DNA of 55,943 nt from a virus. Lineage: Duplodnaviria; Caudoviricetes. This document shows, in pieces, positions 1-55,943 of this stretch (positions within the stretch are counted from its first letter, which is position 1; each line of letters starts with the position of its first letter). Position numbers and translations under genes: made by a program. The notes under the pieces were generated by a model. It was given only the letters and a program-made list of their open reading frames with translations, did no database searches and had not been told where the DNA came from. The DNA lies in the IMG/VR virus record IMGVR_UViG_3300047399_000091, positions 1 to 55,943 of that record. One strand, given 5' to 3'.

Positions 1-281
1 AGAGCGTGCTGCGTGCTGGCACCGCCAACAACGACATCAACCCGATCAAATCGATCGGGCTGCTGCCGGAAGGTGCAACGGTTATTAGCCGTTTGACCTC
101 GGCGACGAACTGGTGGGTGGAAACCGACGCACCCGAGGGCATGAAGCTCTTGATGCGTCGTGCTTTGGAGAAAACCATGGAAGGCGATTTCGAAACCGAC
201 TCCATGCGTTACAAAGCCACCGAGCGTTACCAAGTTGGTTGGACCGACTGGCGTGCAATGTACGGCACTCCTGGAGTGTAA
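1..281 (+). CDS. Major capsid protein, C-terminal part (continues gene starting at 55377)
   Basis: Open from the window edge: SVLRAGTANNDINP...EGDFETDSMRYKATERYQVGWTDWRAMYGTPGV, typical Mu gpT-like capsid C-terminus; followed by a terminator. Confidence 0.9.
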   Translation, partial: SVLRAGTANNDINPIKSIGLLPEGATVISRLTSATNWWVETDAPEGMKLLMRRALEKTMEGDFETDSMRYKATERYQVGWTDWRAMYGTPGV

Positions 282-288
282 ACTGAAT

Positions 289-319
289 GGGGTCGGGACA
301 ACACCCGACCCCTTTTTTT
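289..319 (+). terminator. Intrinsic terminator after capsid gene
   Basis: GGGGTCGGG-acaaca-CCCGACCCC followed by T7. Confidence 0.9.
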
Positions 320-354
320 AGAATTTATTCGTCAAGCTTTTCAAGGAGAAGACG

Positions 355-1119
355 ATGCCTCAATTTAGTGATGATTTGTTTCTCGGCTCTGCGGTTACCT
401 ACATGGGGATCAATACCAGTTCTGCGCTGGGTGATCCTGCTCCCATGGATCTGGGCGTTGGTCCTGTTGGTCGGGTTTATGTCTGGGATTCTGTCCCCGC
501 TGCTAAAGCAGCCAACAACCTCGTTACGAGCGTCACGCCTACGGGCGCTGCGACGCTGACTCTTGTTGCCGGTGCTGGCGTTACCGCTGTCACGCTGGCC
601 AATGGCTCCGCTGCATATCAGCTCGATATGCCCCGTGCTGTTTCGGTAACAACTGCTTCTGGCACCCATGCTTCGGCAAACCTGACTGTCTCGGGATACG
701 ACTACTACGGTCAAGCGATGAGCGAAGTTATTGCGTCGAGCGGATCAGCCAGCACGACTGTTAATGGTAAAAAAGCGTTTTTCCAGATCACTGGAATTAC
801 GATTTCTGGTGGCACGACTGGCGCGATTACCGTTGGCACGACGGATATTCTTGGGTGCCCTGTTCGTTTCAACGACAAGGGCTATATCGCTCGCTGCGGC
901 TGGAACAATGTTCTGGCTGAAGATGCGGCTACGGTCGTTGTTGCTGATGCGACGACTGCCACGACGACGACTGGTGACGTTCGCGGCACGGTTGTTCCGA
1001 GCTCGGCTTGCGACGGTGCAAAACGCTTGGTTGTTGCTGTTCTGCTGACTGGTATTCAGTGTGGTCCGAATGCTACCCGCGCTGGCGCTCTCGGCGTTAA
1101 CCAGAACTTGGCTTCCTGA
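355..1119 (+). CDS. Virion structural protein (possible head decoration)
   Basis: AGGAG RBS; 254 aa Ala/Thr/Gly-rich; immediately after capsid gene. Confidence 0.65.
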   Translation: MPQFSDDLFLGSAVTYMGINTSSALGDPAPMDLGVGPVGRVYVWDSVPAAKAANNLVTSVTPTGAATLTLVAGAGVTAVTLANGSAAYQLDMPRAVSVTTASGTHASANLTVSGYDYYGQAMSEVIASSGSASTTVNGKKAFFQITGITISGGTTGAITVGTTDILGCPVRFNDKGYIARCGWNNVLAEDAATVVVADATTATTTTGDVRGTVVPSSACDGAKRLVVAVLLTGIQCGPNATRAGALGVNQNLAS

Positions 1120-1131
1120 TAGGAGAACAAA

Positions 1132-1950
1132 ATGGCAACTAGTTTTAAACGTGAACCCAAAATGTTCACCACCGAGCCTTCCGCTGACGAAGTCGGCGGC
1201 GGGATGAAGCGCGGTGGCAAAGCCAAGAAAATGATGGACGGTGGCGCTCCGATGGTCTCTCCGATGGTAGCGCCTGCTCGTCGTCGGATGCCTGTAGCCA
1301 AACCGGCTGTCATGGCTCGTCGGGCTGCTATGCCTGTCGTGATGCGTAAAAAAGGTGGCGAGGTCGAAACGCCCAAACAGCATAAAGCAGAAATGCACGC
1401 TATGGGCAGGATCGAAAAAGAGCTTAAACACCACGAGAGCATGCGCGCGAGCAAAGCTCACAAAGGTCTTAAAGCTGGTGGCTCGCCTGCGCCCAAAGCT
1501 GGTCCGAATGTTATGGGTGGTTTGGCAGGTGGTTTGGAAGCAACTCGTCCGGTGAAGTCGAAAATGACTGGCGGTGTGCGCTCTCCTGGCTATAAGTCGG
1601 GCGGGAACATTGGCAAAGCAATGGCATTTGAAACCGTCACGACCAAAAAACCGAAACTCGACCTTAACGACAAAGTCGTCAGTGCAGAGAAATCCAAACC
1701 GGTGCGCGGCAACAAAGGCATCGAGGGTGTTGGCTACAAAGCTTGCGGTCGTCTGAAGAAATACGCCTCTGGCGGTATGGCGATCGCTGCCAAATACCAA
1801 CACAAAATTAACGACGCCTCCTCGCCCAAACGTGTTAAAGGTAGCACGGGTAAGCTGGAAGGTTCCAAGTACAAAGATGGCGGTCACGTAGCGATGAAGT
1901 GCCACTCGGAAGGTGGTTTCACTGCTATGAAGAAAATGTCCAAGTGCTAA
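1132..1950 (+). CDS. Lys/Met-rich basic protein with ~8 xxxGG motifs (candidate internal/core protein)
   Basis: AGGAG RBS; MKRGG, MMDGG, RKKGG, LKAGG, YKSGG, YASGG, YKDGG, HSEGG. Confidence 0.7.
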   Translation: MATSFKREPKMFTTEPSADEVGGGMKRGGKAKKMMDGGAPMVSPMVAPARRRMPVAKPAVMARRAAMPVVMRKKGGEVETPKQHKAEMHAMGRIEKELKHHESMRASKAHKGLKAGGSPAPKAGPNVMGGLAGGLEATRPVKSKMTGGVRSPGYKSGGNIGKAMAFETVTTKKPKLDLNDKVVSAEKSKPVRGNKGIEGVGYKACGRLKKYASGGMAIAAKYQHKINDASSPKRVKGSTGKLEGSKYKDGGHVAMKCHSEGGFTAMKKMSKC

Positions 1951-1953
1951 ATT

Positions 1954-1984
1954 GTGGGCGAGGAGAAATCCTCGCCTACTTTTT
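1954..1984 (+). terminator. Intrinsic terminator
   Basis: GTGGGCGAGGA-gaaa-TCCTCGCCTAC then T-run. Confidence 0.85.
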
Positions 1985-1998
1985 ATAAAGGATTCAGC

Positions 1999-2304
1999 AT
2001 GAAAGTTCAATCACTATCTCAAGCTGGCGCAGGATCTACGTCGGCAATTGTGATGAATACAAATGCTACGCCATTCAATGTTGGATTTGGCGTAGTGGTT
2101 AGCGGAACGGTTAATTACACTGTTCAGCATACGTTTGATGATCCGGCTGTTGCATTTACGACTTGGTTCCCGCATCCGACTATTGCGAGCCAATCAGCGA
2201 GCGCTGACGGAAATTACGCTTTTCCGGTAACGGGAATTCGTTTGACGGTTAATTCCGGCGGCGGTACTGCTACTTTGAATCTGGTTCAAGCTGGTATTGC
2301 CTAA
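1999..2304 (+). CDS. Small beta-rich virion protein
   Basis: ATG at 1999 after AAGGA; the GTG at 1954 lies in the terminator stem. Confidence 0.65.
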   Translation: MKVQSLSQAGAGSTSAIVMNTNATPFNVGFGVVVSGTVNYTVQHTFDDPAVAFTTWFPHPTIASQSASADGNYAFPVTGIRLTVNSGGGTATLNLVQAGIA

Positions 2305-2306
2305 TT

Positions 2307-2546
2307 ATGTCGTATGTCGGCTATACAGGTGTAGCTGATCAAGCGCAAACCACACCTGGATGCGCTACAGGAGTTGTTGCTGACGCGAACAATGGCTATG
2401 GGAACGATGACGGTGGATCGGGAGTTGTCGATACGTATTCGTGTTTAGTTCCTCCGGTTCCTCCCGCCACTTGTTTCATTTTGATGGAAAACTCAGGCTA
2501 CGTTCTTCAAGAAGACAGTAGCAAGATTCAATTAGAGGTCTGCTAA
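2307..2546 (+). CDS. Small structural protein with C-terminal ILMENSGYVLQEDSSKIQLE motif
   Basis: Tight coupling with neighbours; LxExxxxxLxED-type motif recalled from fibre-associated phage proteins. Confidence 0.55.
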   Translation: MSYVGYTGVADQAQTTPGCATGVVADANNGYGNDDGGSGVVDTYSCLVPPVPPATCFILMENSGYVLQEDSSKIQLEVC

Positions 2547-3631
2547 TGGCTGACACAAAAATTTCCGCAATGCCAGCGGCTGCAACACTTGACGGCACAG
2601 AGATCACTCCAATTGTTCAGGCTGGTGCAAATAAACAAGTTACCACTGCAAATTATGTTTCTCAGGTATTGGATGTAACCCCTGTAAAAGTCAGTCAAGG
2701 CGGCACTAATGCCACAACCGCTGCTAATGCTCGTACGAATCTTTCGGCAGCTTATTCAGGAATTGTTCTGACTGCCAGCACTGGGCTATCTGGCGGTGGA
2801 GATCTGACTGCAAATCGTTCGTTTGCTATCGCAAACACTGGTGTAACTGCTGCAACTTATGGCTCTTCAACTCAAATTCCGGTAATTGCGGTTAATGCAC
2901 AGGGTCAAATAACAAGCGCATCTAACACCACATTGAGCGCCGCATCAATCAATTTGGCTTATGGCTCATTCCTGCAGAATGGCGCAACAACTCTTACCAA
3001 TTCAATTACAAATAATTCAACCTCTCCTATTACAGTTGGAGACACTACTGAGTTTGGTAGCTCTGGATACGTCATTGTTGAGAATGAAATTATTCAATAC
3101 GTTGATAAATCAGCTACTCAACTTGGCACGACATCGGTAACTCGCGGCGTTAAAGGCACAACTAATGTATCGCATAACGCTGGAGTTGCTGTTACAGAAG
3201 CTGCCGCTGTTGCAAATGCAACAAGCTCTCAAGCAATCAATTACGACACCACTATTTATAGCAACGATGTCAGTATTGTTTCTAATTCACAAGTAACTTT
3301 TGCAAGGGCTGGTCTGTATAACATTCAATTCAGCCTTCAATTGTTGAATTACACTACAGCGGAAGACAATGTAACTGTTTGGCTAAGACTTAACGGTGTT
3401 GATGTAGCTCAGTCTGCAAGCGTTGAGCAGGTGAACTCTAAACACGGTACTAGTCCTGGTGCTCGTATTTTGGCTTTGAATATTTTTCAGCAAGTCACTG
3501 CGGGACAATATGTTGAATTGTATTGGTCGTCTGATACAGGCAACACTGTGCTTGCTTCATTTCCGGCAGGAACTTCTCCAGTTCATCCTGTATCTCCTGC
3601 AGTCATTCTCACAGCAACACAGGTGGCATGA
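2546..3631 (+). CDS. Fibre/appendage protein with C-terminal C1q/BclA-like beta domain
   Basis: MADTKISAMP N-terminus; fibre repeat NTGVTAATYGS..VNAQGQIT; C-terminal AGLYNIQFSLQL..VWLRLNG. Confidence 0.65.
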   Translation: MADTKISAMPAAATLDGTEITPIVQAGANKQVTTANYVSQVLDVTPVKVSQGGTNATTAANARTNLSAAYSGIVLTASTGLSGGGDLTANRSFAIANTGVTAATYGSSTQIPVIAVNAQGQITSASNTTLSAASINLAYGSFLQNGATTLTNSITNNSTSPITVGDTTEFGSSGYVIVENEIIQYVDKSATQLGTTSVTRGVKGTTNVSHNAGVAVTEAAAVANATSSQAINYDTTIYSNDVSIVSNSQVTFARAGLYNIQFSLQLLNYTTAEDNVTVWLRLNGVDVAQSASVEQVNSKHGTSPGARILALNIFQQVTAGQYVELYWSSDTGNTVLASFPAGTSPVHPVSPAVILTATQVA

Positions 3632-4167
3632 TGCCTTTGATTAAGTCCAAATCAGAAAAAGCGTTCAAATCTAATATCAGAGCGGAAATCGCTGCTGGTA
3701 AACCGCAGAAGCAAGCGGTGGCGATCGCTTATTCTGTTAAACGTGCAGCAAAAAAAGCTGACGGTGGTGGGCTTTATGCTAATATTCACGCAAAACGTGA
3801 AAGAATTGCTCATGGATCAGGTGAAAAGATGCGTCGTCCTGGGCAAAAAGGTGCTCCGACTGCTCAAGCATTTATTGACGCTGCAAAAACAGCCAAAAGC
3901 TCTGGCGGTGGAGTATCATTAAGCGTTGGTCGAGGGGAAAAACTACCCACAAGCCAAGGTGCAGGGCTCACTGCCAAAGGCAGAGCGAAAGCGAATCGAG
4001 CGACGGGAAGTCACTTAAAAGCGCCAGCTCCGCACCCGAGAACTCATAAAGAAGAAGGTCGTAAAAAATCATTCTGTGCTAGAATGAGCGGTGTTGTAAA
4101 GAATGCAAAAGGCAATGCACCTCGTGCAAAAGCCTCGCTCAAACGATGGAACTGCCCAGGATGGTAA
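3628..4167 (+). CDS. Basic three-module protein, C-terminal DUF6321-like
   Basis: Modules joined by KADGGG and KSSGGG; C-terminal GLTAKGR..RKKSFCARM..LKRWNC. Confidence 0.65.
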   Translation: MMPLIKSKSEKAFKSNIRAEIAAGKPQKQAVAIAYSVKRAAKKADGGGLYANIHAKRERIAHGSGEKMRRPGQKGAPTAQAFIDAAKTAKSSGGGVSLSVGRGEKLPTSQGAGLTAKGRAKANRATGSHLKAPAPHPRTHKEEGRKKSFCARMSGVVKNAKGNAPRAKASLKRWNCPGW

Positions 4168-4168
4168 A

Positions 4169-5227
4169 ATGGCTACAAGCGGGACAGTTGGACAAACGGT
4201 TGTAACTGTTCAGAACCTAATCGACAGCGGCGCTCGTCGTGCGGGTAAATTAGCTGAGGAATTGACTGTTGAGCAGGTGCAAGCCTCCAAACAGTCGCTT
4301 TATTACGTCCTCTCCAATCTCGCTAATATTGGCATCCAATATTGGTGCATAAACAAGCTGATCGTTGGTCTAATCCCTGATCAGACTTATTATTATCTCC
4401 CTGTTGGAACGGTGGATGTGCTCAACGCTAACTACCGCACACTCACACCAATCACTGCTGGCGCTTATAGCTCCTCGGGTATTGCTTTAAACGCTTTCAA
4501 TGGTGTTGGGGATAAAACCTGTCAGCTAACTACCAACACAGGGTATATCGGAATAGATAACGGTTTCGACAATCCTGTTATGATCACGACAGTCGGAATT
4601 CTCCCTTCGATTTCAGGAACTGTCAATATCGAAATCCAGTATTCAGAAGACGATTCAACATGGACGACAATATACGCTCCAGGCGAGGTAAATTGGTCAG
4701 CAAAAACTTGGATTTATTACGACCTTCAGCCTACATTTAGCGCTCCTTATTGGAGGATTTTGCAGACTTCTGGTCCAAACATGGGGTTTTATCAGGTCGT
4801 TTTCGGAACAATGCCTGTTTCGATAAACATGGCTCGTATGAACCGAGACGACTATTCCTCGCTGCCGAATAGGAGCTTTACCGCGCTCCGTCCGTTGCAA
4901 TACTGGTTCAATCGTACGCTTCCGCAGCCTAACATGCAGCTCTGGCCAGTTCCGAATAGCATCCAGCCTCAATTAGAGCTTTGGCTTCATCGTCAAATAC
5001 AAGACGTTGGCGACCTGAGTGGGGAATTAGAGCTGCCGCAGCGTTGGTATCTTGCGATCCAGAATATGCTTGCTCATCAAATGGCGATGGAGCTTCCTGG
5101 GGTTGAACCGACACGTATTGCTTATTGCGAGCAGCAAGCTGATAAATTCTGGTCACAAGCTGAGCAAGAAGAGCGAGATAAGTCGCCGATTTATTACGCT
5201 CCGAACATAAGCTATTACACGAGATAA
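4169..5227 (+). CDS. Head-tail adaptor / tail tubular-like protein
   Basis: MATSGT start just after upstream stop; ARMNRDDYSSLPN..P.QYWFNR..LWPVP pattern of podophage adaptors. Confidence 0.6.
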   Translation: MATSGTVGQTVVTVQNLIDSGARRAGKLAEELTVEQVQASKQSLYYVLSNLANIGIQYWCINKLIVGLIPDQTYYYLPVGTVDVLNANYRTLTPITAGAYSSSGIALNAFNGVGDKTCQLTTNTGYIGIDNGFDNPVMITTVGILPSISGTVNIEIQYSEDDSTWTTIYAPGEVNWSAKTWIYYDLQPTFSAPYWRILQTSGPNMGFYQVVFGTMPVSINMARMNRDDYSSLPNRSFTALRPLQYWFNRTLPQPNMQLWPVPNSIQPQLELWLHRQIQDVGDLSGELELPQRWYLAIQNMLAHQMAMELPGVEPTRIAYCEQQADKFWSQAEQEERDKSPIYYAPNISYYTR

Positions 5228-5229
5228 AA

Positions 5230-5601
5230 ATGCCTATTTGGCTAGACACGATGGGTAATACCGTTTTGTCGATCGCGATTTGCGATCGCTGCAAAATGAA
5301 ACGTGCCTATTCAGATCTGCGCCCTGATGGGAATATCCCTGCTATCCGTGTCTGTAGTGAAGGGTGTTCTGATCAGTTCGATCCGTATCGATTACCTGCT
5401 CGACAGTCTGAAAAAATTTCATTGCGTTTTCCCCGCCCAGATGCTGATATAGCAGAGCATCAGAATGCAATCACAACAGACCCGAATATCGTTAACAATC
5501 CGAATCAATCGGTTGTTCCGATAACTGCTGGTGAATTCGGCATTGCTCCTGAGACTTCTAAAGACACAATTGACGGCGATTTAGATAATTTAAGTCCATA
5601 A
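5230..5601 (+). CDS. Zn-finger-like virion-module protein
   Basis: ICDRC...VCSEGC..D..DP pattern. Confidence 0.6.
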   Translation: MPIWLDTMGNTVLSIAICDRCKMKRAYSDLRPDGNIPAIRVCSEGCSDQFDPYRLPARQSEKISLRFPRPDADIAEHQNAITTDPNIVNNPNQSVVPITAGEFGIAPETSKDTIDGDLDNLSP

Positions 5602-5603
5602 AT

Positions 5604-8600
5604 ATGGCCAACGTACGCATAACGCAACTTCCAGTTGCTCCGGATCCAATTTCCGGCGCAGAACTTGTGCCTGTCGTTCAAAATGGACAGACGGTTCAAA
5701 CAACTGTAAGTGATTTGGTTAACAGCCCGACTCAGACTCAAACTTTCCTGACTGTTAACAATGAGCCTTCTCTTCCTAACTCTCGATATATTTCAGTTGG
5801 AACAGGATTAGGCATCACAGACGGTGGTGCACAATCATCTTTTCAGATCTATCTGAACGGAACTTCTGAATCTCTGGAGCTAGTTGGTACGGGAATTGTA
5901 GCCAAAACGGCTGCTAATACAGTCGCTGCACGCTCTATTTTGGTCGGCTCAGGGTTAGCTATATCCAATGGCGATGGGGTGGCTGGAAATCCATCTATTA
6001 CCGTTTCAGGGCTGCTTTCTGCACTGGTTGCTACCTCTGGGACAGGTCTTTTGGGTGTTGTTGGTGGCACGAACATCACCACGAATACTGTTTCTGGCGT
6101 ATCTGATCAAATTTCAGTTACTAGCGGAAACACTTCTCCTGTTGTCGGACTTGCGAATAATCCTATAGTTCCTGGAACGGGTTCAATCACTATTCCGGTT
6201 GGCACCACAGCGCAAAGGACTGGATCAAGTGGTGCTGTAAGATATAACTCAACACTCAATCAATTTGAGGGATATACAGCAACCGGTTGGCAGCAATTTT
6301 CATTGACTGGTGGGGTTACTTCATTCAGCGCTGGAACTACAGGTTTCACCCCGAATATTGCTACTACCGGTGCGGTAACGCTTGATGGAATACTGAATGT
6401 GTCAAATGGTGGAACCGGAGCTTCCACATTGACTGGTTATGTATATGGAAATGGTGTTGGGGCGATGACGTCCTCAACTACTATTCCCACTACAGCATTG
6501 AGCGGTAGCGTTACAAATGCTCAATTGCAATATAGCTCAATTACAATCAATGGTAATGCGGTAAGTCTTGGTGGATCCACTACTGTAACCGCCTCTACTA
6601 CAAGCACGCTCACTATTGGAACTGGGCTTAGTGGAGTTTCATTTAATGGATCTTCACCGGTCACCATAGCAATAGACAGCACTGTAGCCACTTTGACAGG
6701 CATTCAAACGCTGACCAATAAGACCATTAGCGGCTCGAGTAATACCCTTTCAAATATTGGCAATTCCAGCCTTACAAACAGTTCTGTGACGATTAACGGA
6801 TCGTCTGTTAGCCTTGGTGGGTCTGTTACTGTTACCGCGACAGCTTCCAATGCTTTGACCATTGGGACTGGGCTATCTGGGGCTTCATATAATGGTTCTG
6901 CTGCGGTAACGATCGCTATTGACAGCACAGTTGCGACATTGACTGGCGCCCAGACGCTTACCAACAAAACAATTAGCGGCGCATCAAATACGCTTACAAA
7001 TATTGACAATTCTTCGTTGACCAATAGCAGTGTTACGTTTAACGGAACAAGCGTTTCTTTGGGCGGTTCTGGGACTATTACCGCAAATACGACAAATAGC
7101 CTGACATTTAATAATGCAGGAACTGGCGCGGCTTCTGGAACAGCATTTAATGGTGGAACGGCATATACCATTAGCTACAACACGGTAGGCGCTTCGCCGC
7201 TTGCTGGATCGTCAAGTATTACTACGTTAGGGACGGTAACTTCTGGGACATGGAACGCTACTCCGATTGAAAATAGTTATCTTGCCAATTCTTCCCTGAC
7301 GATTGGAACGACCAGTATTAGCCTTGGAGGGACGAGCCTTACTTTGGGCGGTCTTACCTCTGTTACTCTGACGCAAAACCCGACTTCAGCGCTTCAAGCC
7401 GCGACTAAACAATATGTTGATGCTGCCGTATCTAACGTTAATTACCACGCTGCCTGCCAGTATGCGACTACGGCAGACCTTGGTTCAGTAACGTATAGCA
7501 ATGGTTCTTCAGGCGTTGGAGCCACGATAACAAATGCAGGAACTCAGGCTGCACTGGCTATTGATGGTCATATCTTTACGGCAACTGACGTTACCAATGG
7601 TGTCCGTGTTCTCGTAAAGAATGAGTCAAACGGCGCTTATAACGGTATCTATACGGTAACCAATCAGGGTTCTGTATCTACAAACTGGGTTCTGACAAGG
7701 GCAACTGATTACGACCAGACTGGGACTGGTCAGAATGAGATCGCTCCTGGTGATACTACATTCATCATCAACGGAACTGTAAACGCCAATACCCAATGGG
7801 TTCAGACTACCGATCTGCCGATCACGATTGGAACTACCGCAATCAGTTTTGTGCAGATTGGTGGTCCTGGTGCATATACAGCAGGCACTGGACTTACTCT
7901 TACCGGAACGCAGTTTTCAATCACGAATACTGCCGTTACTGCTAATAGCTATGGTTCTGCATCTTCTGTTCCGACATTTACCGTAAATGCTCAAGGACAA
8001 CTGACTGCCGCATCCAATACTTCTATTGCGATTAATGGCAATCAGATCACTTCAGGAACGGTAGGATCGTCCTATATCAGCGGTTCATACACTGGTATCA
8101 CTGGTGTAGGTACTTTGACTGCTGGAACGTGGAATGCGTCAACGATAGGTGTCGGATACGGTGGAACGGGTCTTACCACATATACAGCGGGTGATTTGCT
8201 GTATGCGTCCGGTGCTGCAACCATTTCCAAGTTGGGTATTGGGACGAATGGATATGTTTTAACCTCTAGTGGGACGGCTCCTCAGTGGTCTGCACAGAGC
8301 AGTCTATCTGTAGGCACAGCGACCAATCTTGCTGGTGGTTCTACTGGTGGAATTGCATACCAAACTGGGGCGGGTGCCACATCATTTTTGAGCCTTGGGA
8401 CAACCAATTACGTCTTAACGGCAGGCGCTTCTGCACCTCAATATGTAGCGCAAAGCACTCTTTCGGTAGGATCGGCAACCAATGCAACCAATATTTCTGG
8501 TGGCGCTGCCGGTTCAATTCCGTATAACACTGCGGCAAGCACCACATCTTTCTTGAGTCTTGGGACTAGCGGTTATGTATTAACTGCTGGAGTAAGTTCG

Positions 8601-9641
8601 CCTCAGTATGTTGCCCAATCTACTTTGTCCGTAGGTTCGGCAACTACAGCCACAACTGCGACTAATGTGGCTGGTGGCGCGGCTGGATCGTTGGTATATC
8701 AGACTGGATCGGGTGCCACTTCTACGCTGGCTCTAGGGACTTCAGGTTATTTCCTGACTGCCGGAGCATCTGCCCCGCAATGGACTCAGACTCTGCCAGT
8801 AGCAAACGGTGGGACTGGTCAAACCTCATATACTGACGGTCAGTTATTGATCGGTAATACCCTGACCACAGGACTTACCAAAGCTACCCTGACAGCCGGT
8901 TCTGGCATAACCATTACCAATGGTAACGGTTCAATTACGATTGCTTCTACCGGAGGCAGTGGAACGGTTACTTCGGTAGCGCAGACTTTCACTGGTGGAT
9001 TGATTTCGGTTTCTGGTTCACCAATTACAAGTAGTGGCACGCTGGCTCTGACGGTTGCGGGGACTTCTGGCGGCATACCGTATTTCTCCAGCGCGTCAAC
9101 ATGGGCGTCTTCGGCAGCATTGACAGCAAACGCTCTTGTGATCGGCGGTGGGGCTGGGGTTGCGCCAAGCACAACCACTACCGGAACGGGTGTTCTGACC
9201 GCTTTGGGGGTCAATACAGGCACCGCAGGCGCGTTTGTGGTCAACGGTGGGGCTTTGGGGACGCCCTCTTCTGGGACGGTCACAAACCTCACAGGAACGG
9301 CGTCAATCAACATTAATGGCACTGTAGGGGCTACCACGGCCAATACTGGAGCCTTCACAACCATTTCCGCGTCTGGTGTCATTACCTCGACCGTGGCGAC
9401 CGGAACGGCACCGTTTACTGTTGCCAGCACGACTCAGGTGGCTAACCTGAATGCGGCTACCGCAGGGACTGCTACAAATGCCACTAACGTAGCGATCACC
9501 TCAAATTCGGCTAATGCCACAAATTACCTGACTTTCGTTAGCGCCACTTCAGGTAATCTAGGTGAATTGGTAAACTCTTCAATAACTTGCAATCCGTCTA
9601 CTGGTGCTATTACTGGTGGAATTTCAGGAGGCACATTCTAA
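5604..9641 (+). CDS. Long tail fibre (1345 aa, Thr/Ser/Gly-rich, internal repeats)
   Basis: TLTNKT repeats, AATKQYVD, RVLVKNE..NGIY fibre domain, C-terminal ISGGTF. Confidence 0.85.
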   Translation: MANVRITQLPVAPDPISGAELVPVVQNGQTVQTTVSDLVNSPTQTQTFLTVNNEPSLPNSRYISVGTGLGITDGGAQSSFQIYLNGTSESLELVGTGIVAKTAANTVAARSILVGSGLAISNGDGVAGNPSITVSGLLSALVATSGTGLLGVVGGTNITTNTVSGVSDQISVTSGNTSPVVGLANNPIVPGTGSITIPVGTTAQRTGSSGAVRYNSTLNQFEGYTATGWQQFSLTGGVTSFSAGTTGFTPNIATTGAVTLDGILNVSNGGTGASTLTGYVYGNGVGAMTSSTTIPTTALSGSVTNAQLQYSSITINGNAVSLGGSTTVTASTTSTLTIGTGLSGVSFNGSSPVTIAIDSTVATLTGIQTLTNKTISGSSNTLSNIGNSSLTNSSVTINGSSVSLGGSVTVTATASNALTIGTGLSGASYNGSAAVTIAIDSTVATLTGAQTLTNKTISGASNTLTNIDNSSLTNSSVTFNGTSVSLGGSGTITANTTNSLTFNNAGTGAASGTAFNGGTAYTISYNTVGASPLAGSSSITTLGTVTSGTWNATPIENSYLANSSLTIGTTSISLGGTSLTLGGLTSVTLTQNPTSALQAATKQYVDAAVSNVNYHAACQYATTADLGSVTYSNGSSGVGATITNAGTQAALAIDGHIFTATDVTNGVRVLVKNESNGAYNGIYTVTNQGSVSTNWVLTRATDYDQTGTGQNEIAPGDTTFIINGTVNANTQWVQTTDLPITIGTTAISFVQIGGPGAYTAGTGLTLTGTQFSITNTAVTANSYGSASSVPTFTVNAQGQLTAASNTSIAINGNQITSGTVGSSYISGSYTGITGVGTLTAGTWNASTIGVGYGGTGLTTYTAGDLLYASGAATISKLGIGTNGYVLTSSGTAPQWSAQSSLSVGTATNLAGGSTGGIAYQTGAGATSFLSLGTTNYVLTAGASAPQYVAQSTLSVGSATNATNISGGAAGSIPYNTAASTTSFLSLGTSGYVLTAGVSSPQYVAQSTLSVGSATTATTATNVAGGAAGSLVYQTGSGATSTLALGTSGYFLTAGASAPQWTQTLPVANGGTGQTSYTDGQLLIGNTLTTGLTKATLTAGSGITITNGNGSITIASTGGSGTVTSVAQTFTGGLISVSGSPITSSGTLALTVAGTSGGIPYFSSASTWASSAALTANALVIGGGAGVAPSTTTTGTGVLTALGVNTGTAGAFVVNGGALGTPSSGTVTNLTGTASININGTVGATTANTGAFTTISASGVITSTVATGTAPFTVASTTQVANLNAATAGTATNATNVAITSNSANATNYLTFVSATSGNLGELVNSSITCNPSTGAITGGISGGTF

Positions 9642-11254
9642 TGTCTGCAACCGGCTACACCCCAATTTCTCTCTACTACAGCACGACGGCTTCTGCTGCG
9701 CCGACTGCTGGTAATCTCACTAATGGTGAGCTTGCCATTAATATTACTGATGGTAAGTTGTATTACAAAGACAACGGCGGCGTTGTCCAGCTTATTGCCA
9801 GTAAAGGAGGCGCATCTGGTTCTGTCACCAGTGTTGCCCAATCTTTTACGGGTGGACTAATTTCGGTTAGTGGTTCTCCAATTACGACCTCTGGTACGCT
9901 TGCGCTTACTGTTGCAGGCACTTCAGGTGGTGTGGCTTATTTTTCTAGCGCATCGACTTGGGCAAGTTCTGCTGCACTAGCTGCAAATGCGATTGTTCTG
10001 GGCGGCGGTGCTGGGGCGGCTCCCGCAACCACGACAACCGGCACAGGTGTTGTTACCGCTGTTGGTAATGCAGTCAATACTACGGGTGGACTTGTTACTC
10101 AGTCTGGAACTCTTGCAGCAAGTGCTATTTTGCTTGGTGGAGGTGCAAGCACTGCAATTTCGTCAACCACTACCGGAACTGGTGTTGTTACTGCTTTAGG
10201 GGTGAATACTGGATCAGCAGGTGCATTTGTAGTCAACGGTGGTGCGTTAGGCACACCTTCAAGCGGGACTGTCACTAATCTGACCGGAACGGCAAGCATC
10301 AATATCAACGGAACTGTTGGTGCGACTACTCCGAGTACTGGCGCATTTACCACTGTAACCGCATCAACTTCTGTTACGACTCCTACGCTGACAAGTGCTG
10401 CGGCTACTTCTCTTGCTATTCAATCTGCCGGAACAACGGCAATTACGATTGATACATCTCAAAACGTAGGTGTCGGACAAACCTCTCCCGGCTCAAAATT
10501 GGACGTAAAAGGAACGCTACGTCTTTCTGGTTCCACTTCTGGCTATGTTGGTCTTGCGCCTGCTGCTGCTGCGGGTTCGACTACTTATACCTTGCCTAGT
10601 GCAGACGGTAGTAACGGTCAGACTCTAACCACCAATGGATCAGGAACACTTTCTTGGGCTACTGCTGGCGGTAGCAGTTCTCCTATTCCTACTGTTGATG
10701 TTAAGACAACCGGTTCTTCCGCAACTTGGACTATCCCTGCCGGTGTTACAAAAGTAAAAATTACAGTTGTTGGTGGTGGGGCAAGAGGAGGAAATGGTGG
10801 TTGCGGCCTTTCTGGCGGAGGTGGTGGCGGTGGCGGAACAGCAATATCATGGTTATCAGGATTAACCGCTGGGAATACATTAACTTATACTGTTGGAACT
10901 GCCGGTAATACGTCTTCTGTTTCATCTGGCACTCAAACAATAACAACTATATCTGCAACAGGGGGTTCTGCGGGTTCTGCCGGCTCTGTTTCTGGTGCTG
11001 CCAGCGGAGGCTCTGGTGGTGTTGGTTCTGGTGGAAATTTAAATATAGGAGGTCAAGGAGGTGGGGGTAGTATAAATGTCGGCGGCGGCAACCTTGCTGG
11101 TGCTGGAGGATCATCGTTTTTAGGTGGTGGCGGCGCTGGGACAGGAGGGGGCGGTTCATCGGTTGGTAGGGCTTATGGTGGTGGTGGTTCTGGAGGTTCC
11201 GCAGGCGATGCTGGTGCAGCTGGAGCTGCTGGTGTAATCATATTTGAATACTAG
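9641..11254 (+). CDS. Distal fibre/adhesin with Mtd_N-like N-terminus and glycine-rich C-terminal domain
   Basis: ATG overlaps upstream TAA; GELAINITDGKLYYKD; WTIPAGVTKVKITVVGGG...GVIIFEY. Confidence 0.8.
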   Translation: MSATGYTPISLYYSTTASAAPTAGNLTNGELAINITDGKLYYKDNGGVVQLIASKGGASGSVTSVAQSFTGGLISVSGSPITTSGTLALTVAGTSGGVAYFSSASTWASSAALAANAIVLGGGAGAAPATTTTGTGVVTAVGNAVNTTGGLVTQSGTLAASAILLGGGASTAISSTTTGTGVVTALGVNTGSAGAFVVNGGALGTPSSGTVTNLTGTASININGTVGATTPSTGAFTTVTASTSVTTPTLTSAAATSLAIQSAGTTAITIDTSQNVGVGQTSPGSKLDVKGTLRLSGSTSGYVGLAPAAAAGSTTYTLPSADGSNGQTLTTNGSGTLSWATAGGSSSPIPTVDVKTTGSSATWTIPAGVTKVKITVVGGGARGGNGGCGLSGGGGGGGGTAISWLSGLTAGNTLTYTVGTAGNTSSVSSGTQTITTISATGGSAGSAGSVSGAASGGSGGVGSGGNLNIGGQGGGGSINVGGGNLAGAGGSSFLGGGGAGTGGGGSSVGRAYGGGGSGGSAGDAGAAGAAGVIIFEY

Positions 11255-11262
11255 GAACAAAC

Positions 11263-11502
11263 ATGAAAGCTCTTATATCTTCTATTGAACCAAGAGAATC
11301 AGGATACCGTGTAGCACAAGTTGCTGCGGATAATGAAACTTTTGTTGTTGCTGAAGGTTTATTTTGGGTTGATTGCGCTGATGATGTTGTTCAAGATCAG
11401 TTTTATTACGACCCAAATACGCAACAAATTATTCTAATTCCAATTCCTGTTCCAAAACCAAAACCGGATCAGCCTAATACAACTGGAACAACCACAATAT
11501 GA
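11263..11502 (+). CDS. Small fibre-associated protein
   Basis: AGGA RBS; follows the glycine-rich adhesin; WVDC.DDV....YYD. Confidence 0.6.
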   Translation: MKALISSIEPRESGYRVAQVAADNETFVVAEGLFWVDCADDVVQDQFYYDPNTQQIILIPIPVPKPKPDQPNTTGTTTI

Positions 11503-11783
11503 CAGTCATAGATGTCGCTCCAAAGCATGATATGACCTATGACGGCGCTGTTGTCAGGGTTTATCACGCTAATAAGGGTGAAGGAATATCAAGACACGCG
11601 CATGAATATTCGCATGCGACTATTTGTATGGCTGGATCGTGCAAATTAACTCAGGAAGACAAATCAGTAATTACGAACAAAGACTCAACACCTGTTAATT
11701 TGCTTGCGGGTAAGTATCACGAAATTGAAGCACTAGAAGATGGGACTGTTTTTATAAACGTATTTGCCGAGGGAAAATATTGA
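11499..11783 (+). CDS. Cupin-fold protein
   Basis: HAHEYSH and HEIEALEDGTVF cupin motifs. Confidence 0.75.
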   Translation: MTVIDVAPKHDMTYDGAVVRVYHANKGEGISRHAHEYSHATICMAGSCKLTQEDKSVITNKDSTPVNLLAGKYHEIEALEDGTVFINVFAEGKY

Positions 11784-11784
11784 A

Positions 11785-11934
11785 ATGGAAAATATCAATC
11801 TGTCTATTCAAACAGTAAACGCGATTCTGAATTATCTGGGTTCGCGTCCCTATGTTGAGGTTTCATCTTTGATTACCGCAATTCAGAAAGAAGCGGAAGC
11901 ACAAGCCAAACCTGAAGAGGCCAAAAATGAGTGA
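11785..11934 (+). CDS. Hypothetical 49-aa protein (not in ORF track)
   Basis: MENINLSIQTVNAILNYLGSRPYVEVSSLI...; fills the gap between genes. Confidence 0.7.
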   Translation: MENINLSIQTVNAILNYLGSRPYVEVSSLITAIQKEAEAQAKPEEAKNE

Positions 11935-12100
11935 AAAATGGATTCAGAAAGCCATTAAAAAGCCGGGTGCATTGCGCTCTGCTCTTGGGGTAAAGGAAGG
12001 CAAAAAGATTCCCGCCAAGAAACTTGAGGCTGCCGCTAAAAAGCCCGGAAAGATGGGGCAACGCGCTCGTCTTGCAAAGACTTTGAGAGGCTTTGACTGA
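11927..12100 (+). CDS. Basic 57-aa protein (not in ORF track)
   Basis: MSEKWIQKAIKKPGALRSALGVKEGKKIPAKKL...RARLAKTL; GAGG RBS. Confidence 0.75.
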   Translation: MSEKWIQKAIKKPGALRSALGVKEGKKIPAKKLEAAAKKPGKMGQRARLAKTLRGFD

Positions 12101-12101
12101 A

Positions 12102-12323
12102 ATGGACTTACAGGCTGCTTTTAATGTCGCCATGAGTTTGGCTGCGTTCATGGGTGGATATATTCTTAATCGCATTACGACCAGTCTGGATAAATTGGAT
12201 GACGATGTAAGGTCTATGCCCATGAAGTATGTCGCTAAAGATGACTATAGAAGGGACATAGATCATTTGACTGATATTTGCCAACAGATTTTCAACAAAC
12301 TTGATGGCAAAGTTGATAAATGA
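12102..12323 (+). CDS. Small membrane-anchored coiled-coil protein (lysis region)
   Basis: N-terminal hydrophobic helix, C-terminal IFNKLDGKVDK. Confidence 0.65.
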   Translation: MDLQAAFNVAMSLAAFMGGYILNRITTSLDKLDDDVRSMPMKYVAKDDYRRDIDHLTDICQQIFNKLDGKVDK

Positions 12324-12891
12324 TCGATCCAGTATCAATTGGTCTAGCCGTAGCGGGGGCTAAAACCGCTATTGGCTACATCAAAGAAGCGATTGCCGTA
12401 GGGCAGGATATTGCTTCGATGGGTAAGGAATTATCCAGTTTCTTTACCGCGCAAGGTGAAGTTGAAGCAGCAGCAAAAGAAGCCGAGGCAATACGGAAAG
12501 ACCCTAAGCGTAATAAAGAGAAGTCAGCGACCAGCATTGCAATGGACTGTGTGTTACGGGCTGAGGAACTGCGGATAGCCGAACGAGAATTGCGGGATAT
12601 GTTTGCCATACAAGGCAAGCTGGATATGTATAAGAGGATGTGCCAGATACGGGCAGACATTATTGATTCAAGGCAACGTGAGATAAAAGAGGAAAACAGG
12701 GCGGCACAGGCGAAGATAAAAAAAAAGAAGACTTCATCGACTCAATCAAAGACTTCTTTCTTTCTATTTTTACCGCAGTTGTCATTTACCTCATCTTTAT
12801 CGGTTGCGTCTATTTAGCGGTTGTAATGGTGATTTATATGCACGAGATTCTTTCTTTCTTCAGACACGCTTTTCCAGAACTGTATAGGTGA
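12320..12891 (+). CDS. Coiled-coil membrane protein, frameshifted at A9 (12718-12726)
   Basis: Frame 0 stops at 12817; the -1 frame encodes a TM helix and stops at 12891, 3 nt before the next ATG. Confidence 0.65.
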
Positions 12892-12894
12892 TCT

Positions 12895-13158
12895 ATGAAT
12901 TGGCAGGATGTTCTGAAGGCAATTATCCCTGTGCTGGTGGCGTGTTTGGCTTGGCTGCTGGGGCAGGTATCTGACTTCTCGACCCGCCTGACCAAAATTG
13001 AAGGTTCCATGCCTGCCCTGATTACGCCCTCTGGAACGCCTACGGATAGCCCTTTGTCTGCCGAGGCAAGGCACAAATTGAAGGAAGAGATTTACCGCGA
13101 CATCCATGACCTGCAAGTAAGGGTCAAACTGATGGAAGAAAGGCAAAAGGTTAAATAA
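12895..13158 (+). CDS. Membrane-anchored protein (lysis region)
   Basis: N-terminal TM helix AIIPVLVACLAWLLG. Confidence 0.65.
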   Translation: MNWQDVLKAIIPVLVACLAWLLGQVSDFSTRLTKIEGSMPALITPSGTPTDSPLSAEARHKLKEEIYRDIHDLQVRVKLMEERQKVK

Positions 13159-13568
13159 TGTTCCCAATCGCTGGACTACTCGAAATTGGCGGCAAGATTC
13201 TTGACAAGGTTTTGCCCGATCCTGAAGCCAAAGCCAAAGCACAGATGGAATTGACCAGACTTGCCCAAGAGGGTGAACTGGCAAAGATGGCGAATGAAAC
13301 CAAACTGTTTGAGTTGGAGCAGAACAATCTGACTGACCGGCTCAAGGCAGACATGGCCTCGGATTCGTGGCTATCCAAGAATATCCGTCCGATGACTTTG
13401 ATTGCGATCCTGTCGGGCTATTTCACCTTTGCGATGATGAGCGCGTTCGGCATGGATACCAACAAGACCTATGTCGAATTGCTTGGTCAGTGGGGCATGT
13501 TGATTATGTCGTTCTATTTTGGCGGCAGGACGCTCGAAAAGATCATGGATATGCGGAGCAAACAATGA
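13158..13568 (+). CDS. Holin (GTA 3TM-holin-like)
   Basis: DKVLPDPEAKAKA..SDSWLSKNIRP..FYFGGRTLEK; two TM helices; near endolysin. Confidence 0.8.
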   Translation: MFPIAGLLEIGGKILDKVLPDPEAKAKAQMELTRLAQEGELAKMANETKLFELEQNNLTDRLKADMASDSWLSKNIRPMTLIAILSGYFTFAMMSAFGMDTNKTYVELLGQWGMLIMSFYFGGRTLEKIMDMRSKQ

Positions 13569-13786
13569 CCACTAAAGACTTTTGTATAGGGGTGTCAACG
13601 CTATCTCTGGCGGCTGTGGTGGCGGCAATGTGCGGGATGTTTGCATATGCCATTCTCGACCCGACGGTGGATGACAAGGTGGTTTTTGATGTGATTGGCC
13701 CTGCTTTCCAGACTATTGTGGGTGGGTTTATCGGGCTGATTACGGGTATTAAGGTAGGCGAGGCCAAGGAGCCTAAAGATGATTGA
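13565..13786 (+). CDS. Small two-TM membrane protein
   Basis: ATGA overlap; two hydrophobic helices; PAFQTIVGGFIG. Confidence 0.65.
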   Translation: MTTKDFCIGVSTLSLAAVVAAMCGMFAYAILDPTVDDKVVFDVIGPAFQTIVGGFIGLITGIKVGEAKEPKDD

Positions 13787-14309
13787 GAATTGGGAAAAAT
13801 CGTTTGAACATGTAATTGCCAGTGAAGGAGGCTACGTCAATGACCCACATGATCACGGTGGTGAAACTAATCTGGGAGTCACTAAAGCAGCGTGGGCGGG
13901 GTATCTTAAACGCCCTATCCAAGATGGGGAAATGAAGGCGCTGACCAAAGCTGAGGTAAAACCCTTTTATAAGAAGATGTATTGGGATGTGTGCCATTGT
14001 GACGTTCTGCCTGCTGGTGTGGATTATATGGTGTTTGATCTAGCCGTTAATGGCGGTGTCGGGCGTGGTGCCAAGATGCTGCAAACGGTTGCTGGTGTTA
14101 ATGCTGACGGGGCTATTGGCCCTGCTACGCTGGCTGCTTTGACGGCGATCAAGGACGAGCCTAAAGTAACCATTAAGAAGATGTCGGCTTATAAAGAATC
14201 CTTTTATAAAGCTATCGTTGCTGCCAAGCCTGATCAGAAGAAGTTTTTGGAAGGCTGGCTTAACCGCGTTGAAACAGTAGAAAAACTTGCCGAACAAATG
14301 GTGGCTTAA
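13779..14309 (+). CDS. Endolysin, glycoside hydrolase family 108
   Basis: EGGYVNDPHDHGGETNLGVT catalytic motif; DGAIGPATL; C-terminal FLEGWLNR. Confidence 0.92.
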   Translation: MIENWEKSFEHVIASEGGYVNDPHDHGGETNLGVTKAAWAGYLKRPIQDGEMKALTKAEVKPFYKKMYWDVCHCDVLPAGVDYMVFDLAVNGGVGRGAKMLQTVAGVNADGAIGPATLAALTAIKDEPKVTIKKMSAYKESFYKAIVAAKPDQKKFLEGWLNRVETVEKLAEQMVA

Positions 14310-14330
14310 ATAGAAAGATGGTGATTTGTC

Positions 14331-14963
14331 ATGACAGTTTCATTTGTTCTCACTTACGATTCTCTAGTTGAAACAGTTTTGCAGTATTTAGAGCGCAGCG
14401 ACGATTCAACTCGTGAACAGATCCCTACATTCATCACGATGTGCGAGTTCGAAATCGCTCAGCAAATAAAAACTTTAGGTCAATTGCAGGTTGCTGAAAG
14501 TGTTCTTGAATCTGGTAATCCTGTCGTCCCTAAACCAGCTAGGTGGCGAAAAACAGTTTCATTCAATGTTGTCGTAGATGGAAAACGTGAGCCTGTATTG
14601 CTTCGTAAGTATGAATACATAAAAAATTATTGGCCAGATTCAAACGAAACTAATTTGCCGTTATACTATAGCGACTACGACTACGAGCATTGGTTTGTTG
14701 GACCAACTCCAGATCAGGCTTATGAATTTGAAGTGCTTTATTATGAGAGAATTTCTCCGCTATCTTCTGAGAACCAAACTAACTGGCTGACTCAAAATGC
14801 TCCAAATGCAATGCTTTTTGGAACTTTATTGCAGGCGATGCCATTTTTGAAAAATGATCAAAGGCAAATTTTTCAACAAAAATACGATCAATCAATGACG
14901 ATGCTGCGCACTGAGGACGTTTCTAGGATCGGAGATCGTCAAACCATAGCGATTGAGAGCTGA
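14331..14963 (+). CDS. Head-tail adaptor-like protein
   Basis: GPTPDQAYEFEVLYY and TNWLTQNAPNAMLFGTLLQA adaptor-type motifs. Confidence 0.65.
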   Translation: MTVSFVLTYDSLVETVLQYLERSDDSTREQIPTFITMCEFEIAQQIKTLGQLQVAESVLESGNPVVPKPARWRKTVSFNVVVDGKREPVLLRKYEYIKNYWPDSNETNLPLYYSDYDYEHWFVGPTPDQAYEFEVLYYERISPLSSENQTNWLTQNAPNAMLFGTLLQAMPFLKNDQRQIFQQKYDQSMTMLRTEDVSRIGDRQTIAIES

Positions 14964-14965
14964 AA

Positions 14966-16192
14966 ATGACTTCTTATGTAAATCCATTCTCTGGACAGAC
15001 CATTCAGCCGAGCCAAGTCGGCTATGAGCTGCTTACGATCTCAACTGACACCGAGCTTCAGTGGCCAGTTAATGGGAATAATAGTCTTGTTGTAGCGAAC
15101 ATAATCGAGGTTGACGCCACTGCTCCTGGTTTAAACCTGATAATGCCGGCAGCGACACAAGTCTCTACTGGGCAAAGTGTTCTTATCAAAAACATTGGAT
15201 CAAACCTTTTCAATGTCGTTGATAATGACGGCGGTGCAATAGTTTCGATTAGCTCTGGTGTTGCAGAATATATTTATGTAATCGACAATACTACTGTAGC
15301 TGGTGTTTGGGATAGTGTTACGTTCGGTGCAGGGACAAGCTCCGCGAATGCTTCTGCGCTCGCTGGATATGGTTTGAAAGCGATCAGCACAACGCTAAAC
15401 CAAGCTTATCAGCTGAATAGTTACTATTCAAATTACTCGTTACAAGCTTCTGACCGAGCAAAGTTTCTTGTTTGGTCTTCTGGTGTTGGTCAGTTTACAC
15501 TTCCTGTGGCTTCGGATGTTGGAAACAATTGGTTCTGCATGATCAGAAACAATGGCACTGGAGTTCTAACTATTCAGCCATCTGGAACTGACACAATTGA
15601 TGGGAATTCAGCTCAACAGCTTCAGCTTACAGAATCCCTTGTAATCGTTTCTGACGGGAATGGTGGTTACAATACATTTGGTTATGGCCAATCGATTCAG
15701 TTCGCTTTCACTCAATTAGCTTACGACGTAACTGGAGCGGGAACTCCGATCGTGCTCTCCGCTGCTGAAGCTAGCAATGTTATTCAAGAATATTTTGGAA
15801 CAATTTCTGTAAACACTACAGTTACGCTTCCGCCAACAGTCCAGCTTTATGTCGTGACTAATGTTACTTCAGGTGCTTATTCATTGACCTTTAGCACAGG
15901 GGCAGTCGGCGCGTCAACAGTTGTAATACCTCAAAGCCAATCGCTTATTCTTGTTTGCGATGGTACGAATGTTTACAACGCTAACTCGGCGACAGTTTCT
16001 GTTCTTCCAACTCTTACTCTTAACCCTGGATCTGCAGCAGCTCCTTCTCTGAATTACGTTGCGGATACCACAACTGGTATTTATAGTCCAGCAAGCGGAG
16101 AAGTTGGAATTTCTCTGAGTGGGGTGAATAAATTGACCTTGCAGTCTGATGGGCTGCACGTTATCGATGGAATTTCTGGAGGATCATTTTGA
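14966..16192 (+). CDS. Tail structural protein
   Basis: Repeated beta domains (IRNNGTGVLTI..DTIDG), GSAAAPSL..DTTTGIY, C-terminal ISGGSF. Confidence 0.7.
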   Translation: MTSYVNPFSGQTIQPSQVGYELLTISTDTELQWPVNGNNSLVVANIIEVDATAPGLNLIMPAATQVSTGQSVLIKNIGSNLFNVVDNDGGAIVSISSGVAEYIYVIDNTTVAGVWDSVTFGAGTSSANASALAGYGLKAISTTLNQAYQLNSYYSNYSLQASDRAKFLVWSSGVGQFTLPVASDVGNNWFCMIRNNGTGVLTIQPSGTDTIDGNSAQQLQLTESLVIVSDGNGGYNTFGYGQSIQFAFTQLAYDVTGAGTPIVLSAAEASNVIQEYFGTISVNTTVTLPPTVQLYVVTNVTSGAYSLTFSTGAVGASTVVIPQSQSLILVCDGTNVYNANSATVSVLPTLTLNPGSAAAPSLNYVADTTTGIYSPASGEVGISLSGVNKLTLQSDGLHVIDGISGGSF

Positions 16193-18021
16193 CTGCCAAA
16201 GTTATATCCCTTCAGATAAAACCTGGAATCCAAAGAGACGGAACTCTGTTCGACGCACCTACCTATGTAGATGGTAGGTGGGTGCGTTTTCAGCGTGGTC
16301 GTCCTAGGAAAATAAAAGGTTATAGGGGTATTTTTCTGAATGCTTCGGGAATTTCTCGTGGTATGATAATGAATTCAGAAAATGGTCTGAACTATATCTA
16401 TTCAGGCTGGTCAGATGGATTAGAGCTGTGGCAAACAGATGACGATGACGGTGTTGGTGCTGGTCCAACTGAAATAAAATTCACAGGTGGAATTAGCACT
16501 GTTTCGATCATAGATTCTGGCTCGCTTTATACCACAGGAACTTATCTCGCTGTTCCGCTCACGGGTGGTTCTGGCACCGGAGCACAGGCAACTATTCAAG
16601 TTGCTGGAGGGGGTGTAGTAGTTGTTACGATCACGACCGAGGGGTCTGGTTACGAAACGGGAGATACTTTAAGTGCCAGTGCAGCCTCGATCGGCGGCAC
16701 AGGATCAGGTTTTTCAGCCACCGTTATTCAAGTAAACAGCTTCACTCCGAGCTCAAACAATCTCTGGCAGTTCGACATCGGCTATGATGTTGGCGGTGGA
16801 GCTAGCAAACTCATCGCTCATCCTGGTCTAAATATTCCGCACATCGACAACATCACGAACACCCCTGTGCTTGCAGGCGATTTCCCTGCTGGCGCGATGT
16901 CTGCGCTAACAGACTCTCAAGGTTCTTCTCCCACAAACGCCACGATCGAAGTTTCTGGTGGCGTTGTTATGCTCCATCCGTATCTTTTTGTTTACGGAAA
17001 CAATGGGCTTATAAAAAATTGCTCGGCGGGTAATTTTTACGATTGGAACAGTGCCGACGCAAACGAAACCAACGTAGCAACGGGTAAGATCGTGAGGGGT
17101 CTCCCTGTAAGGGGTGGAACGACAGCTCCTTCCGGCTTATTCTGGTCAACAGATTCTGTGATCAGAGTTTCTTATTCACCCGCTTCTGTCGGCGCGAGCA
17201 CCATTTATTGGCGCTATGATATAATTTCCAGCCAGTCTTCGATCCTTTCGTCGAATTCTGTGATTGAATATGATGGGATCTTTTTCTGGGTTGGAGTTGA
17301 CCGGTTTTTGATGTACAACGGCGTTGTTCAAGAAATACCGAACAACATGAATTTCAACTATTTTTTCGACAATTTGAATTACAATCAGCGTCAAAAAGTC
17401 TGGGCTAGCAAAATCCCGCGCTGGGGTGAAATCTGGTGGTTTTTCCCTAGCGGAAACTCAACAGAATGCAACGATGCAGTGATTTTTAACGTGCGAGATC
17501 AGGTCTGGTATGACGCTGGTACTGCCCTCGGTGCGCGGCGCTCTGCAGGCGTGTTTACCGAGGTTTTCCGCAAGCCGATTTGGGCGGGTAATGAGCCGAA
17601 TAATCAGGGAAAATACACTCTTTGGCAAAATGATACAGGTGTTGATGAAATTTACCTCACAAACCAAAATGCTGTTCAATCGTATTACGAGACCAACAAT
17701 ATCGGCTGGGTAACGGGTGGTCCTGGAGCAGACGACCCAATTGGACCTAACCGCTGGATCAGGATTGAACGAGTTGAGCCTGATTTCAATCAGGTTGGCG
17801 ACATGAATCTTTATGTAACTGGCAAAAGCTACGCAAAAAGTGAAAACGTCACAAGCAATCCCTATGTTTTCAGCCCAGAAACAATTAAAATCGATATGCG
17901 TGAACAGCGACGTGAAATGCGCTTAAAATTTGAAAGCAACACGGTGCGCGGCGATTACGAAGCAGGACAGATACTTCTCTCTGCAGATATCGGCGACGAG
18001 CGCGGAACTGGAAATCCGTAA
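16189..18021 (+). CDS. Tail nozzle/stabilisation protein (P22 gp10-like)
   Basis: 610 aa; IKPGIQRDGT..WVRFQRGRP N-terminus, EIWWFFP; upstream of ejection genes. Confidence 0.65.
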   Translation: MTAKVISLQIKPGIQRDGTLFDAPTYVDGRWVRFQRGRPRKIKGYRGIFLNASGISRGMIMNSENGLNYIYSGWSDGLELWQTDDDDGVGAGPTEIKFTGGISTVSIIDSGSLYTTGTYLAVPLTGGSGTGAQATIQVAGGGVVVVTITTEGSGYETGDTLSASAASIGGTGSGFSATVIQVNSFTPSSNNLWQFDIGYDVGGGASKLIAHPGLNIPHIDNITNTPVLAGDFPAGAMSALTDSQGSSPTNATIEVSGGVVMLHPYLFVYGNNGLIKNCSAGNFYDWNSADANETNVATGKIVRGLPVRGGTTAPSGLFWSTDSVIRVSYSPASVGASTIYWRYDIISSQSSILSSNSVIEYDGIFFWVGVDRFLMYNGVVQEIPNNMNFNYFFDNLNYNQRQKVWASKIPRWGEIWWFFPSGNSTECNDAVIFNVRDQVWYDAGTALGARRSAGVFTEVFRKPIWAGNEPNNQGKYTLWQNDTGVDEIYLTNQNAVQSYYETNNIGWVTGGPGADDPIGPNRWIRIERVEPDFNQVGDMNLYVTGKSYAKSENVTSNPYVFSPETIKIDMREQRREMRLKFESNTVRGDYEAGQILLSADIGDERGTGNP

Positions 18022-18266
18022 TGATCGTATACGACCCTCGCTACACGAACTGGAACAATTGGTGTGCTTTAATGGCTGAGCTATTCGCTGGTCAACAGCT
18101 CGGCACTGTTCCAGAAGAAAAATGGCGAGATTGGGGCGCTGCAATGGCTGGTATTAGCTATTTTAACAGCTCTGGTATTCCTGATCCAAGAGGTTTTAGA
18201 ACTTGGCAAGAATGGGCTGTGCGTGTGGTTGACGCTTTGAGTGTAAAACCTGCTATTCAGAATTAA
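18021..18266 (+). CDS. Trp-rich hypothetical protein
   Basis: TAATG coupling; PDPRGFRTWQEWA. Confidence 0.65.
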   Translation: MIVYDPRYTNWNNWCALMAELFAGQQLGTVPEEKWRDWGAAMAGISYFNSSGIPDPRGFRTWQEWAVRVVDALSVKPAIQN

Positions 18267-18301
18267 CATAATTGGAGCTTCGGTTAATCAGAAGGTTTAA
18301 A

Positions 18302-20881
18302 ATGGCAATAAATCTTAGCTCAAGCCTAGCAAAACAGATTCAGGATGCTTTGGCAAATACTCATATACCTTCGCTTAGCGAATTTATGTACTTGGCTACA
18401 CATGACCCATATGTATACGAGAATTATGGTAATTGGGGTCAACCCGGATGGCCGTATGGGACTTATCAATATTATTTAAAAAATGAAAATCTTACTCAAG
18501 ATACAATTATAGATAAACTTCTTCAACAAAATGCTTCTCAATCTGGATGGACAAAACCAGAAGATTGGGGCGGTGCTTTAGGAGGGGTATGGCAAGCTCC
18601 TAATGGTCACTACTATATTTCCCCTTATGCTTCAGGATCGTGGCCGGGCACTCTTGACCCTAATACTGGATTTATAGATTTAGGAACTAATGGTTCTGCT
18701 GTTGTATCGCAAGGTGTAGCAAACAGGAATGCTGCATATCATGGTGGTGATTGGGTAAGTGATATGCTTGGCGCTATTGGCCCAGCATTGATGATGGGCG
18801 GTGTTGGCGCTTTAGCGGCTGGCCCAGCAATAGCGGCATTATCGGAAGCGGCTGCACCAACTGCTGCTGCCGCTGCGCCTCTTGCTGAAGCTGCTGTTGC
18901 TCCTCAGATTGCCGCTGAACTTTCTGCCTTGCAAGCCTCTACTACAGGACTTGGAAGTGGTATTGGTAGCACATCTATCGTAGATCAGCTTATTAGTAAT
19001 CTGCCTTCTGTTTCTACGATGGCGCAGAATGCTGGTATCAATGCCGTAACTCAGCTTGCTACCACTGGAAATATTGACCCTTCAAAAGTATTGACTTCAA
19101 CACTTACAGGTGCTGTTGGGACGACTGTAGGGGCTACGGTTGGTCAGGATGTATTGTCTGCCACAGATAGTGCTTTGGCTGCATCTATAGCCTCTGGCGC
19201 TACAAAAGGTGCTGTGCAAGCCGCGCTTACTGGGGGAGATGTTTTTAATACCGCTTTGGCGTCTGGTGCGGCGTCAGGACTTGGTTCTATTACCAAAGAT
19301 GCCGGTGTTCCTGTCCCGCAGCCCGTTATCAATGCTGTGGTTAATTCTGTTGCAAGTGGCGCACCGCTTGATCAAACATTGACCAATGCTGCGATTACTA
19401 TTGGCGCTGGGATGGCTAAAGATGCAGTCCTTGGCACTCAGCCTCCTGCGCCAGTTGAGACTGGTGTTCCTTCTACTCCAGAACAAGTTGGTGCATTGCC
19501 TGCGCCTATACAATTGGCTGCGGCAGATACAGGAACTACTACTGATACGCAGAATACGGAGAAATTTGAACGAGCGACTGATTTCTACAATAGTGAACTA
19601 AATAAAATTGAGGCCGATGGAAAAGACATAACAAAACAAAAGGCCGATGAAGTTCTTCAAGCTACTGCCGCTCAATACGGTATTGATCCTGTCCAACTGG
19701 ATAAATGGATTCAGGATACGGGGGCAACCGGCACTTATGGAATGATTCCACAAGAATCTACTCCGCAAACTCCATCAATTGTTACCGATGCAGTACCGAT
19801 CGGCGGTTCTCAACAGCCGTCTGGCGCTCTTCCGAGTTCGACTCAACCTTCTGCTCCTGTAGATCAATCTGCGGTTATCGAGACTCCTGCGGCGACTACT
19901 CCGTCCGCAACTCCTTCTGCCGGTCAGCTGTTAAGCACAGATCAATCCGCAGGTGCGTTACCGACCGCACAGCAAATGCCTGAAGTTTTGGTCGAAGCTC
20001 AGCAACCGGCAGAAACAGAGCTTCCCGCAGTATCCTTGCCTAATGTTGATACCACTGGAATGGCTATTACTGGCGGTTCTACTGGTACGTCTACGCCTGT
20101 TTCTGCGCCTGTTACGACGACTGTTCCTGTATCTGTTTCTCAAACTGCAGCGCCTAGTTCAAATCTGTCAATTTCAGGATTGTCTCTGCTTTCAGGAGAC
20201 CAGCAATCGGGTGCTTTGCCTAAGGGTTTAAATGCAACTTATTTGCAAGCTGCACCTTTGCAAGAAACAAATTTCAAACTCGCAAAACTCAAACAGCTCT
20301 ATCCTCAATTAGCTTCGGTGGATCCCAAATTGCTTTCCATACTCTCCAGCAAAAGTGGATCGAGACAAGATTCCCAGTCCGAAGGAGCGTATACTGATTT
20401 GAGTGGCGGCACCCTTTCAGCTCCATCCGCTGGTTATCCTTCCCGTGCAGCGGGAGCAGGGTCTGAAGGAATTACTTCTTTCGCAAACACAGCTGACCTG
20501 ATGGCTGGAGGTTACAATGCATTAACTTCCGCAGGGCTGCGTTCTTTAGGATCCCAGTCGCCGTATGGACTCAAAACAGGCGGTTCTGTAAAACCTCATA
20601 TACCCGAGTTCATAACTGGTAAAACTGGTCATTATGTCGAAGGCAAAGGCGACGGACAATCCGACGACATACCAGCGATGCTCGCTGATGGAGAATACGT
20701 ATTCGACGCTGAAAGCGTTGCGCAACTTGGTAATGGTTCTTCAAAAGCAGGGGCAAAACTTTTAGATCACTTCCGTGAATCGCTTAGAGAGCATAAGCGA
20801 TCAGCTCCTACGGATAAAATCCCACCAGCTTCCTCGCCTTTGACTTATATGAGAGAAGCGCTGAAACGAAATAAAGGATAA
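18302..20881 (+). CDS. Internal virion/ejection protein
   Basis: Low-complexity Ala/Thr/Pro body; C-terminal LKTGGSV then GKGDGQSDDIPAMLADGEYV domain. Confidence 0.65.
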   Translation: MAINLSSSLAKQIQDALANTHIPSLSEFMYLATHDPYVYENYGNWGQPGWPYGTYQYYLKNENLTQDTIIDKLLQQNASQSGWTKPEDWGGALGGVWQAPNGHYYISPYASGSWPGTLDPNTGFIDLGTNGSAVVSQGVANRNAAYHGGDWVSDMLGAIGPALMMGGVGALAAGPAIAALSEAAAPTAAAAAPLAEAAVAPQIAAELSALQASTTGLGSGIGSTSIVDQLISNLPSVSTMAQNAGINAVTQLATTGNIDPSKVLTSTLTGAVGTTVGATVGQDVLSATDSALAASIASGATKGAVQAALTGGDVFNTALASGAASGLGSITKDAGVPVPQPVINAVVNSVASGAPLDQTLTNAAITIGAGMAKDAVLGTQPPAPVETGVPSTPEQVGALPAPIQLAAADTGTTTDTQNTEKFERATDFYNSELNKIEADGKDITKQKADEVLQATAAQYGIDPVQLDKWIQDTGATGTYGMIPQESTPQTPSIVTDAVPIGGSQQPSGALPSSTQPSAPVDQSAVIETPAATTPSATPSAGQLLSTDQSAGALPTAQQMPEVLVEAQQPAETELPAVSLPNVDTTGMAITGGSTGTSTPVSAPVTTTVPVSVSQTAAPSSNLSISGLSLLSGDQQSGALPKGLNATYLQAAPLQETNFKLAKLKQLYPQLASVDPKLLSILSSKSGSRQDSQSEGAYTDLSGGTLSAPSAGYPSRAAGAGSEGITSFANTADLMAGGYNALTSAGLRSLGSQSPYGLKTGGSVKPHIPEFITGKTGHYVEGKGDGQSDDIPAMLADGEYVFDAESVAQLGNGSSKAGAKLLDHFRESLREHKRSAPTDKIPPASSPLTYMREALKRNKG

Positions 20882-20884
20882 ATC

Positions 20885-21907
20885 ATGTCACTGACACAAG
20901 GAGCTCCGCTCCCGAGTATAACCACCACACAAGGGCAAACGACCACTGCTCCGGCTTTTTATACAAATTACCTGAGCAACCTAGCAGAAAAAGGAACTGC
21001 TGCAGGGCAGGGCGCTGAATACGTTGGTGCAACTCCTCTACAGCAGCAGGCTTTTGATGCCACTCGTGCTAATGTTGGCAACTATCAGCCAGCGCTAACC
21101 GCTGCTACAAATCTCGCTGGTCAAGCTGGCAGCTATGACGTGGCACAGGCAGCGGGTCAGTTTATGAACCCTTATACGCAGAATGTTGTCGATGCGTTGG
21201 GAGCTCTTGGAAGACGTAACATTGAGCAATATCTCGCTCCTTCAGCGACCGCAGCGGCGGTGGGATCAGGACAGTTCGGCTCAAAGCGCGGTGCAGAAGT
21301 CCTCGGACAAGCGATCAACACCGGCTTACAAAATATTAATGCTGCACAGGCGCAGGCGCTGCAAACTGGTTACACTCAAGCACTACAGGCTGCTCAAAAC
21401 CAAGAAGCTGCAAAACTCGCAGCTAGTCAACAGCTAGGAAACCTTGCAACGACGACTCAGAATTTGGGACTTTCTGATGTCAATGCGCTCGCAACTATGG
21501 GCGCTCAGCAGCAGCAAATCGAGCAAGGTAAAAGTCTTTTCCCGCTACAAGTTGCAGCTCAACAGGCGGGATTGCTGCGCGGCTATACGATGCCGACTTC
21601 GGTCAGCTCGACTTATACTGGTCCGATTCCTGGAGCATATTCTTCCTCTCCGCTCGCCCAAATCGCTGGTCTGGGGTCTATAATGGGTGCAGTTAGCAAT
21701 ACGAATCTAGGAAAATCGATCGGATCAGCTCTTTCCGGAATAGATTGGAGCAAATGGTTAAGCGGCTCTGCTCCTGAGCAGGTGGGTGGTCCGATTGACG
21801 GGAGCCAGCCTTCTGGCGGTGATATTATTACTGTTAACCCTAATGGAACTTATACCCTTTCTGATGGGAGTATAATTTATCCTAGCCAATATAGCGAAGG
21901 AGTCTGA
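20885..21907 (+). CDS. Ejection (DNA transfer/pilot-like) protein
   Basis: Gln/Ala-rich; FMNPYTQNVV, GQFGSKR, hydrophobic C-terminal segment. Confidence 0.7.
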   Translation: MSLTQGAPLPSITTTQGQTTTAPAFYTNYLSNLAEKGTAAGQGAEYVGATPLQQQAFDATRANVGNYQPALTAATNLAGQAGSYDVAQAAGQFMNPYTQNVVDALGALGRRNIEQYLAPSATAAAVGSGQFGSKRGAEVLGQAINTGLQNINAAQAQALQTGYTQALQAAQNQEAAKLAASQQLGNLATTTQNLGLSDVNALATMGAQQQQIEQGKSLFPLQVAAQQAGLLRGYTMPTSVSSTYTGPIPGAYSSSPLAQIAGLGSIMGAVSNTNLGKSIGSALSGIDWSKWLSGSAPEQVGGPIDGSQPSGGDIITVNPNGTYTLSDGSIIYPSQYSEGV

Positions 21908-21909
21908 TA

Positions 21910-23667
21910 ATGGCTGCTTTACCAATTGGAGCAACAGCGCCGCAAAATCTTGGCGCTGATGACGCTGCGCGACAAGAGTATTTCGAAGCGCTAAACAAAA
22001 CTCTTCAAGCTCTTGAGTCAAGAGTTAGCGCCGGTCCAAACCTATGGAATGTCGCTGGTGCTTTTTTCAACCCTGGGAGAACAGGCTCATTCGGCGAAGC
22101 TCTTGGCAACGTCGCCACGACTGTCGGGAAAGATGTCGAGCGTCAGCAGGAGCTCGCTTTGCCGATTGCGCAAATGCGCGCCAATATTGCTGGACAAAAA
22201 TATCAGGTTGAAAACGAGGCTAAAGCTCTCAACATGTTTGCGAACGCAATCGGTTTACCTCCTGGTGAAGCTGCGGCTGCGATAAATTCGGGTCAAGTTT
22301 CTCCTGACATGCTTAGCCGTGTTCCTTCGAACCTTTATGTAGCGATAAATAAACTAGACCCAAAGCTCGGCGAAGGGATCAAAAACGCTTTCAACATGGA
22401 CGTTGAACGACGTAAGCTCGTCAATGAAGATATCAAAAACGGGATGCAATACGCAGACTTGGTAGCTAAATATGGCGAGAGTGTTAATCAGTATTTGTCT
22501 CCCAGCTTCCGCACTTCAGGCGCTGCACCCGCCGCCGCTCCTGCCGCTGCTCCTGCCGCCGCTCCTGCTCCTGCCGCCGCTCCCGCTGCACCTGCTGCAC
22601 CTGTTCCCGCTGCCGCTCCCAAGACTTTTTCTCCGAAAGAGCTGGCTTCTCAGATTGAGAGTGATTTCGGGATCAGCCTTGGACCATTGGCGCTGGAGCG
22701 TACTCCCGAGCAGCAGCAAGAGCTTTTGGACCGATTCGCCAAAGGCGAAAAAGGTATTTACAAACCTGCAGCTGTCGTTGAGGGAAAAAGCGTTTACCAC
22801 GAAAATGCGATCGATGTCCCTGCCTCGGTGCCTGAATCTTACCTGCGCGCTCGCGGCTATTACAGACCTGACAAAAACGATCCTGTTCACGCAATTCCGA
22901 TTCCTAGTGAAAAGCCAGCAGCTGCAGTTTCACCTGCTCCTGCACAACCGCCTAAAGCAGTCGACCCAAATAAAGTCCCAATTGACGCGGACATTTCCAG
23001 TCTTCCTTTAGCGGTGCAAGCTCAAGTTAGAGAGAATCGCGCTAAAAGCCAAGACAAAGCGTATGAAAATCATAGAGCTGAGATCATTGGTTACACGCCT
23101 CAGACTACTTCTGCAACAGCCAACCGTTTGCGCGAGCTGCATGATATTGCAGAGGAGAGACCTGCGATTTTCGGTTTGATGCAAAAGCAAGGTTTGCTAT
23201 CCGCAATTCAAACTTCAGCTCAGGAAGGTTTCAATCTTGGTCGTGGATACAGTATCTCTGCACCTGTTCAAGCATTCCTTGAAAAATACACATTGAGTCC
23301 AAAAGATCAGAAAATTTTACGCCGCGCTTCACAGCTTTTAGCAGAGCAATTTTTCGAAGACGCAAAAGCTGAAAAATCTGTTCTTGGTCCTTCCATCTCG
23401 AATGCAGATTCTCAGTTTATGCAGCGACCAATGGTAACTGAGAAAGATTCTGCTGATTCTGTTAAATACTGGGTAAAACATCATTTGATTCTAAACGGTC
23501 AACGTGCTGATCTATTCAAGAGTTTGAATTATTACGACAAACAATACGGAACTAAAGTTCCTTTCGGTAGTTATTTTGGTTCAGACGATTATCTCGGTAT
23601 TGTTAAGAAATACAGCGACCTGAACAGACAGCTCCGTAAGCGTTATCCTGGTTTCGGGAGTGAATAA
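21910..23667 (+). CDS. Ejection protein with central M15-like peptidase domain
   Basis: RTPEQQQEL..SVYHENAID..DPVH between Ala-Pro linkers. Confidence 0.6.
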   Translation: MAALPIGATAPQNLGADDAARQEYFEALNKTLQALESRVSAGPNLWNVAGAFFNPGRTGSFGEALGNVATTVGKDVERQQELALPIAQMRANIAGQKYQVENEAKALNMFANAIGLPPGEAAAAINSGQVSPDMLSRVPSNLYVAINKLDPKLGEGIKNAFNMDVERRKLVNEDIKNGMQYADLVAKYGESVNQYLSPSFRTSGAAPAAAPAAAPAAAPAPAAAPAAPAAPVPAAAPKTFSPKELASQIESDFGISLGPLALERTPEQQQELLDRFAKGEKGIYKPAAVVEGKSVYHENAIDVPASVPESYLRARGYYRPDKNDPVHAIPIPSEKPAAAVSPAPAQPPKAVDPNKVPIDADISSLPLAVQAQVRENRAKSQDKAYENHRAEIIGYTPQTTSATANRLRELHDIAEERPAIFGLMQKQGLLSAIQTSAQEGFNLGRGYSISAPVQAFLEKYTLSPKDQKILRRASQLLAEQFFEDAKAEKSVLGPSISNADSQFMQRPMVTEKDSADSVKYWVKHHLILNGQRADLFKSLNYYDKQYGTKVPFGSYFGSDDYLGIVKKYSDLNRQLRKRYPGFGSE

Positions 23668-24806
23668 TGGCTGACAAACCTAAAAAAGACGAGCTCGATG
23701 AGGTTTTGGGTCTTGGAACTGATTCCGAATCGCAGCACAAATTGGAAGATATCGATCCTGTTTTCTCTAAAAAAGAAAAAGAGCACAGCGACCGAAAAGT
23801 TGAGGAAACTTTAGGATCTCCGAGCTCGGATTCAAATGTGCCTCTCGCCGGAGCTACCGGTGCCGCTGCAGGTCTCCTGTTTGGTCCGAAGAGCGAAGCT
23901 CCTTCGACGAGAGAATATAGGCAGGCGAAATCAACTGCAGAGGTTAGAGGCAAGTCCGTTGAGCGTCAAACTAACAAGCTCGCTGAAGCAAAAGCAGCTC
24001 ATGTTTCCAATGTTGATGTCGTTCACAACGAGCTCAAAGCCTCTCAAGCAAGATTCAACGCTGCGCAACAGAAGCTCGAAATTGCTCGGCAAAACGCTGT
24101 AAGGTTGAATGCGCTACCCGAGCCTCCTCCTGCAGCTCCTGCGCCGACAGTTGGCAGCACTGTGCCTATTGACGAAGGTGCGATGCGTCACAATGTGAAG
24201 ATGGGTAACATTGTCGATTACAACACGGTACGCAAAGGTATGACCGGCACCACCGAAGCTACTAGCGGAATGGGTCGGCTTTCTGGTGGTTACACTCAGT
24301 CGGGTCGGCTGATCGTCCCGAGCGAGCTCGCCAATGCTCCGCTTTACAATGCAGAACAGTTAGCGGCACAGAAAACACTTTCTGAAGCTGAAGCGGCATT
24401 GAAATCTGCCCAGACCGACATGAACGCTCTGCAGGCAAAATGGAGGGGCATGGCGGGATCGACGCCTAAAACGGTGCAAAAAGCTGAGCTCAACCTTTCT
24501 AATGCAGCGGAAAAAGCGGCTGAGGCTGCTGACAAGGCTGCTTCTCTAAAACCCACGGGACTGCAACGTGCAGGTGCAATAATCAGACGCATCCCTTACC
24601 TAAATATACTCGCTGGAGGACTCACAGGCGCAGAAGCGATGCACGCTTACGAGCAGGGTCTGACTCCTGAAGGGATAATGAGTGGAATGGGTGCAGCTGG
24701 CGGTGCATTGATGATGGTTCCTCACCCTGCGTCAACCGCTCTCGGTGCAGCGCTCAGTGTTCCTCCTTTGATTTATCAGGGCTATAAATATTACAAAGGT
24801 GAATGA
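23667..24806 (+). CDS. Ejection/internal protein with hydrophobic C-terminus
   Basis: TAATG coupling; helical Ala-rich; last gene of the structural block. Confidence 0.6.
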   Translation: MADKPKKDELDEVLGLGTDSESQHKLEDIDPVFSKKEKEHSDRKVEETLGSPSSDSNVPLAGATGAAAGLLFGPKSEAPSTREYRQAKSTAEVRGKSVERQTNKLAEAKAAHVSNVDVVHNELKASQARFNAAQQKLEIARQNAVRLNALPEPPPAAPAPTVGSTVPIDEGAMRHNVKMGNIVDYNTVRKGMTGTTEATSGMGRLSGGYTQSGRLIVPSELANAPLYNAEQLAAQKTLSEAEAALKSAQTDMNALQAKWRGMAGSTPKTVQKAELNLSNAAEKAAEAADKAASLKPTGLQRAGAIIRRIPYLNILAGGLTGAEAMHAYEQGLTPEGIMSGMGAAGGALMMVPHPASTALGAALSVPPLIYQGYKYYKGE

Positions 24807-24839
24807 CGCTCTGAATTGTAAATTCGCTGTCACGCTCCT

Positions 24840-25010
24840 TCACGCCTGAAACGTGTTAGACCCCGAATTGTTGGGGTCTTTTTTTGCCCTAAGCAGCGCC
24901 AAACTCCACGCCTCTACCCAAACATTGTAAGGGTCTTTCAACAGATCGTTATTTCCGGTGCGGTCGAGCAGCGCGATCCAGTCTTTGTATTCTTGCTCCA
25001 TGCTATCCAT
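24840..25010 (-). CDS. Hypothetical 56-aa protein (not in ORF track)
   Basis: MDSMEQEYKDWIALLDRTGNNDLLKDPYNVWVEAW...; overlaps the dnaE stop. Confidence 0.55.
   Translation of the reverse strand: MDSMEQEYKDWIALLDRTGNNDLLKDPYNVWVEAWSLALLRAKKDPNNSGSNTFQA
24858..24885 (+). terminator. Terminator at convergence of structural and replication blocks
   Basis: AGACCCC-gaattgtt-GGGGTCT then T6. Confidence 0.8.
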
Positions 25011-27729
25011 TTTCTATAACCTTCCATTTCTCTATTTGCATCATTCGGATTCCATTCTTGCCCATGTGCCCCCGAGCGAGAATCACTGCGCCAATAGGCA
25101 CGGATTCCAATATCTCTTTGCCCATTTTTTCGTAATCTTTTCGACGAACGGTAAGAATCGCTAGTCCTGTGTCGTCTTTAACTGTTATGTTCAGCCAATA
25201 ACGGAACTCTCGATCGTAATCCGTGATTACGCCTCCACGCTTCATCACGTTGCCTGTTTCCAGTGCATCTCGCAAGTTTTTCTCTGCCAGCATACCCAAA
25301 ACAACAACTTCTGAACCGTCAGCCTCAAGGTCATTGCACTTGGTCAAAACAGAACCCTCTTTTAGCCCGTGCTTACGAGGATTTTCGTACCAATCTCCGA
25401 ATCTTGCGGTGAACGGGTATGGGTCTGGCCATTTGAGCTTTGGATTCTCGAGCTTAGCAATTATACTTGGAGGCAATTGTTTTTTGGTAATGCGTGAATC
25501 CAGTATTTTTTGAGCCATCTTTGGACCAATACCGTGAACAGCGATAAGCCCACCATAAATTGCGTCTCCTTTAGCTGCCCAGCTGGCTTCCGAACGATCT
25601 TTGTCGAACGCAACGTATTTGAATCCTTCTGCTGTTATCTCCCTGAGGAGTTTGAGGACAGCATCATCATCGGAGGTGTGGCGGAGGGAAGCTGCACTGA
25701 ATTGCAATGGATGGTAATATTTCAGCCAAGCTGTCCAAGCCGAGATAACGGAGTAGGCTGCAGCGTGTGCTTTAACGAAAGCGTAAGACCCTGCATGCAT
25801 CATTGAGTTCCAGACCTCAAGCGCTGCTTCTCGATTTATATCCTGCTTCTCAGCGCCAGCTAAGAACTTGTCTCTGAATTGGTCGAAATATTCTTTCCCG
25901 AGTGATTTCGACATCGCTCTCCGCAGGGCGGTCAATTCTGGCCAGCCGAGCAAACCAATATCTCTGCCTAAAAACAGGATCTGCTCTTGGTAAACCACCA
26001 CACCTTCTGTCTGTTCTGTCCAGCGCTTATGAATGTCGTGGTAATAGGTCGGTGTGTCCAGTCCCCTCCGAACATCTAGGAACTTTTTGGCTCCACCAGA
26101 CTGAAGTGGTCCAGGTCTTGCGAGAGAAGTGAGTGCGACAATGTCGTTAAAGTTCCGCACCTCGAACTGTCTCAAAAGCTGCCTAGCAGCATCGCCTTCG
26201 AGCTGGAAAACACCTGTGATTTTCTGGCTATTGAGCAGTTTGTAGATGTTCGGATCGTTGACGTCGATGTCGGTTATTTTTTTCCCGACCTCGTCTATGG
26301 TTTCCTGCACGATGTCGAGTGTTTTCAGACCGAGCGCGTCGAGCTTCATCAGGTTGAGCGATTCTGCCTGATATTTGTCGATCTGAGAAATCCCCTCCGA
26401 AGTCACCGAGCAGTAATCAGCCACAGGGGTGTTGCAAATGATCACGCCTGCAGCGTGCACTCCTGCGTGAGAGGCGTGCCCCTCCAATGCGCCTGCATTC
26501 CTGAATCCTGGGTGCTTTTCCAATAGCTCTCGCCCAGCCTTGAGTGATTCCATCGTATCAGAAAGACAAAAGGCTGCGCGCGAATCGCCTGAAGAGCGCT
26601 CGATCATGTTGTCTCGAATTTCAGAGGTTTCCCAGACAGGAATCCGCATGCGCTTGCCCACGTTGGCTAAGATTGATTTGGGCTTCAGCTTGTTCACGTT
26701 TCCGAGTCTGGCAATGCTTTGCTCGCCATATTTCCCTTTGAGATAGTCGAAAAGTTCATCTCGGCGATCTCCTGGAAAATCCATATCGATATCGGGTAGG
26801 TCGATACGAGTCACGTCCACGAACCGCTCAAAAAGCAACCCATGCTCAATTGGGTCGAGCTCTGTGATTCCGAGCAGATAGCAAATAATCGACCCAGAAG
26901 ACGAACCGCGTCCTGGACCCACTAACATTCTGCCTCGCGCCCAGCGAATTAGGTCGTAAACCATGAGAAAGTAAGACTCGAACTGTTTCTCTCGGATAAC
27001 AGCCAATTCTCTTTGTAGCCTGGCTTCGTATTCCTCACCGAAACCGGTTGGAAAGCGCCATGGAATACCTTTCCTTGCCTCGGCTTCCAAATCGCCTTCT
27101 ACGACCATATTCTTGGCTACAGGCAGGGTCACTTTTTCGAATTTTTCAGCCAGCTGCTCCCAAGAGATAGAAATCGGGAAAATTTCATCAATTTCACGTT
27201 GCGACCACCAATGCTGAGAATGTGCTCCCAAACGCACACCGAGCAGCTCAGCATATTTTCGGTCAGTTGGAGCTGGATAGCGCACGTCGGAAACAAAGAA
27301 CAACGGCAGCTTTTTCGAACGAGCCTGCTGAATGTTCATTTTGTTCTTCAGAGAGTTCAACGGGTGCAAATCGAGAACCACGTCTTCTGCTTTGATCTTT
27401 TCAAGATCAGCGGTATACGGAAAAACGAGCAGATTGCTGGAGAATTCAGTTTCGTAGGTTATGCCGGCACTGTGCCTGTAAAGTTCCCGCAGACCTTCTT
27501 GATTTTTAGCCAGAACTTTGATCGAGCGCTCTTCGTCGCCGACCTTCAGCTCTGCGCCAAGAATAGGCTGAATTTCAGCTTTTTCTGCAGCCTTGAAAAA
27601 CGGAACATGACCCCAAGTGCCAATGTCGCAGATGGCGGCTTTTTTGTACCCAAGCTGGCTGGCTCGTGCTACGACTCTGCCAATCGGTCCAAAACAATTA
27701 CCAAAGGTGAATTCAGTTCTTGTAATCAT
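25003..27729 (-). CDS. dnaE: Family C DNA polymerase (Pol III alpha-like)
   Basis: GPGRGSS, LLFERF, PDIDMD catalytic motif, KLDALGL, GVFQLE, RPGPL, YQEQ, C-terminal OB-like region; degenerate PHP. Confidence 0.95.
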   Translation of the reverse strand: MITRTEFTFGNCFGPIGRVVARASQLGYKKAAICDIGTWGHVPFFKAAEKAEIQPILGAELKVGDEERSIKVLAKNQEGLRELYRHSAGITYETEFSSNLLVFPYTADLEKIKAEDVVLDLHPLNSLKNKMNIQQARSKKLPLFFVSDVRYPAPTDRKYAELLGVRLGAHSQHWWSQREIDEIFPISISWEQLAEKFEKVTLPVAKNMVVEGDLEAEARKGIPWRFPTGFGEEYEARLQRELAVIREKQFESYFLMVYDLIRWARGRMLVGPGRGSSSGSIICYLLGITELDPIEHGLLFERFVDVTRIDLPDIDMDFPGDRRDELFDYLKGKYGEQSIARLGNVNKLKPKSILANVGKRMRIPVWETSEIRDNMIERSSGDSRAAFCLSDTMESLKAGRELLEKHPGFRNAGALEGHASHAGVHAAGVIICNTPVADYCSVTSEGISQIDKYQAESLNLMKLDALGLKTLDIVQETIDEVGKKITDIDVNDPNIYKLLNSQKITGVFQLEGDAARQLLRQFEVRNFNDIVALTSLARPGPLQSGGAKKFLDVRRGLDTPTYYHDIHKRWTEQTEGVVVYQEQILFLGRDIGLLGWPELTALRRAMSKSLGKEYFDQFRDKFLAGAEKQDINREAALEVWNSMMHAGSYAFVKAHAAAYSVISAWTAWLKYYHPLQFSAASLRHTSDDDAVLKLLREITAEGFKYVAFDKDRSEASWAAKGDAIYGGLIAVHGIGPKMAQKILDSRITKKQLPPSIIAKLENPKLKWPDPYPFTARFGDWYENPRKHGLKEGSVLTKCNDLEADGSEVVVLGMLAEKNLRDALETGNVMKRGGVITDYDREFRYWLNITVKDDTGLAILTVRRKDYEKMGKEILESVPIGAVILARGHMGKNGIRMMQIEKWKVIENG

Positions 27730-28246
27730 TGAGCGTTTTGTAGCATTCCCAGAGCGCTTTTACGTCATCAAGAGCGCGGTGTGTTTGGGCAAGGGGTTTG
27801 CCTTGCGTGTGCTCGTAGAGTTCTACCAGTTTCATGCGCCTGCCTTTTATGTGCATGGTAGCGTCCACGGTGCAGATCTGATTCGGCGGGAAAGGGAATC
27901 TCCTCTCCCAGCCTGTTCTGAGCAGCTCGAAATAGAGCACGTCTCTATCGAACGCGAGATTGTGAGCAACAAGTGTATGAGTGCCGAGGAAAAAGCTCGC
28001 CAGCTCCGGAATCAGCTCTTCGATCGTGCGCTTGCCTTTTAGGTCTTCTGGTTTCAGACCTGTTATCTTCGTGATCTCGGCAGAGATTTCCTGTTTCGGA
28101 TCGACGAGCTCCCAAAGTTCAGAGACGATGCTGCCTTTGTCGCTAACTTTTATCGCGCCGATTTCTATAATTTTCGGCTGAAGCTCTAAATCCGACGAGC
28201 TGGGAAGCGTCAAACCCGTTGTCTCAAAATCAAGCAGTATTATCAT
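27713..28246 (-). CDS. dnaQ: DEDDh 3'-5' exonuclease (epsilon-like)
   Basis: DFETTG, HNLAFD, HRALDD motifs; overlaps dnaE start. Confidence 0.92.
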   Translation of the reverse strand: MIILLDFETTGLTLPSSSDLELQPKIIEIGAIKVSDKGSIVSELWELVDPKQEISAEITKITGLKPEDLKGKRTIEELIPELASFFLGTHTLVAHNLAFDRDVLYFELLRTGWERRFPFPPNQICTVDATMHIKGRRMKLVELYEHTQGKPLAQTHRALDDVKALWECYKTLNDYKN

Positions 28247-28529
28247 CAGTCAGCTCTTCGAGCATAGCTGCGTAAACAGAGAGGTCGTGCGCAGAGTCTT
28301 GATGACCGCCACGAGTTAAATTCTCCGAATAGCGAGTGAGCTTGCTAAGGCATTGGATAAAAATCCCCAAACGGTTGAATTCCTCAACTGTGTAAAGACT
28401 CAGTCCATTTGGGAAAATCGCAGACATTACGCGACCAAACTTTTTGTAATTGTCGCCGTAGAGTTTATTGCGCTGCTCGTAAGTTTCTGCGCATTCGCGT
28501 AAAAGTTCTGGAACAGATTTTTTGCTCAC
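28230..28529 (-). CDS. DUF6378/Nmad1-like all-alpha protein (putative nucleotide pyrophosphatase)
   Basis: GTG start with GGAG RBS; RNKLYG..KLTRY..HQDSAHDLSVYAAM. Confidence 0.6.
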   Translation of the reverse strand: MSKKSVPELLRECAETYEQRNKLYGDNYKKFGRVMSAIFPNGLSLYTVEEFNRLGIFIQCLSKLTRYSENLTRGGHQDSAHDLSVYAAMLEELTDDNTA

Positions 28530-28954
28530 ACCAATACTCCTCTCAGTCCGAGTTCTTTGCACATTTCGATTATATCTTCCCTGTCGTCGTAAGCTCGTTC
28601 TATTTCAAACATCATCAGCAGATCGGATATAAGTTTGCGCTTCAAATCTACAGAGTGCTGATGATTACCATTGGGGCGCATTATCAGCGCCTGATATTTG
28701 AAGTTTTTCTCTCTGAGCCAGTTTGTTGTCTTTTGGCGCACGTATTCTGGTCGCGCTGTGACGAAGAAAACTGGCACCGGAGACTCATCAACGATGTGAC
28801 GATTTATCGCAGAATCTCCGTCACAATGAATGTGATAAGCGTGATATTTGTTTTCACCATCCTCGGCTTGAGGATCAATGAGCCATTGGCGCCATTTGTC
28901 GTCGCTCACAGTGCTGTCTAAATCAACAACGCGTATAGTTCCTGAATTCATCAT
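28526..28954 (-). CDS. HAD phosphatase (T4 PNK 3'-phosphatase-like)
   Basis: DLDST, VTARP, LIMRP, K, YDDR motifs. Confidence 0.85.
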   Translation of the reverse strand: MMNSGTIRVVDLDSTVSDDKWRQWLIDPQAEDGENKYHAYHIHCDGDSAINRHIVDESPVPVFFVTARPEYVRQKTTNWLREKNFKYQALIMRPNGNHQHSVDLKRKLISDLLMMFEIERAYDDREDIIEMCKELGLRGVLV

Positions 28955-29298
28955 TGTTCAAACTCCTCCCAAGAAAGGCAATAAGCCAGCACCGCGCCTT
29001 GATTGTCGCGGAGCTCGACGACTTGTATTTTTTCAGAGTCAGGTTCTGCGTTACGAGCAGCGTGAGCCATGTGCAGTGTGGTGTATCCTCTGCGAATGAT
29101 TGCTGCTTCTGAAGGTGCACGAGCTATATTCGAAGCTCCTGGCTCGGGCGGATCATTGCGCCAAGCAATTATTTCTGCAACAGTGGGTCTAGGTTTTTCC
29201 TCCTCTAGAATTTCATCTTTGTATTCCTCATGCAGTTTTTGCTCTTCGGCAGTTTCCTGCGGGGTTATTTTTTCTGGCTCCTGTTTCTGCTTTTTCAC
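28951..29298 (-). CDS. Hypothetical protein
   Basis: In operon, overlaps next gene; charged N-terminus. Confidence 0.55.
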   Translation of the reverse strand: MKKQKQEPEKITPQETAEEQKLHEEYKDEILEEEKPRPTVAEIIAWRNDPPEPGASNIARAPSEAAIIRRGYTTLHMAHAARNAEPDSEKIQVVELRDNQGAVLAYCLSWEEFEQ

Positions 29299-29313
29299 TT
29301 TGTCTTTTCCTTG

Positions 29314-31401
29314 TTAAAAGTTCGATTCTTCCCAGTTCTTGTTAACTCTCAGCTGTTGACGCCGCCTGCCTTCTGTTACGATTTCTAACCTTCCCTCCTC
29401 AAGCCATTCGCGGACTTTTGGCTTTGCGCGGGTTCTGCCTACGTGCTGACCGTTGACTTCGTAACCGTAAGTGGAAACAGTATCCACAGAGCACGCCTCA
29501 CCACTTTTACGCAGGAAATCGATCGCCTTCTTGACGCCTTCCCAAAGAGTGTCGTCAAACTCTCCGTCCTGCTCGTCTTCGGGGTTGTACGTTACGAATG
29601 TGTTATTCTCGATCGCCATAAGGTGCACAGGCGGCTGCGGTGCGGCGTAAGAGGCTTTGTCGAAAGAAAGCTGCAGGTAACGAGTTTTCGACATAGCATC
29701 ATATGGACGGAAATTTATCAAGTTCCAGTGCGCTCTGGTTAAATCGCCGAATGCTGCTGCACCACGCGTCGTATGCATATCAGCCTCACCAGCTCTTGCA
29801 CCTGCTTTTGTTGTATGCGTGACGTAAGTGACAGCGCAGTTCAGCTGATCAGCCAAAATTCCAGACGCCTTCATCATTGCGCTGGCAGAATCATTGCCAC
29901 CAGCTTCGTCGAAACCGAACAAGGTCATCGGATCGAAAATAAGCCAGCTCAAGGAGTCTTCTTTGTAATAACGGATGATCTCGTGCACCGTTTTAGTTAT
30001 ATCGTAGTGGTTTGTGCGCTGAACCTGCGTTGAAAGACTTATGGTATCGGTTTCAAAATCAACAAATGCGACATTTTCAAATGCAGCGTATTTTTCTTCC
30101 TCGCTCGACCACTCCATGTGGTTAGCGAGCATTATCAGTCTTCTCTGAAGCTGACGCTTTGGGTCTTCAGCGTTCATTACCAAAACTTTTCCAGGACGTT
30201 TTATTTCGTACTTGTCGAAAAGTTTTCTACCAGCTGCCACGTGCAACGCCATCCAAAGCGTGATCTGAGTTTTACCGGTTCCTCCAGGAGCAGCGAAAGT
30301 GGTGCGGTGTTTCGGGAGAATGTCCTCGATGATAAACTCCATTGCTGGAGGAGGGGTGCGGAAAAGGTCTGCAGCGGAATGCTTATTGTTTTCCCAGCCG
30401 AGGAGTCTTTTTACCTTCACTTCCTCCTCGGTCGGAGGGAGATCGTCAAATGCTTGCACAAAGAGCTTCAGCTGCACGCCAACACTTTGCGCCTGAGCGA
30501 TCATTGTGTCGAGGGTGTATTTGCTCTTTGTTGGTAGCATGGCTTGTCGGAAGAACAAGTCTGCCATCGTTTTGTCATCGGCTTTAGCGTTGTAGTTCGG
30601 AGACGCTTTAGACCATTTTACATATTCCTCGAAAACATTCTTGTCGTTCGGAAAAGCACGTCCGAGTGCCAATCCAACCTTGAACCACTGATCGCGCTCG
30701 TCTGGAGAGAACACCTGTAGCAGCGTGCGAACCTGGGTGAGTGTGTCGCCTTCTACCTGCCCCTTTATGTAAGCAAGTTCCTCTTCGCTCGCCAACGCGG
30801 AGGAAAGGTTGTTGATGCCTTTTTCGTCGCAACGACGTTGATATTCAGAAAGAGCCTCTTCCGCCAAATCTGTTATGTCGGTTACTTCGTCGGGACATTC
30901 TGTGTTGGGCAGAAGCTCGCCTGTTATCGCGACAAAACGCTTATCTGGATAAACTTCTATTGCAACACCTTTGGCACCCGCCTTGCGTGCATGACCGCGC
31001 CCAATTATATGGACACCTGTCCCCGAGTGCGACACCTCGACAAATGCTTTGGAGGCAATCGCTTTGTATGTGAATTTCTCAGCCCATTCGTCTACGAATT
31101 TCCCGCCTTCTCCAAGGACGTCGTCCAAATCGATCAGCAGCGAACCATTCGTGATAGCGAACCCAAGACCTGTGTAATGCGGTATGTGGTTTTTTAACGA
31201 TTCTAGCGCTTCGTCGTGCGAGCCCATGGCTGCAAAATCCTGCGCAGTTTCCATGGTTCCAGAGCGCCGCCGGTGCGTTGTTGGGTAGTAGGGGACTTTG
31301 CGTCCGTCCTCCTCCCGCCACACGAGCCAACGCTTCTCTGCCATTAGGTCGTCGGGCAGATGCATCTCGCGTGTTTGTCGTTCTAGTCGAATTATTCTCA
31401 T
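29314..31401 (-). CDS. Primase-polymerase (NrS-1-like AEP) + PriCT-2 + RecA-type (AAA_25) helicase
   Basis: IDLDD, EVSHSGTGVH, EVY..RFVAITG; DQWFKVGLAL; APGGTGKT, IFDP, RGAAAF. Confidence 0.88.
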   Translation of the reverse strand: MRIIRLERQTREMHLPDDLMAEKRWLVWREEDGRKVPYYPTTHRRRSGTMETAQDFAAMGSHDEALESLKNHIPHYTGLGFAITNGSLLIDLDDVLGEGGKFVDEWAEKFTYKAIASKAFVEVSHSGTGVHIIGRGHARKAGAKGVAIEVYPDKRFVAITGELLPNTECPDEVTDITDLAEEALSEYQRRCDEKGINNLSSALASEEELAYIKGQVEGDTLTQVRTLLQVFSPDERDQWFKVGLALGRAFPNDKNVFEEYVKWSKASPNYNAKADDKTMADLFFRQAMLPTKSKYTLDTMIAQAQSVGVQLKLFVQAFDDLPPTEEEVKVKRLLGWENNKHSAADLFRTPPPAMEFIIEDILPKHRTTFAAPGGTGKTQITLWMALHVAAGRKLFDKYEIKRPGKVLVMNAEDPKRQLQRRLIMLANHMEWSSEEEKYAAFENVAFVDFETDTISLSTQVQRTNHYDITKTVHEIIRYYKEDSLSWLIFDPMTLFGFDEAGGNDSASAMMKASGILADQLNCAVTYVTHTTKAGARAGEADMHTTRGAAAFGDLTRAHWNLINFRPYDAMSKTRYLQLSFDKASYAAPQPPVHLMAIENNTFVTYNPEDEQDGEFDDTLWEGVKKAIDFLRKSGEACSVDTVSTYGYEVNGQHVGRTRAKPKVREWLEEGRLEIVTEGRRRQQLRVNKNWEESNF

Positions 31402-31418
31402 TGGCGCACAGTTCGATC

Positions 31419-31453
31419 AAATAAAAGAGGAGCCGAGTTTCCCCAGCTCCTCT
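31419..31453 (-). terminator. Terminator after SSB gene
   Basis: mRNA GAGGAGCUGGG-GAAA-CUCGGCUCCUC-UUUU. Confidence 0.8.
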
Positions 31454-31461
31454 CCTGACAC

Positions 31462-32016
31462 TTAGAAGTTTTCGAGCTCTTTGTCGCTAACTTCACCGAA
31501 TGCATTCAGATCGGGTTTACCACCCGACAGTGCCTCTCCGTCTTTAACTTTTTGATACGCACGGAGTCCGAACGAAACGCCTGTGTTGCCAGAGGCATCA
31601 TAAGCGTAGGTCGTCCACTGCACGCGTCCAAACTGTCCTGCATAAACCTCTGCTTGGTCGAGGATTTCTTGCCTTTCCCGATCAATCACCGCAGGTGCAT
31701 ATTTGGAGCTGAAGGTCGCCATGGTGCTGCCTTCGGGAGCCCAACCAAACCACTCGGGTTTTGTTTCCGTGAGAGTGAACGGATAACCACTCTTCGGCTC
31801 GAGGGATTTGCGCTTGACACCTGCAGGCACTTTTGTTCCAAAGCGCTCGGTTGCTGCATTTTGAATCGCATCCTCCATCGCTTTGTATTCTGGAGAGGCT
31901 TGCGCTTTTTTGTCAAAAACGATAACCAACGACCAGACGTTCTCGCCACGATCATTTTGCTGCGGCTTGAACAAGTGAGGGAAAGAAATACGACCAATCG
32001 GACTAATGTTACTCAT
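31462..32016 (-). CDS. ssDNA-binding protein (DUF2815, T7 gp2.5-like)
   Basis: RISFPHLFKP, VYAG, GNTGVSFGL..QKVKDGEALSG, acidic tail ending in F. Confidence 0.88.
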   Translation of the reverse strand: MSNISPIGRISFPHLFKPQQNDRGENVWSLVIVFDKKAQASPEYKAMEDAIQNAATERFGTKVPAGVKRKSLEPKSGYPFTLTETKPEWFGWAPEGSTMATFSSKYAPAVIDRERQEILDQAEVYAGQFGRVQWTTYAYDASGNTGVSFGLRAYQKVKDGEALSGGKPDLNAFGEVSDKELENF

Positions 32017-32036
32017 TGCGAATTACTCCTTACACA

Positions 32037-32085
32037 TATGGCTGGTTAAGAATGGTTCGCGACCTACAGCCATAAGTCGCGAACC
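32037..32085 (-). promoter_or_regulatory. Predicted H-type pseudoknot in SSB leader
   Basis: 10-bp stem 32054-63/32076-85; loop 32067-74 complementary to 32037-44, 5 nt before the AAGGAG SD. Confidence 0.65.
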
Positions 32086-32093
32086 GCACTGCA

Positions 32094-33065
32094 TCATTCT
32101 TCTTCAGGGAACTCGTTTGCGTCAAATTCTTTGCGTACGAGCGTGAGTGGTCCAGGCTTCTTGACAGTTAGCTCGTCGAGATTGTGCCCTGCCTTTTCAG
32201 CTTCTGCGAGCGTCATGGCTTTCAAAATCATTGGGATGTTGACGTCAGTGCGCCAAACTCTCCTACCCTGACCCTGGACAACAGCGTATCCGCGTGGTGG
32301 TTTGCTTATTGCGAAAGCGTTGAGCTGCTCGAACCAATCGAGGATGCGCTTTTTATTTTCTATCGCCCAGAGCATAGTTTCTTCGTCAATTTCCTGCACA
32401 CTACGGAAAGCGATCTGTGCAGCGAGTTGTGCCTCAGATTTGCGCTCTGAGCAAATCGGTGAAGCTGGGCAATACTGGCAGTGGTCGCCAGCTTTGCGAG
32501 GCGCTGACGGATTTTCAATTAAAGCATCCGCAGCTGCAAGTATCGTATTTACAAGAGACTCGAACAATTTGCGCGACATGGTCGAGGAGCGGATTCCGCC
32601 AGCACGCGGTTGCACGATGTGCAATTGCACTTTCTTAACCTTGAGGCTATAAGTTTTTATTGCAGCGGCTGCATAAATCGCCAGCTGAGTATTGCCTTGC
32701 GCTTCGACGCGGTTGTATCCGTATTTCAAATCGAAAACATCCAACACACCTTTGTGGTAAACGACAGCGTCCGGCGTGCCGTGGATTTCCTCGGTTAGCC
32801 AAACTCGTTTTTCGACCCAAAGCTGTGCGCCTTTACGCTGAGCAGCTTGCCAGACACGATCAGTGTAGAGCTCTAACCCTTCATACGGACAGCCGGTGCT
32901 ATCTGCGCCGAAAAGTATTTTTGCCGCCCATTCATGAGCGTCAGTTCCTTCCTTGGCGGCAGCGGACGAAGGCGGCTGTGGCGCTTTTTTTGAAAGCCAA
33001 TAGCTTCCAGGACAAGCCAGCCAACGAGCTGACCCTGACGGAGAAAGTTCAGCGTGTTCGCTCAT
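32094..33065 (-). CDS. DUF2800 Cas4-like PD-(D/E)xK nuclease
   Basis: HAELSPS..RWLACPGS, GTPD, DLKYG, QLAIYA, HCQYCP..C. Confidence 0.88.
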   Translation of the reverse strand: MSEHAELSPSGSARWLACPGSYWLSKKAPQPPSSAAAKEGTDAHEWAAKILFGADSTGCPYEGLELYTDRVWQAAQRKGAQLWVEKRVWLTEEIHGTPDAVVYHKGVLDVFDLKYGYNRVEAQGNTQLAIYAAAAIKTYSLKVKKVQLHIVQPRAGGIRSSTMSRKLFESLVNTILAAADALIENPSAPRKAGDHCQYCPASPICSERKSEAQLAAQIAFRSVQEIDEETMLWAIENKKRILDWFEQLNAFAISKPPRGYAVVQGQGRRVWRTDVNIPMILKAMTLAEAEKAGHNLDELTVKKPGPLTLVRKEFDANEFPEEE

Positions 33066-33400
33066 AGCTCAATCACATTCAAAATGTATTTCAGGTAAAT
33101 TTTATCCCACACAAGTGTCTGCACGCAATCTACATTTTTATTTCGGAGCAGCAAACCTGTTGCGAGCGTGGCGAGCGGAGATCCATTCGGCAGTATGTAA
33201 TCTTGCTCTTGGTCAAAATCCGCCAAACGCTGTTCAGCTGCCTTTACATCTTCGCGCTTGTTCGGGTTCATCTCGTGATCGAACACCGAAACCAATGAGC
33301 CGAATTGCTCTGCGGGTCGTAGGTCGACGATTGGTTTTAGCTCCTTGGTGTAACTGTCTTTGCGCATGCGGTTGGAGGTTACAAAAACTCTTGGCATCAA
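33062..33400 (-). CDS. Hypothetical protein
   Basis: ATGA-coupled on both sides; PAEQFG..DYILPNGSP. Confidence 0.65.
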   Translation of the reverse strand: MMPRVFVTSNRMRKDSYTKELKPIVDLRPAEQFGSLVSVFDHEMNPNKREDVKAAEQRLADFDQEQDYILPNGSPLATLATGLLLRNKNVDCVQTLVWDKIYLKYILNVIEL

Positions 33401-34683
33401 AATGCTCCTGTTGTCATGATCTCGTTGAGTAAATCTGTTTTGTTTTCTAAAGCTCTAAGCACCCGCGCATCTATCGTGCCTTCGGTTATGTAATCCACCA
33501 CCACTGTTTTCTTCGTTTGTCCTGCGCGGTAATTGCGTGCGAGCGCTTGCTCCCGCTCCAGCAGCGACCACGAGCGCGAAAGCCAAAGCTGATACGTCGC
33601 GACCTGCAGGTTCAATCCCGTGCCATACATTTTCGGCGAGCCGACCAAAATCTGGAAATCCTTTTTAATGAATTCTTCTGGGTCAACGGTGACGCGGTAG
33701 CCGCGTTGGCTGAGTGCGTCAACGGCGTCATTGCGCTCCGCAACCCACACTGACCAAACGATACATTTCCCCGCAGCGACAAATGTGCTGATGTCGTCGA
33801 CGAGCTCTTTGAGCTTCGGATTTGGGAAAGAAAGATTCCAATCAGCCGCTCCATAACCAGAGGTCAGCCGCGTCAACCTGCCAGCGAGCACAGCGGCGTT
33901 TTGTGCAGTGAGCTCTTTGCTCTTGAATTCTGTGGCGTAGTTTTTCTGCAGCTCTTTGTAGCTCTTCATCAGCGCAGGCTCTGCAACACACATCCTCTGC
34001 AGGAAGGTGCGCTCGGGTAGTTCCAAAACCTCTTCGAGCTTAACCGTTATCCCGTATTCAGCGACGCGCTTTTTGAGCTTGTCGATGTTTTTGGTGACCA
34101 GAGTTCCGTCTTTGAGCTTCTGCGGCAGGAATGGGCGTCCTGCGATGCGCTTGCGCAAAGGGTGATTGGCGGGGAGCTCTTCGATGTATTCGCTTTGGAA
34201 CTCTCTGAAGGTTTCCATACGGCGCTCGGGCTGCAGGAACTTGAGCTGAGTGTACAAATCTGCTGGCGAGTTCGCGGTCGGAGTGCCGGTCAGCGCGAGT
34301 CTGTTCGGCGCCAACGGCGCGATTTTGAGCGCAGCTTTGGTTGTGACGGTGCTGGGCGACTTAATCCTGTGGCTCTCGTCGAGAATCAGCGTGGTGGGTT
34401 TTGCGTGCAGCACGCTCGAGATCGTTGCGAAATAACGCTTGTTGCGTAGCTGCTCGTAATGAAACACCAATGTCGGCACGCCGACAGCGATGGCGTCATC
34501 GATCCATTGCTTTTTGACCGAAAGCGGACAAACAACAACTGCGCTGTTGGTCCATTTCTGCGCTATGAGCAGTGCGCAATACGTCTTGCCTGTTCCTGGA
34601 TCAGAGAACAATCCGTAGGAATTGCGCGGTGCAGCTTCATTCAGCGCTTTGCGCTGCCAATCGAATAATGGTTTGTTTTCCAT
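33397..34683 (-). CDS. SNF2-like superfamily 2 helicase
   Basis: DPGTGKT, DESH, LTGTP, GLNLQ, QALARNYRAGQ; ATG 34683 after GGAG. Confidence 0.9.
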   Translation of the reverse strand: MENKPLFDWQRKALNEAAPRNSYGLFSDPGTGKTYCALLIAQKWTNSAVVVCPLSVKKQWIDDAIAVGVPTLVFHYEQLRNKRYFATISSVLHAKPTTLILDESHRIKSPSTVTTKAALKIAPLAPNRLALTGTPTANSPADLYTQLKFLQPERRMETFREFQSEYIEELPANHPLRKRIAGRPFLPQKLKDGTLVTKNIDKLKKRVAEYGITVKLEEVLELPERTFLQRMCVAEPALMKSYKELQKNYATEFKSKELTAQNAAVLAGRLTRLTSGYGAADWNLSFPNPKLKELVDDISTFVAAGKCIVWSVWVAERNDAVDALSQRGYRVTVDPEEFIKKDFQILVGSPKMYGTGLNLQVATYQLWLSRSWSLLEREQALARNYRAGQTKKTVVVDYITEGTIDARVLRALENKTDLLNEIMTTGAF

Positions 34684-35101
34684 GTTGCTCCAGTTTCTCC
34701 TGTAGTCCTTGCCAACGAGCGCGTGCATTGGTGCTACCAACCCACAACGCTTTCGATAACACTTGGTCCTCTGTTGCTCCAACAAGCAGCGCAACGTCGC
34801 GACCAGAGAGAAGTATCGCTCGGTTTTTGTGAAAGAGCAACACGCAGGTGAAAATATTTTTTTCGCTTGCTTGTCGAGCCCATAAAATTTGCAATGGTCT
34901 GAGCTGCCCTGCACCGGTGCCGGCAGTGAGAGGCTTGCGATGGGTTTCTGGAACAACCTTCAGCTCGATCCACCCTGTGATGCCTGAGCCTGTGGCGAAG
35001 TAAACATCTGGCATTCCAGGGCTAGCAGGAGACTCAACCCTGACGGCAAAAGGCAGCTCGCCTGAGTCTTTTAGGCTGTTCCAGAAAGCAGATTCTTTCA
35101 T
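34637..35101 (-). CDS. VRR-NUC-like nuclease / Holliday junction resolvase
   Basis: MKES..RVES..GMPD..WIELK..LRPLQ..W. Confidence 0.8.
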   Translation of the reverse strand: MKESAFWNSLKDSGELPFAVRVESPASPGMPDVYFATGSGITGWIELKVVPETHRKPLTAGTGAGQLRPLQILWARQASEKNIFTCVLLFHKNRAILLSGRDVALLVGATEDQVLSKALWVGSTNARARWQGLQEKLEQHGKQTIIRLAAQSAE

Positions 35102-35124
35102 AAAAACAATGATTTACAAATTTG

Positions 35125-35154
35125 TTGCTTTTTCGTGAAAAGTTCCGGCATAAT
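35125..35154 (+). promoter_or_regulatory. sigma70-like early promoter
   Basis: TTGCTT-N18-CATAAT in the divergent intergenic region. Confidence 0.65.
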
Positions 35155-35193
35155 TCGTTTTGCAGTCAACCGTAACCAACTGGAGAAATCGAC

Positions 35194-35694
35194 ATGAACA
35201 TTTTCATCCTTCACGAATCTGCCCCTCTCGCCGCAGCAATGCACTGCGACAAGCACGTCGTCAAGATGGTGCTCGAAACCGCACAGATCCTCGCCACTGT
35301 GCACCACATCCACGGCAATGGCGCTGCCGTCAAGTATAAACCAACTCACACCAAACACCCCTGCGTACAGTGGGCGGCTGAGTCGGTGCTGAACTATCGC
35401 TGGCTGCGTACGCTCGGTTTGCATCTGGCTCACGAGTACAAAAAGCGCTACAACAAATTCCACGCCTGCCACGAGCTTTTCTTGGGCGAGCTGAGCGACG
35501 TACCACCCGCCCTGACTTCTGCGCGTGTAACGTCGTTTGCATTGGCTATGCCTGATCATTGCAAGACCAGCGATCCTGTTGAGTCGTACCGTAATTATTA
35601 CCGTCACAAGCGCGACACCACCAGCTGGATGAGCTGGGAGAAGTCAAACTACGGAATGCCGAGCTGGATGGCCAAAGTTGAGGAGGTGCAATAA
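35194..35694 (+). CDS. Pyrimidine-dimer DNA glycosylase-like protein
   Basis: MNIF..HCDKHVVKMVLETAQIL..YKPTHTKHPC..W; EYKKRY..H. Confidence 0.8.
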   Translation: MNIFILHESAPLAAAMHCDKHVVKMVLETAQILATVHHIHGNGAAVKYKPTHTKHPCVQWAAESVLNYRWLRTLGLHLAHEYKKRYNKFHACHELFLGELSDVPPALTSARVTSFALAMPDHCKTSDPVESYRNYYRHKRDTTSWMSWEKSNYGMPSWMAKVEEVQ

Positions 35695-35948
35695 TGTACA
35701 TCGAAGAAATCGAAGCTCGCGTGGCGGGAATTCCTTGCCTGATCGGAGTGACGCATTACCACAGCGTGCGCGGCTCATACAGCCGCAATGCTGCGAGCGA
35801 CCTGGACTACTACGGCTACACCGAAGTTGAGTGGGAAGTGCTGGATCGTCGGGGTCGGCGAGCTCTCTGGCTGGAGCGCAAAATGAGTGATTTCGAGCGT
35901 GATGAAATCGACGACCTCGTTAACGAGAAGATGAGGGACGACTCGTAA
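35694..35948 (+). CDS. Hypothetical early protein
   Basis: GAGG RBS, TAATG coupling. Confidence 0.7.
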   Translation: MYIEEIEARVAGIPCLIGVTHYHSVRGSYSRNAASDLDYYGYTEVEWEVLDRRGRRALWLERKMSDFERDEIDDLVNEKMRDDS

Positions 35949-35989
35949 GTCATTGTTCTACATCATGAATATTTTTGATAAAAAAGTTG

Positions 35990-36059
35990 TTGCTTTGTGG
36001 AACTTTTAGCAGGATAATTCATTCACCTTCTGCAATAACGCAGGGGTCAAAACAGGAGA
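35990..36059 (+). promoter_or_regulatory. sigma70-like promoter + leader hairpin + RBS (copy 1)
   Basis: TTGCTT-N17-GATAAT; near-identical to the 38316 element. Confidence 0.8.
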
Positions 36060-36066
36060 AACCGAA

Positions 36067-36360
36067 ATGAACGCAACCAAACAAATCAGCACGATCGACG
36101 AACTCGGCTCCATCAACGAGCAGATCAAAGCACTCGAAGCTCGCGCCAAAGAGCTCAAAGCGGAGGTCGCCAACCAGTTCGGCGAGGGTGCTGTTGCAGG
36201 TGCGGAGTTTTCCGCCAAGGTAACACTCTCGCAGCGCAACACGCTCGACGGCAAAGCGCTCGCAGCCGAGCTCGGCGCTACCGCAGAACAGATCGCCAAG
36301 TTCACCAAGGTCAGCTCCATCATCACGATCAAAACCGAACGCATCACTCACGTTGCTTAA
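36067..36360 (+). CDS. Hypothetical early protein
   Basis: AGGAG RBS; IDELG..I..L coiled coil. Confidence 0.75.
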   Translation: MNATKQISTIDELGSINEQIKALEARAKELKAEVANQFGEGAVAGAEFSAKVTLSQRNTLDGKALAAELGATAEQIAKFTKVSSIITIKTERITHVA

Positions 36361-36390
36361 TCGTTAATTGCATTCAACTGGAGAGAGAAA

Positions 36391-36780
36391 ATGTTTAAAT
36401 ATAACGATGGTGGTCGCAAGGATGCTGGCTTTAAGGGCGTAGCAGGTGACTGTGCCGCTCGTGCGATGGCGATTGCTTTGCAACTCGATTACAAAATCGC
36501 GTACAACGAGTTGGCTCAAGCCAACAAGGATTGTGGTCGCTCCAAATCGGCACGCAACGGAATTTACAAGGATGTCTACTCTGATGTGCTGGCGCGTCAC
36601 GGTTGGGTTTGGGTGCCTGCTCCAAAACTGGATGGTCGTAAGGCTCGATGCAGCGACATGCCTGCTGGCGTGGTGATTGTTCGGCAGGCACATCATTTCG
36701 TGGCGGTGATCGACGGCGTTGCAAACGACATCTGGGACTGCACTCATCGAATGGTTTACGGGTATTGGGCAAAGAAATAA
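36391..36780 (+). CDS. Hypothetical protein, possible papain/C39-like Cys-His fold
   Basis: GDCAARAMAIAL ... HHFVAVIDG; GGAG RBS. Confidence 0.55.
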   Translation: MFKYNDGGRKDAGFKGVAGDCAARAMAIALQLDYKIAYNELAQANKDCGRSKSARNGIYKDVYSDVLARHGWVWVPAPKLDGRKARCSDMPAGVVIVRQAHHFVAVIDGVANDIWDCTHRMVYGYWAKK

Positions 36781-36787
36781 TTTCAGG

Positions 36788-36822
36788 AGGGGGTTGACTC
36801 CCCCTTTTGTTTAACTGATAAT
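36788..36822 (+). promoter_or_regulatory. Terminator hairpin overlapping a promoter
   Basis: AGGGGG-TTGACT-CCCCCT-TTTGTTT; loop TTGACT is 17 nt from GATAAT. Confidence 0.7.
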
Positions 36823-36866
36823 TACATCACTCACTGCAATCCGCAGTGATTAACTGGAGAGTAGAT

Positions 36867-37085
36867 ATGAAACCGCAAATCAAAATTTCAATTGCCCCCG
36901 CACCGCTTGAGCAAGTTTTGACCGCAGAATTTGAGGCAGAGCAACGCAAGCTGCTGGCGCTGCATCACGCAGCACCGGAACTGCTGGATGCTCTGAAAGA
37001 ACTTGCCCCGTTGCTGGATGGCAAAAAGTTTGACGGATACCGCCAACACGTTTCCTGTATAATCGCCAAAGCGGAGGGGAAATAA
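36867..37085 (+). CDS. Hypothetical protein with AAPELL module
   Basis: GGAG RBS; C-terminus paralogous to next gene. Confidence 0.7.
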   Translation: MKPQIKISIAPAPLEQVLTAEFEAEQRKLLALHHAAPELLDALKELAPLLDGKKFDGYRQHVSCIIAKAEGK

Positions 37086-37086
37086 C

Positions 37087-37437
37087 ATGAGCAAACATAC
37101 ACCGGCACCTTGGTACGCCCCGATTTGGCACGGCGATGAAAAAATGAATAAACGCGCCGATGCACTTGGAATTTCAAGAGTTCCCGCCCTTACAAATGAT
37201 GGTTCACGCTTTGTGATAACAGAAAGTGGGCGCGTTGCGCTTGTCGATTGCAAGACCGAATACAAGCGCGGCAAAGGTCATCAAACCGAGTGCGCTGAAC
37301 GCGATGCCAACGCAAGACTTATCGCGGCAGCACCAGAACTGCTGGATGCGCTGAAAGCCTGTATCAAAGGTCGTGATGATAGAGAAGCGTGTGTAACGGA
37401 AGCATTGATGGTCATCGCGAAAGCTGAGGGGAAATAA
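37087..37437 (+). CDS. Hypothetical protein (HTPxPW...ANARLIAAAPELL type)
   Basis: Motif pair recalled from phage early proteins. Confidence 0.75.
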   Translation: MSKHTPAPWYAPIWHGDEKMNKRADALGISRVPALTNDGSRFVITESGRVALVDCKTEYKRGKGHQTECAERDANARLIAAAPELLDALKACIKGRDDREACVTEALMVIAKAEGK

Positions 37438-37439
37438 CA

Positions 37440-38267
37440 ATGGATTTCTTCGCCGACATGGTTGACGACATCCCCCAAGTGACCCAAGCGGCGACGGTGC
37501 AAACCGTCACGCTTTTCAAAGAGAACTGCAAAAAGTGCAACGGCACGGGTCGCTGGGTGGGCTGGAGCGTTTCCCGCACCTGCTTTAGCTGCAACGGTCG
37601 CGGCTACCACGAGTTCAAAACTCCCGCCGCCCAACGCGCTCAGAACCGCGAGCGTGCCGCTGCCAAAAAAGAGCAAGCCTCTGCCGAAGCGATTGAGTCG
37701 TTCAAAGCGGAGTATCCCGCCGAATACAGCTGGATGGTTACGTCGGCTCCGCGTTTCGACTTCGCTCAGTCGATGATCGAAGCGGTGCGCAAATACGGCT
37801 CGCTGACCGAGCGGCAGCTCGCCGCTGTGCAGAAATGCGTTGCGAAATCTGCGGAGCGTGCCGCCGAGCGCCAGCAGCGCGTGGAGCATGCCCCCAGCGT
37901 TTCGGTAGAGGCGATCGAAACCGCCTTCGCCAATGCTAAAAACGCTGGAATTCAGCGTCCTAAGCTCCGGCTCGATACCTTTGTTTTCTCGCCAGCGCCC
38001 AGCGCGGGTAAGAACCCCAACGCCATTTATGTCAAAGAAAACGGCGAATACCTCGGGAAAGTGTCTGGAGGCAAGTTCTACGCAGTGAGAAACTGCTCCG
38101 GAGACGCGCAGGGACGTGTTTTAGCAGCCGCTAGCGACCCAGCTAATGCAGCGGTAGCCTACGGCAAAAAATTCGGCTCCTGCGCTGTTTGCAACCGCGA
38201 GCTGAGTGACCCTGCCTCGATCGAGCGGGGCATTGGTCCGATCTGCGCAGAAAGATTCGGCTGGTGA
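37440..38267 (+). CDS. Zn-finger protein with C-terminal DUF6011-like domain
   Basis: CKKCNGTG, CFSCNGRG; CAVCNRELSDPASIERGIGPIC. Confidence 0.8.
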   Translation: MDFFADMVDDIPQVTQAATVQTVTLFKENCKKCNGTGRWVGWSVSRTCFSCNGRGYHEFKTPAAQRAQNRERAAAKKEQASAEAIESFKAEYPAEYSWMVTSAPRFDFAQSMIEAVRKYGSLTERQLAAVQKCVAKSAERAAERQQRVEHAPSVSVEAIETAFANAKNAGIQRPKLRLDTFVFSPAPSAGKNPNAIYVKENGEYLGKVSGGKFYAVRNCSGDAQGRVLAAASDPANAAVAYGKKFGSCAVCNRELSDPASIERGIGPICAERFGW

Positions 38268-38315
38268 TGGGAATAACCCTCTTTCCAGGAGGGTTATAAA
38301 ACGTGAAAATAATTG

Positions 38316-38386
38316 TTGCTCAATTGAACTTTTAGCAGGATAATTGACTCACCTTCTGCGATAGTGCGGGAGGTCAAAACAGGAGA
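38316..38386 (+). promoter_or_regulatory. sigma70-like promoter + leader hairpin + RBS (copy 2)
   Basis: TTGCTC-N17-GATAAT; preceded by hairpin 38273-38297. Confidence 0.8.
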
Positions 38387-38393
38387 AACAGAA

Positions 38394-38690
38394 ATGCAAT
38401 TCACCAACGACGCTGAGATACAAGGCACGAGCCTGCAGGACTACGTCTTCGCCACCTACGACGAGTTGGTTGGGGCGTTTGGCGAGCCCAATTATGGTCC
38501 GAACATACAAACGGGCAGCTCGACTTGCGAGTGGTGTTTGAAGTTCGAAGACGAAACCGTAGCCACCATTTACGACTGGAAGCAGCGCCGCACTCCGTAC
38601 GACCGCTATGAGTGGCACGTGGGCGGTCGCAGCCGGAAAGCGCTCGATCACGTAATCGAAGTGTTAAACCTCTACCGCAACCAACACTAA
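38394..38690 (+). CDS. Hypothetical early protein
   Basis: GTSLQ..YDELV..FGEP..EW..ATIYDWK..WHVGG. Confidence 0.75.
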   Translation: MQFTNDAEIQGTSLQDYVFATYDELVGAFGEPNYGPNIQTGSSTCEWCLKFEDETVATIYDWKQRRTPYDRYEWHVGGRSRKALDHVIEVLNLYRNQH

Positions 38691-38703
38691 AGGAGAAACC
38701 GAA

Positions 38704-38946
38704 ATGGCGCAATCCGTACGCAAGCAACTGGTCATCAGGCTCATTGAAGAAGGATTCACAAGCAAACAAATCGCAGAAAAAGCTCAATGCGGAGTGAGTT
38801 ATGTTTACAACATCCGCAGCGAGTGGAAAAAATCCAAAGCCGCGCTCAGCCACAACTGGGAGCCGAAGTGGTGGGAGCTGTTGCTGATTGTTTGCGGAGT
38901 TGGCTCAGCTTTGTATTTCATCATCGCTTCTGTGTTGTCATTCTGA
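38704..38946 (+). CDS. HTH protein with C-terminal TM helix
   Basis: GFTSKQIAEKAQCGVSYVYNIR then hydrophobic tail. Confidence 0.65.
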   Translation: MAQSVRKQLVIRLIEEGFTSKQIAEKAQCGVSYVYNIRSEWKKSKAALSHNWEPKWWELLLIVCGVGSALYFIIASVLSF

Positions 38947-38957
38947 TTGGAAAGAAA

Positions 38958-39122
38958 ATGAAAATCCTCACCCAATTTGTTTATCCCCCGATCCCGATCC
39001 GTTGCTACGATTGGGAAGCCATTCGGGAAGGCTATGACGAAGGCGACCCCGTTGGCCACGGATCCACCGAACAAGAAGCAATTGAAGCACTGATTGAACT
39101 CGAACTCGAAAGGAGCGAATAG
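38958..39122 (+). CDS. Hypothetical protein
   Basis: PPIPIR..DW..G.GSTEQEAI. Confidence 0.65.
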   Translation: MKILTQFVYPPIPIRCYDWEAIREGYDEGDPVGHGSTEQEAIEALIELELERSE

Positions 39123-39124
39123 CA

Positions 39125-39862
39125 ATGGAACAAATAACTCTACCGCAGGCTGCAACGGATGGCGTCAAATTCGAGAAACTCTCGGAGAAGTACGACCTCA
39201 TCAGCACCGAAGCTGTTATCAACCTTATGCGCGACGAAGGCTACACCATCACCCAAGCCAACACACTCAAGCCGCGCAAACGCGACCCGCGCACTGTGCG
39301 GCATTTTGTACGCATGCGTCACGAGTCTTACCTGAAGGAGATCAACGGTTCTGTGCCAGAAATCCTTGTCATCAACGCCAACGACGGCAGCTCCTCGTTG
39401 CGTATGGAGGCGGGACTTTTCCGCTTTATCTGCTCCAATGGTCTGATCGTTAAGTCGCAGGAGATCGATTCTGCGCGCATTCGGCACGTGGAGGTCACGG
39501 CTGAGAGAGTGCTTGAGGAGGCCAACCGCGTCATCAAATCGGCGCAGGAATCTGCACGCCGGATCGATTTGTTCAAACAGCGCTTGCTCAACAAGGAGGA
39601 GGAAATAAAGTTTTCCGTGATGGCTTCCGCGCTCTGGGGTGGTCGCGTTATGCCGCACTCCCTGCTGGAAGCTCGCCGCGTCGAAGACCAGGGCTCAGAC
39701 CTCTGGCGGGTGTTCAATCGTGTGCAGGAAAACCTCGTCAAAGGTGGCGTCGTCGGGCGCTCGCCCAATGGACGCAACACCCGCACGCACGGCATCCGCG
39801 CAATGGACAACACCGTCAAAGTCAACATGAAGCTCTGGGAACTCGCGGAGGATCTGCTGTGA
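39125..39862 (+). CDS. DUF932/DUF945 family protein
   Basis: INANDGSSS..GLFRFICSNGL; DLWRVFNRVQENL. Confidence 0.85.
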   Translation: MEQITLPQAATDGVKFEKLSEKYDLISTEAVINLMRDEGYTITQANTLKPRKRDPRTVRHFVRMRHESYLKEINGSVPEILVINANDGSSSLRMEAGLFRFICSNGLIVKSQEIDSARIRHVEVTAERVLEEANRVIKSAQESARRIDLFKQRLLNKEEEIKFSVMASALWGGRVMPHSLLEARRVEDQGSDLWRVFNRVQENLVKGGVVGRSPNGRNTRTHGIRAMDNTVKVNMKLWELAEDLL

Positions 39863-40767
39863 TCATACTGGGTGCGGGACTGAGCGGATTGATTGCGGCG
39901 GCGGTCAACCCGCAAGCTCGAGTGCTGGAAGCGCTAAGCAAAGACCGCCAGCAGCATCGCGCGGTTTTGCGCTTCCGCAGCGCGGCGGTCGGAGACGCAG
40001 TGGGGATCCCTTTCCGCAAGATCAGAGTTTACAAAAACATCTGGATGGAGTACAAGTTCCACGAGCCGAACATTCAGCTTTCGAATTTGTATTCGCACAA
40101 GGTGACGGATGGTTATTTCGATCGGTCGATCTGGAAAACAGAATCTGTTGAACGATACATCGCGCCAGAAGATTTCATCCTGCAGCTGATCGATCAGGTT
40201 GGCGACCGAGTGGAATGGGAAACTCCGGTGCACGAGCTCCCGAAAAACTACCCCATAATAAGCACAATCCCGATGAACGCTATGCTCAAGCTGGCGGGTC
40301 TCGAGCCGCGCAAAGAAGTGGCGTTCAAGTTCTCGCCCATAAGGGTGCAGCGCTTCAGGGTGAAGGCTGCGGACGTTTTCCAAACAATCTATTACCCCTC
40401 GCCAGCGACTGCGGTTTATCGCGCTTCGATCACGGGAGACCTTCTGATTGTGGAGTCGGTTGAGGGTGTTCCGGAAATCTCTCCAGAGCTCACAGAAGTG
40501 CTGGATTCATTCGGTTTGGCGGAAAGCGACCTAGAAGTTATCGACAGCAACCACAAACAATCTTACGGGAAGATCGCTCCGATTGACGAATCTTTCCGCA
40601 GGTATGCTGTAGAAAAACTTTCACAAAAACACGGTGTTTATTCTCTTGGGAGATTTGCAACATGGCGCAATATTCTGCTGGACGACGTTCTGCAAGACCT
40701 AACAGTGATCAAGAAGCTGGTGAATGCGGACTCGTACACGAGAAAACTGCAATCACTACGGGACTAG
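39859..40767 (+). CDS. FAD/NAD-binding oxidoreductase-like protein
   Basis: N-terminal GAGLSGL Rossmann motif, ISTIP, C-terminal SLGRFATW. Confidence 0.8.
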   Translation: MIILGAGLSGLIAAAVNPQARVLEALSKDRQQHRAVLRFRSAAVGDAVGIPFRKIRVYKNIWMEYKFHEPNIQLSNLYSHKVTDGYFDRSIWKTESVERYIAPEDFILQLIDQVGDRVEWETPVHELPKNYPIISTIPMNAMLKLAGLEPRKEVAFKFSPIRVQRFRVKAADVFQTIYYPSPATAVYRASITGDLLIVESVEGVPEISPELTEVLDSFGLAESDLEVIDSNHKQSYGKIAPIDESFRRYAVEKLSQKHGVYSLGRFATWRNILLDDVLQDLTVIKKLVNADSYTRKLQSLRD

Positions 40768-40893
40768 ACTGTTTCGATCGCGGCGTCGAGTTCGCCTGCA
40801 ACATCATTGAAGATTACATCATCAGTCAACAATTCACAACACAACAGCTGCTGCAAATAACAGCGGTTCTTAGAAAGAAAGTGAGCAAACAAA

Positions 40894-41631
40894 TTGAAAA
40901 TTGAACTCATTGATTACACCGGAGTCGGCAGAACAGACCAACAATGGCACGCGGCTGACGTTATGATCTTCACCAAGCAAACTCGACTCAATCTTTCTTC
41001 AGGACTGATGGAGGAGATAAAAGCGTGGCCAACTGAAAAGAAACAAACCGAGCTGGACTACATGGCCAAAACGATCAAGAGCTCTTGGGAGTTTGTGGAC
41101 GTGACCTTCCTGCTCAGCGGGATTAGCCGTGCTGTAGCGCAGCAGGTAACGCGCACCCGCACCGCTTCTTACGCGATGCAGTCGATGCGGGTGACGAATG
41201 CCTCTGAGCTGGGCGTTGTGGAAGGGAAAAAGCTCGAAGGGATGCAGCTCGAACTCTATCGGGCTGCGGTGAACTCTGCTAAACACTCTTACAAGGAGCT
41301 CGTTGAAATGGGTGTTGCGCTCGAAGACGCAAGAGGCGTGCTGCCGCTCAACACGGAATGCAATATCGTTTGTAAATACAATTTCCGCTCCGTCACCGAC
41401 TTGATCAAGGCGCGCAAATCGCTCCGCGCTCAAGGCGAATACGGCGAGATCGTGCGCGAGATGGAGCGCCTGATTAACGCGGTATGGCCATGGGCAGAGC
41501 CGTTTTTCGAATCCGACAAAGACATCGCCATCGGCATGCTCGAAGACATCGTCAAATCGATCGGATTCACAGTCGGGAAAGGAATGGGCTGGGAGATCGC
41601 AAAAGCCATCGATTTGATTCGTAAAAGCTAA
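40894..41631 (+). CDS. thyX: Atypical flavin-dependent thymidylate synthase (ThyX-like)
   Basis: SRAVAQQVTRTRTASYAMQSMR (RxRx7S with H to T), EDARGVLP, AQGE; TTG start. Confidence 0.8.
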   Translation: MKIELIDYTGVGRTDQQWHAADVMIFTKQTRLNLSSGLMEEIKAWPTEKKQTELDYMAKTIKSSWEFVDVTFLLSGISRAVAQQVTRTRTASYAMQSMRVTNASELGVVEGKKLEGMQLELYRAAVNSAKHSYKELVEMGVALEDARGVLPLNTECNIVCKYNFRSVTDLIKARKSLRAQGEYGEIVREMERLINAVWPWAEPFFESDKDIAIGMLEDIVKSIGFTVGKGMGWEIAKAIDLIRKS

Positions 41632-41671
41632 CAAGGGCAGTCAAACAAACGAGCAGGAGAAAAGTCTTTTT

Positions 41672-41830
41672 ATGACACAGAAAAATCCTATGTGTCAAAC
41701 GTGTCAAAGAGAAATTGGAGTCAAAAAAGTATTAACTGCGAATGGAAAGTCAAAACGCTGGAAGTGTTTGAGTTGCATCAACAAGGTTTCTATCAGTTTC
41801 ATTAGGATCAAAAAAAGGACAATCAAATGA
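41672..41830 (+). CDS. Small Zn-ribbon protein (not in ORF track)
   Basis: CQTC...CLSC; AGGAG upstream; ATGA overlap with next gene. Confidence 0.6.
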   Translation: MTQKNPMCQTCQREIGVKKVLTANGKSKRWKCLSCINKVSISFIRIKKRTIK

Positions 41831-42099
41831 GACAAAAGGTATACAAAATAAGTGAATTTCCTTTGAACTGGAAAAATGAAAAAGTAAAAAATGATCCTGT
41901 AAACCATCCCAAGCATTACACCGCACATCCAAGTGGGGTTGAGTGCATTCAGATTACGGAGTGTTTCAATTTTTGCAGGGGCAATGCAATCAAGTATATC
42001 TGGAGGGCAGGTGAGAAAGGCGACGAGGTTGAGGATTTGAAGAAGGCGCGGTGGTATATCGACCGTGAGATTAAACGTCTAACAGGAGAGCAGAAATGA
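41827..42099 (+). CDS. DUF3310 (T7 gp1.7 nucleotide kinase-like)
   Basis: DPVNHPKHY..ECI..GNAIKYIWRAG.K..EDLKKARWY. Confidence 0.88.
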   Translation: MRQKVYKISEFPLNWKNEKVKNDPVNHPKHYTAHPSGVECIQITECFNFCRGNAIKYIWRAGEKGDEVEDLKKARWYIDREIKRLTGEQK

Positions 42100-42437
42100 G
42101 CATCGAATGGCTGATTTATCTTGCAGATGTTGTTGGTAGTATTTATGTGTTATTTATTTTTTCTGGGTTCGTCATCGGAGTTATTTCAGTAGGCTGGATG
42201 GTCGAAGCAACAATAGACCATGCAAACAAAAAATTTAAATATTTTTATTCGATTGGAATTTCTGCATCTTTGTTGCTTTTTTTGGTGGCGGCACTAATAC
42301 CATCCAAGCAAGCTATTTACCTGATAGCAGGTGCATCAATAGCTAAAGACTTGGCTAAAACAGAAACCGCAAAGAAAGTTGAAGCCATTATCGAATCTGA
42401 GCTAGATAAACTTATCCACGAAGGAGAGCGGAAATGA
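42096..42437 (+). CDS. Membrane protein
   Basis: Two TM helices then IPSK. Confidence 0.7.
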   Translation: MSIEWLIYLADVVGSIYVLFIFSGFVIGVISVGWMVEATIDHANKKFKYFYSIGISASLLLFLVAALIPSKQAIYLIAGASIAKDLAKTETAKKVEAIIESELDKLIHEGERK

Positions 42438-42631
42438 AAGGCTACTCAGAACATCACAGGCAGCAACTGAAGAAAGCACTGGAGTATCTGGATAACCGCA
42501 AGATCAACATCATGAAGCACAACTTCAAACCTACAAACGCAGCACAGACGGATGTAGCTGCAACGATGGCGCGTTACCGGCAGCAAACACAGGGGCAGCA
42601 AATCATTAGAGAAGTTCGTAAATTTAAATAA
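42434..42631 (+). CDS. Hypothetical protein
   Basis: ATGA overlap, AGGAG RBS. Confidence 0.6.
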   Translation: MKGYSEHHRQQLKKALEYLDNRKINIMKHNFKPTNAAQTDVAATMARYRQQTQGQQIIREVRKFK

Positions 42632-42643
42632 GGAGAAGAACGG

Positions 42644-42889
42644 ATGAATTGGTTGCCTCCGCACAAATGTGGTCTATATTTAACGCACAACGAACACCTT
42701 GATGTGTATGAAAGCGTTGATCAGTTTTACGACCCAAGAGATTTCACATCACCTGATGAATGGGACAAAGCTATATCTGAAAACAATGTATGGGTATTGC
42801 AGTGGTATCCAGATACACCAGTTGGGTTCCATCGTATAGCAGCATCTACGCTTGAAGCTATAAAAGAAAAACTAAAGGAACAAACATGA
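42644..42889 (+). CDS. Hypothetical protein
   Basis: AGGAG RBS; LQWYPDTPVG. Confidence 0.7.
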   Translation: MNWLPPHKCGLYLTHNEHLDVYESVDQFYDPRDFTSPDEWDKAISENNVWVLQWYPDTPVGFHRIAASTLEAIKEKLKEQT

Positions 42890-43050
42890 CCCGCGAAGAA
42901 GCGCGTGTATGGCGCAAGCTGGAGGACTACGTTAAGGCCAGACAAAAGTTCTTCAAGGAAGAATCGCAACCTGCGTGGAAAGCATGGAAGACCGCAGAAC
43001 TACAACTGGTTTCGTCTTATATGATAAACATAAAGGATAAAAAGAAATGA
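42886..43050 (+). CDS. Hypothetical 54-aa protein (not in ORF track)
   Basis: ATGA overlaps at both ends; MTREEARVWRKLEDY. Confidence 0.6.
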   Translation: MTREEARVWRKLEDYVKARQKFFKEESQPAWKAWKTAELQLVSSYMINIKDKKK

Positions 43051-43217
43051 TCTGGGGATGGGGTGATGATGAAAGACTTGGCGATTGGGGCATTGTTGAT
43101 CGGCATCGTAAACGTGCCCGTAGAGAGGGGTTTCTTGACGGTATCGTTGTCGGCTGCATTATCTCAGTTGCTGGCGGGTTTGCAGTTAGCTGGTTGATAA
43201 AACATTATTGGAGCTAA
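43047..43217 (+). CDS. Small membrane protein (not in ORF track)
   Basis: MIWGWGDD...GIVVGCIISVAGGFAVSWLI. Confidence 0.55.
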   Translation: MIWGWGDDERLGDWGIVDRHRKRARREGFLDGIVVGCIISVAGGFAVSWLIKHYWS

Positions 43218-43219
43218 AC

Positions 43220-43396
43220 ATGGTTAAAGAATTTGTGCCGGAGATGAGGAGTGACAAAAAAGACGCGGAGATTGCGCGGCTGCGGGAGGCATTACGGAAG
43301 TATGGTGAACATGAGGAATCTTGTCCGGTTTTTGACGAATCGGGGAATAGCTTTTGCACTTGTGGTTTTAGTTCCGCGCTCGGGGAGGGGAAATGA
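43220..43396 (+). CDS. Hypothetical protein with H/C motif
   Basis: EIARLREAL..H...C..CTCG. Confidence 0.6.
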   Translation: MVKEFVPEMRSDKKDAEIARLREALRKYGEHEESCPVFDESGNSFCTCGFSSALGEGK

Positions 43397-43821
43397 TCGA
43401 ACACACTTGCAGCTACTACTGTGAACGTCCTGAGTGCATACGAGCGCAGAGGGATGAATTGCGGGATAGGTTGGGGAGAGAACTCGCCGCCGCCAAAGAG
43501 GGAATTGCGGCGCTGATGATTAAGCACGGCATGGCAACAGGCCACGGTGACACTTGCGACGATTTGTTGCGATTGCTGGACGCAGAACTCTCCGCCGCCA
43601 AAGCCGAGGCAGCCGATCAACTGCGCTGCTTTCGCATAGCGCATGACAACGCGGAAAAGGCCAAAGCCGAGGCCGAGGCGCTGCGGGAGGATGCGGAACG
43701 GTATTTGTGGTTGGCCGCACAGGTTGATTACGGAAATTGGAGTGTCGTTAGCGAAAACTTGGTTTACATGGACGACAAGGCACACATGGACGCCGCCATC
43801 GACGCGGCGCGGAAGGGGTGA
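43393..43821 (+). CDS. Ead/Ea22-like modular protein
   Basis: HTCSYYCERPEC; ATGHGDT; DAERYLWL...AIDAA. Confidence 0.6.
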   Translation: MIEHTCSYYCERPECIRAQRDELRDRLGRELAAAKEGIAALMIKHGMATGHGDTCDDLLRLLDAELSAAKAEAADQLRCFRIAHDNAEKAKAEAEALREDAERYLWLAAQVDYGNWSVVSENLVYMDDKAHMDAAIDAARKG

Positions 43822-44042
43822 TGATGAACGAAGATGAATTGATTGCAGAAATGGTAAATAAAGCAGAGGCGCTTGGATACCGCAAAGGTTTAAAGCAAGG
43901 GCTGCTGAGGGCGGCGGAGATTTGCGAGAACGGAGTTGATACACCACACCCAACGGTTAAAGAGCACATAATGCGGAATTTCGGTAAATCCCCAACTCTT
44001 TCCAAAGCCATCCGCGCCGAGGCAGAGAAGGAGAGAAAATGA
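43818..44042 (+). CDS. Hypothetical protein
   Basis: Coupled overlaps; RAAEICE..AIRAEAE. Confidence 0.6.
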   Translation: MMMNEDELIAEMVNKAEALGYRKGLKQGLLRAAEICENGVDTPHPTVKEHIMRNFGKSPTLSKAIRAEAEKERK

Positions 44043-44335
44043 CACAAGCAACGCAAATTGAAGTTGGGCAGATCGTTGCATTTTCTGCTGGCGAGTATTC
44101 AGATTATCGCATTGGATGCTTCGCAAAAGTCCTGAAACCCATCAATGCCGACGTATGGGAAGCAATGCGCGTTGCGTGCTCGGAGATTCCAAGTTGGGGC
44201 GACGAAAATGATAAACACTTTGAGGAATCAAAGGCTGCGCCGTGGCTCATTGCAAACGGATACATAGAAGAAATTGATTACACAGAACTTCACCTTGGCG
44301 AGTACGGAAGCCTTCCAGATTGGAGTGAAGCATGA
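44039..44335 (+). CDS. Hypothetical protein
   Basis: GEYSDY motif; ATGA overlaps. Confidence 0.65.
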   Translation: MTQATQIEVGQIVAFSAGEYSDYRIGCFAKVLKPINADVWEAMRVACSEIPSWGDENDKHFEESKAAPWLIANGYIEEIDYTELHLGEYGSLPDWSEA

Positions 44336-44661
44336 CCACCGACGAACTGAAGGCGCTGCTGCGGGAGTGCCGCGAATACGCAGCCAAAAGACATTTTCAC
44401 TACGGCGTAATCAAAAATGGCGAAAAAGTTGAAAACATTGAATGTAGCGGTGGCGTTTGCGAACTTTTTACCAAGATCGACGCCGCCCTCGCCTCCGACT
44501 TCGCCGTGGTATCGCCAGAAGTGTTGCTTAACGCGAAACGGTATGAGTGGTTGCGCTTAAAACATGATGACGGCGATGGAAGTTGGTTTGTATATGGCGC
44601 TCAAGACAATTTAAACGAGTCGCTTGACAAAGCCATGCTCGCAGCCTCGGAGGGAAAATGA
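44332..44661 (+). CDS. Hypothetical protein with NAKRYEWLR module
   Basis: ATGA overlaps; module related to 43393 gene. Confidence 0.6.
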   Translation: MTTDELKALLRECREYAAKRHFHYGVIKNGEKVENIECSGGVCELFTKIDAALASDFAVVSPEVLLNAKRYEWLRLKHDDGDGSWFVYGAQDNLNESLDKAMLAASEGK

Positions 44662-44867
44662 AACCAACTATCAAGCAACTGCAAGCCACGATTAAAGCGA
44701 AAGACAGGCTACTAGAGGATTATCGGGTATGGATAAAAGTTTTAGGTGAAGCGATAAATCGCGGGAGGAAAAGAGAAAATAGGCTACGCGCCAGAATTAA
44801 AGTATTAGGTAAAGCGTTGATTGAATCTGAGCGTGATTACGAATCACTCAAAAGGAGGCGTAAATGA
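44658..44867 (+). CDS. Basic coiled-coil hypothetical protein
   Basis: ATGA overlaps; internal IKVLG duplication. Confidence 0.55.
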   Translation: MKPTIKQLQATIKAKDRLLEDYRVWIKVLGEAINRGRKRENRLRARIKVLGKALIESERDYESLKRRRK

Positions 44868-45073
44868 CATCAGCAGAAAAATCCCAAATGAAAAAGGACA
44901 TTCAATTTGTCTCAGCATTCTACGGACTGTCACCGGAATCTGAGCGTATGGCGTACCTGTCTGCTATAGATTCAGACCGAGCGCGATCCATTTATCGAAA
45001 AATCAGAGAATCCATTGAGCGAGATGGACCGACGGATCTCCGACGGATCTCCGACGGATCAAAATGTCATTGA
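44864..45073 (+). CDS. Hypothetical protein
   Basis: AGGAGG RBS; runs into the repeat array. Confidence 0.5.
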   Translation: MTSAEKSQMKKDIQFVSAFYGLSPESERMAYLSAIDSDRARSIYRKIRESIERDGPTDLRRISDGSKCH

Positions 45074-45388
45074 AAACAATCTGTTATGGAAGCTCCGTCG
45101 AAGCTCCGTCGGACTCCGTCGAATGGCTGGAGCTTCAGGCGAGGGGGAGAGGAGCGAAGCGAACTCCTCTCCCCGAGCTCCGTCGGTTCTCCCTTCTCTA
45201 GGGAAGTGGAAAAACGACGGATCTCGAACTAACTGTTTCGAAAAGGAAATTTGGATTTTGTGCTTTTTGATCCGTCGGTGCTTTTTTCGGGTCGTTGGAG
45301 TGCAAGCTGTTGTTTCTTATGGATCGCAGCTGAACAACTTTTTTGATCCGTCGGTGACCGACGGAGCTCCGACGGATCTCGACGGATA
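45029..45388 (+). repeat. Bidirectional CGACGGA iteron-like array with hairpin (candidate origin/packaging region)
   Basis: 13 CGACGGA/TCCGTCG cores by hand count; 11-bp perfect stem 45144-45174. Confidence 0.85.
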
Positions 45389-45449
45389 ATGCTTTTCATT
45401 GCTCAAAAGTGAAGGCATACTTCAAATGTGTTTAACCACGGAGGTGAAA

Positions 45450-45620
45450 ATGGAGAAGTACAAGCAACAAAAAGTGAAAGCTGACGGAAAGAGCTATCGG
45501 TCGGTGGCGGCGGCGTTTGCCGCGCTCGGGCTGCCGATGCATAAACACCAAGTGTTCCGCAAAAAACTCAAAGCTGAAAAGAAAGCCGAGTTCGAAGGTG
45601 TGATGTTCGAAATCACCTGA
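45450..45620 (+). CDS. Small basic putative DNA-binding protein
   Basis: GGAGG RBS; DGKSYRSVAAAFAALGL (NUMOD1/HTH-like). Confidence 0.65.
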   Translation: MEKYKQQKVKADGKSYRSVAAAFAALGLPMHKHQVFRKKLKAEKKAEFEGVMFEIT

Positions 45621-45632
45621 ACTTTTTGAGTG

Positions 45633-45688
45633 TTGCTTTTTTAGCACTGTTCGCCGCATAATTCGGTGAGTTGTGGTATTTTCACCGA
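45633..45688 (+). promoter_or_regulatory. sigma70-like promoter + leader hairpin for packaging genes
   Basis: TTGCTT-N18-CATAAT then TCGGTGA..TCACCGA. Confidence 0.6.
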
Positions 45689-45697
45689 GACAAAATA

Positions 45698-46126
45698 ATG
45701 GCGGACACAGCTGAAACTGTTGTCATTGAAGCACCGAAAAGGCGTGGCGGACGACAAAAAGGTCAAGTGGCGCTGAAGCGCCAAGCCCGAGAAAGACTAC
45801 TCGGCAAATTGGAGATGATGACCGTCACGCCCTTGGAGGTGATGTATTTGACGATGAAGGATTTTTGGGACAAGGACGAAAAGATTGCCGCCTGTGCAAT
45901 TGCGCGCGACTTGGCTCCGTATGTGCATCCGAAGCTCACCGCCATTCAGCAACAAATTGTAACAGACGACGCGCAGAAGGTTGCCGACGAGCGTGTCTTC
46001 GACAAGCTCCTCAACGCACTCGAGATCGGCGTGACGATGCGCAATGATCTTGTGAATGGGCGCGTTAGCGGGAAGGTCGTGGCGCAGCAAACCACGCTCG
46101 TTCAAGAGGACGTGGAGCGCGAATGA
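45698..46126 (+). CDS. Terminase small subunit (putative)
   Basis: GGRQKG, TPLEVM, LAPYVHPKL; overlaps terL start. Confidence 0.7.
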   Translation: MADTAETVVIEAPKRRGGRQKGQVALKRQARERLLGKLEMMTVTPLEVMYLTMKDFWDKDEKIAACAIARDLAPYVHPKLTAIQQQIVTDDAQKVADERVFDKLLNALEIGVTMRNDLVNGRVSGKVVAQQTTLVQEDVERE

Positions 46127-47544
46127 ACGCTGCGATCGACCCAGCGATTCTTGCGGGTGCGCGCAAACAATTTGCATTGCTCGGTGCGGATAAGCAAGCC
46201 GCGTATGAAAAGCGGATCGGCTGGCTCAGCACCGCCAAGAAGCATCAGCTGCCGCCGAAAGACCTCTGGTGGAGCATTTGGCTGCTGCTGGCAGGGCGTG
46301 GCGCCGGAAAGACACGCTGCGCTGCGGAGTGGACTTGGTGGTCTGCTTGGACAAACACCCGCACACGCTGGCTGGTGAGTGCACCGACGAGCGCCGACGT
46401 GCGTGACGTTTGCTTCGAAGGCGACTCAGGTCTGATGAGTGTGATTCCGCTGGAGATCGTGCAGGATTACAAAAGTTCGCTGCACGAGATCACGCTCAAA
46501 AACGGTTCGATAATCAAGGGCATCCCTGCCTCTGAGCCTGGAAGGTTCCGAGGTCCACAGTTTCACGGTGGCTGGCTCGACGAGCTGGCTGCTTGGGATT
46601 ACCTCGACGACTCGTGGGACATGATTCAGTTCGGCATGCGCCTCGGTCAGCACCCACTGCTGGCTTGCACTTCCACGCCGCGCCCCAAGCCCAAGATCGT
46701 GGAGCTGGTTGAGCGCGACGGTGAGGATGTGGCTTACACCGTGGCTTCCACTTACGACAACCGCGAGAATTTGGCGCCCAAGTTCTTCGAGCAGATCGTG
46801 CAGTATGAAGGCACAAAGCTCGGTCGCCAAGAAATCTACGCCGAGATCCTTGACCCTGAAGAGTCGGGGATCGTGAAACGTGATTGGTTCAAGCTCTGGC
46901 CAGCCGACAAGCCGCTGCCCCGATTCGAATACGTCGTGCAGTCGTACGACTGTGCAACTTCCGACAAGACGCACAACGACCCGACCGCATCCACTGTGTG
47001 GGGCGTGTTCAAGCCCAGCGACGACAAGCCGATGAGCGTGATGCTCATCGACTGCTGGACGGAATACCTTCAGTATCCCGAGCTCAGACCCCGAGTCATC
47101 GAGGAATACACCTCGATCTACGGCGATGAGAACGAGTTCGGTCACGGAAAAAAGGTCGACATGATCCTGATCGAGGACAAGTCCGCAGGCATTTCACTCA
47201 TTCAGGATCTGCAACGCGCAGGGTTGCCGGTGCGGTCGTACAATCCTGGCGCAGCCGACAAAACGATGCGTCTCAACATTATTTCACCCATAATTGCAAA
47301 AGGGCGAGTATACTTGCCCGAATCCACTCAGAAGCAGGGATTTGCACGCTCGTGGTGCGAGCCATTCATAAACCAGATCTGCTCGTTCCCCGAGGTGCGC
47401 CACGACGACTTGGTCGATAGCACGACACAAGCGTTGCGGATCCTGCGCGACATAGGATTCTTGACGATCGATTATCTGCAGAACAATTCTGACCTCTACG
47501 TTGACGAAACAAAACCTCGCAGGGTGAACCCGTATGCCGCCTGA
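46123..47544 (+). CDS. terL: Terminase large subunit
   Basis: AGRGAGKT Walker A, RGPQF..WLDE Walker B, C-terminal HDDLVD nuclease motif. Confidence 0.95.
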   Translation: MNAAIDPAILAGARKQFALLGADKQAAYEKRIGWLSTAKKHQLPPKDLWWSIWLLLAGRGAGKTRCAAEWTWWSAWTNTRTRWLVSAPTSADVRDVCFEGDSGLMSVIPLEIVQDYKSSLHEITLKNGSIIKGIPASEPGRFRGPQFHGGWLDELAAWDYLDDSWDMIQFGMRLGQHPLLACTSTPRPKPKIVELVERDGEDVAYTVASTYDNRENLAPKFFEQIVQYEGTKLGRQEIYAEILDPEESGIVKRDWFKLWPADKPLPRFEYVVQSYDCATSDKTHNDPTASTVWGVFKPSDDKPMSVMLIDCWTEYLQYPELRPRVIEEYTSIYGDENEFGHGKKVDMILIEDKSAGISLIQDLQRAGLPVRSYNPGAADKTMRLNIISPIIAKGRVYLPESTQKQGFARSWCEPFINQICSFPEVRHDDLVDSTTQALRILRDIGFLTIDYLQNNSDLYVDETKPRRVNPYAA

Positions 47545-49783
47545 CCAGCCGACCATTGACGATATGCGCTTGGCGCTACAACGCCAAGCTCAGGAAACAA
47601 TTCAACCGACGCCGCAGTCCGAGTTCGAGAAGGCGGTCGGCTCGCTCGGTGGTTACATCGACGCAGCGGGTCGCTTTGTGCGCTCGGCGACAGAGCCCAT
47701 CGCTCAATCGCACCCCATACGCAGCTGGCTCGCTCAGAACCTTATCGCAGCGCCACTGCGCAATGTTGGCACAGCGATGCAGGATTGGACTGGCACCGAG
47801 CGCGACATCACGCCCAAAGACCCTCGCTACACACCTGGACCATTTTATGGCGGTAGCAGCATGACGCTCAATCCGCAAACTTGGGGTCCAGCGATGCAGA
47901 CCTTCCGCACCGACCCACGCGCACTGGACGTGGCAGCGGTTGCTCCGATTGCCGCCTCGGCTGCACGCAAAGCCGCTGCGCCTGTTGCTCGCGCCGCTGG
48001 TGAGGCACTGAACGCTCGCCTGCTTGCGGGTGAGTCGCTGGTGCCTGGACTTCCGGCTTCCGTGGCGCCGAACCCGCTCGCTTTTGCGGTTAAGCCCAAA
48101 GGCGGCAATTGGCTGCCTAATGAGGTCGAATCGGCTCTGCAAAGTATTAGACCTTCAGGTCCAGGAGGCTCTGACGCCCAGACTGCACTCAGAGATTTCG
48201 ACGCTGCATATCCACAAAAAAACTTACAGCCTGAAATGCTCGATTTACGTAACCAGCTCGTCAGAGATTCAGCGATGAGTAACTGGGTTGATAAAAAGCT
48301 GACTGGCTACATAAAGAACGAGCTCGCCACACCTGAAGACCCTTTGCGCGAGCTCGCTGATAAGGGCGTTTCTCACATAAATAACTTGGGAGCAGCTTGG
48401 CTAGATCAACCGCATTGGGGTGTTAGCCAATCACAGCGACGAAAACGTATTGCTGCCGGAATGCCAGAAGAAGGTTACGCAAAAACGAGAGCAGGCAAGG
48501 ATTGGGAGGCGAGGAGTGACTTCAGCGTTACTCCCAATTCTTTGAAAGAATACGCACTGTACAATGAACTTCTCTCTCCGAGACTCAGAGCTGATTTGTC
48601 TGATTTGGAGAAAGCGCTCGAAAAGAATCCTGAGGCTAAAGTTAATGAGCTTTACGGAAACGCAGCGCAGTATCTGGAGTTCGATCACCTCGTCGACGAA
48701 TTGCGTAACGCGATCGATCCCTCTTCCAATCTACCGAACAATCTCCGGTTGACACCTGAGAAGCTGCAGAAGGTCACCGTGCCACAGGCGGTCGAGCTCG
48801 TCAGCAAGATCAACGATTGGCGAGCTTTAGAAGCTGCCAAGGCTGAAAAGGCTGGCATGCTTGAGAACCTCAAAGCTGCATCTCGATTAGACATACCAGA
48901 CGTGCAGCTCTCGTTCGTCAAGGAGCCTGGCATGCACTGGTCAGATCTCGCCGATGCTAAAACTAAAGAGGGGATGAAACTTTGCAATACGATTGGTAGG
49001 CAAGCGGGTTGGTGCACAGAGTCGAAAGAGGCAGCTCTAAGATACGGCTCGGGAGAAAACAGGCTCGCTGTCATGATGGACGCTGATGGTCGTCCGCATG
49101 TACAGGCAATGATCAGTCCTCCTCTTCGAAACAACGTCCCGATGTATGGATCAAATGACTGGTCTAATTTGTTGCATGCTAACATGGAGGAAATCCTTGC
49201 TCATCGTGGATTCAATGTCTCGGACGAAATATCTGATGCGATTTGGTACGACGAAGCTCATAAGCTACCAAAAGAAATAAGAGACACCCTTCATGAAGTA
49301 GAAAAAAAAGCTGAAAAAATTATAGAAATGTCAAGGCGTGAAAAGGCACCTGAGAATCCACCCGACATCGCAGAGCTAAAGCCTGTAGGTAACAATTTCG
49401 AAAGCGACCGTGCTAAGGAGTATGCGCGTCGCGACCCTCAATACGAAGAGAAAATCACCGATTCAGTACTGAAGTTCCTGAACTCGCGTGAGTGGGGAAC
49501 TGTTGATGATTTGCACCACTACGACATCGTAGATCGGAAAAATACAACATCAATTCAAACTGCACTTAAGGAAATTTTCAGAAGGGGAGTTGATTTCAAT
49601 AAAAATTTCTATGAAATGTCTGATGAAATCTATAATAATACTAGTGCTCCTCGGTTTATCAACTTTAGCCAAATGCGTGATATTGTAAAATCATCAGAGC
49701 CTAAAACTTATGCCCAAGGTGGCATTGTTCGATTGGCCAAAGACCAAGACGCCATGCGCTACGAACTTATGAGGAATAAATAA
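47534..49783 (+). CDS. Large protein with PcfJ-like domain between terminase and portal
   Basis: GRQAGWCT..YGSG.NRL..DADGRPHV; C-terminal YAQGGIV. Confidence 0.6.
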   Translation: MPPDQPTIDDMRLALQRQAQETIQPTPQSEFEKAVGSLGGYIDAAGRFVRSATEPIAQSHPIRSWLAQNLIAAPLRNVGTAMQDWTGTERDITPKDPRYTPGPFYGGSSMTLNPQTWGPAMQTFRTDPRALDVAAVAPIAASAARKAAAPVARAAGEALNARLLAGESLVPGLPASVAPNPLAFAVKPKGGNWLPNEVESALQSIRPSGPGGSDAQTALRDFDAAYPQKNLQPEMLDLRNQLVRDSAMSNWVDKKLTGYIKNELATPEDPLRELADKGVSHINNLGAAWLDQPHWGVSQSQRRKRIAAGMPEEGYAKTRAGKDWEARSDFSVTPNSLKEYALYNELLSPRLRADLSDLEKALEKNPEAKVNELYGNAAQYLEFDHLVDELRNAIDPSSNLPNNLRLTPEKLQKVTVPQAVELVSKINDWRALEAAKAEKAGMLENLKAASRLDIPDVQLSFVKEPGMHWSDLADAKTKEGMKLCNTIGRQAGWCTESKEAALRYGSGENRLAVMMDADGRPHVQAMISPPLRNNVPMYGSNDWSNLLHANMEEILAHRGFNVSDEISDAIWYDEAHKLPKEIRDTLHEVEKKAEKIIEMSRREKAPENPPDIAELKPVGNNFESDRAKEYARRDPQYEEKITDSVLKFLNSREWGTVDDLHHYDIVDRKNTTSIQTALKEIFRRGVDFNKNFYEMSDEIYNNTSAPRFINFSQMRDIVKSSEPKTYAQGGIVRLAKDQDAMRYELMRNK

Positions 49784-52308
49784 TGGCTGAGATGCCCATT
49801 CCGCAGGAATACGACCGCCACATCGAACCCATTCCTGACGAGCAGCAAAATCTCGAAGGCGACGAGTCGGTTTATGAACTCTTCAACGAGCAGCAGGAAG
49901 TTGAGGAGCTGCCTGACGGCTCCGCGATTGTTCGACTCGACGACCTAAAAGGTCCAGAGGAGTCGCCCAATTTTTACGAAAACCTCGCCGAGAAGTTCGA
50001 CGCGAATGAGCTGGCTTCTGTGGCGCTGAAATACCTCAACCTTATCGAAAAAGACAAGGACGCAAGGGAAGAGCGCGACAAGCAATACGAGGAAGGTTTG
50101 CGTCGCACCGGTCTTGGGCACGACGCACCTGGAGGCGCGCAGTTTCAAGGCGCTTCCAAAGTTGTGCACCCTGTGATGGCGGAGGCTTGTGTAGATTTCG
50201 CCGCTCGCGCGATCAAAGAGATGTTCCCTCCGGATGGTCCTGTAAAGACCAAGATCATCGGCGAGCTGAGTGAGCAAAAGGTCGAGCGCTCCGAGCGCAA
50301 ACGCGACTACATGAACTGGCAACTCACCGAGCAGATCGAGGAATACCGCGACGAGCAGGAGCAGATGTTGACGCAGCTGCCACTCGGCGGCTCGCAATAC
50401 TTGAAGCTCTGGTACGACGAGCACAAAAAGCGCCCATGCGCTGAGTTTGTGCCTATTGATAACATTTACCTCCCCTTCGCAGCGGCAAACTTCTACACCG
50501 CCGAGCGCGTCACGGAAGTGCAAGACATCACGCAGGAAACCTACGAGCTCAGGGTTGACTCTGGGCTTTACAAAGACGAATCAGTTTATAAGGTTTCCGA
50601 CCTGCCCGAGGAAAGCAAGCCTCAGAAAGCCAACGACAAGATCGAAGGCAGGAGCTCCAAAGCCGAAAACGTCGACGGCATCCGTCGCGTCTTCCACATT
50701 CAAACTTGGATGGAATGGGACGACGACAAGTTCAGCAAAGGCGACCGCGCACCATACATCTTGATGGTTGACGAAAACGAGCGCGACGTCGTCGGACTCT
50801 ACCGCAACTGGGAAGACGGTGACGAAACACTCAGCAAGCTCGACTGGATCGTCGAGTTCAAGTTCATCCCGTGGCGCGGTGCTTACGCCATCGGCTTGCC
50901 GCACCTGATTGGTGGGCTTTCCGCTGCGCTCACAGGTGCGCTGCGGGCACTGCTCGACTCAGCCCACATCAACACCGCACCCACGATGCTCAAGCTCAAA
51001 GGTGCAAAGATCAGCGGTCAAAGCACGGCCATCGAACCAACGCAGGTGGCAGAGATCGAAGGTGCTCCAGGCGTGGACGACGTGCGCAAGATCGCCATGC
51101 CGGTGCCGTTCAATCAACCTTCACCGGTGCTGTTCAGCCTGCTCGGGTGGCTCGACGGTGCAGCTAAGGGTGTCGTCACCACGTCGGAGGAGAAAATCGC
51201 TGACGCCTCCAACAACATGCCGGTCGGCACCGCGCAAGCGCTGATCGAGCAGGGTGCTGCGGTTTATTCCTCGATTCACGCTCGGCTCCATGGCGCGCAA
51301 AGGCGTGTGTTCAAAATTCTGGCTCGGTTGAACCGGTGGTATCTCAACGAGCAGGTGAAGAAAGACCTTCCTGAGGATTTGAAAGTCGAGCCTGATGATT
51401 TCCGAGTCAACTCGGACATAATCCCTGTCTCCGACCCGAACATCTTTGCGGAAAGCCAGCGCTATGCGCAGATTCAAACGCTGGCGGCACGTGCTGCGGC
51501 TAACCCTGATCTTTACAACCGGTTGGCGGTGGAGAAGCGCATTCTGAAGCAGGTCAAAATCCCCGACATAAATGAAGTCCTCCCCGACCCGCAAGATGTC
51601 AAGGAGATGAACCCTGCGCTGGAAAATGTTGCCATGACTCTGGGTAAGCCTGTGGGTGCTTTCCCGATGCAGGATCACATGGCTCACCTGATAACGCACA
51701 TCGACTATTTCAAAGACCCGATGTACGGCTCCAATCCGATCATGGCGCCAGTTTTCTTACCTGCATTCCTTGAGCATGTGAAGCAGCACCTCACGCTTTG
51801 GTATTTGAACCAAGTGGACGGATACACCTCTGCGGCGCTCAATCGTCCGTTCAATGTTCTGAAAGTTGAACCGATAATGCTTGAGGCGCAAAAACTCGTC
51901 GCTGCTGCTGGGAAGCACGTGCATCAGGACACTCAACCTCTCGCTCAAGACCTCCTCCCTGCGGTTCAAGCTGCGCTGCAAATGGTGCAGAAGATGCAAG
52001 GTCAGCAGCCCATGCCGCCTGAGATTCAAGCGCTGGTGCAAACGCAGATGGCTGAAACTCAGCGCAAAGCCGCTTACGACGAATCCGACCTCAAGCTCCG
52101 CGCCAGCAAGCAACAGGCTGAGGATGTAAAAGACGCTGAAAAGATGAAACTCGATCTGATCAAAAACACCGAGGACAATCTCACTCAGGAGCGCATCAAG
52201 TCAGCGGAGCTAACAAACGACGCTGCACGGTTGCAACATGAGCAAGTGCAAACGGCTATCGAAGCTCAAAACGCAATTCAATCTAACCTAGGAGAGCAAA
52301 ATGCCTGA
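49783..52308 (+). CDS. Portal protein (P22-like, long)
   Basis: 841 aa after terL; GASKVVHP, FIPWRGAYAIGL, IPVSDPN; Gln-rich helical C-terminus. Confidence 0.88.
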   Translation: MAEMPIPQEYDRHIEPIPDEQQNLEGDESVYELFNEQQEVEELPDGSAIVRLDDLKGPEESPNFYENLAEKFDANELASVALKYLNLIEKDKDAREERDKQYEEGLRRTGLGHDAPGGAQFQGASKVVHPVMAEACVDFAARAIKEMFPPDGPVKTKIIGELSEQKVERSERKRDYMNWQLTEQIEEYRDEQEQMLTQLPLGGSQYLKLWYDEHKKRPCAEFVPIDNIYLPFAAANFYTAERVTEVQDITQETYELRVDSGLYKDESVYKVSDLPEESKPQKANDKIEGRSSKAENVDGIRRVFHIQTWMEWDDDKFSKGDRAPYILMVDENERDVVGLYRNWEDGDETLSKLDWIVEFKFIPWRGAYAIGLPHLIGGLSAALTGALRALLDSAHINTAPTMLKLKGAKISGQSTAIEPTQVAEIEGAPGVDDVRKIAMPVPFNQPSPVLFSLLGWLDGAAKGVVTTSEEKIADASNNMPVGTAQALIEQGAAVYSSIHARLHGAQRRVFKILARLNRWYLNEQVKKDLPEDLKVEPDDFRVNSDIIPVSDPNIFAESQRYAQIQTLAARAAANPDLYNRLAVEKRILKQVKIPDINEVLPDPQDVKEMNPALENVAMTLGKPVGAFPMQDHMAHLITHIDYFKDPMYGSNPIMAPVFLPAFLEHVKQHLTLWYLNQVDGYTSAALNRPFNVLKVEPIMLEAQKLVAAAGKHVHQDTQPLAQDLLPAVQAALQMVQKMQGQQPMPPEIQALVQTQMAETQRKAAYDESDLKLRASKQQAEDVKDAEKMKLDLIKNTEDNLTQERIKSAELTNDAARLQHEQVQTAIEAQNAIQSNLGEQNA

Positions 52309-52588
52309 AAACTACATCAACATGCATAAACGCATCGCCATGGGTCAACCCCATGCCGAAACGCATCTCAAGAAAGGCGGCTCCGTCAAGCGTTACGCTT
52401 CGGGCGGCGCTGTGGCAGAGTCCAAAGCGGCAAACCTTCCCGCTCGTGGCGACAAACGCAATGCGGGCGTCGACTTCAATGCGGGGAAGTCCAAGGTCGC
52501 CACGATGAAGCGCGGTGGCGGCGCTAAGAAACCTGGAATCATGATCGCGATCGCGGTTGGGAAGAAAGGTGCAGCACGAGGTCGTTGA
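52301..52588 (+). CDS. Small basic GG-motif protein
   Basis: LKKGGSV, YASGGAV, MKRGGGA. Confidence 0.7.
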   Translation: MPENYINMHKRIAMGQPHAETHLKKGGSVKRYASGGAVAESKAANLPARGDKRNAGVDFNAGKSKVATMKRGGGAKKPGIMIAIAVGKKGAARGR

Positions 52589-52776
52589 TGCCCAAGCTCA
52601 ACGACTTCATCGATGCCATCAAACACCGACAGCATGAAATTGCAGAGTCGCTTGTCAGAGGCGGCTGCGTTAATTTCGAGACCTATCAGCGTTTGGTTGG
52701 CCAACACCAAGGGTTGCAAGAATCCTTGGATATAATCAACAGTCTGTTAGAAGAGGAAAACAAAGATGTCGAATGA
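52585..52776 (+). CDS. Small head-module protein
   Basis: G...FETYQRLVG...GL; precedes GroES-like gene. Confidence 0.7.
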   Translation: MMPKLNDFIDAIKHRQHEIAESLVRGGCVNFETYQRLVGQHQGLQESLDIINSLLEEENKDVE

Positions 52777-53188
52777 TATCGAGCAGACGCTTGAACAAGC
52801 GTTTCCTGAAGTTGACCCGCTTATGACGCCGTATGGCGGTCGTGTTCTGGTTCAGCTCCGCGCAGTTAAAGAAAAAGTAACTCAAGCTGGACTTTACATT
52901 CCGCAAGAAACAAAAGAAACCGAAAAGTGGAACACGATGATTGGTAAAGTGATCGCGATTGGTCCTTTGGCATTCAAGAATCGTGAAACCATGGCCAGTT
53001 GGCCAGAAGGTTCTTGGGCTCAGGTTGGCGAATATGTTCGAGTGCCTAAATGGGGCGGTGATCGCTGGGAGATCGAATTCACCGACGAGCTGGGTGCGAA
53101 AGGGAAAGCGTTGTTCACGTTTTTCAACGATCACGAGCTAATCGGCAAAGTTACCGGAGACCCGAGAGCAATTAAAGCATTCATCTAA
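52766..53188 (+). CDS. GroES-like co-chaperonin
   Basis: PYGGRVLV..T.AGLYIP..GKVIAIGP..VGEYV..ND.ELIG. Confidence 0.85.
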   Translation: MSNDIEQTLEQAFPEVDPLMTPYGGRVLVQLRAVKEKVTQAGLYIPQETKETEKWNTMIGKVIAIGPLAFKNRETMASWPEGSWAQVGEYVRVPKWGGDRWEIEFTDELGAKGKALFTFFNDHELIGKVTGDPRAIKAFI

Positions 53189-53208
53189 AGTTTTGAAAGG
53201 AAAACTGT

Positions 53209-54201
53209 ATGAATCAGACGGACAAAGCAGAAATGCAGATCGAGGAAAGTCAAGACGGTGGTGCAACCGTCACGCTTCCTGAGGTAGAAAGTGATTCGAG
53301 CGCTGAAAAAAGCGTAGTAACTGAGGATTCCAACGAAAATTCGTCGGAAAATGAGTCTAATCAGGTTGAAAACACTGAGTTAGAGGAGCAGGACGAGGAT
53401 CGCGAGGCAATTCGCGCTGCTCGCCGTGAGGAAAGGAAGCTCAAAAAACAGATTCATCGTGAAAAAGCTCGTGAATCAAACCACCTTATCAGTGCTCTGA
53501 AGAAGCAAAACTCTGAGCTTTCTGAGCGGTTGGCTTCGTTGGAGCGGAAAACCTCAGGCGCAGAGCTCGCACGCGTCGACAAAGCAATTGAAGACGCTGG
53601 AGTGCAGGTTGAATACGCCAAAATGAAAATGAAAGAGGCGGTCAACTCGCAAGATGGGGATTCTCTCGCACGTGCGCAGGAGCTCTGGTATGAGTCGAAG
53701 CGTAAGCTCGAATCGCTTGAAAACATAAAACACAACGCGACCAAGCAGCTCACTCAGCCTCAGAAGAATATCCAAGCACCCGACCCGATGGTTCAGCGTA
53801 TGGCGGCAGATTGGATGGAATCCAACCCGTGGTACGACCCTCACGGTCGGAATGAAGAATCACAAATAGCGCAAATCGTCGACAAAAAACTCACCGAGGA
53901 GGGTTACGACCCAACCACTGAGGATTATTGGGACGAGTTGGATGAGCGCATGAAAAAATACTTGCCCCGAAAAAATAATACGGGTTATAATCAGGAGAAT
54001 GTTCAACAAAAACGACCTCGATCTGTGATGACAAGCTCTGGCAGAGAAACGATGGCAACTACTAAGTCGAATGAATTCAGACTTAGCCCTGACCGCGTCG
54101 CTGCGATGAAAGAAGCTGGCTTGTGGAACGACCCCAGGCTCCGTCAAAACGCCATTCGCAAATATGCCGAGTGGGATCGTCAAAACAAGAATCGAGGCTA
54201 A
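53209..54201 (+). CDS. Scaffolding protein (putative)
   Basis: Acidic N-terminus, long coiled coil, W..NPW; between portal and capsid. Confidence 0.7.
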   Translation: MNQTDKAEMQIEESQDGGATVTLPEVESDSSAEKSVVTEDSNENSSENESNQVENTELEEQDEDREAIRAARREERKLKKQIHREKARESNHLISALKKQNSELSERLASLERKTSGAELARVDKAIEDAGVQVEYAKMKMKEAVNSQDGDSLARAQELWYESKRKLESLENIKHNATKQLTQPQKNIQAPDPMVQRMAADWMESNPWYDPHGRNEESQIAQIVDKKLTEEGYDPTTEDYWDELDERMKKYLPRKNNTGYNQENVQQKRPRSVMTSSGRETMATTKSNEFRLSPDRVAAMKEAGLWNDPRLRQNAIRKYAEWDRQNKNRG

Positions 54202-54203
54202 AA

Positions 54204-54743
54204 ATGGACAATCGTCTTAAAAAGAATCTCTCCGGCGCTGGTCGCGAAAATCGTTCCGCAACTGTCGATGCAAGTCGCGCAGCACCTGAACAGAAATTTG
54301 TTTCTTCCGAGGAGCGTCGCAGGATGTTCCGCTCGGAGTGGCTACAAGAGGCACTTCCGACCCCGCCAGAAATTCCTGGCTTTCACTTATGCTGGCTCTC
54401 TTCCACCAACCAGTACGACCCAATCCATAAACGTCTCCGCATGGGCTACACGCCTGTAAAAGCCGAGGAGCTTCCTGGCTTTGAAAACTACCGTGTTAAG
54501 GCTGGCGAGCATGAAGGTTTTGTTGCTTGTAACGAAATGATTCTTTACAAGATGCCTGAAGATGTTTATCAAGAGATTATGACCGAAATGCATCATAATG
54601 CGCCTCTTGATGAACAAGAAAAGATCAAGGTTCAACAAGATCAGCTCCTCAATGCAAAAGATAGCAGTGGTAACCGTTTGGGCATGGTAGAAGGCGACGG
54701 CATGAATTTTGACCAAACAACTCGAGCGCCTGTTTTCGAATAG
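54204..54743 (+). CDS. Head-module protein
   Basis: LPTPPEIPGFHLCW..GYTPV..LYKMP. Confidence 0.7.
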   Translation: MDNRLKKNLSGAGRENRSATVDASRAAPEQKFVSSEERRRMFRSEWLQEALPTPPEIPGFHLCWLSSTNQYDPIHKRLRMGYTPVKAEELPGFENYRVKAGEHEGFVACNEMILYKMPEDVYQEIMTEMHHNAPLDEQEKIKVQQDQLLNAKDSSGNRLGMVEGDGMNFDQTTRAPVFE

Positions 54744-54767
54744 AGCTCGTTTTTCAAGGAGTTAAAC

Positions 54768-55358
54768 ATGTCTGCTACTAATGCTCCGTTTGGTCTGCGC
54801 CCTGCTTACTTTCCAACAGGGTTGGAACGTGCTCAAGCGCTGACTAACGGTATTGCTTCGGGCTACAGCTCGAACATTTTGAAAAACCAGCCTGTGGTTT
54901 ATGGCTCGACTGCCAATGGTGGCACGCTCGGAACCATTATCCCCGCCGCTGCAACGGGTGCTGTCACTGGCGCTTTTGTGGGTGTGGAATGGACCGACAC
55001 CACCGGTCGTCGTCGGGTCTCGAACTATTGGCCTGCAAGCACCTCTGGCACCAACATTGTTGCGTATTTCTACAACGACCTCAACATCGTTTACGAAATC
55101 CAATCCGATGCCACGATTGCACAAACCGCTATCGGTAACGAATACAATTTCAGCAACATCACTGCTGGCTCGACCACCACTGGGCTTTCTGCCGCGACGC
55201 TTGGCGTTTCGACAGCTGCCGGTGCTGGCAACCAAGCTCAGCTGCGCGTTGTTGACATTGCCGCGTATCCCGATAACGCTTGGGGGGACGCATACGTTAT
55301 TGTTCGTGTCCAGATCGCTAACTCGCAATTCTACGGTGCTGTCACCGCAGTTGCTTAA
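54768..55358 (+). CDS. Head decoration/minor capsid protein
   Basis: NAPFGLRP N-terminus; directly upstream of capsid gene. Confidence 0.7.
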   Translation: MSATNAPFGLRPAYFPTGLERAQALTNGIASGYSSNILKNQPVVYGSTANGGTLGTIIPAAATGAVTGAFVGVEWTDTTGRRRVSNYWPASTSGTNIVAYFYNDLNIVYEIQSDATIAQTAIGNEYNFSNITAGSTTTGLSAATLGVSTAAGAGNQAQLRVVDIAAYPDNAWGDAYVIVRVQIANSQFYGAVTAVA

Positions 55359-55376
55359 CATCTAGGAGACTGACAA

Positions 55377-55943
55377 ATGGCAGCCCCAATGAGAAGTACG
55401 GATTTTCGCTCGATTGTTGAGCCGATCCTTAATGAAGCGTTTGACGGTGTGTATGATCAGCGAGCTGACGAATGGAGCACTGTGTTCCGTGAGCAAGCTG
55501 GTATCCCGCGTAACTACCACGAAGAACCTGTGCTGTATGGGTTCGGTGCCGCTCCGCAACTGCCGGACGGTTCGCCGGTCACCTATCAGCAAGGTGGCGT
55601 GCTGTTCCTCCAGCGTTACGTTTACCAAGTGTTCGGTTTGGCCTTCGCTCTGACCAAAGTTCTGGTCGAAGACGGTGACCACATCCGCATTGGTCAAGTG
55701 TACGCCAAGCACCTCGCCCAATCTCTGGTCGAGACCAAGGAACTGCTCTGCGCAAACGTGCTGAACCGTGCGTTCAACGGTAGCTACACGGGCGGTGACG
55801 GTGTGCAGCTGAATTCCTCGGCTCACCCGATCGTCAGTGGTACGACGAGCAACCTGCTCACCACCGCTGCAAACCTTTCGCAAACGTCGCTGGAGCAGAT
55901 GCTGATCCAGATCCGCCAAGCTGTTGACAACAACGGCAAGAGG
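55377..55943 (+). CDS. Major capsid protein, N-terminal 189 codons (runs off the end; not in ORF track)
   Basis: AGGAG RBS; MAAPMRSTDFRSIVEPILNEAFDGVY..GGDGVQL..AHP..LSQTSLE, open to window end. Confidence 0.92.
   Translation, partial: MAAPMRSTDFRSIVEPILNEAFDGVYDQRADEWSTVFREQAGIPRNYHEEPVLYGFGAAPQLPDGSPVTYQQGGVLFLQRYVYQVFGLAFALTKVLVEDGDHIRIGQVYAKHLAQSLVETKELLCANVLNRAFNGSYTGGDGVQLNSSAHPIVSGTTSNLLTTAANLSQTSLEQMLIQIRQAVDNNGKR

What the first reader, a model, noticed from the sequence alone, without database searches (positions are those of the whole stretch)
39859..41631. Atypical ThyX paired with an FAD oxidoreductase: candidate new pyrimidine-modification pathway
Seen: the ThyX signature RHRx7S reads RTRTASYAMQS, and the upstream HxSxxEH motif reads IKSSWEF, so conserved histidines are lost while the Arg and Ser remain. 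The gene directly follows a stand-alone Rossmann flavoprotein with no obvious role in dTMP synthesis. The phage also carries a HAD phosphatase, a DUF6378/Nmad-like protein, a DUF3310 kinase-like protein and its own DnaE+DnaQ. Established: phages with non-canonical bases typically combine a divergent thymidylate-synthase homologue, pool-editing phosphatases/kinases and a dedicated polymerase, usually with ThyA-fold enzymes. Inference: a ThyX-fold route to a modified dNMP. I recall a similar gene set in PB1-like myoviruses, which needs checking.
Basis: partly seen in the sequence, partly recalled or inferred. Interest (0 to 1): 0.85.

Follow-up and report, generated by a model that had tools for sequence, protein, structure and literature searches.

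The report
Phage flavoprotein paired with atypical ThyX
This phage carries a distinct kind of flavin-dependent thymidylate synthase that always comes with an uncharacterised partner flavoprotein, a gene pair shared with Pseudomonas phages whose DNA holds modified thymine made by unknown genes.

Summary
ORF 40894-41631 is a ThyX (Pfam Thy1) that reads RTR instead of RHR. It also lacks His53 and Tyr91 (T. maritima numbering), which were present in all 35 canonical ThyX examined, and has Ala where they have Asn or Ser at 85. It keeps the Arg, Gln and Glu residues that I recall as binding FAD and dUMP. ORF 39859-40767 is a 302-aa FAD Rossmann protein with no Pfam family. Its model resembles UDP-galactopyranose mutase and protoporphyrinogen oxidase.

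The two genes form an obligate pair. Among 80 IMG/VR loci found with the ThyX, 78 have the flavoprotein upstream. Among 80 found with the flavoprotein, 77 have the ThyX downstream. All five exceptions are contig-end effects. In relatives the pair is followed by HAD phosphatase, DUF6378, DnaQ and DnaE; in this window that block lies elsewhere, on the other strand.

The variant ThyXs form one clade with 97/97 support. Pbunavirus (PB1-like) and Wifcevirus carry the same cassette. Pbunavirus DNA is reported to hold hypermodified thymidine whose genes are unknown.

The product is unresolved. I put plain dTMP made by a two-component enzyme at about 0.45 and a non-canonical dUMP derivative at about 0.35. 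No paper found in my searches describes the pair.

The parts
39859..40767 (+). 302-aa FAD-binding Rossmann flavoprotein of the UGM / protoporphyrinogen-oxidase / amine-oxidase fold. It is the obligate upstream partner of the ThyX variant.
   Evidence: No Pfam or NCBIfam family; phrog_4828 'unknown function' at E 1.3e-89. GxGxxG and Glu24 are invariant in 44 homologues. AF2 model has pLDDT 87.2 and pTM 0.80. Best fold match is T. cruzi UGM 4dsg_A (Z 19.2, 290 aligned, rmsd 3.6), followed by PPOs at Z 16-17. Foldseek top hits are UGMs at E about 1e-9. The nearest Atlas clusters are 98-100% viral 'hypothetical protein'.
40894..41631 (+). ThyX variant (245 aa, TTG start): Ile53 / Thr79 / Ala85 / Val91 in T. 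maritima numbering, with the FAD- and dUMP-binding Arg, Gln and Glu residues kept.
   Evidence: Pfam Thy1 at E 3.8e-32; TIGR02170 at 92.9 bits against cut-off 87.9; residue mapping; one clade at 97/97 support. The N-terminus MK(I/V)xLI is conserved in 245-aa homologues and in Pbunavirus, which supports the TTG start over the Met24 gene call P0123.
39125..39862 (+). DUF932 protein whose stop overlaps the flavoprotein start. It is a frequent but not universal upstream neighbour.
   Evidence: Pfam DUF932 at E 5.7e-28; found in 56 of 154 related loci.
28526..28954 (-). HAD-family phosphatase (PNKP-phosphatase type). It is a cassette member in relatives but displaced here.
   Evidence: Pfam HAD_PNKP at E 1.7e-9. 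Found in 125 of 154 related loci, always downstream of the ThyX on the same strand.
28230..28562 (-). DUF6378 helical protein. It is a cassette member, fused to the HAD domain in Pbunavirus gp77.
   Evidence: Pfam DUF6378 at E 0.0022, below the cut-off. phrog_4889 positions 238-325 at E 3.3e-15, while the HAD gene matches positions 7-146 of the same PHROG. Found in 139 of 154 related loci.
27713..28246 (-). DnaQ-like DEDD 3'-5' exonuclease.
   Evidence: Pfam RNase_T at E 1e-22; found in 124 of 154 related loci downstream of the ThyX.
25003..27729 (-). DnaE-type DNA polymerase III alpha subunit (908 aa).
   Evidence: Pfam DNA_pol3_alpha at E 7e-65, finger and PHP domains; found in 114 of 154 related loci downstream of the ThyX.
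41827..42099 (+). DUF3310 protein just downstream of the ThyX. PHROGs label such families 'nucleotide kinase'. It is not part of the conserved cassette.
   Evidence: Pfam DUF3310 at E 1.4e-15; phrog_236 at E 2.5e-32; found in 0 of 154 related loci. A contig in run X4 joins 41632 to 42421, skipping this gene (table 5c).

Best explanation
The two genes are the core of a phage-specific nucleotide cassette. In relatives the order is flavoprotein, ThyX variant, HAD phosphatase, DUF6378, DnaQ, DnaE.

Shown here: the ThyX variant keeps the residues that I recall as holding FAD and dUMP. It has lost His53 and Tyr91, and has Ala where canonical ThyX has Asn or Ser at 85. In canonical ThyX, His53 stacks on the folate pterin or on the reduced flavin, and Tyr91 and Asn85 hold it in place. 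The variant has also lost His79 of the RHR signature. It never occurs without the 302-aa FAD protein.

Inferred: the variant still transfers a one-carbon unit through flavin N5 to C5 of dUMP. The half-reaction that canonical ThyX runs at the His53 site, which is reduction of FAD by NAD(P)H and/or docking of the methylene donor, has been handed to or reshaped around the partner flavoprotein. The pair would then work as a two-component enzyme.

The most likely product is dTMP for the phage's own DnaE replicase. HAD and DUF6378 would act on the nucleotide pool.
For: Coupling. Of 80 IMG/VR loci found with the ThyX profile (556 relatives in all), 78 have the flavoprotein upstream on the same strand. 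Of 80 loci found with the flavoprotein profile (433 relatives), 77 have the ThyX downstream. The five exceptions are three complete genomes in which the pair spans the contig ends and two fragments of 10% and 48% completeness. The median gap is 107 nt, and 93 of 149 gaps are 200 nt or less.

Controls. Four canonical phage ThyX loci have no flavoprotein within 10 kb. In GenBank phages the flavoprotein occurs in the same groups as the variant ThyX: Pseudomonas 292 and 292 records, Escherichia 27 and 27, Serratia 9 and 9, Xanthomonas 6 and 6. Halorubrum, Bacillus and Clostridium, which have ThyX hits, are not among the ten groups named in the flavoprotein tally; nine further groups were not listed.

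Active site. Arg78, Arg80, Arg147, Arg165, Arg174, Gln75 and Glu58 are kept in every distinct relative whose alignment reaches them (117-119 of 119), and Arg90 in 118 of 119. His53, Asn85 and Tyr91 are replaced in all 119. The role of the triad comes from passages of PMC11940539.

Clade and thymidylate role. The variants form one clade with a long stem, 97/97 support, branch length 1.98. The window protein passes the TIGR02170 equivalog cut-off. No ThyA-family gene was found in the window or in 5 of 5 relatives. One of those is a 207-kb Rhizobium phage whose ThyX lies beside dUTPase and ribonucleotide reductase.
Against: No biochemical data exist for any member. A complex prediction gave no verdict (see Tried and rejected). 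The partner's fold is that of UGM, PPO and amine oxidases, not of known flavin reductases, so its role as a reductive or one-carbon partner is a guess.

Two cultured genera with the cassette show signs of DNA modification by unknown genes. Pbunavirus has LC-MS evidence and nanopore failures. [quoted passage not shown] Both observations fit a non-dTMP product equally well.

Loss of residues that are otherwise invariant, together with the long stem branch, could also mean a changed product rather than a changed cofactor.
Confidence: 0.45

Rival explanations
1. The cassette makes a non-canonical pyrimidine nucleotide. The variant ThyX transfers methylene to dUMP, but the exocyclic-methylene intermediate is captured by water or another nucleophile instead of being reduced. 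This would give 5-hydroxymethyl-dUMP or a related C5-substituted dUMP. The flavoprotein, HAD and DUF6378 would edit or process the pool, and DnaE would incorporate the product as the handle for thymidine hypermodification.
For: The His53 / Tyr91 / Asn85 / His79 positions are remodelled in the whole clade, yet His53, His79 and Tyr91 are invariant in all 35 canonical ThyX examined. The clade has a long stem branch.

The cassette is always linked with a phosphatase and a dedicated polymerase. In a mycobacteriophage with a related RSR variant, the neighbouring HAD matches the NT5C deoxy-pyrimidine 5'-nucleotidase family.

Pbunavirus F8 and 14-1 carry thymidine derivatives of 362 and 390 Da on about a quarter of T, with no known genes. 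By my own arithmetic these masses equal 5-hmdU plus a tetritol or a pentose, minus water.

No ThyA-fold gene is available to make 5-hmdUMP in these phages. Wifcevirus resists RM systems without a known mechanism. Sugar-type enzymes sit beside the cassette in Wifcevirus (SDR) and in Rhizobium phages (phosphoheptose isomerase).
Against: The reported TG specificity, with three quarters of T unmodified, is simpler to explain post-replicatively. No free 5-hmdU peak is mentioned in the passages I read.

The variant is the only thymidylate-synthase homologue in these phages, so they would then rely on host dTMP. The 56-kb window phage shows no glycosyltransferase or kinase of the known hypermodification pathways among the ORFs scanned. 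All the evidence is correlative, and Pbunavirus and Wifcevirus are related genera.
Confidence: 0.35
2. The flavoprotein is a true sugar-nucleotide mutase or another enzyme unrelated to ThyX chemistry, for example one making a furanose donor for glycosylation of DNA or of the host surface. On this reading it merely shares an operon with an ordinary, somewhat divergent ThyX.
For: The best fold match is UGM at Z 19.2. The annotators of phage Mansfield report an HHpred match to E. coli UGM 1I8T. The Pbunavirus modifications are sugar-like.
Against: Pairing with the ThyX variant holds in all testable loci, often with overlapping or abutting genes. It spans phages of 37 to 207 kb.

There is no Pfam GLF hit. 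A profile comparison with E. coli Glf aligns only the GxGxxG motif. PPO and amine-oxidase folds score nearly as well. The ThyX partner is not ordinary.
Confidence: 0.1
3. The variant acts on a substrate other than dUMP, such as dCMP, UMP or uracil/thymine within a polynucleotide, with the flavoprotein as a second catalytic step.
For: A ThyX homologue that methylates UMP (PolB of polyoxin synthesis) is known; I recall this and did not check it. Rossmann-fold flavoenzymes such as TrmFO methylate uracil in RNA by the same flavin chemistry (passage of PMC8989533). The TG specificity reported in Pbunavirus points to action on DNA.
Against: The arginines that I recall as binding the dUMP phosphate and uracil are invariant. 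I recall the ThyX active site as buried at a subunit interface. TrmFO and MnmG were not among the 50 best fold matches of the flavoprotein, though absence from that list does not exclude them.
Confidence: 0.1

Closest known systems
Canonical flavin-dependent thymidylate synthase ThyX (T. maritima TM0449; Pfam Thy1, TIGR02170)
   Same: The domain matches over residues 40-200. Glu58, Gln75, Arg78, Arg80, Ser88, Arg90, Arg147, Arg165 and Arg174 are kept.
   Different: His53, His59, His79, Asn85 and Tyr91 are replaced by Ile, Phe, Thr, Ala and Val. The variant forms a separate clade with a long stem. It is always encoded after a partner flavoprotein, which 4 of 4 canonical phage ThyX loci lack.
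UDP-galactopyranose mutase (Glf/UGM; e.g. 4dsg, 3hdq, E. coli Glf)
   Same: It is the best structural match for the 302-aa protein: Z 19.2 with 290 residues aligned, and Foldseek E about 1e-9. Both have an N-terminal FAD Rossmann motif. From my own knowledge, both UGM and ThyX use reduced flavin N5 as a nucleophile.
   Different: The phage protein is 60-200 residues shorter. It has no Pfam GLF hit, and only the GxGxxG motif aligns to E. coli Glf. Identity is 14-19%. Its context is nucleotide and replication genes, not glycan genes.
Protoporphyrinogen oxidase / flavin amine oxidase superfamily
   Same: Fold matches score Z 15-17 over 270-280 residues. The nearest named Atlas clusters carry Amino_oxidase and NAD_binding_8, at score 0.92.
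   Different: No Pfam hit. The family is almost wholly viral, with only 6 MAG contigs among the species genomes scanned.
ThyA-fold pyrimidine-modifying enzymes of phages (dUMP/dCMP hydroxymethylases; the flavin-binding 5-hydroxy-dCMP synthase of RB69 and DLP3)
   Same: These are thymidylate-synthase homologues repurposed at the mononucleotide stage to seed DNA hypermodification (abstract and passages of PMC13326640; passages of PMC8989533).
   Different: They have the ThyA fold. No ThyA-family gene is present here. No ThyX-fold example appeared in my searches.
Pbunavirus (PB1-like) and Wifcevirus replication modules
   Same: They have the same cassette order: flavoprotein, ThyX variant, HAD(+DUF6378), exonuclease, DnaE.
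   Different: These are myoviruses of 66-72 kb, at 31-44% identity to the window proteins. Their ThyX has a Cys-rich C-terminal extension. In the window the HAD-to-DnaE block lies on the other strand, about 12 kb away.

Membership tests
ThyX (Pfam Thy1 PF02511 / NCBIfam TIGR02170) | Profile match above the curated cut-offs | tested here: met
   PF02511 at 112 bits against 24.8. TIGR02170 at 92.9 bits against 87.9, only just above.
ThyX (Pfam Thy1 PF02511 / NCBIfam TIGR02170) | Signature RHRx7S (motif as recalled; RHR seen in Tm ThyX and in all 35 canonical sequences) | tested here: not met
   The window reads RTRTASYAMQS. Across 119 relatives: RTR 102, RSR 14, RNR 2, RHR 1. The Ser position is Ser, Thr or Ala.
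ThyX (Pfam Thy1 PF02511 / NCBIfam TIGR02170) | His53 held by Tyr91 and Asn85, stacking on folate or reduced flavin (PMC11940539) | tested here: not met
   The window has Ile61, Val100 and Ala94. These positions are replaced in 119 of 119 relatives. His53 and Tyr91 are present in all 35 canonical ThyX examined.
ThyX (Pfam Thy1 PF02511 / NCBIfam TIGR02170) | Arginines and Gln/Glu that bind the FAD phosphates and dUMP (roles recalled): Glu58, Gln75, Arg78, Arg80, Arg90, Arg147, Arg165, Arg174 | tested here: met
   All are present in the window and in 117-119 of 119 relatives.
ThyX (Pfam Thy1 PF02511 / NCBIfam TIGR02170) | dUMP to dTMP activity with FAD, NAD(P)H and CH2-THF; thyA complementation | not testable with these tools
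   No experiment on any member of the variant clade appeared in my literature searches.
UDP-galactopyranose mutase (Pfam GLF PF03275) | Sequence-profile membership | tested here: not met
   0 Pfam families at E 0.01 or below and 0 NCBIfam families. hhalign against E. coli Glf aligns 18 residues of the Rossmann motif only, probability 3.7%. The annotators of phage Mansfield report an HHpred match to 1I8T, which I could not reproduce.
UDP-galactopyranose mutase (Pfam GLF PF03275) | FAD-binding Rossmann fold with an overall UGM-like architecture | tested here: met
   Gly5, Gly7, Gly10 and Glu24 are invariant. 4dsg_A scores Z 19.2, above PPO at 16.9; bacterial UGM and UNGM score 14.9-15.4.
UDP-galactopyranose mutase (Pfam GLF PF03275) | UDP-sugar binding residues and mutase activity | not testable with these tools
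   The fold searches give no residue-level structural alignment.
Known thymidine hypermodification pathway (5-hmdU route; PMC5889632 seen only in a search listing, PMC8989533 passages) | ThyA-fold dUMP hydroxymethylase | tested here: not met
   PF00303 was not found in the window or in 5 of 5 cassette phages. The control rang in 10 of 14 genomes.
Known thymidine hypermodification pathway (5-hmdU route; PMC5889632 seen only in a search listing, PMC8989533 passages) | Non-canonical thymidine derivative in virion DNA | not testable with these tools
   Only assembled contigs of public runs were available. It is reported for Pbunavirus F8 and 14-1.
Post-replicative T-dioxygenase route (5mYOX / Tet_JBP PF12851) | Presence of a Tet_JBP dioxygenase | tested here: inconclusive
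   No hit in the window or in 4 relatives, but the control rang nowhere, so the search has no positive control.

The most novel reading that the evidence does not exclude
The flavoprotein, ThyX variant, HAD and DUF6378 together form a ThyX-fold, flavin-dependent route to a C5-functionalised dUMP, such as 5-hydroxymethyl- or alkoxymethyl-dUMP. On this reading they are the missing biosynthetic core of the thymidine hypermodification reported in Pbunavirus, and of unrecognised DNA modifications in the many phages that share the cassette: over 550 ThyX relatives in IMG/VR and 362 GenBank phage records.
Probability: 0.35. Interest if true: 0.9.

Novelty: new variant of a known kind. Interest (0 to 1): 0.7.

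Why it matters
ThyX is treated as a self-sufficient enzyme with an invariant signature. This work defines a large, phage-only clade that has lost the folate/flavin-gating residues and is never found without an uncharacterised flavoprotein.

That predicts one of two things. Either thymidylate synthesis here works in a new two-component mode, or this is the first ThyX-fold entry into DNA base modification.

The cassette is in PB1-like Pseudomonas phages, which PMC12191111 describes as commonly used as therapeutics. Their DNA was reported in 2025 to carry hypermodified thymine with no known genes, and that DNA is targeted by END nucleases and troubles nanopore sequencing. The pair gives that open question two concrete genes to delete and assay.

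Tried and rejected
Searches that found nothing:
- Megablast of 39000-42500 against GenBank phages gave no match.
- A profile search of the flavoprotein against PDB sequences gave only a chance hit at E 0.38.
- hhalign of the flavoprotein profile against E. coli Glf aligned only the Rossmann motif. Against mycobacteriophage Onyinye gp78 it aligned only the first 26 residues, probability 47%.
- The Tet_JBP search had no positive control.
- A genome-contig scan with the flavoprotein profile gave only 6 MAG contigs of phage size, so it yielded no host clue I trust.

Complex prediction: two ThyX chains plus one flavoprotein chain gave no verdict, with scores 0.00 and 0.00 and controls not run. This is neither for nor against binding.

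DUF6378: the AF2 model has pLDDT 85.8. Foldseek found no match at E 0.001 or below. VIA-align gave only generic helical hairpins at Z 7.1 or below. The PDB profile search gave weak POU-domain hits at E 0.006, which I take as chance.

Sequencing runs: all 18 listed runs are Logan contigs and no RNA holder is listed. Base modification and expression therefore could not be examined. The contigs served only to check gene order.

Literature:
- Koehn et al. 2012 on the ThyX folate site is not held. I took the role of His53 from PMC11940539 instead.
- PMC4913046 and PMC5954106 gave no residue detail.
- Papers on the Xanthomonas FoX phages, vB_Eco4M-7, cyanophage PA-SR01 and the Durham collection held nothing on modification in cassette phages.
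- Supplements are closed. The Extended Data of PMC12191111, with the restriction-site table and MS fragmentation, could bear on the TG claim and the structures, and I did not see them.

Ideas dropped:
- I first listed His178 to Arg as distinctive. I dropped it because 22 of the 31 canonical cellular ThyX also have Arg there.
- I dropped DUF3310 as a cassette member, since it occurs in 0 of 154 loci.
- The 154 loci are not all distinct contigs. By comparing the contig names, I count 6 locus ids shared between the two sets and 10 more contigs that appear under two ids.


Full report
**What is there.** The window is a nearly complete (CheckV 98%) 55,943-bp IMG/VR virus record. Run labels suggest freshwater or aquatic samples. 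ORF 39859-40767 (+) encodes 302 aa and begins MIILGAGLSGL. ORF 40894-41631 (+) encodes 245 aa from a TTG start.

The second ORF is a ThyX: Pfam Thy1 at E 3.8e-32, and TIGR02170 at 92.9 bits against a cut-off of 87.9. The first has no Pfam or NCBIfam family. It matches phrog_4828, 'unknown function', at E 1.3e-89.

DnaE, a DnaQ-like exonuclease and an HAD_PNKP phosphatase lie on the minus strand at 25-29 kb. DUF6378 is at 28230-28562. DUF3310 lies just after the ThyX.

**The ThyX is a defined variant, not a one-off.** HMMER aligns the protein to T. maritima ThyX. After subtracting the 12-residue tag of the PDB chains, Tm His53, His59, His79, Asn85 and Tyr91 correspond to Ile61, Phe67, Thr88, Ala94 and Val100. 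Glu58, Gln75, Arg78, Arg80, Ser88, Arg90, Arg147, Arg165 and Arg174 are kept.

I took a census of 119 distinct relatives from 151 IMG/VR loci:
- Position 53 is Ile in 117.
- Position 85 is Ala in 119.
- Position 91 is Val, Ile, Thr or Met in 119.
- Position 79 is Thr in 102, Ser in 14, Asn in 2 and His in 1.
- Arg78, Arg80, Gln75 and Glu58 are kept in 119, Arg90 in 118, and Arg147, Arg165 and Arg174 in all 117 whose alignment reaches them.

For comparison, 31 of 31 canonical cellular ThyX sampled from MAG genomes and one phylum have His53, His79 and Tyr91. So do 4 of 4 canonical phage ThyX: Bacillus Wes44, Halorubrum HRTV-14, Clostridium 39-O and Thermus TMA. One locus from an unpublished genome was left out of that sample.

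Passages of PMC11940539 describe His53 as the conserved histidine that stacks on the folate pteridine in the oxidised complex and on the reduced isoalloxazine. It is held by hydrogen bonds from Tyr91 and Asn85. The variant has therefore lost this whole gate together.

RTR is not itself the defining mark. RSR and RNR members, and one RHR member (L116), share Ile53, Ala85 and Val91. In a maximum-likelihood tree of 78 rows, the 42 variant rows form one side of a branch with 97/97 support and stem length 1.98. Mycobacteriophage Onyinye's RSR protein is a long-branch sister at 86/93, which the tool flags as unsafe.

**The upstream protein is a flavoprotein of the UGM / PPO / amine-oxidase fold.** Among 44 homologues, Gly5, Gly7, Gly10 and Glu24 are invariant, together with many Arg, Lys and Tyr residues. 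The AF2 model has pLDDT 87.2 and pTM 0.80.

VIA-align ranks T. cruzi UDP-galactopyranose mutase first: 4dsg_A, Z 19.2, rmsd 3.6, 290 residues aligned, 19% identity. Protoporphyrinogen oxidases follow at Z 16.2-16.9, then amine oxidases and bacterial UGM/UNGM at about 15. Foldseek's top hits are UGMs at E about 1e-9, mixed with halogenases and amine oxidases.

At sequence level nothing beyond the Rossmann motif aligns to E. coli Glf. No PDB sequence is hit. The family is large, with 3010 proteins at E 0.001 or below and none carrying a Pfam domain among the 120 listed. It is viral: the nearest Atlas clusters are 98-100% viruses, and only six MAG contigs were found among the species genomes scanned.

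**The two genes are an obligate pair inside a larger cassette.** A ThyX-variant profile found 556 relatives in IMG/VR, and 80 loci were kept. In 78 of these the flavoprotein lies upstream on the same strand. A flavoprotein profile found 433 relatives, and 80 loci were kept. In 77 of these the ThyX lies downstream.

The five exceptions were followed up. In three complete records (G001, G004, G005) both genes are present but split across the contig ends. The other two are fragments of 10% and 48% completeness, cut at the gene. No testable record therefore has one gene without the other.

The median distance between the genes is 107 nt, and 93 of 149 gaps are 200 nt or less. Over the union of 154 loci, some contigs are counted twice (see Tried and rejected). 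Counts of the other genes, all downstream of the ThyX on its strand:
- HAD in 125
- DUF6378 in 139
- DnaQ in 124
- DnaE in 114

In 93 of the 94 loci that hold all six genes, the order is flavoprotein, ThyX, HAD, DUF6378, DnaQ, DnaE. DUF3310 occurs in none of the 154 loci and DUF932 in 56.

In GenBank phages the ThyX query hits 495 records and the flavoprotein 362. The tallies are identical for Pseudomonas (292), Escherichia (27), Serratia (9) and Xanthomonas (6). Halorubrum, Bacillus and Clostridium appear in the ThyX tally but are not among the ten groups named in the flavoprotein tally, which leaves nine groups unnamed. The four canonical phage loci have no flavoprotein within 10 kb.

The cassette is seen in:
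- Pbunavirus BrSP1
- Wifcevirus Mansfield, where annotators call the flavoprotein UDP-galactopyranose mutase
- Ralstonia PY059YO380
- Cronobacter Ss1
- the 207-kb Rhizobium phage RHph_Y65, where the flavoprotein is annotated 'polysaccharide deacetylase' 1.5 kb upstream of the ThyX

**Link to DNA modification.** PMC12191111 (bioRxiv 2025; passages read) reports the following. Pbunavirus F8 DNA resists enzymes whose sites contain TG. F8 and 14-1 contain novel nucleosides of 362 and 390 Da replacing about a quarter of thymidines. [quoted passage not shown]

A 2026 preprint reports failures of native nanopore sequencing for Pbunavirus that were cured by amplification. [quoted passage not shown]

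My searches found no paper linking ThyX or the flavoprotein to these modifications. By my own arithmetic, 362 equals 5-hmdU (258) plus a tetritol (122) minus water, and 390 equals 258 plus a pentose (150) minus water. A 5-hydroxymethyl-type handle is therefore plausible. No ThyA-fold enzyme exists in these phages to make it.

**Weighing the readings.** Several points favour plain dTMP:
- Every dUMP- and FAD-binding residue is kept.
- The protein passes the thyX equivalog cut-off.
- It is the sole thymidylate-synthase homologue in these phages.
- In a jumbo phage it sits with dUTPase and ribonucleotide reductase.
- The Pbunavirus modification is site-specific and partial, which suggests a post-replicative step.

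Other points favour a new product:
- The otherwise invariant His53 / His79 / Tyr91 set has been lost as a unit.
- The clade has a long stem branch.
- The partner flavoprotein is obligate, and an HAD phosphatase is usually linked.
- Onyinye has an NT5C-type pyrimidine nucleotidase in the analogous place.
- Two cultured genera with the cassette show unexplained DNA protection.

I commit to a two-component flavin-dependent thymidylate synthase as most likely (0.45). In it the partner takes over or reshapes the reductive or carbon-donor half-reaction that canonical ThyX runs at the His53 site. The modified-dUMP route is a strong rival (0.35). The coupling and the variant are shown. Both mechanisms are inference. 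A complex prediction gave no verdict and is reported only under Tried and rejected.

**Verdict.** The finding is a new variant of a known kind with a concrete chance of being a new pathway, and it gives the Pbunavirus modification question two testable genes.

Noticed in passing
window 25003-28954 (-) versus 39859-41631 (+): In 93 of the 94 related loci that hold all six genes, HAD, DUF6378, DnaQ and DnaE directly follow the ThyX on the same strand. This includes relatives at about 80% identity (L004, L005, L006, L009, L041). In the window that block lies about 12 kb away on the opposite strand, downstream of the primase-helicase. Contigs of another study's run bridge 24835-26029 and 27020-33173 (X4), so it is a real rearrangement and not a misassembly.
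   Followed up: partly
window 40894-40962: The database gene call for the ThyX (P0123, 222 aa) starts at Met24. The 23 residues upstream, reached from a TTG start, are conserved in 245-aa homologues and even in Pbunavirus (MK[IV]xLI). The longer ORF is therefore the better call.
   Followed up: yes
window 28230-28954 (-); L002:7114-8172: The HAD phosphatase and DUF6378 are separate, overlapping genes here. They match positions 7-146 and 238-325 of one PHROG (phrog_4889). This corresponds to the single 352-aa Pbunavirus protein annotated 'polynucleotide kinase/phosphorylase', so the domains are split here and fused there. The DUF6378 fold matched nothing informative.
   Followed up: partly
L086 (Mycobacterium phage Onyinye) 3490-10609: This actinophage has a related ThyX variant (RSR, Leu53, Ala91) with a Cys-rich C-terminal tail. 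It sits next to a split DnaE, an NT5C-type deoxy-pyrimidine 5'-nucleotidase and a different 263-aa GxGxxG 'oxidoreductase'. That protein aligns to the flavoprotein only over its first 26 residues. It may be an analogous cassette.
   Followed up: partly
L164 6428-7390 (Rhizobium phage RHph_Y65 gp191): The gene annotated 'polysaccharide deacetylase' is the homologue of the 302-aa flavoprotein, at E 6.5e-61 and 43% identity. It lies 1.5 kb upstream of the ThyX variant. A phosphoheptose isomerase, dUTPase and ribonucleotide reductase lie nearby.
   Followed up: partly
L002:6001-6918, L003:6001-6804: Pbunavirus and Wifcevirus ThyX variants carry a C-terminal extension of 60-80 residues with conserved cysteines. 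The window protein lacks it.
   Followed up: no
L003 7740-9214 (Escherichia phage Mansfield): In Wifcevirus a short-chain dehydrogenase (adh_short, E 1e-31) and a protein annotated as glyoxalase-family are inserted between the HAD phosphatase and DnaQ. These small-molecule enzymes could bear on a sugar-alcohol type modification.
   Followed up: no
window 41632-42421: A contig in run X4 joins 41632 directly to 42421 with two other letters between. It skips the DUF3310 gene and the next membrane-like ORF. Other joints in X2 and X3 skip 41830-42557 and neighbouring stretches. The stretch after the ThyX is a variable region among close relatives (tables 5 and 5c).
   Followed up: no
window 37440-38267 (+): This 275-aa protein has a C-terminal DUF6011 (E 7e-14) and a weak DnaJ-type CxxCxGxG zinc-finger match (E 1.7e-4, below the cut-off). 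It matches phrog_4046 of unknown function. No homologue was found in the 80 loci.
   Followed up: no
L116 and L187: Two members of the variant clade keep His at the RHR position while having Ile53, Ala85 and Val91, and one of them (L116) has the flavoprotein upstream. Loss of His79 is therefore secondary to loss of the His53/Tyr91 gate.
   Followed up: partly
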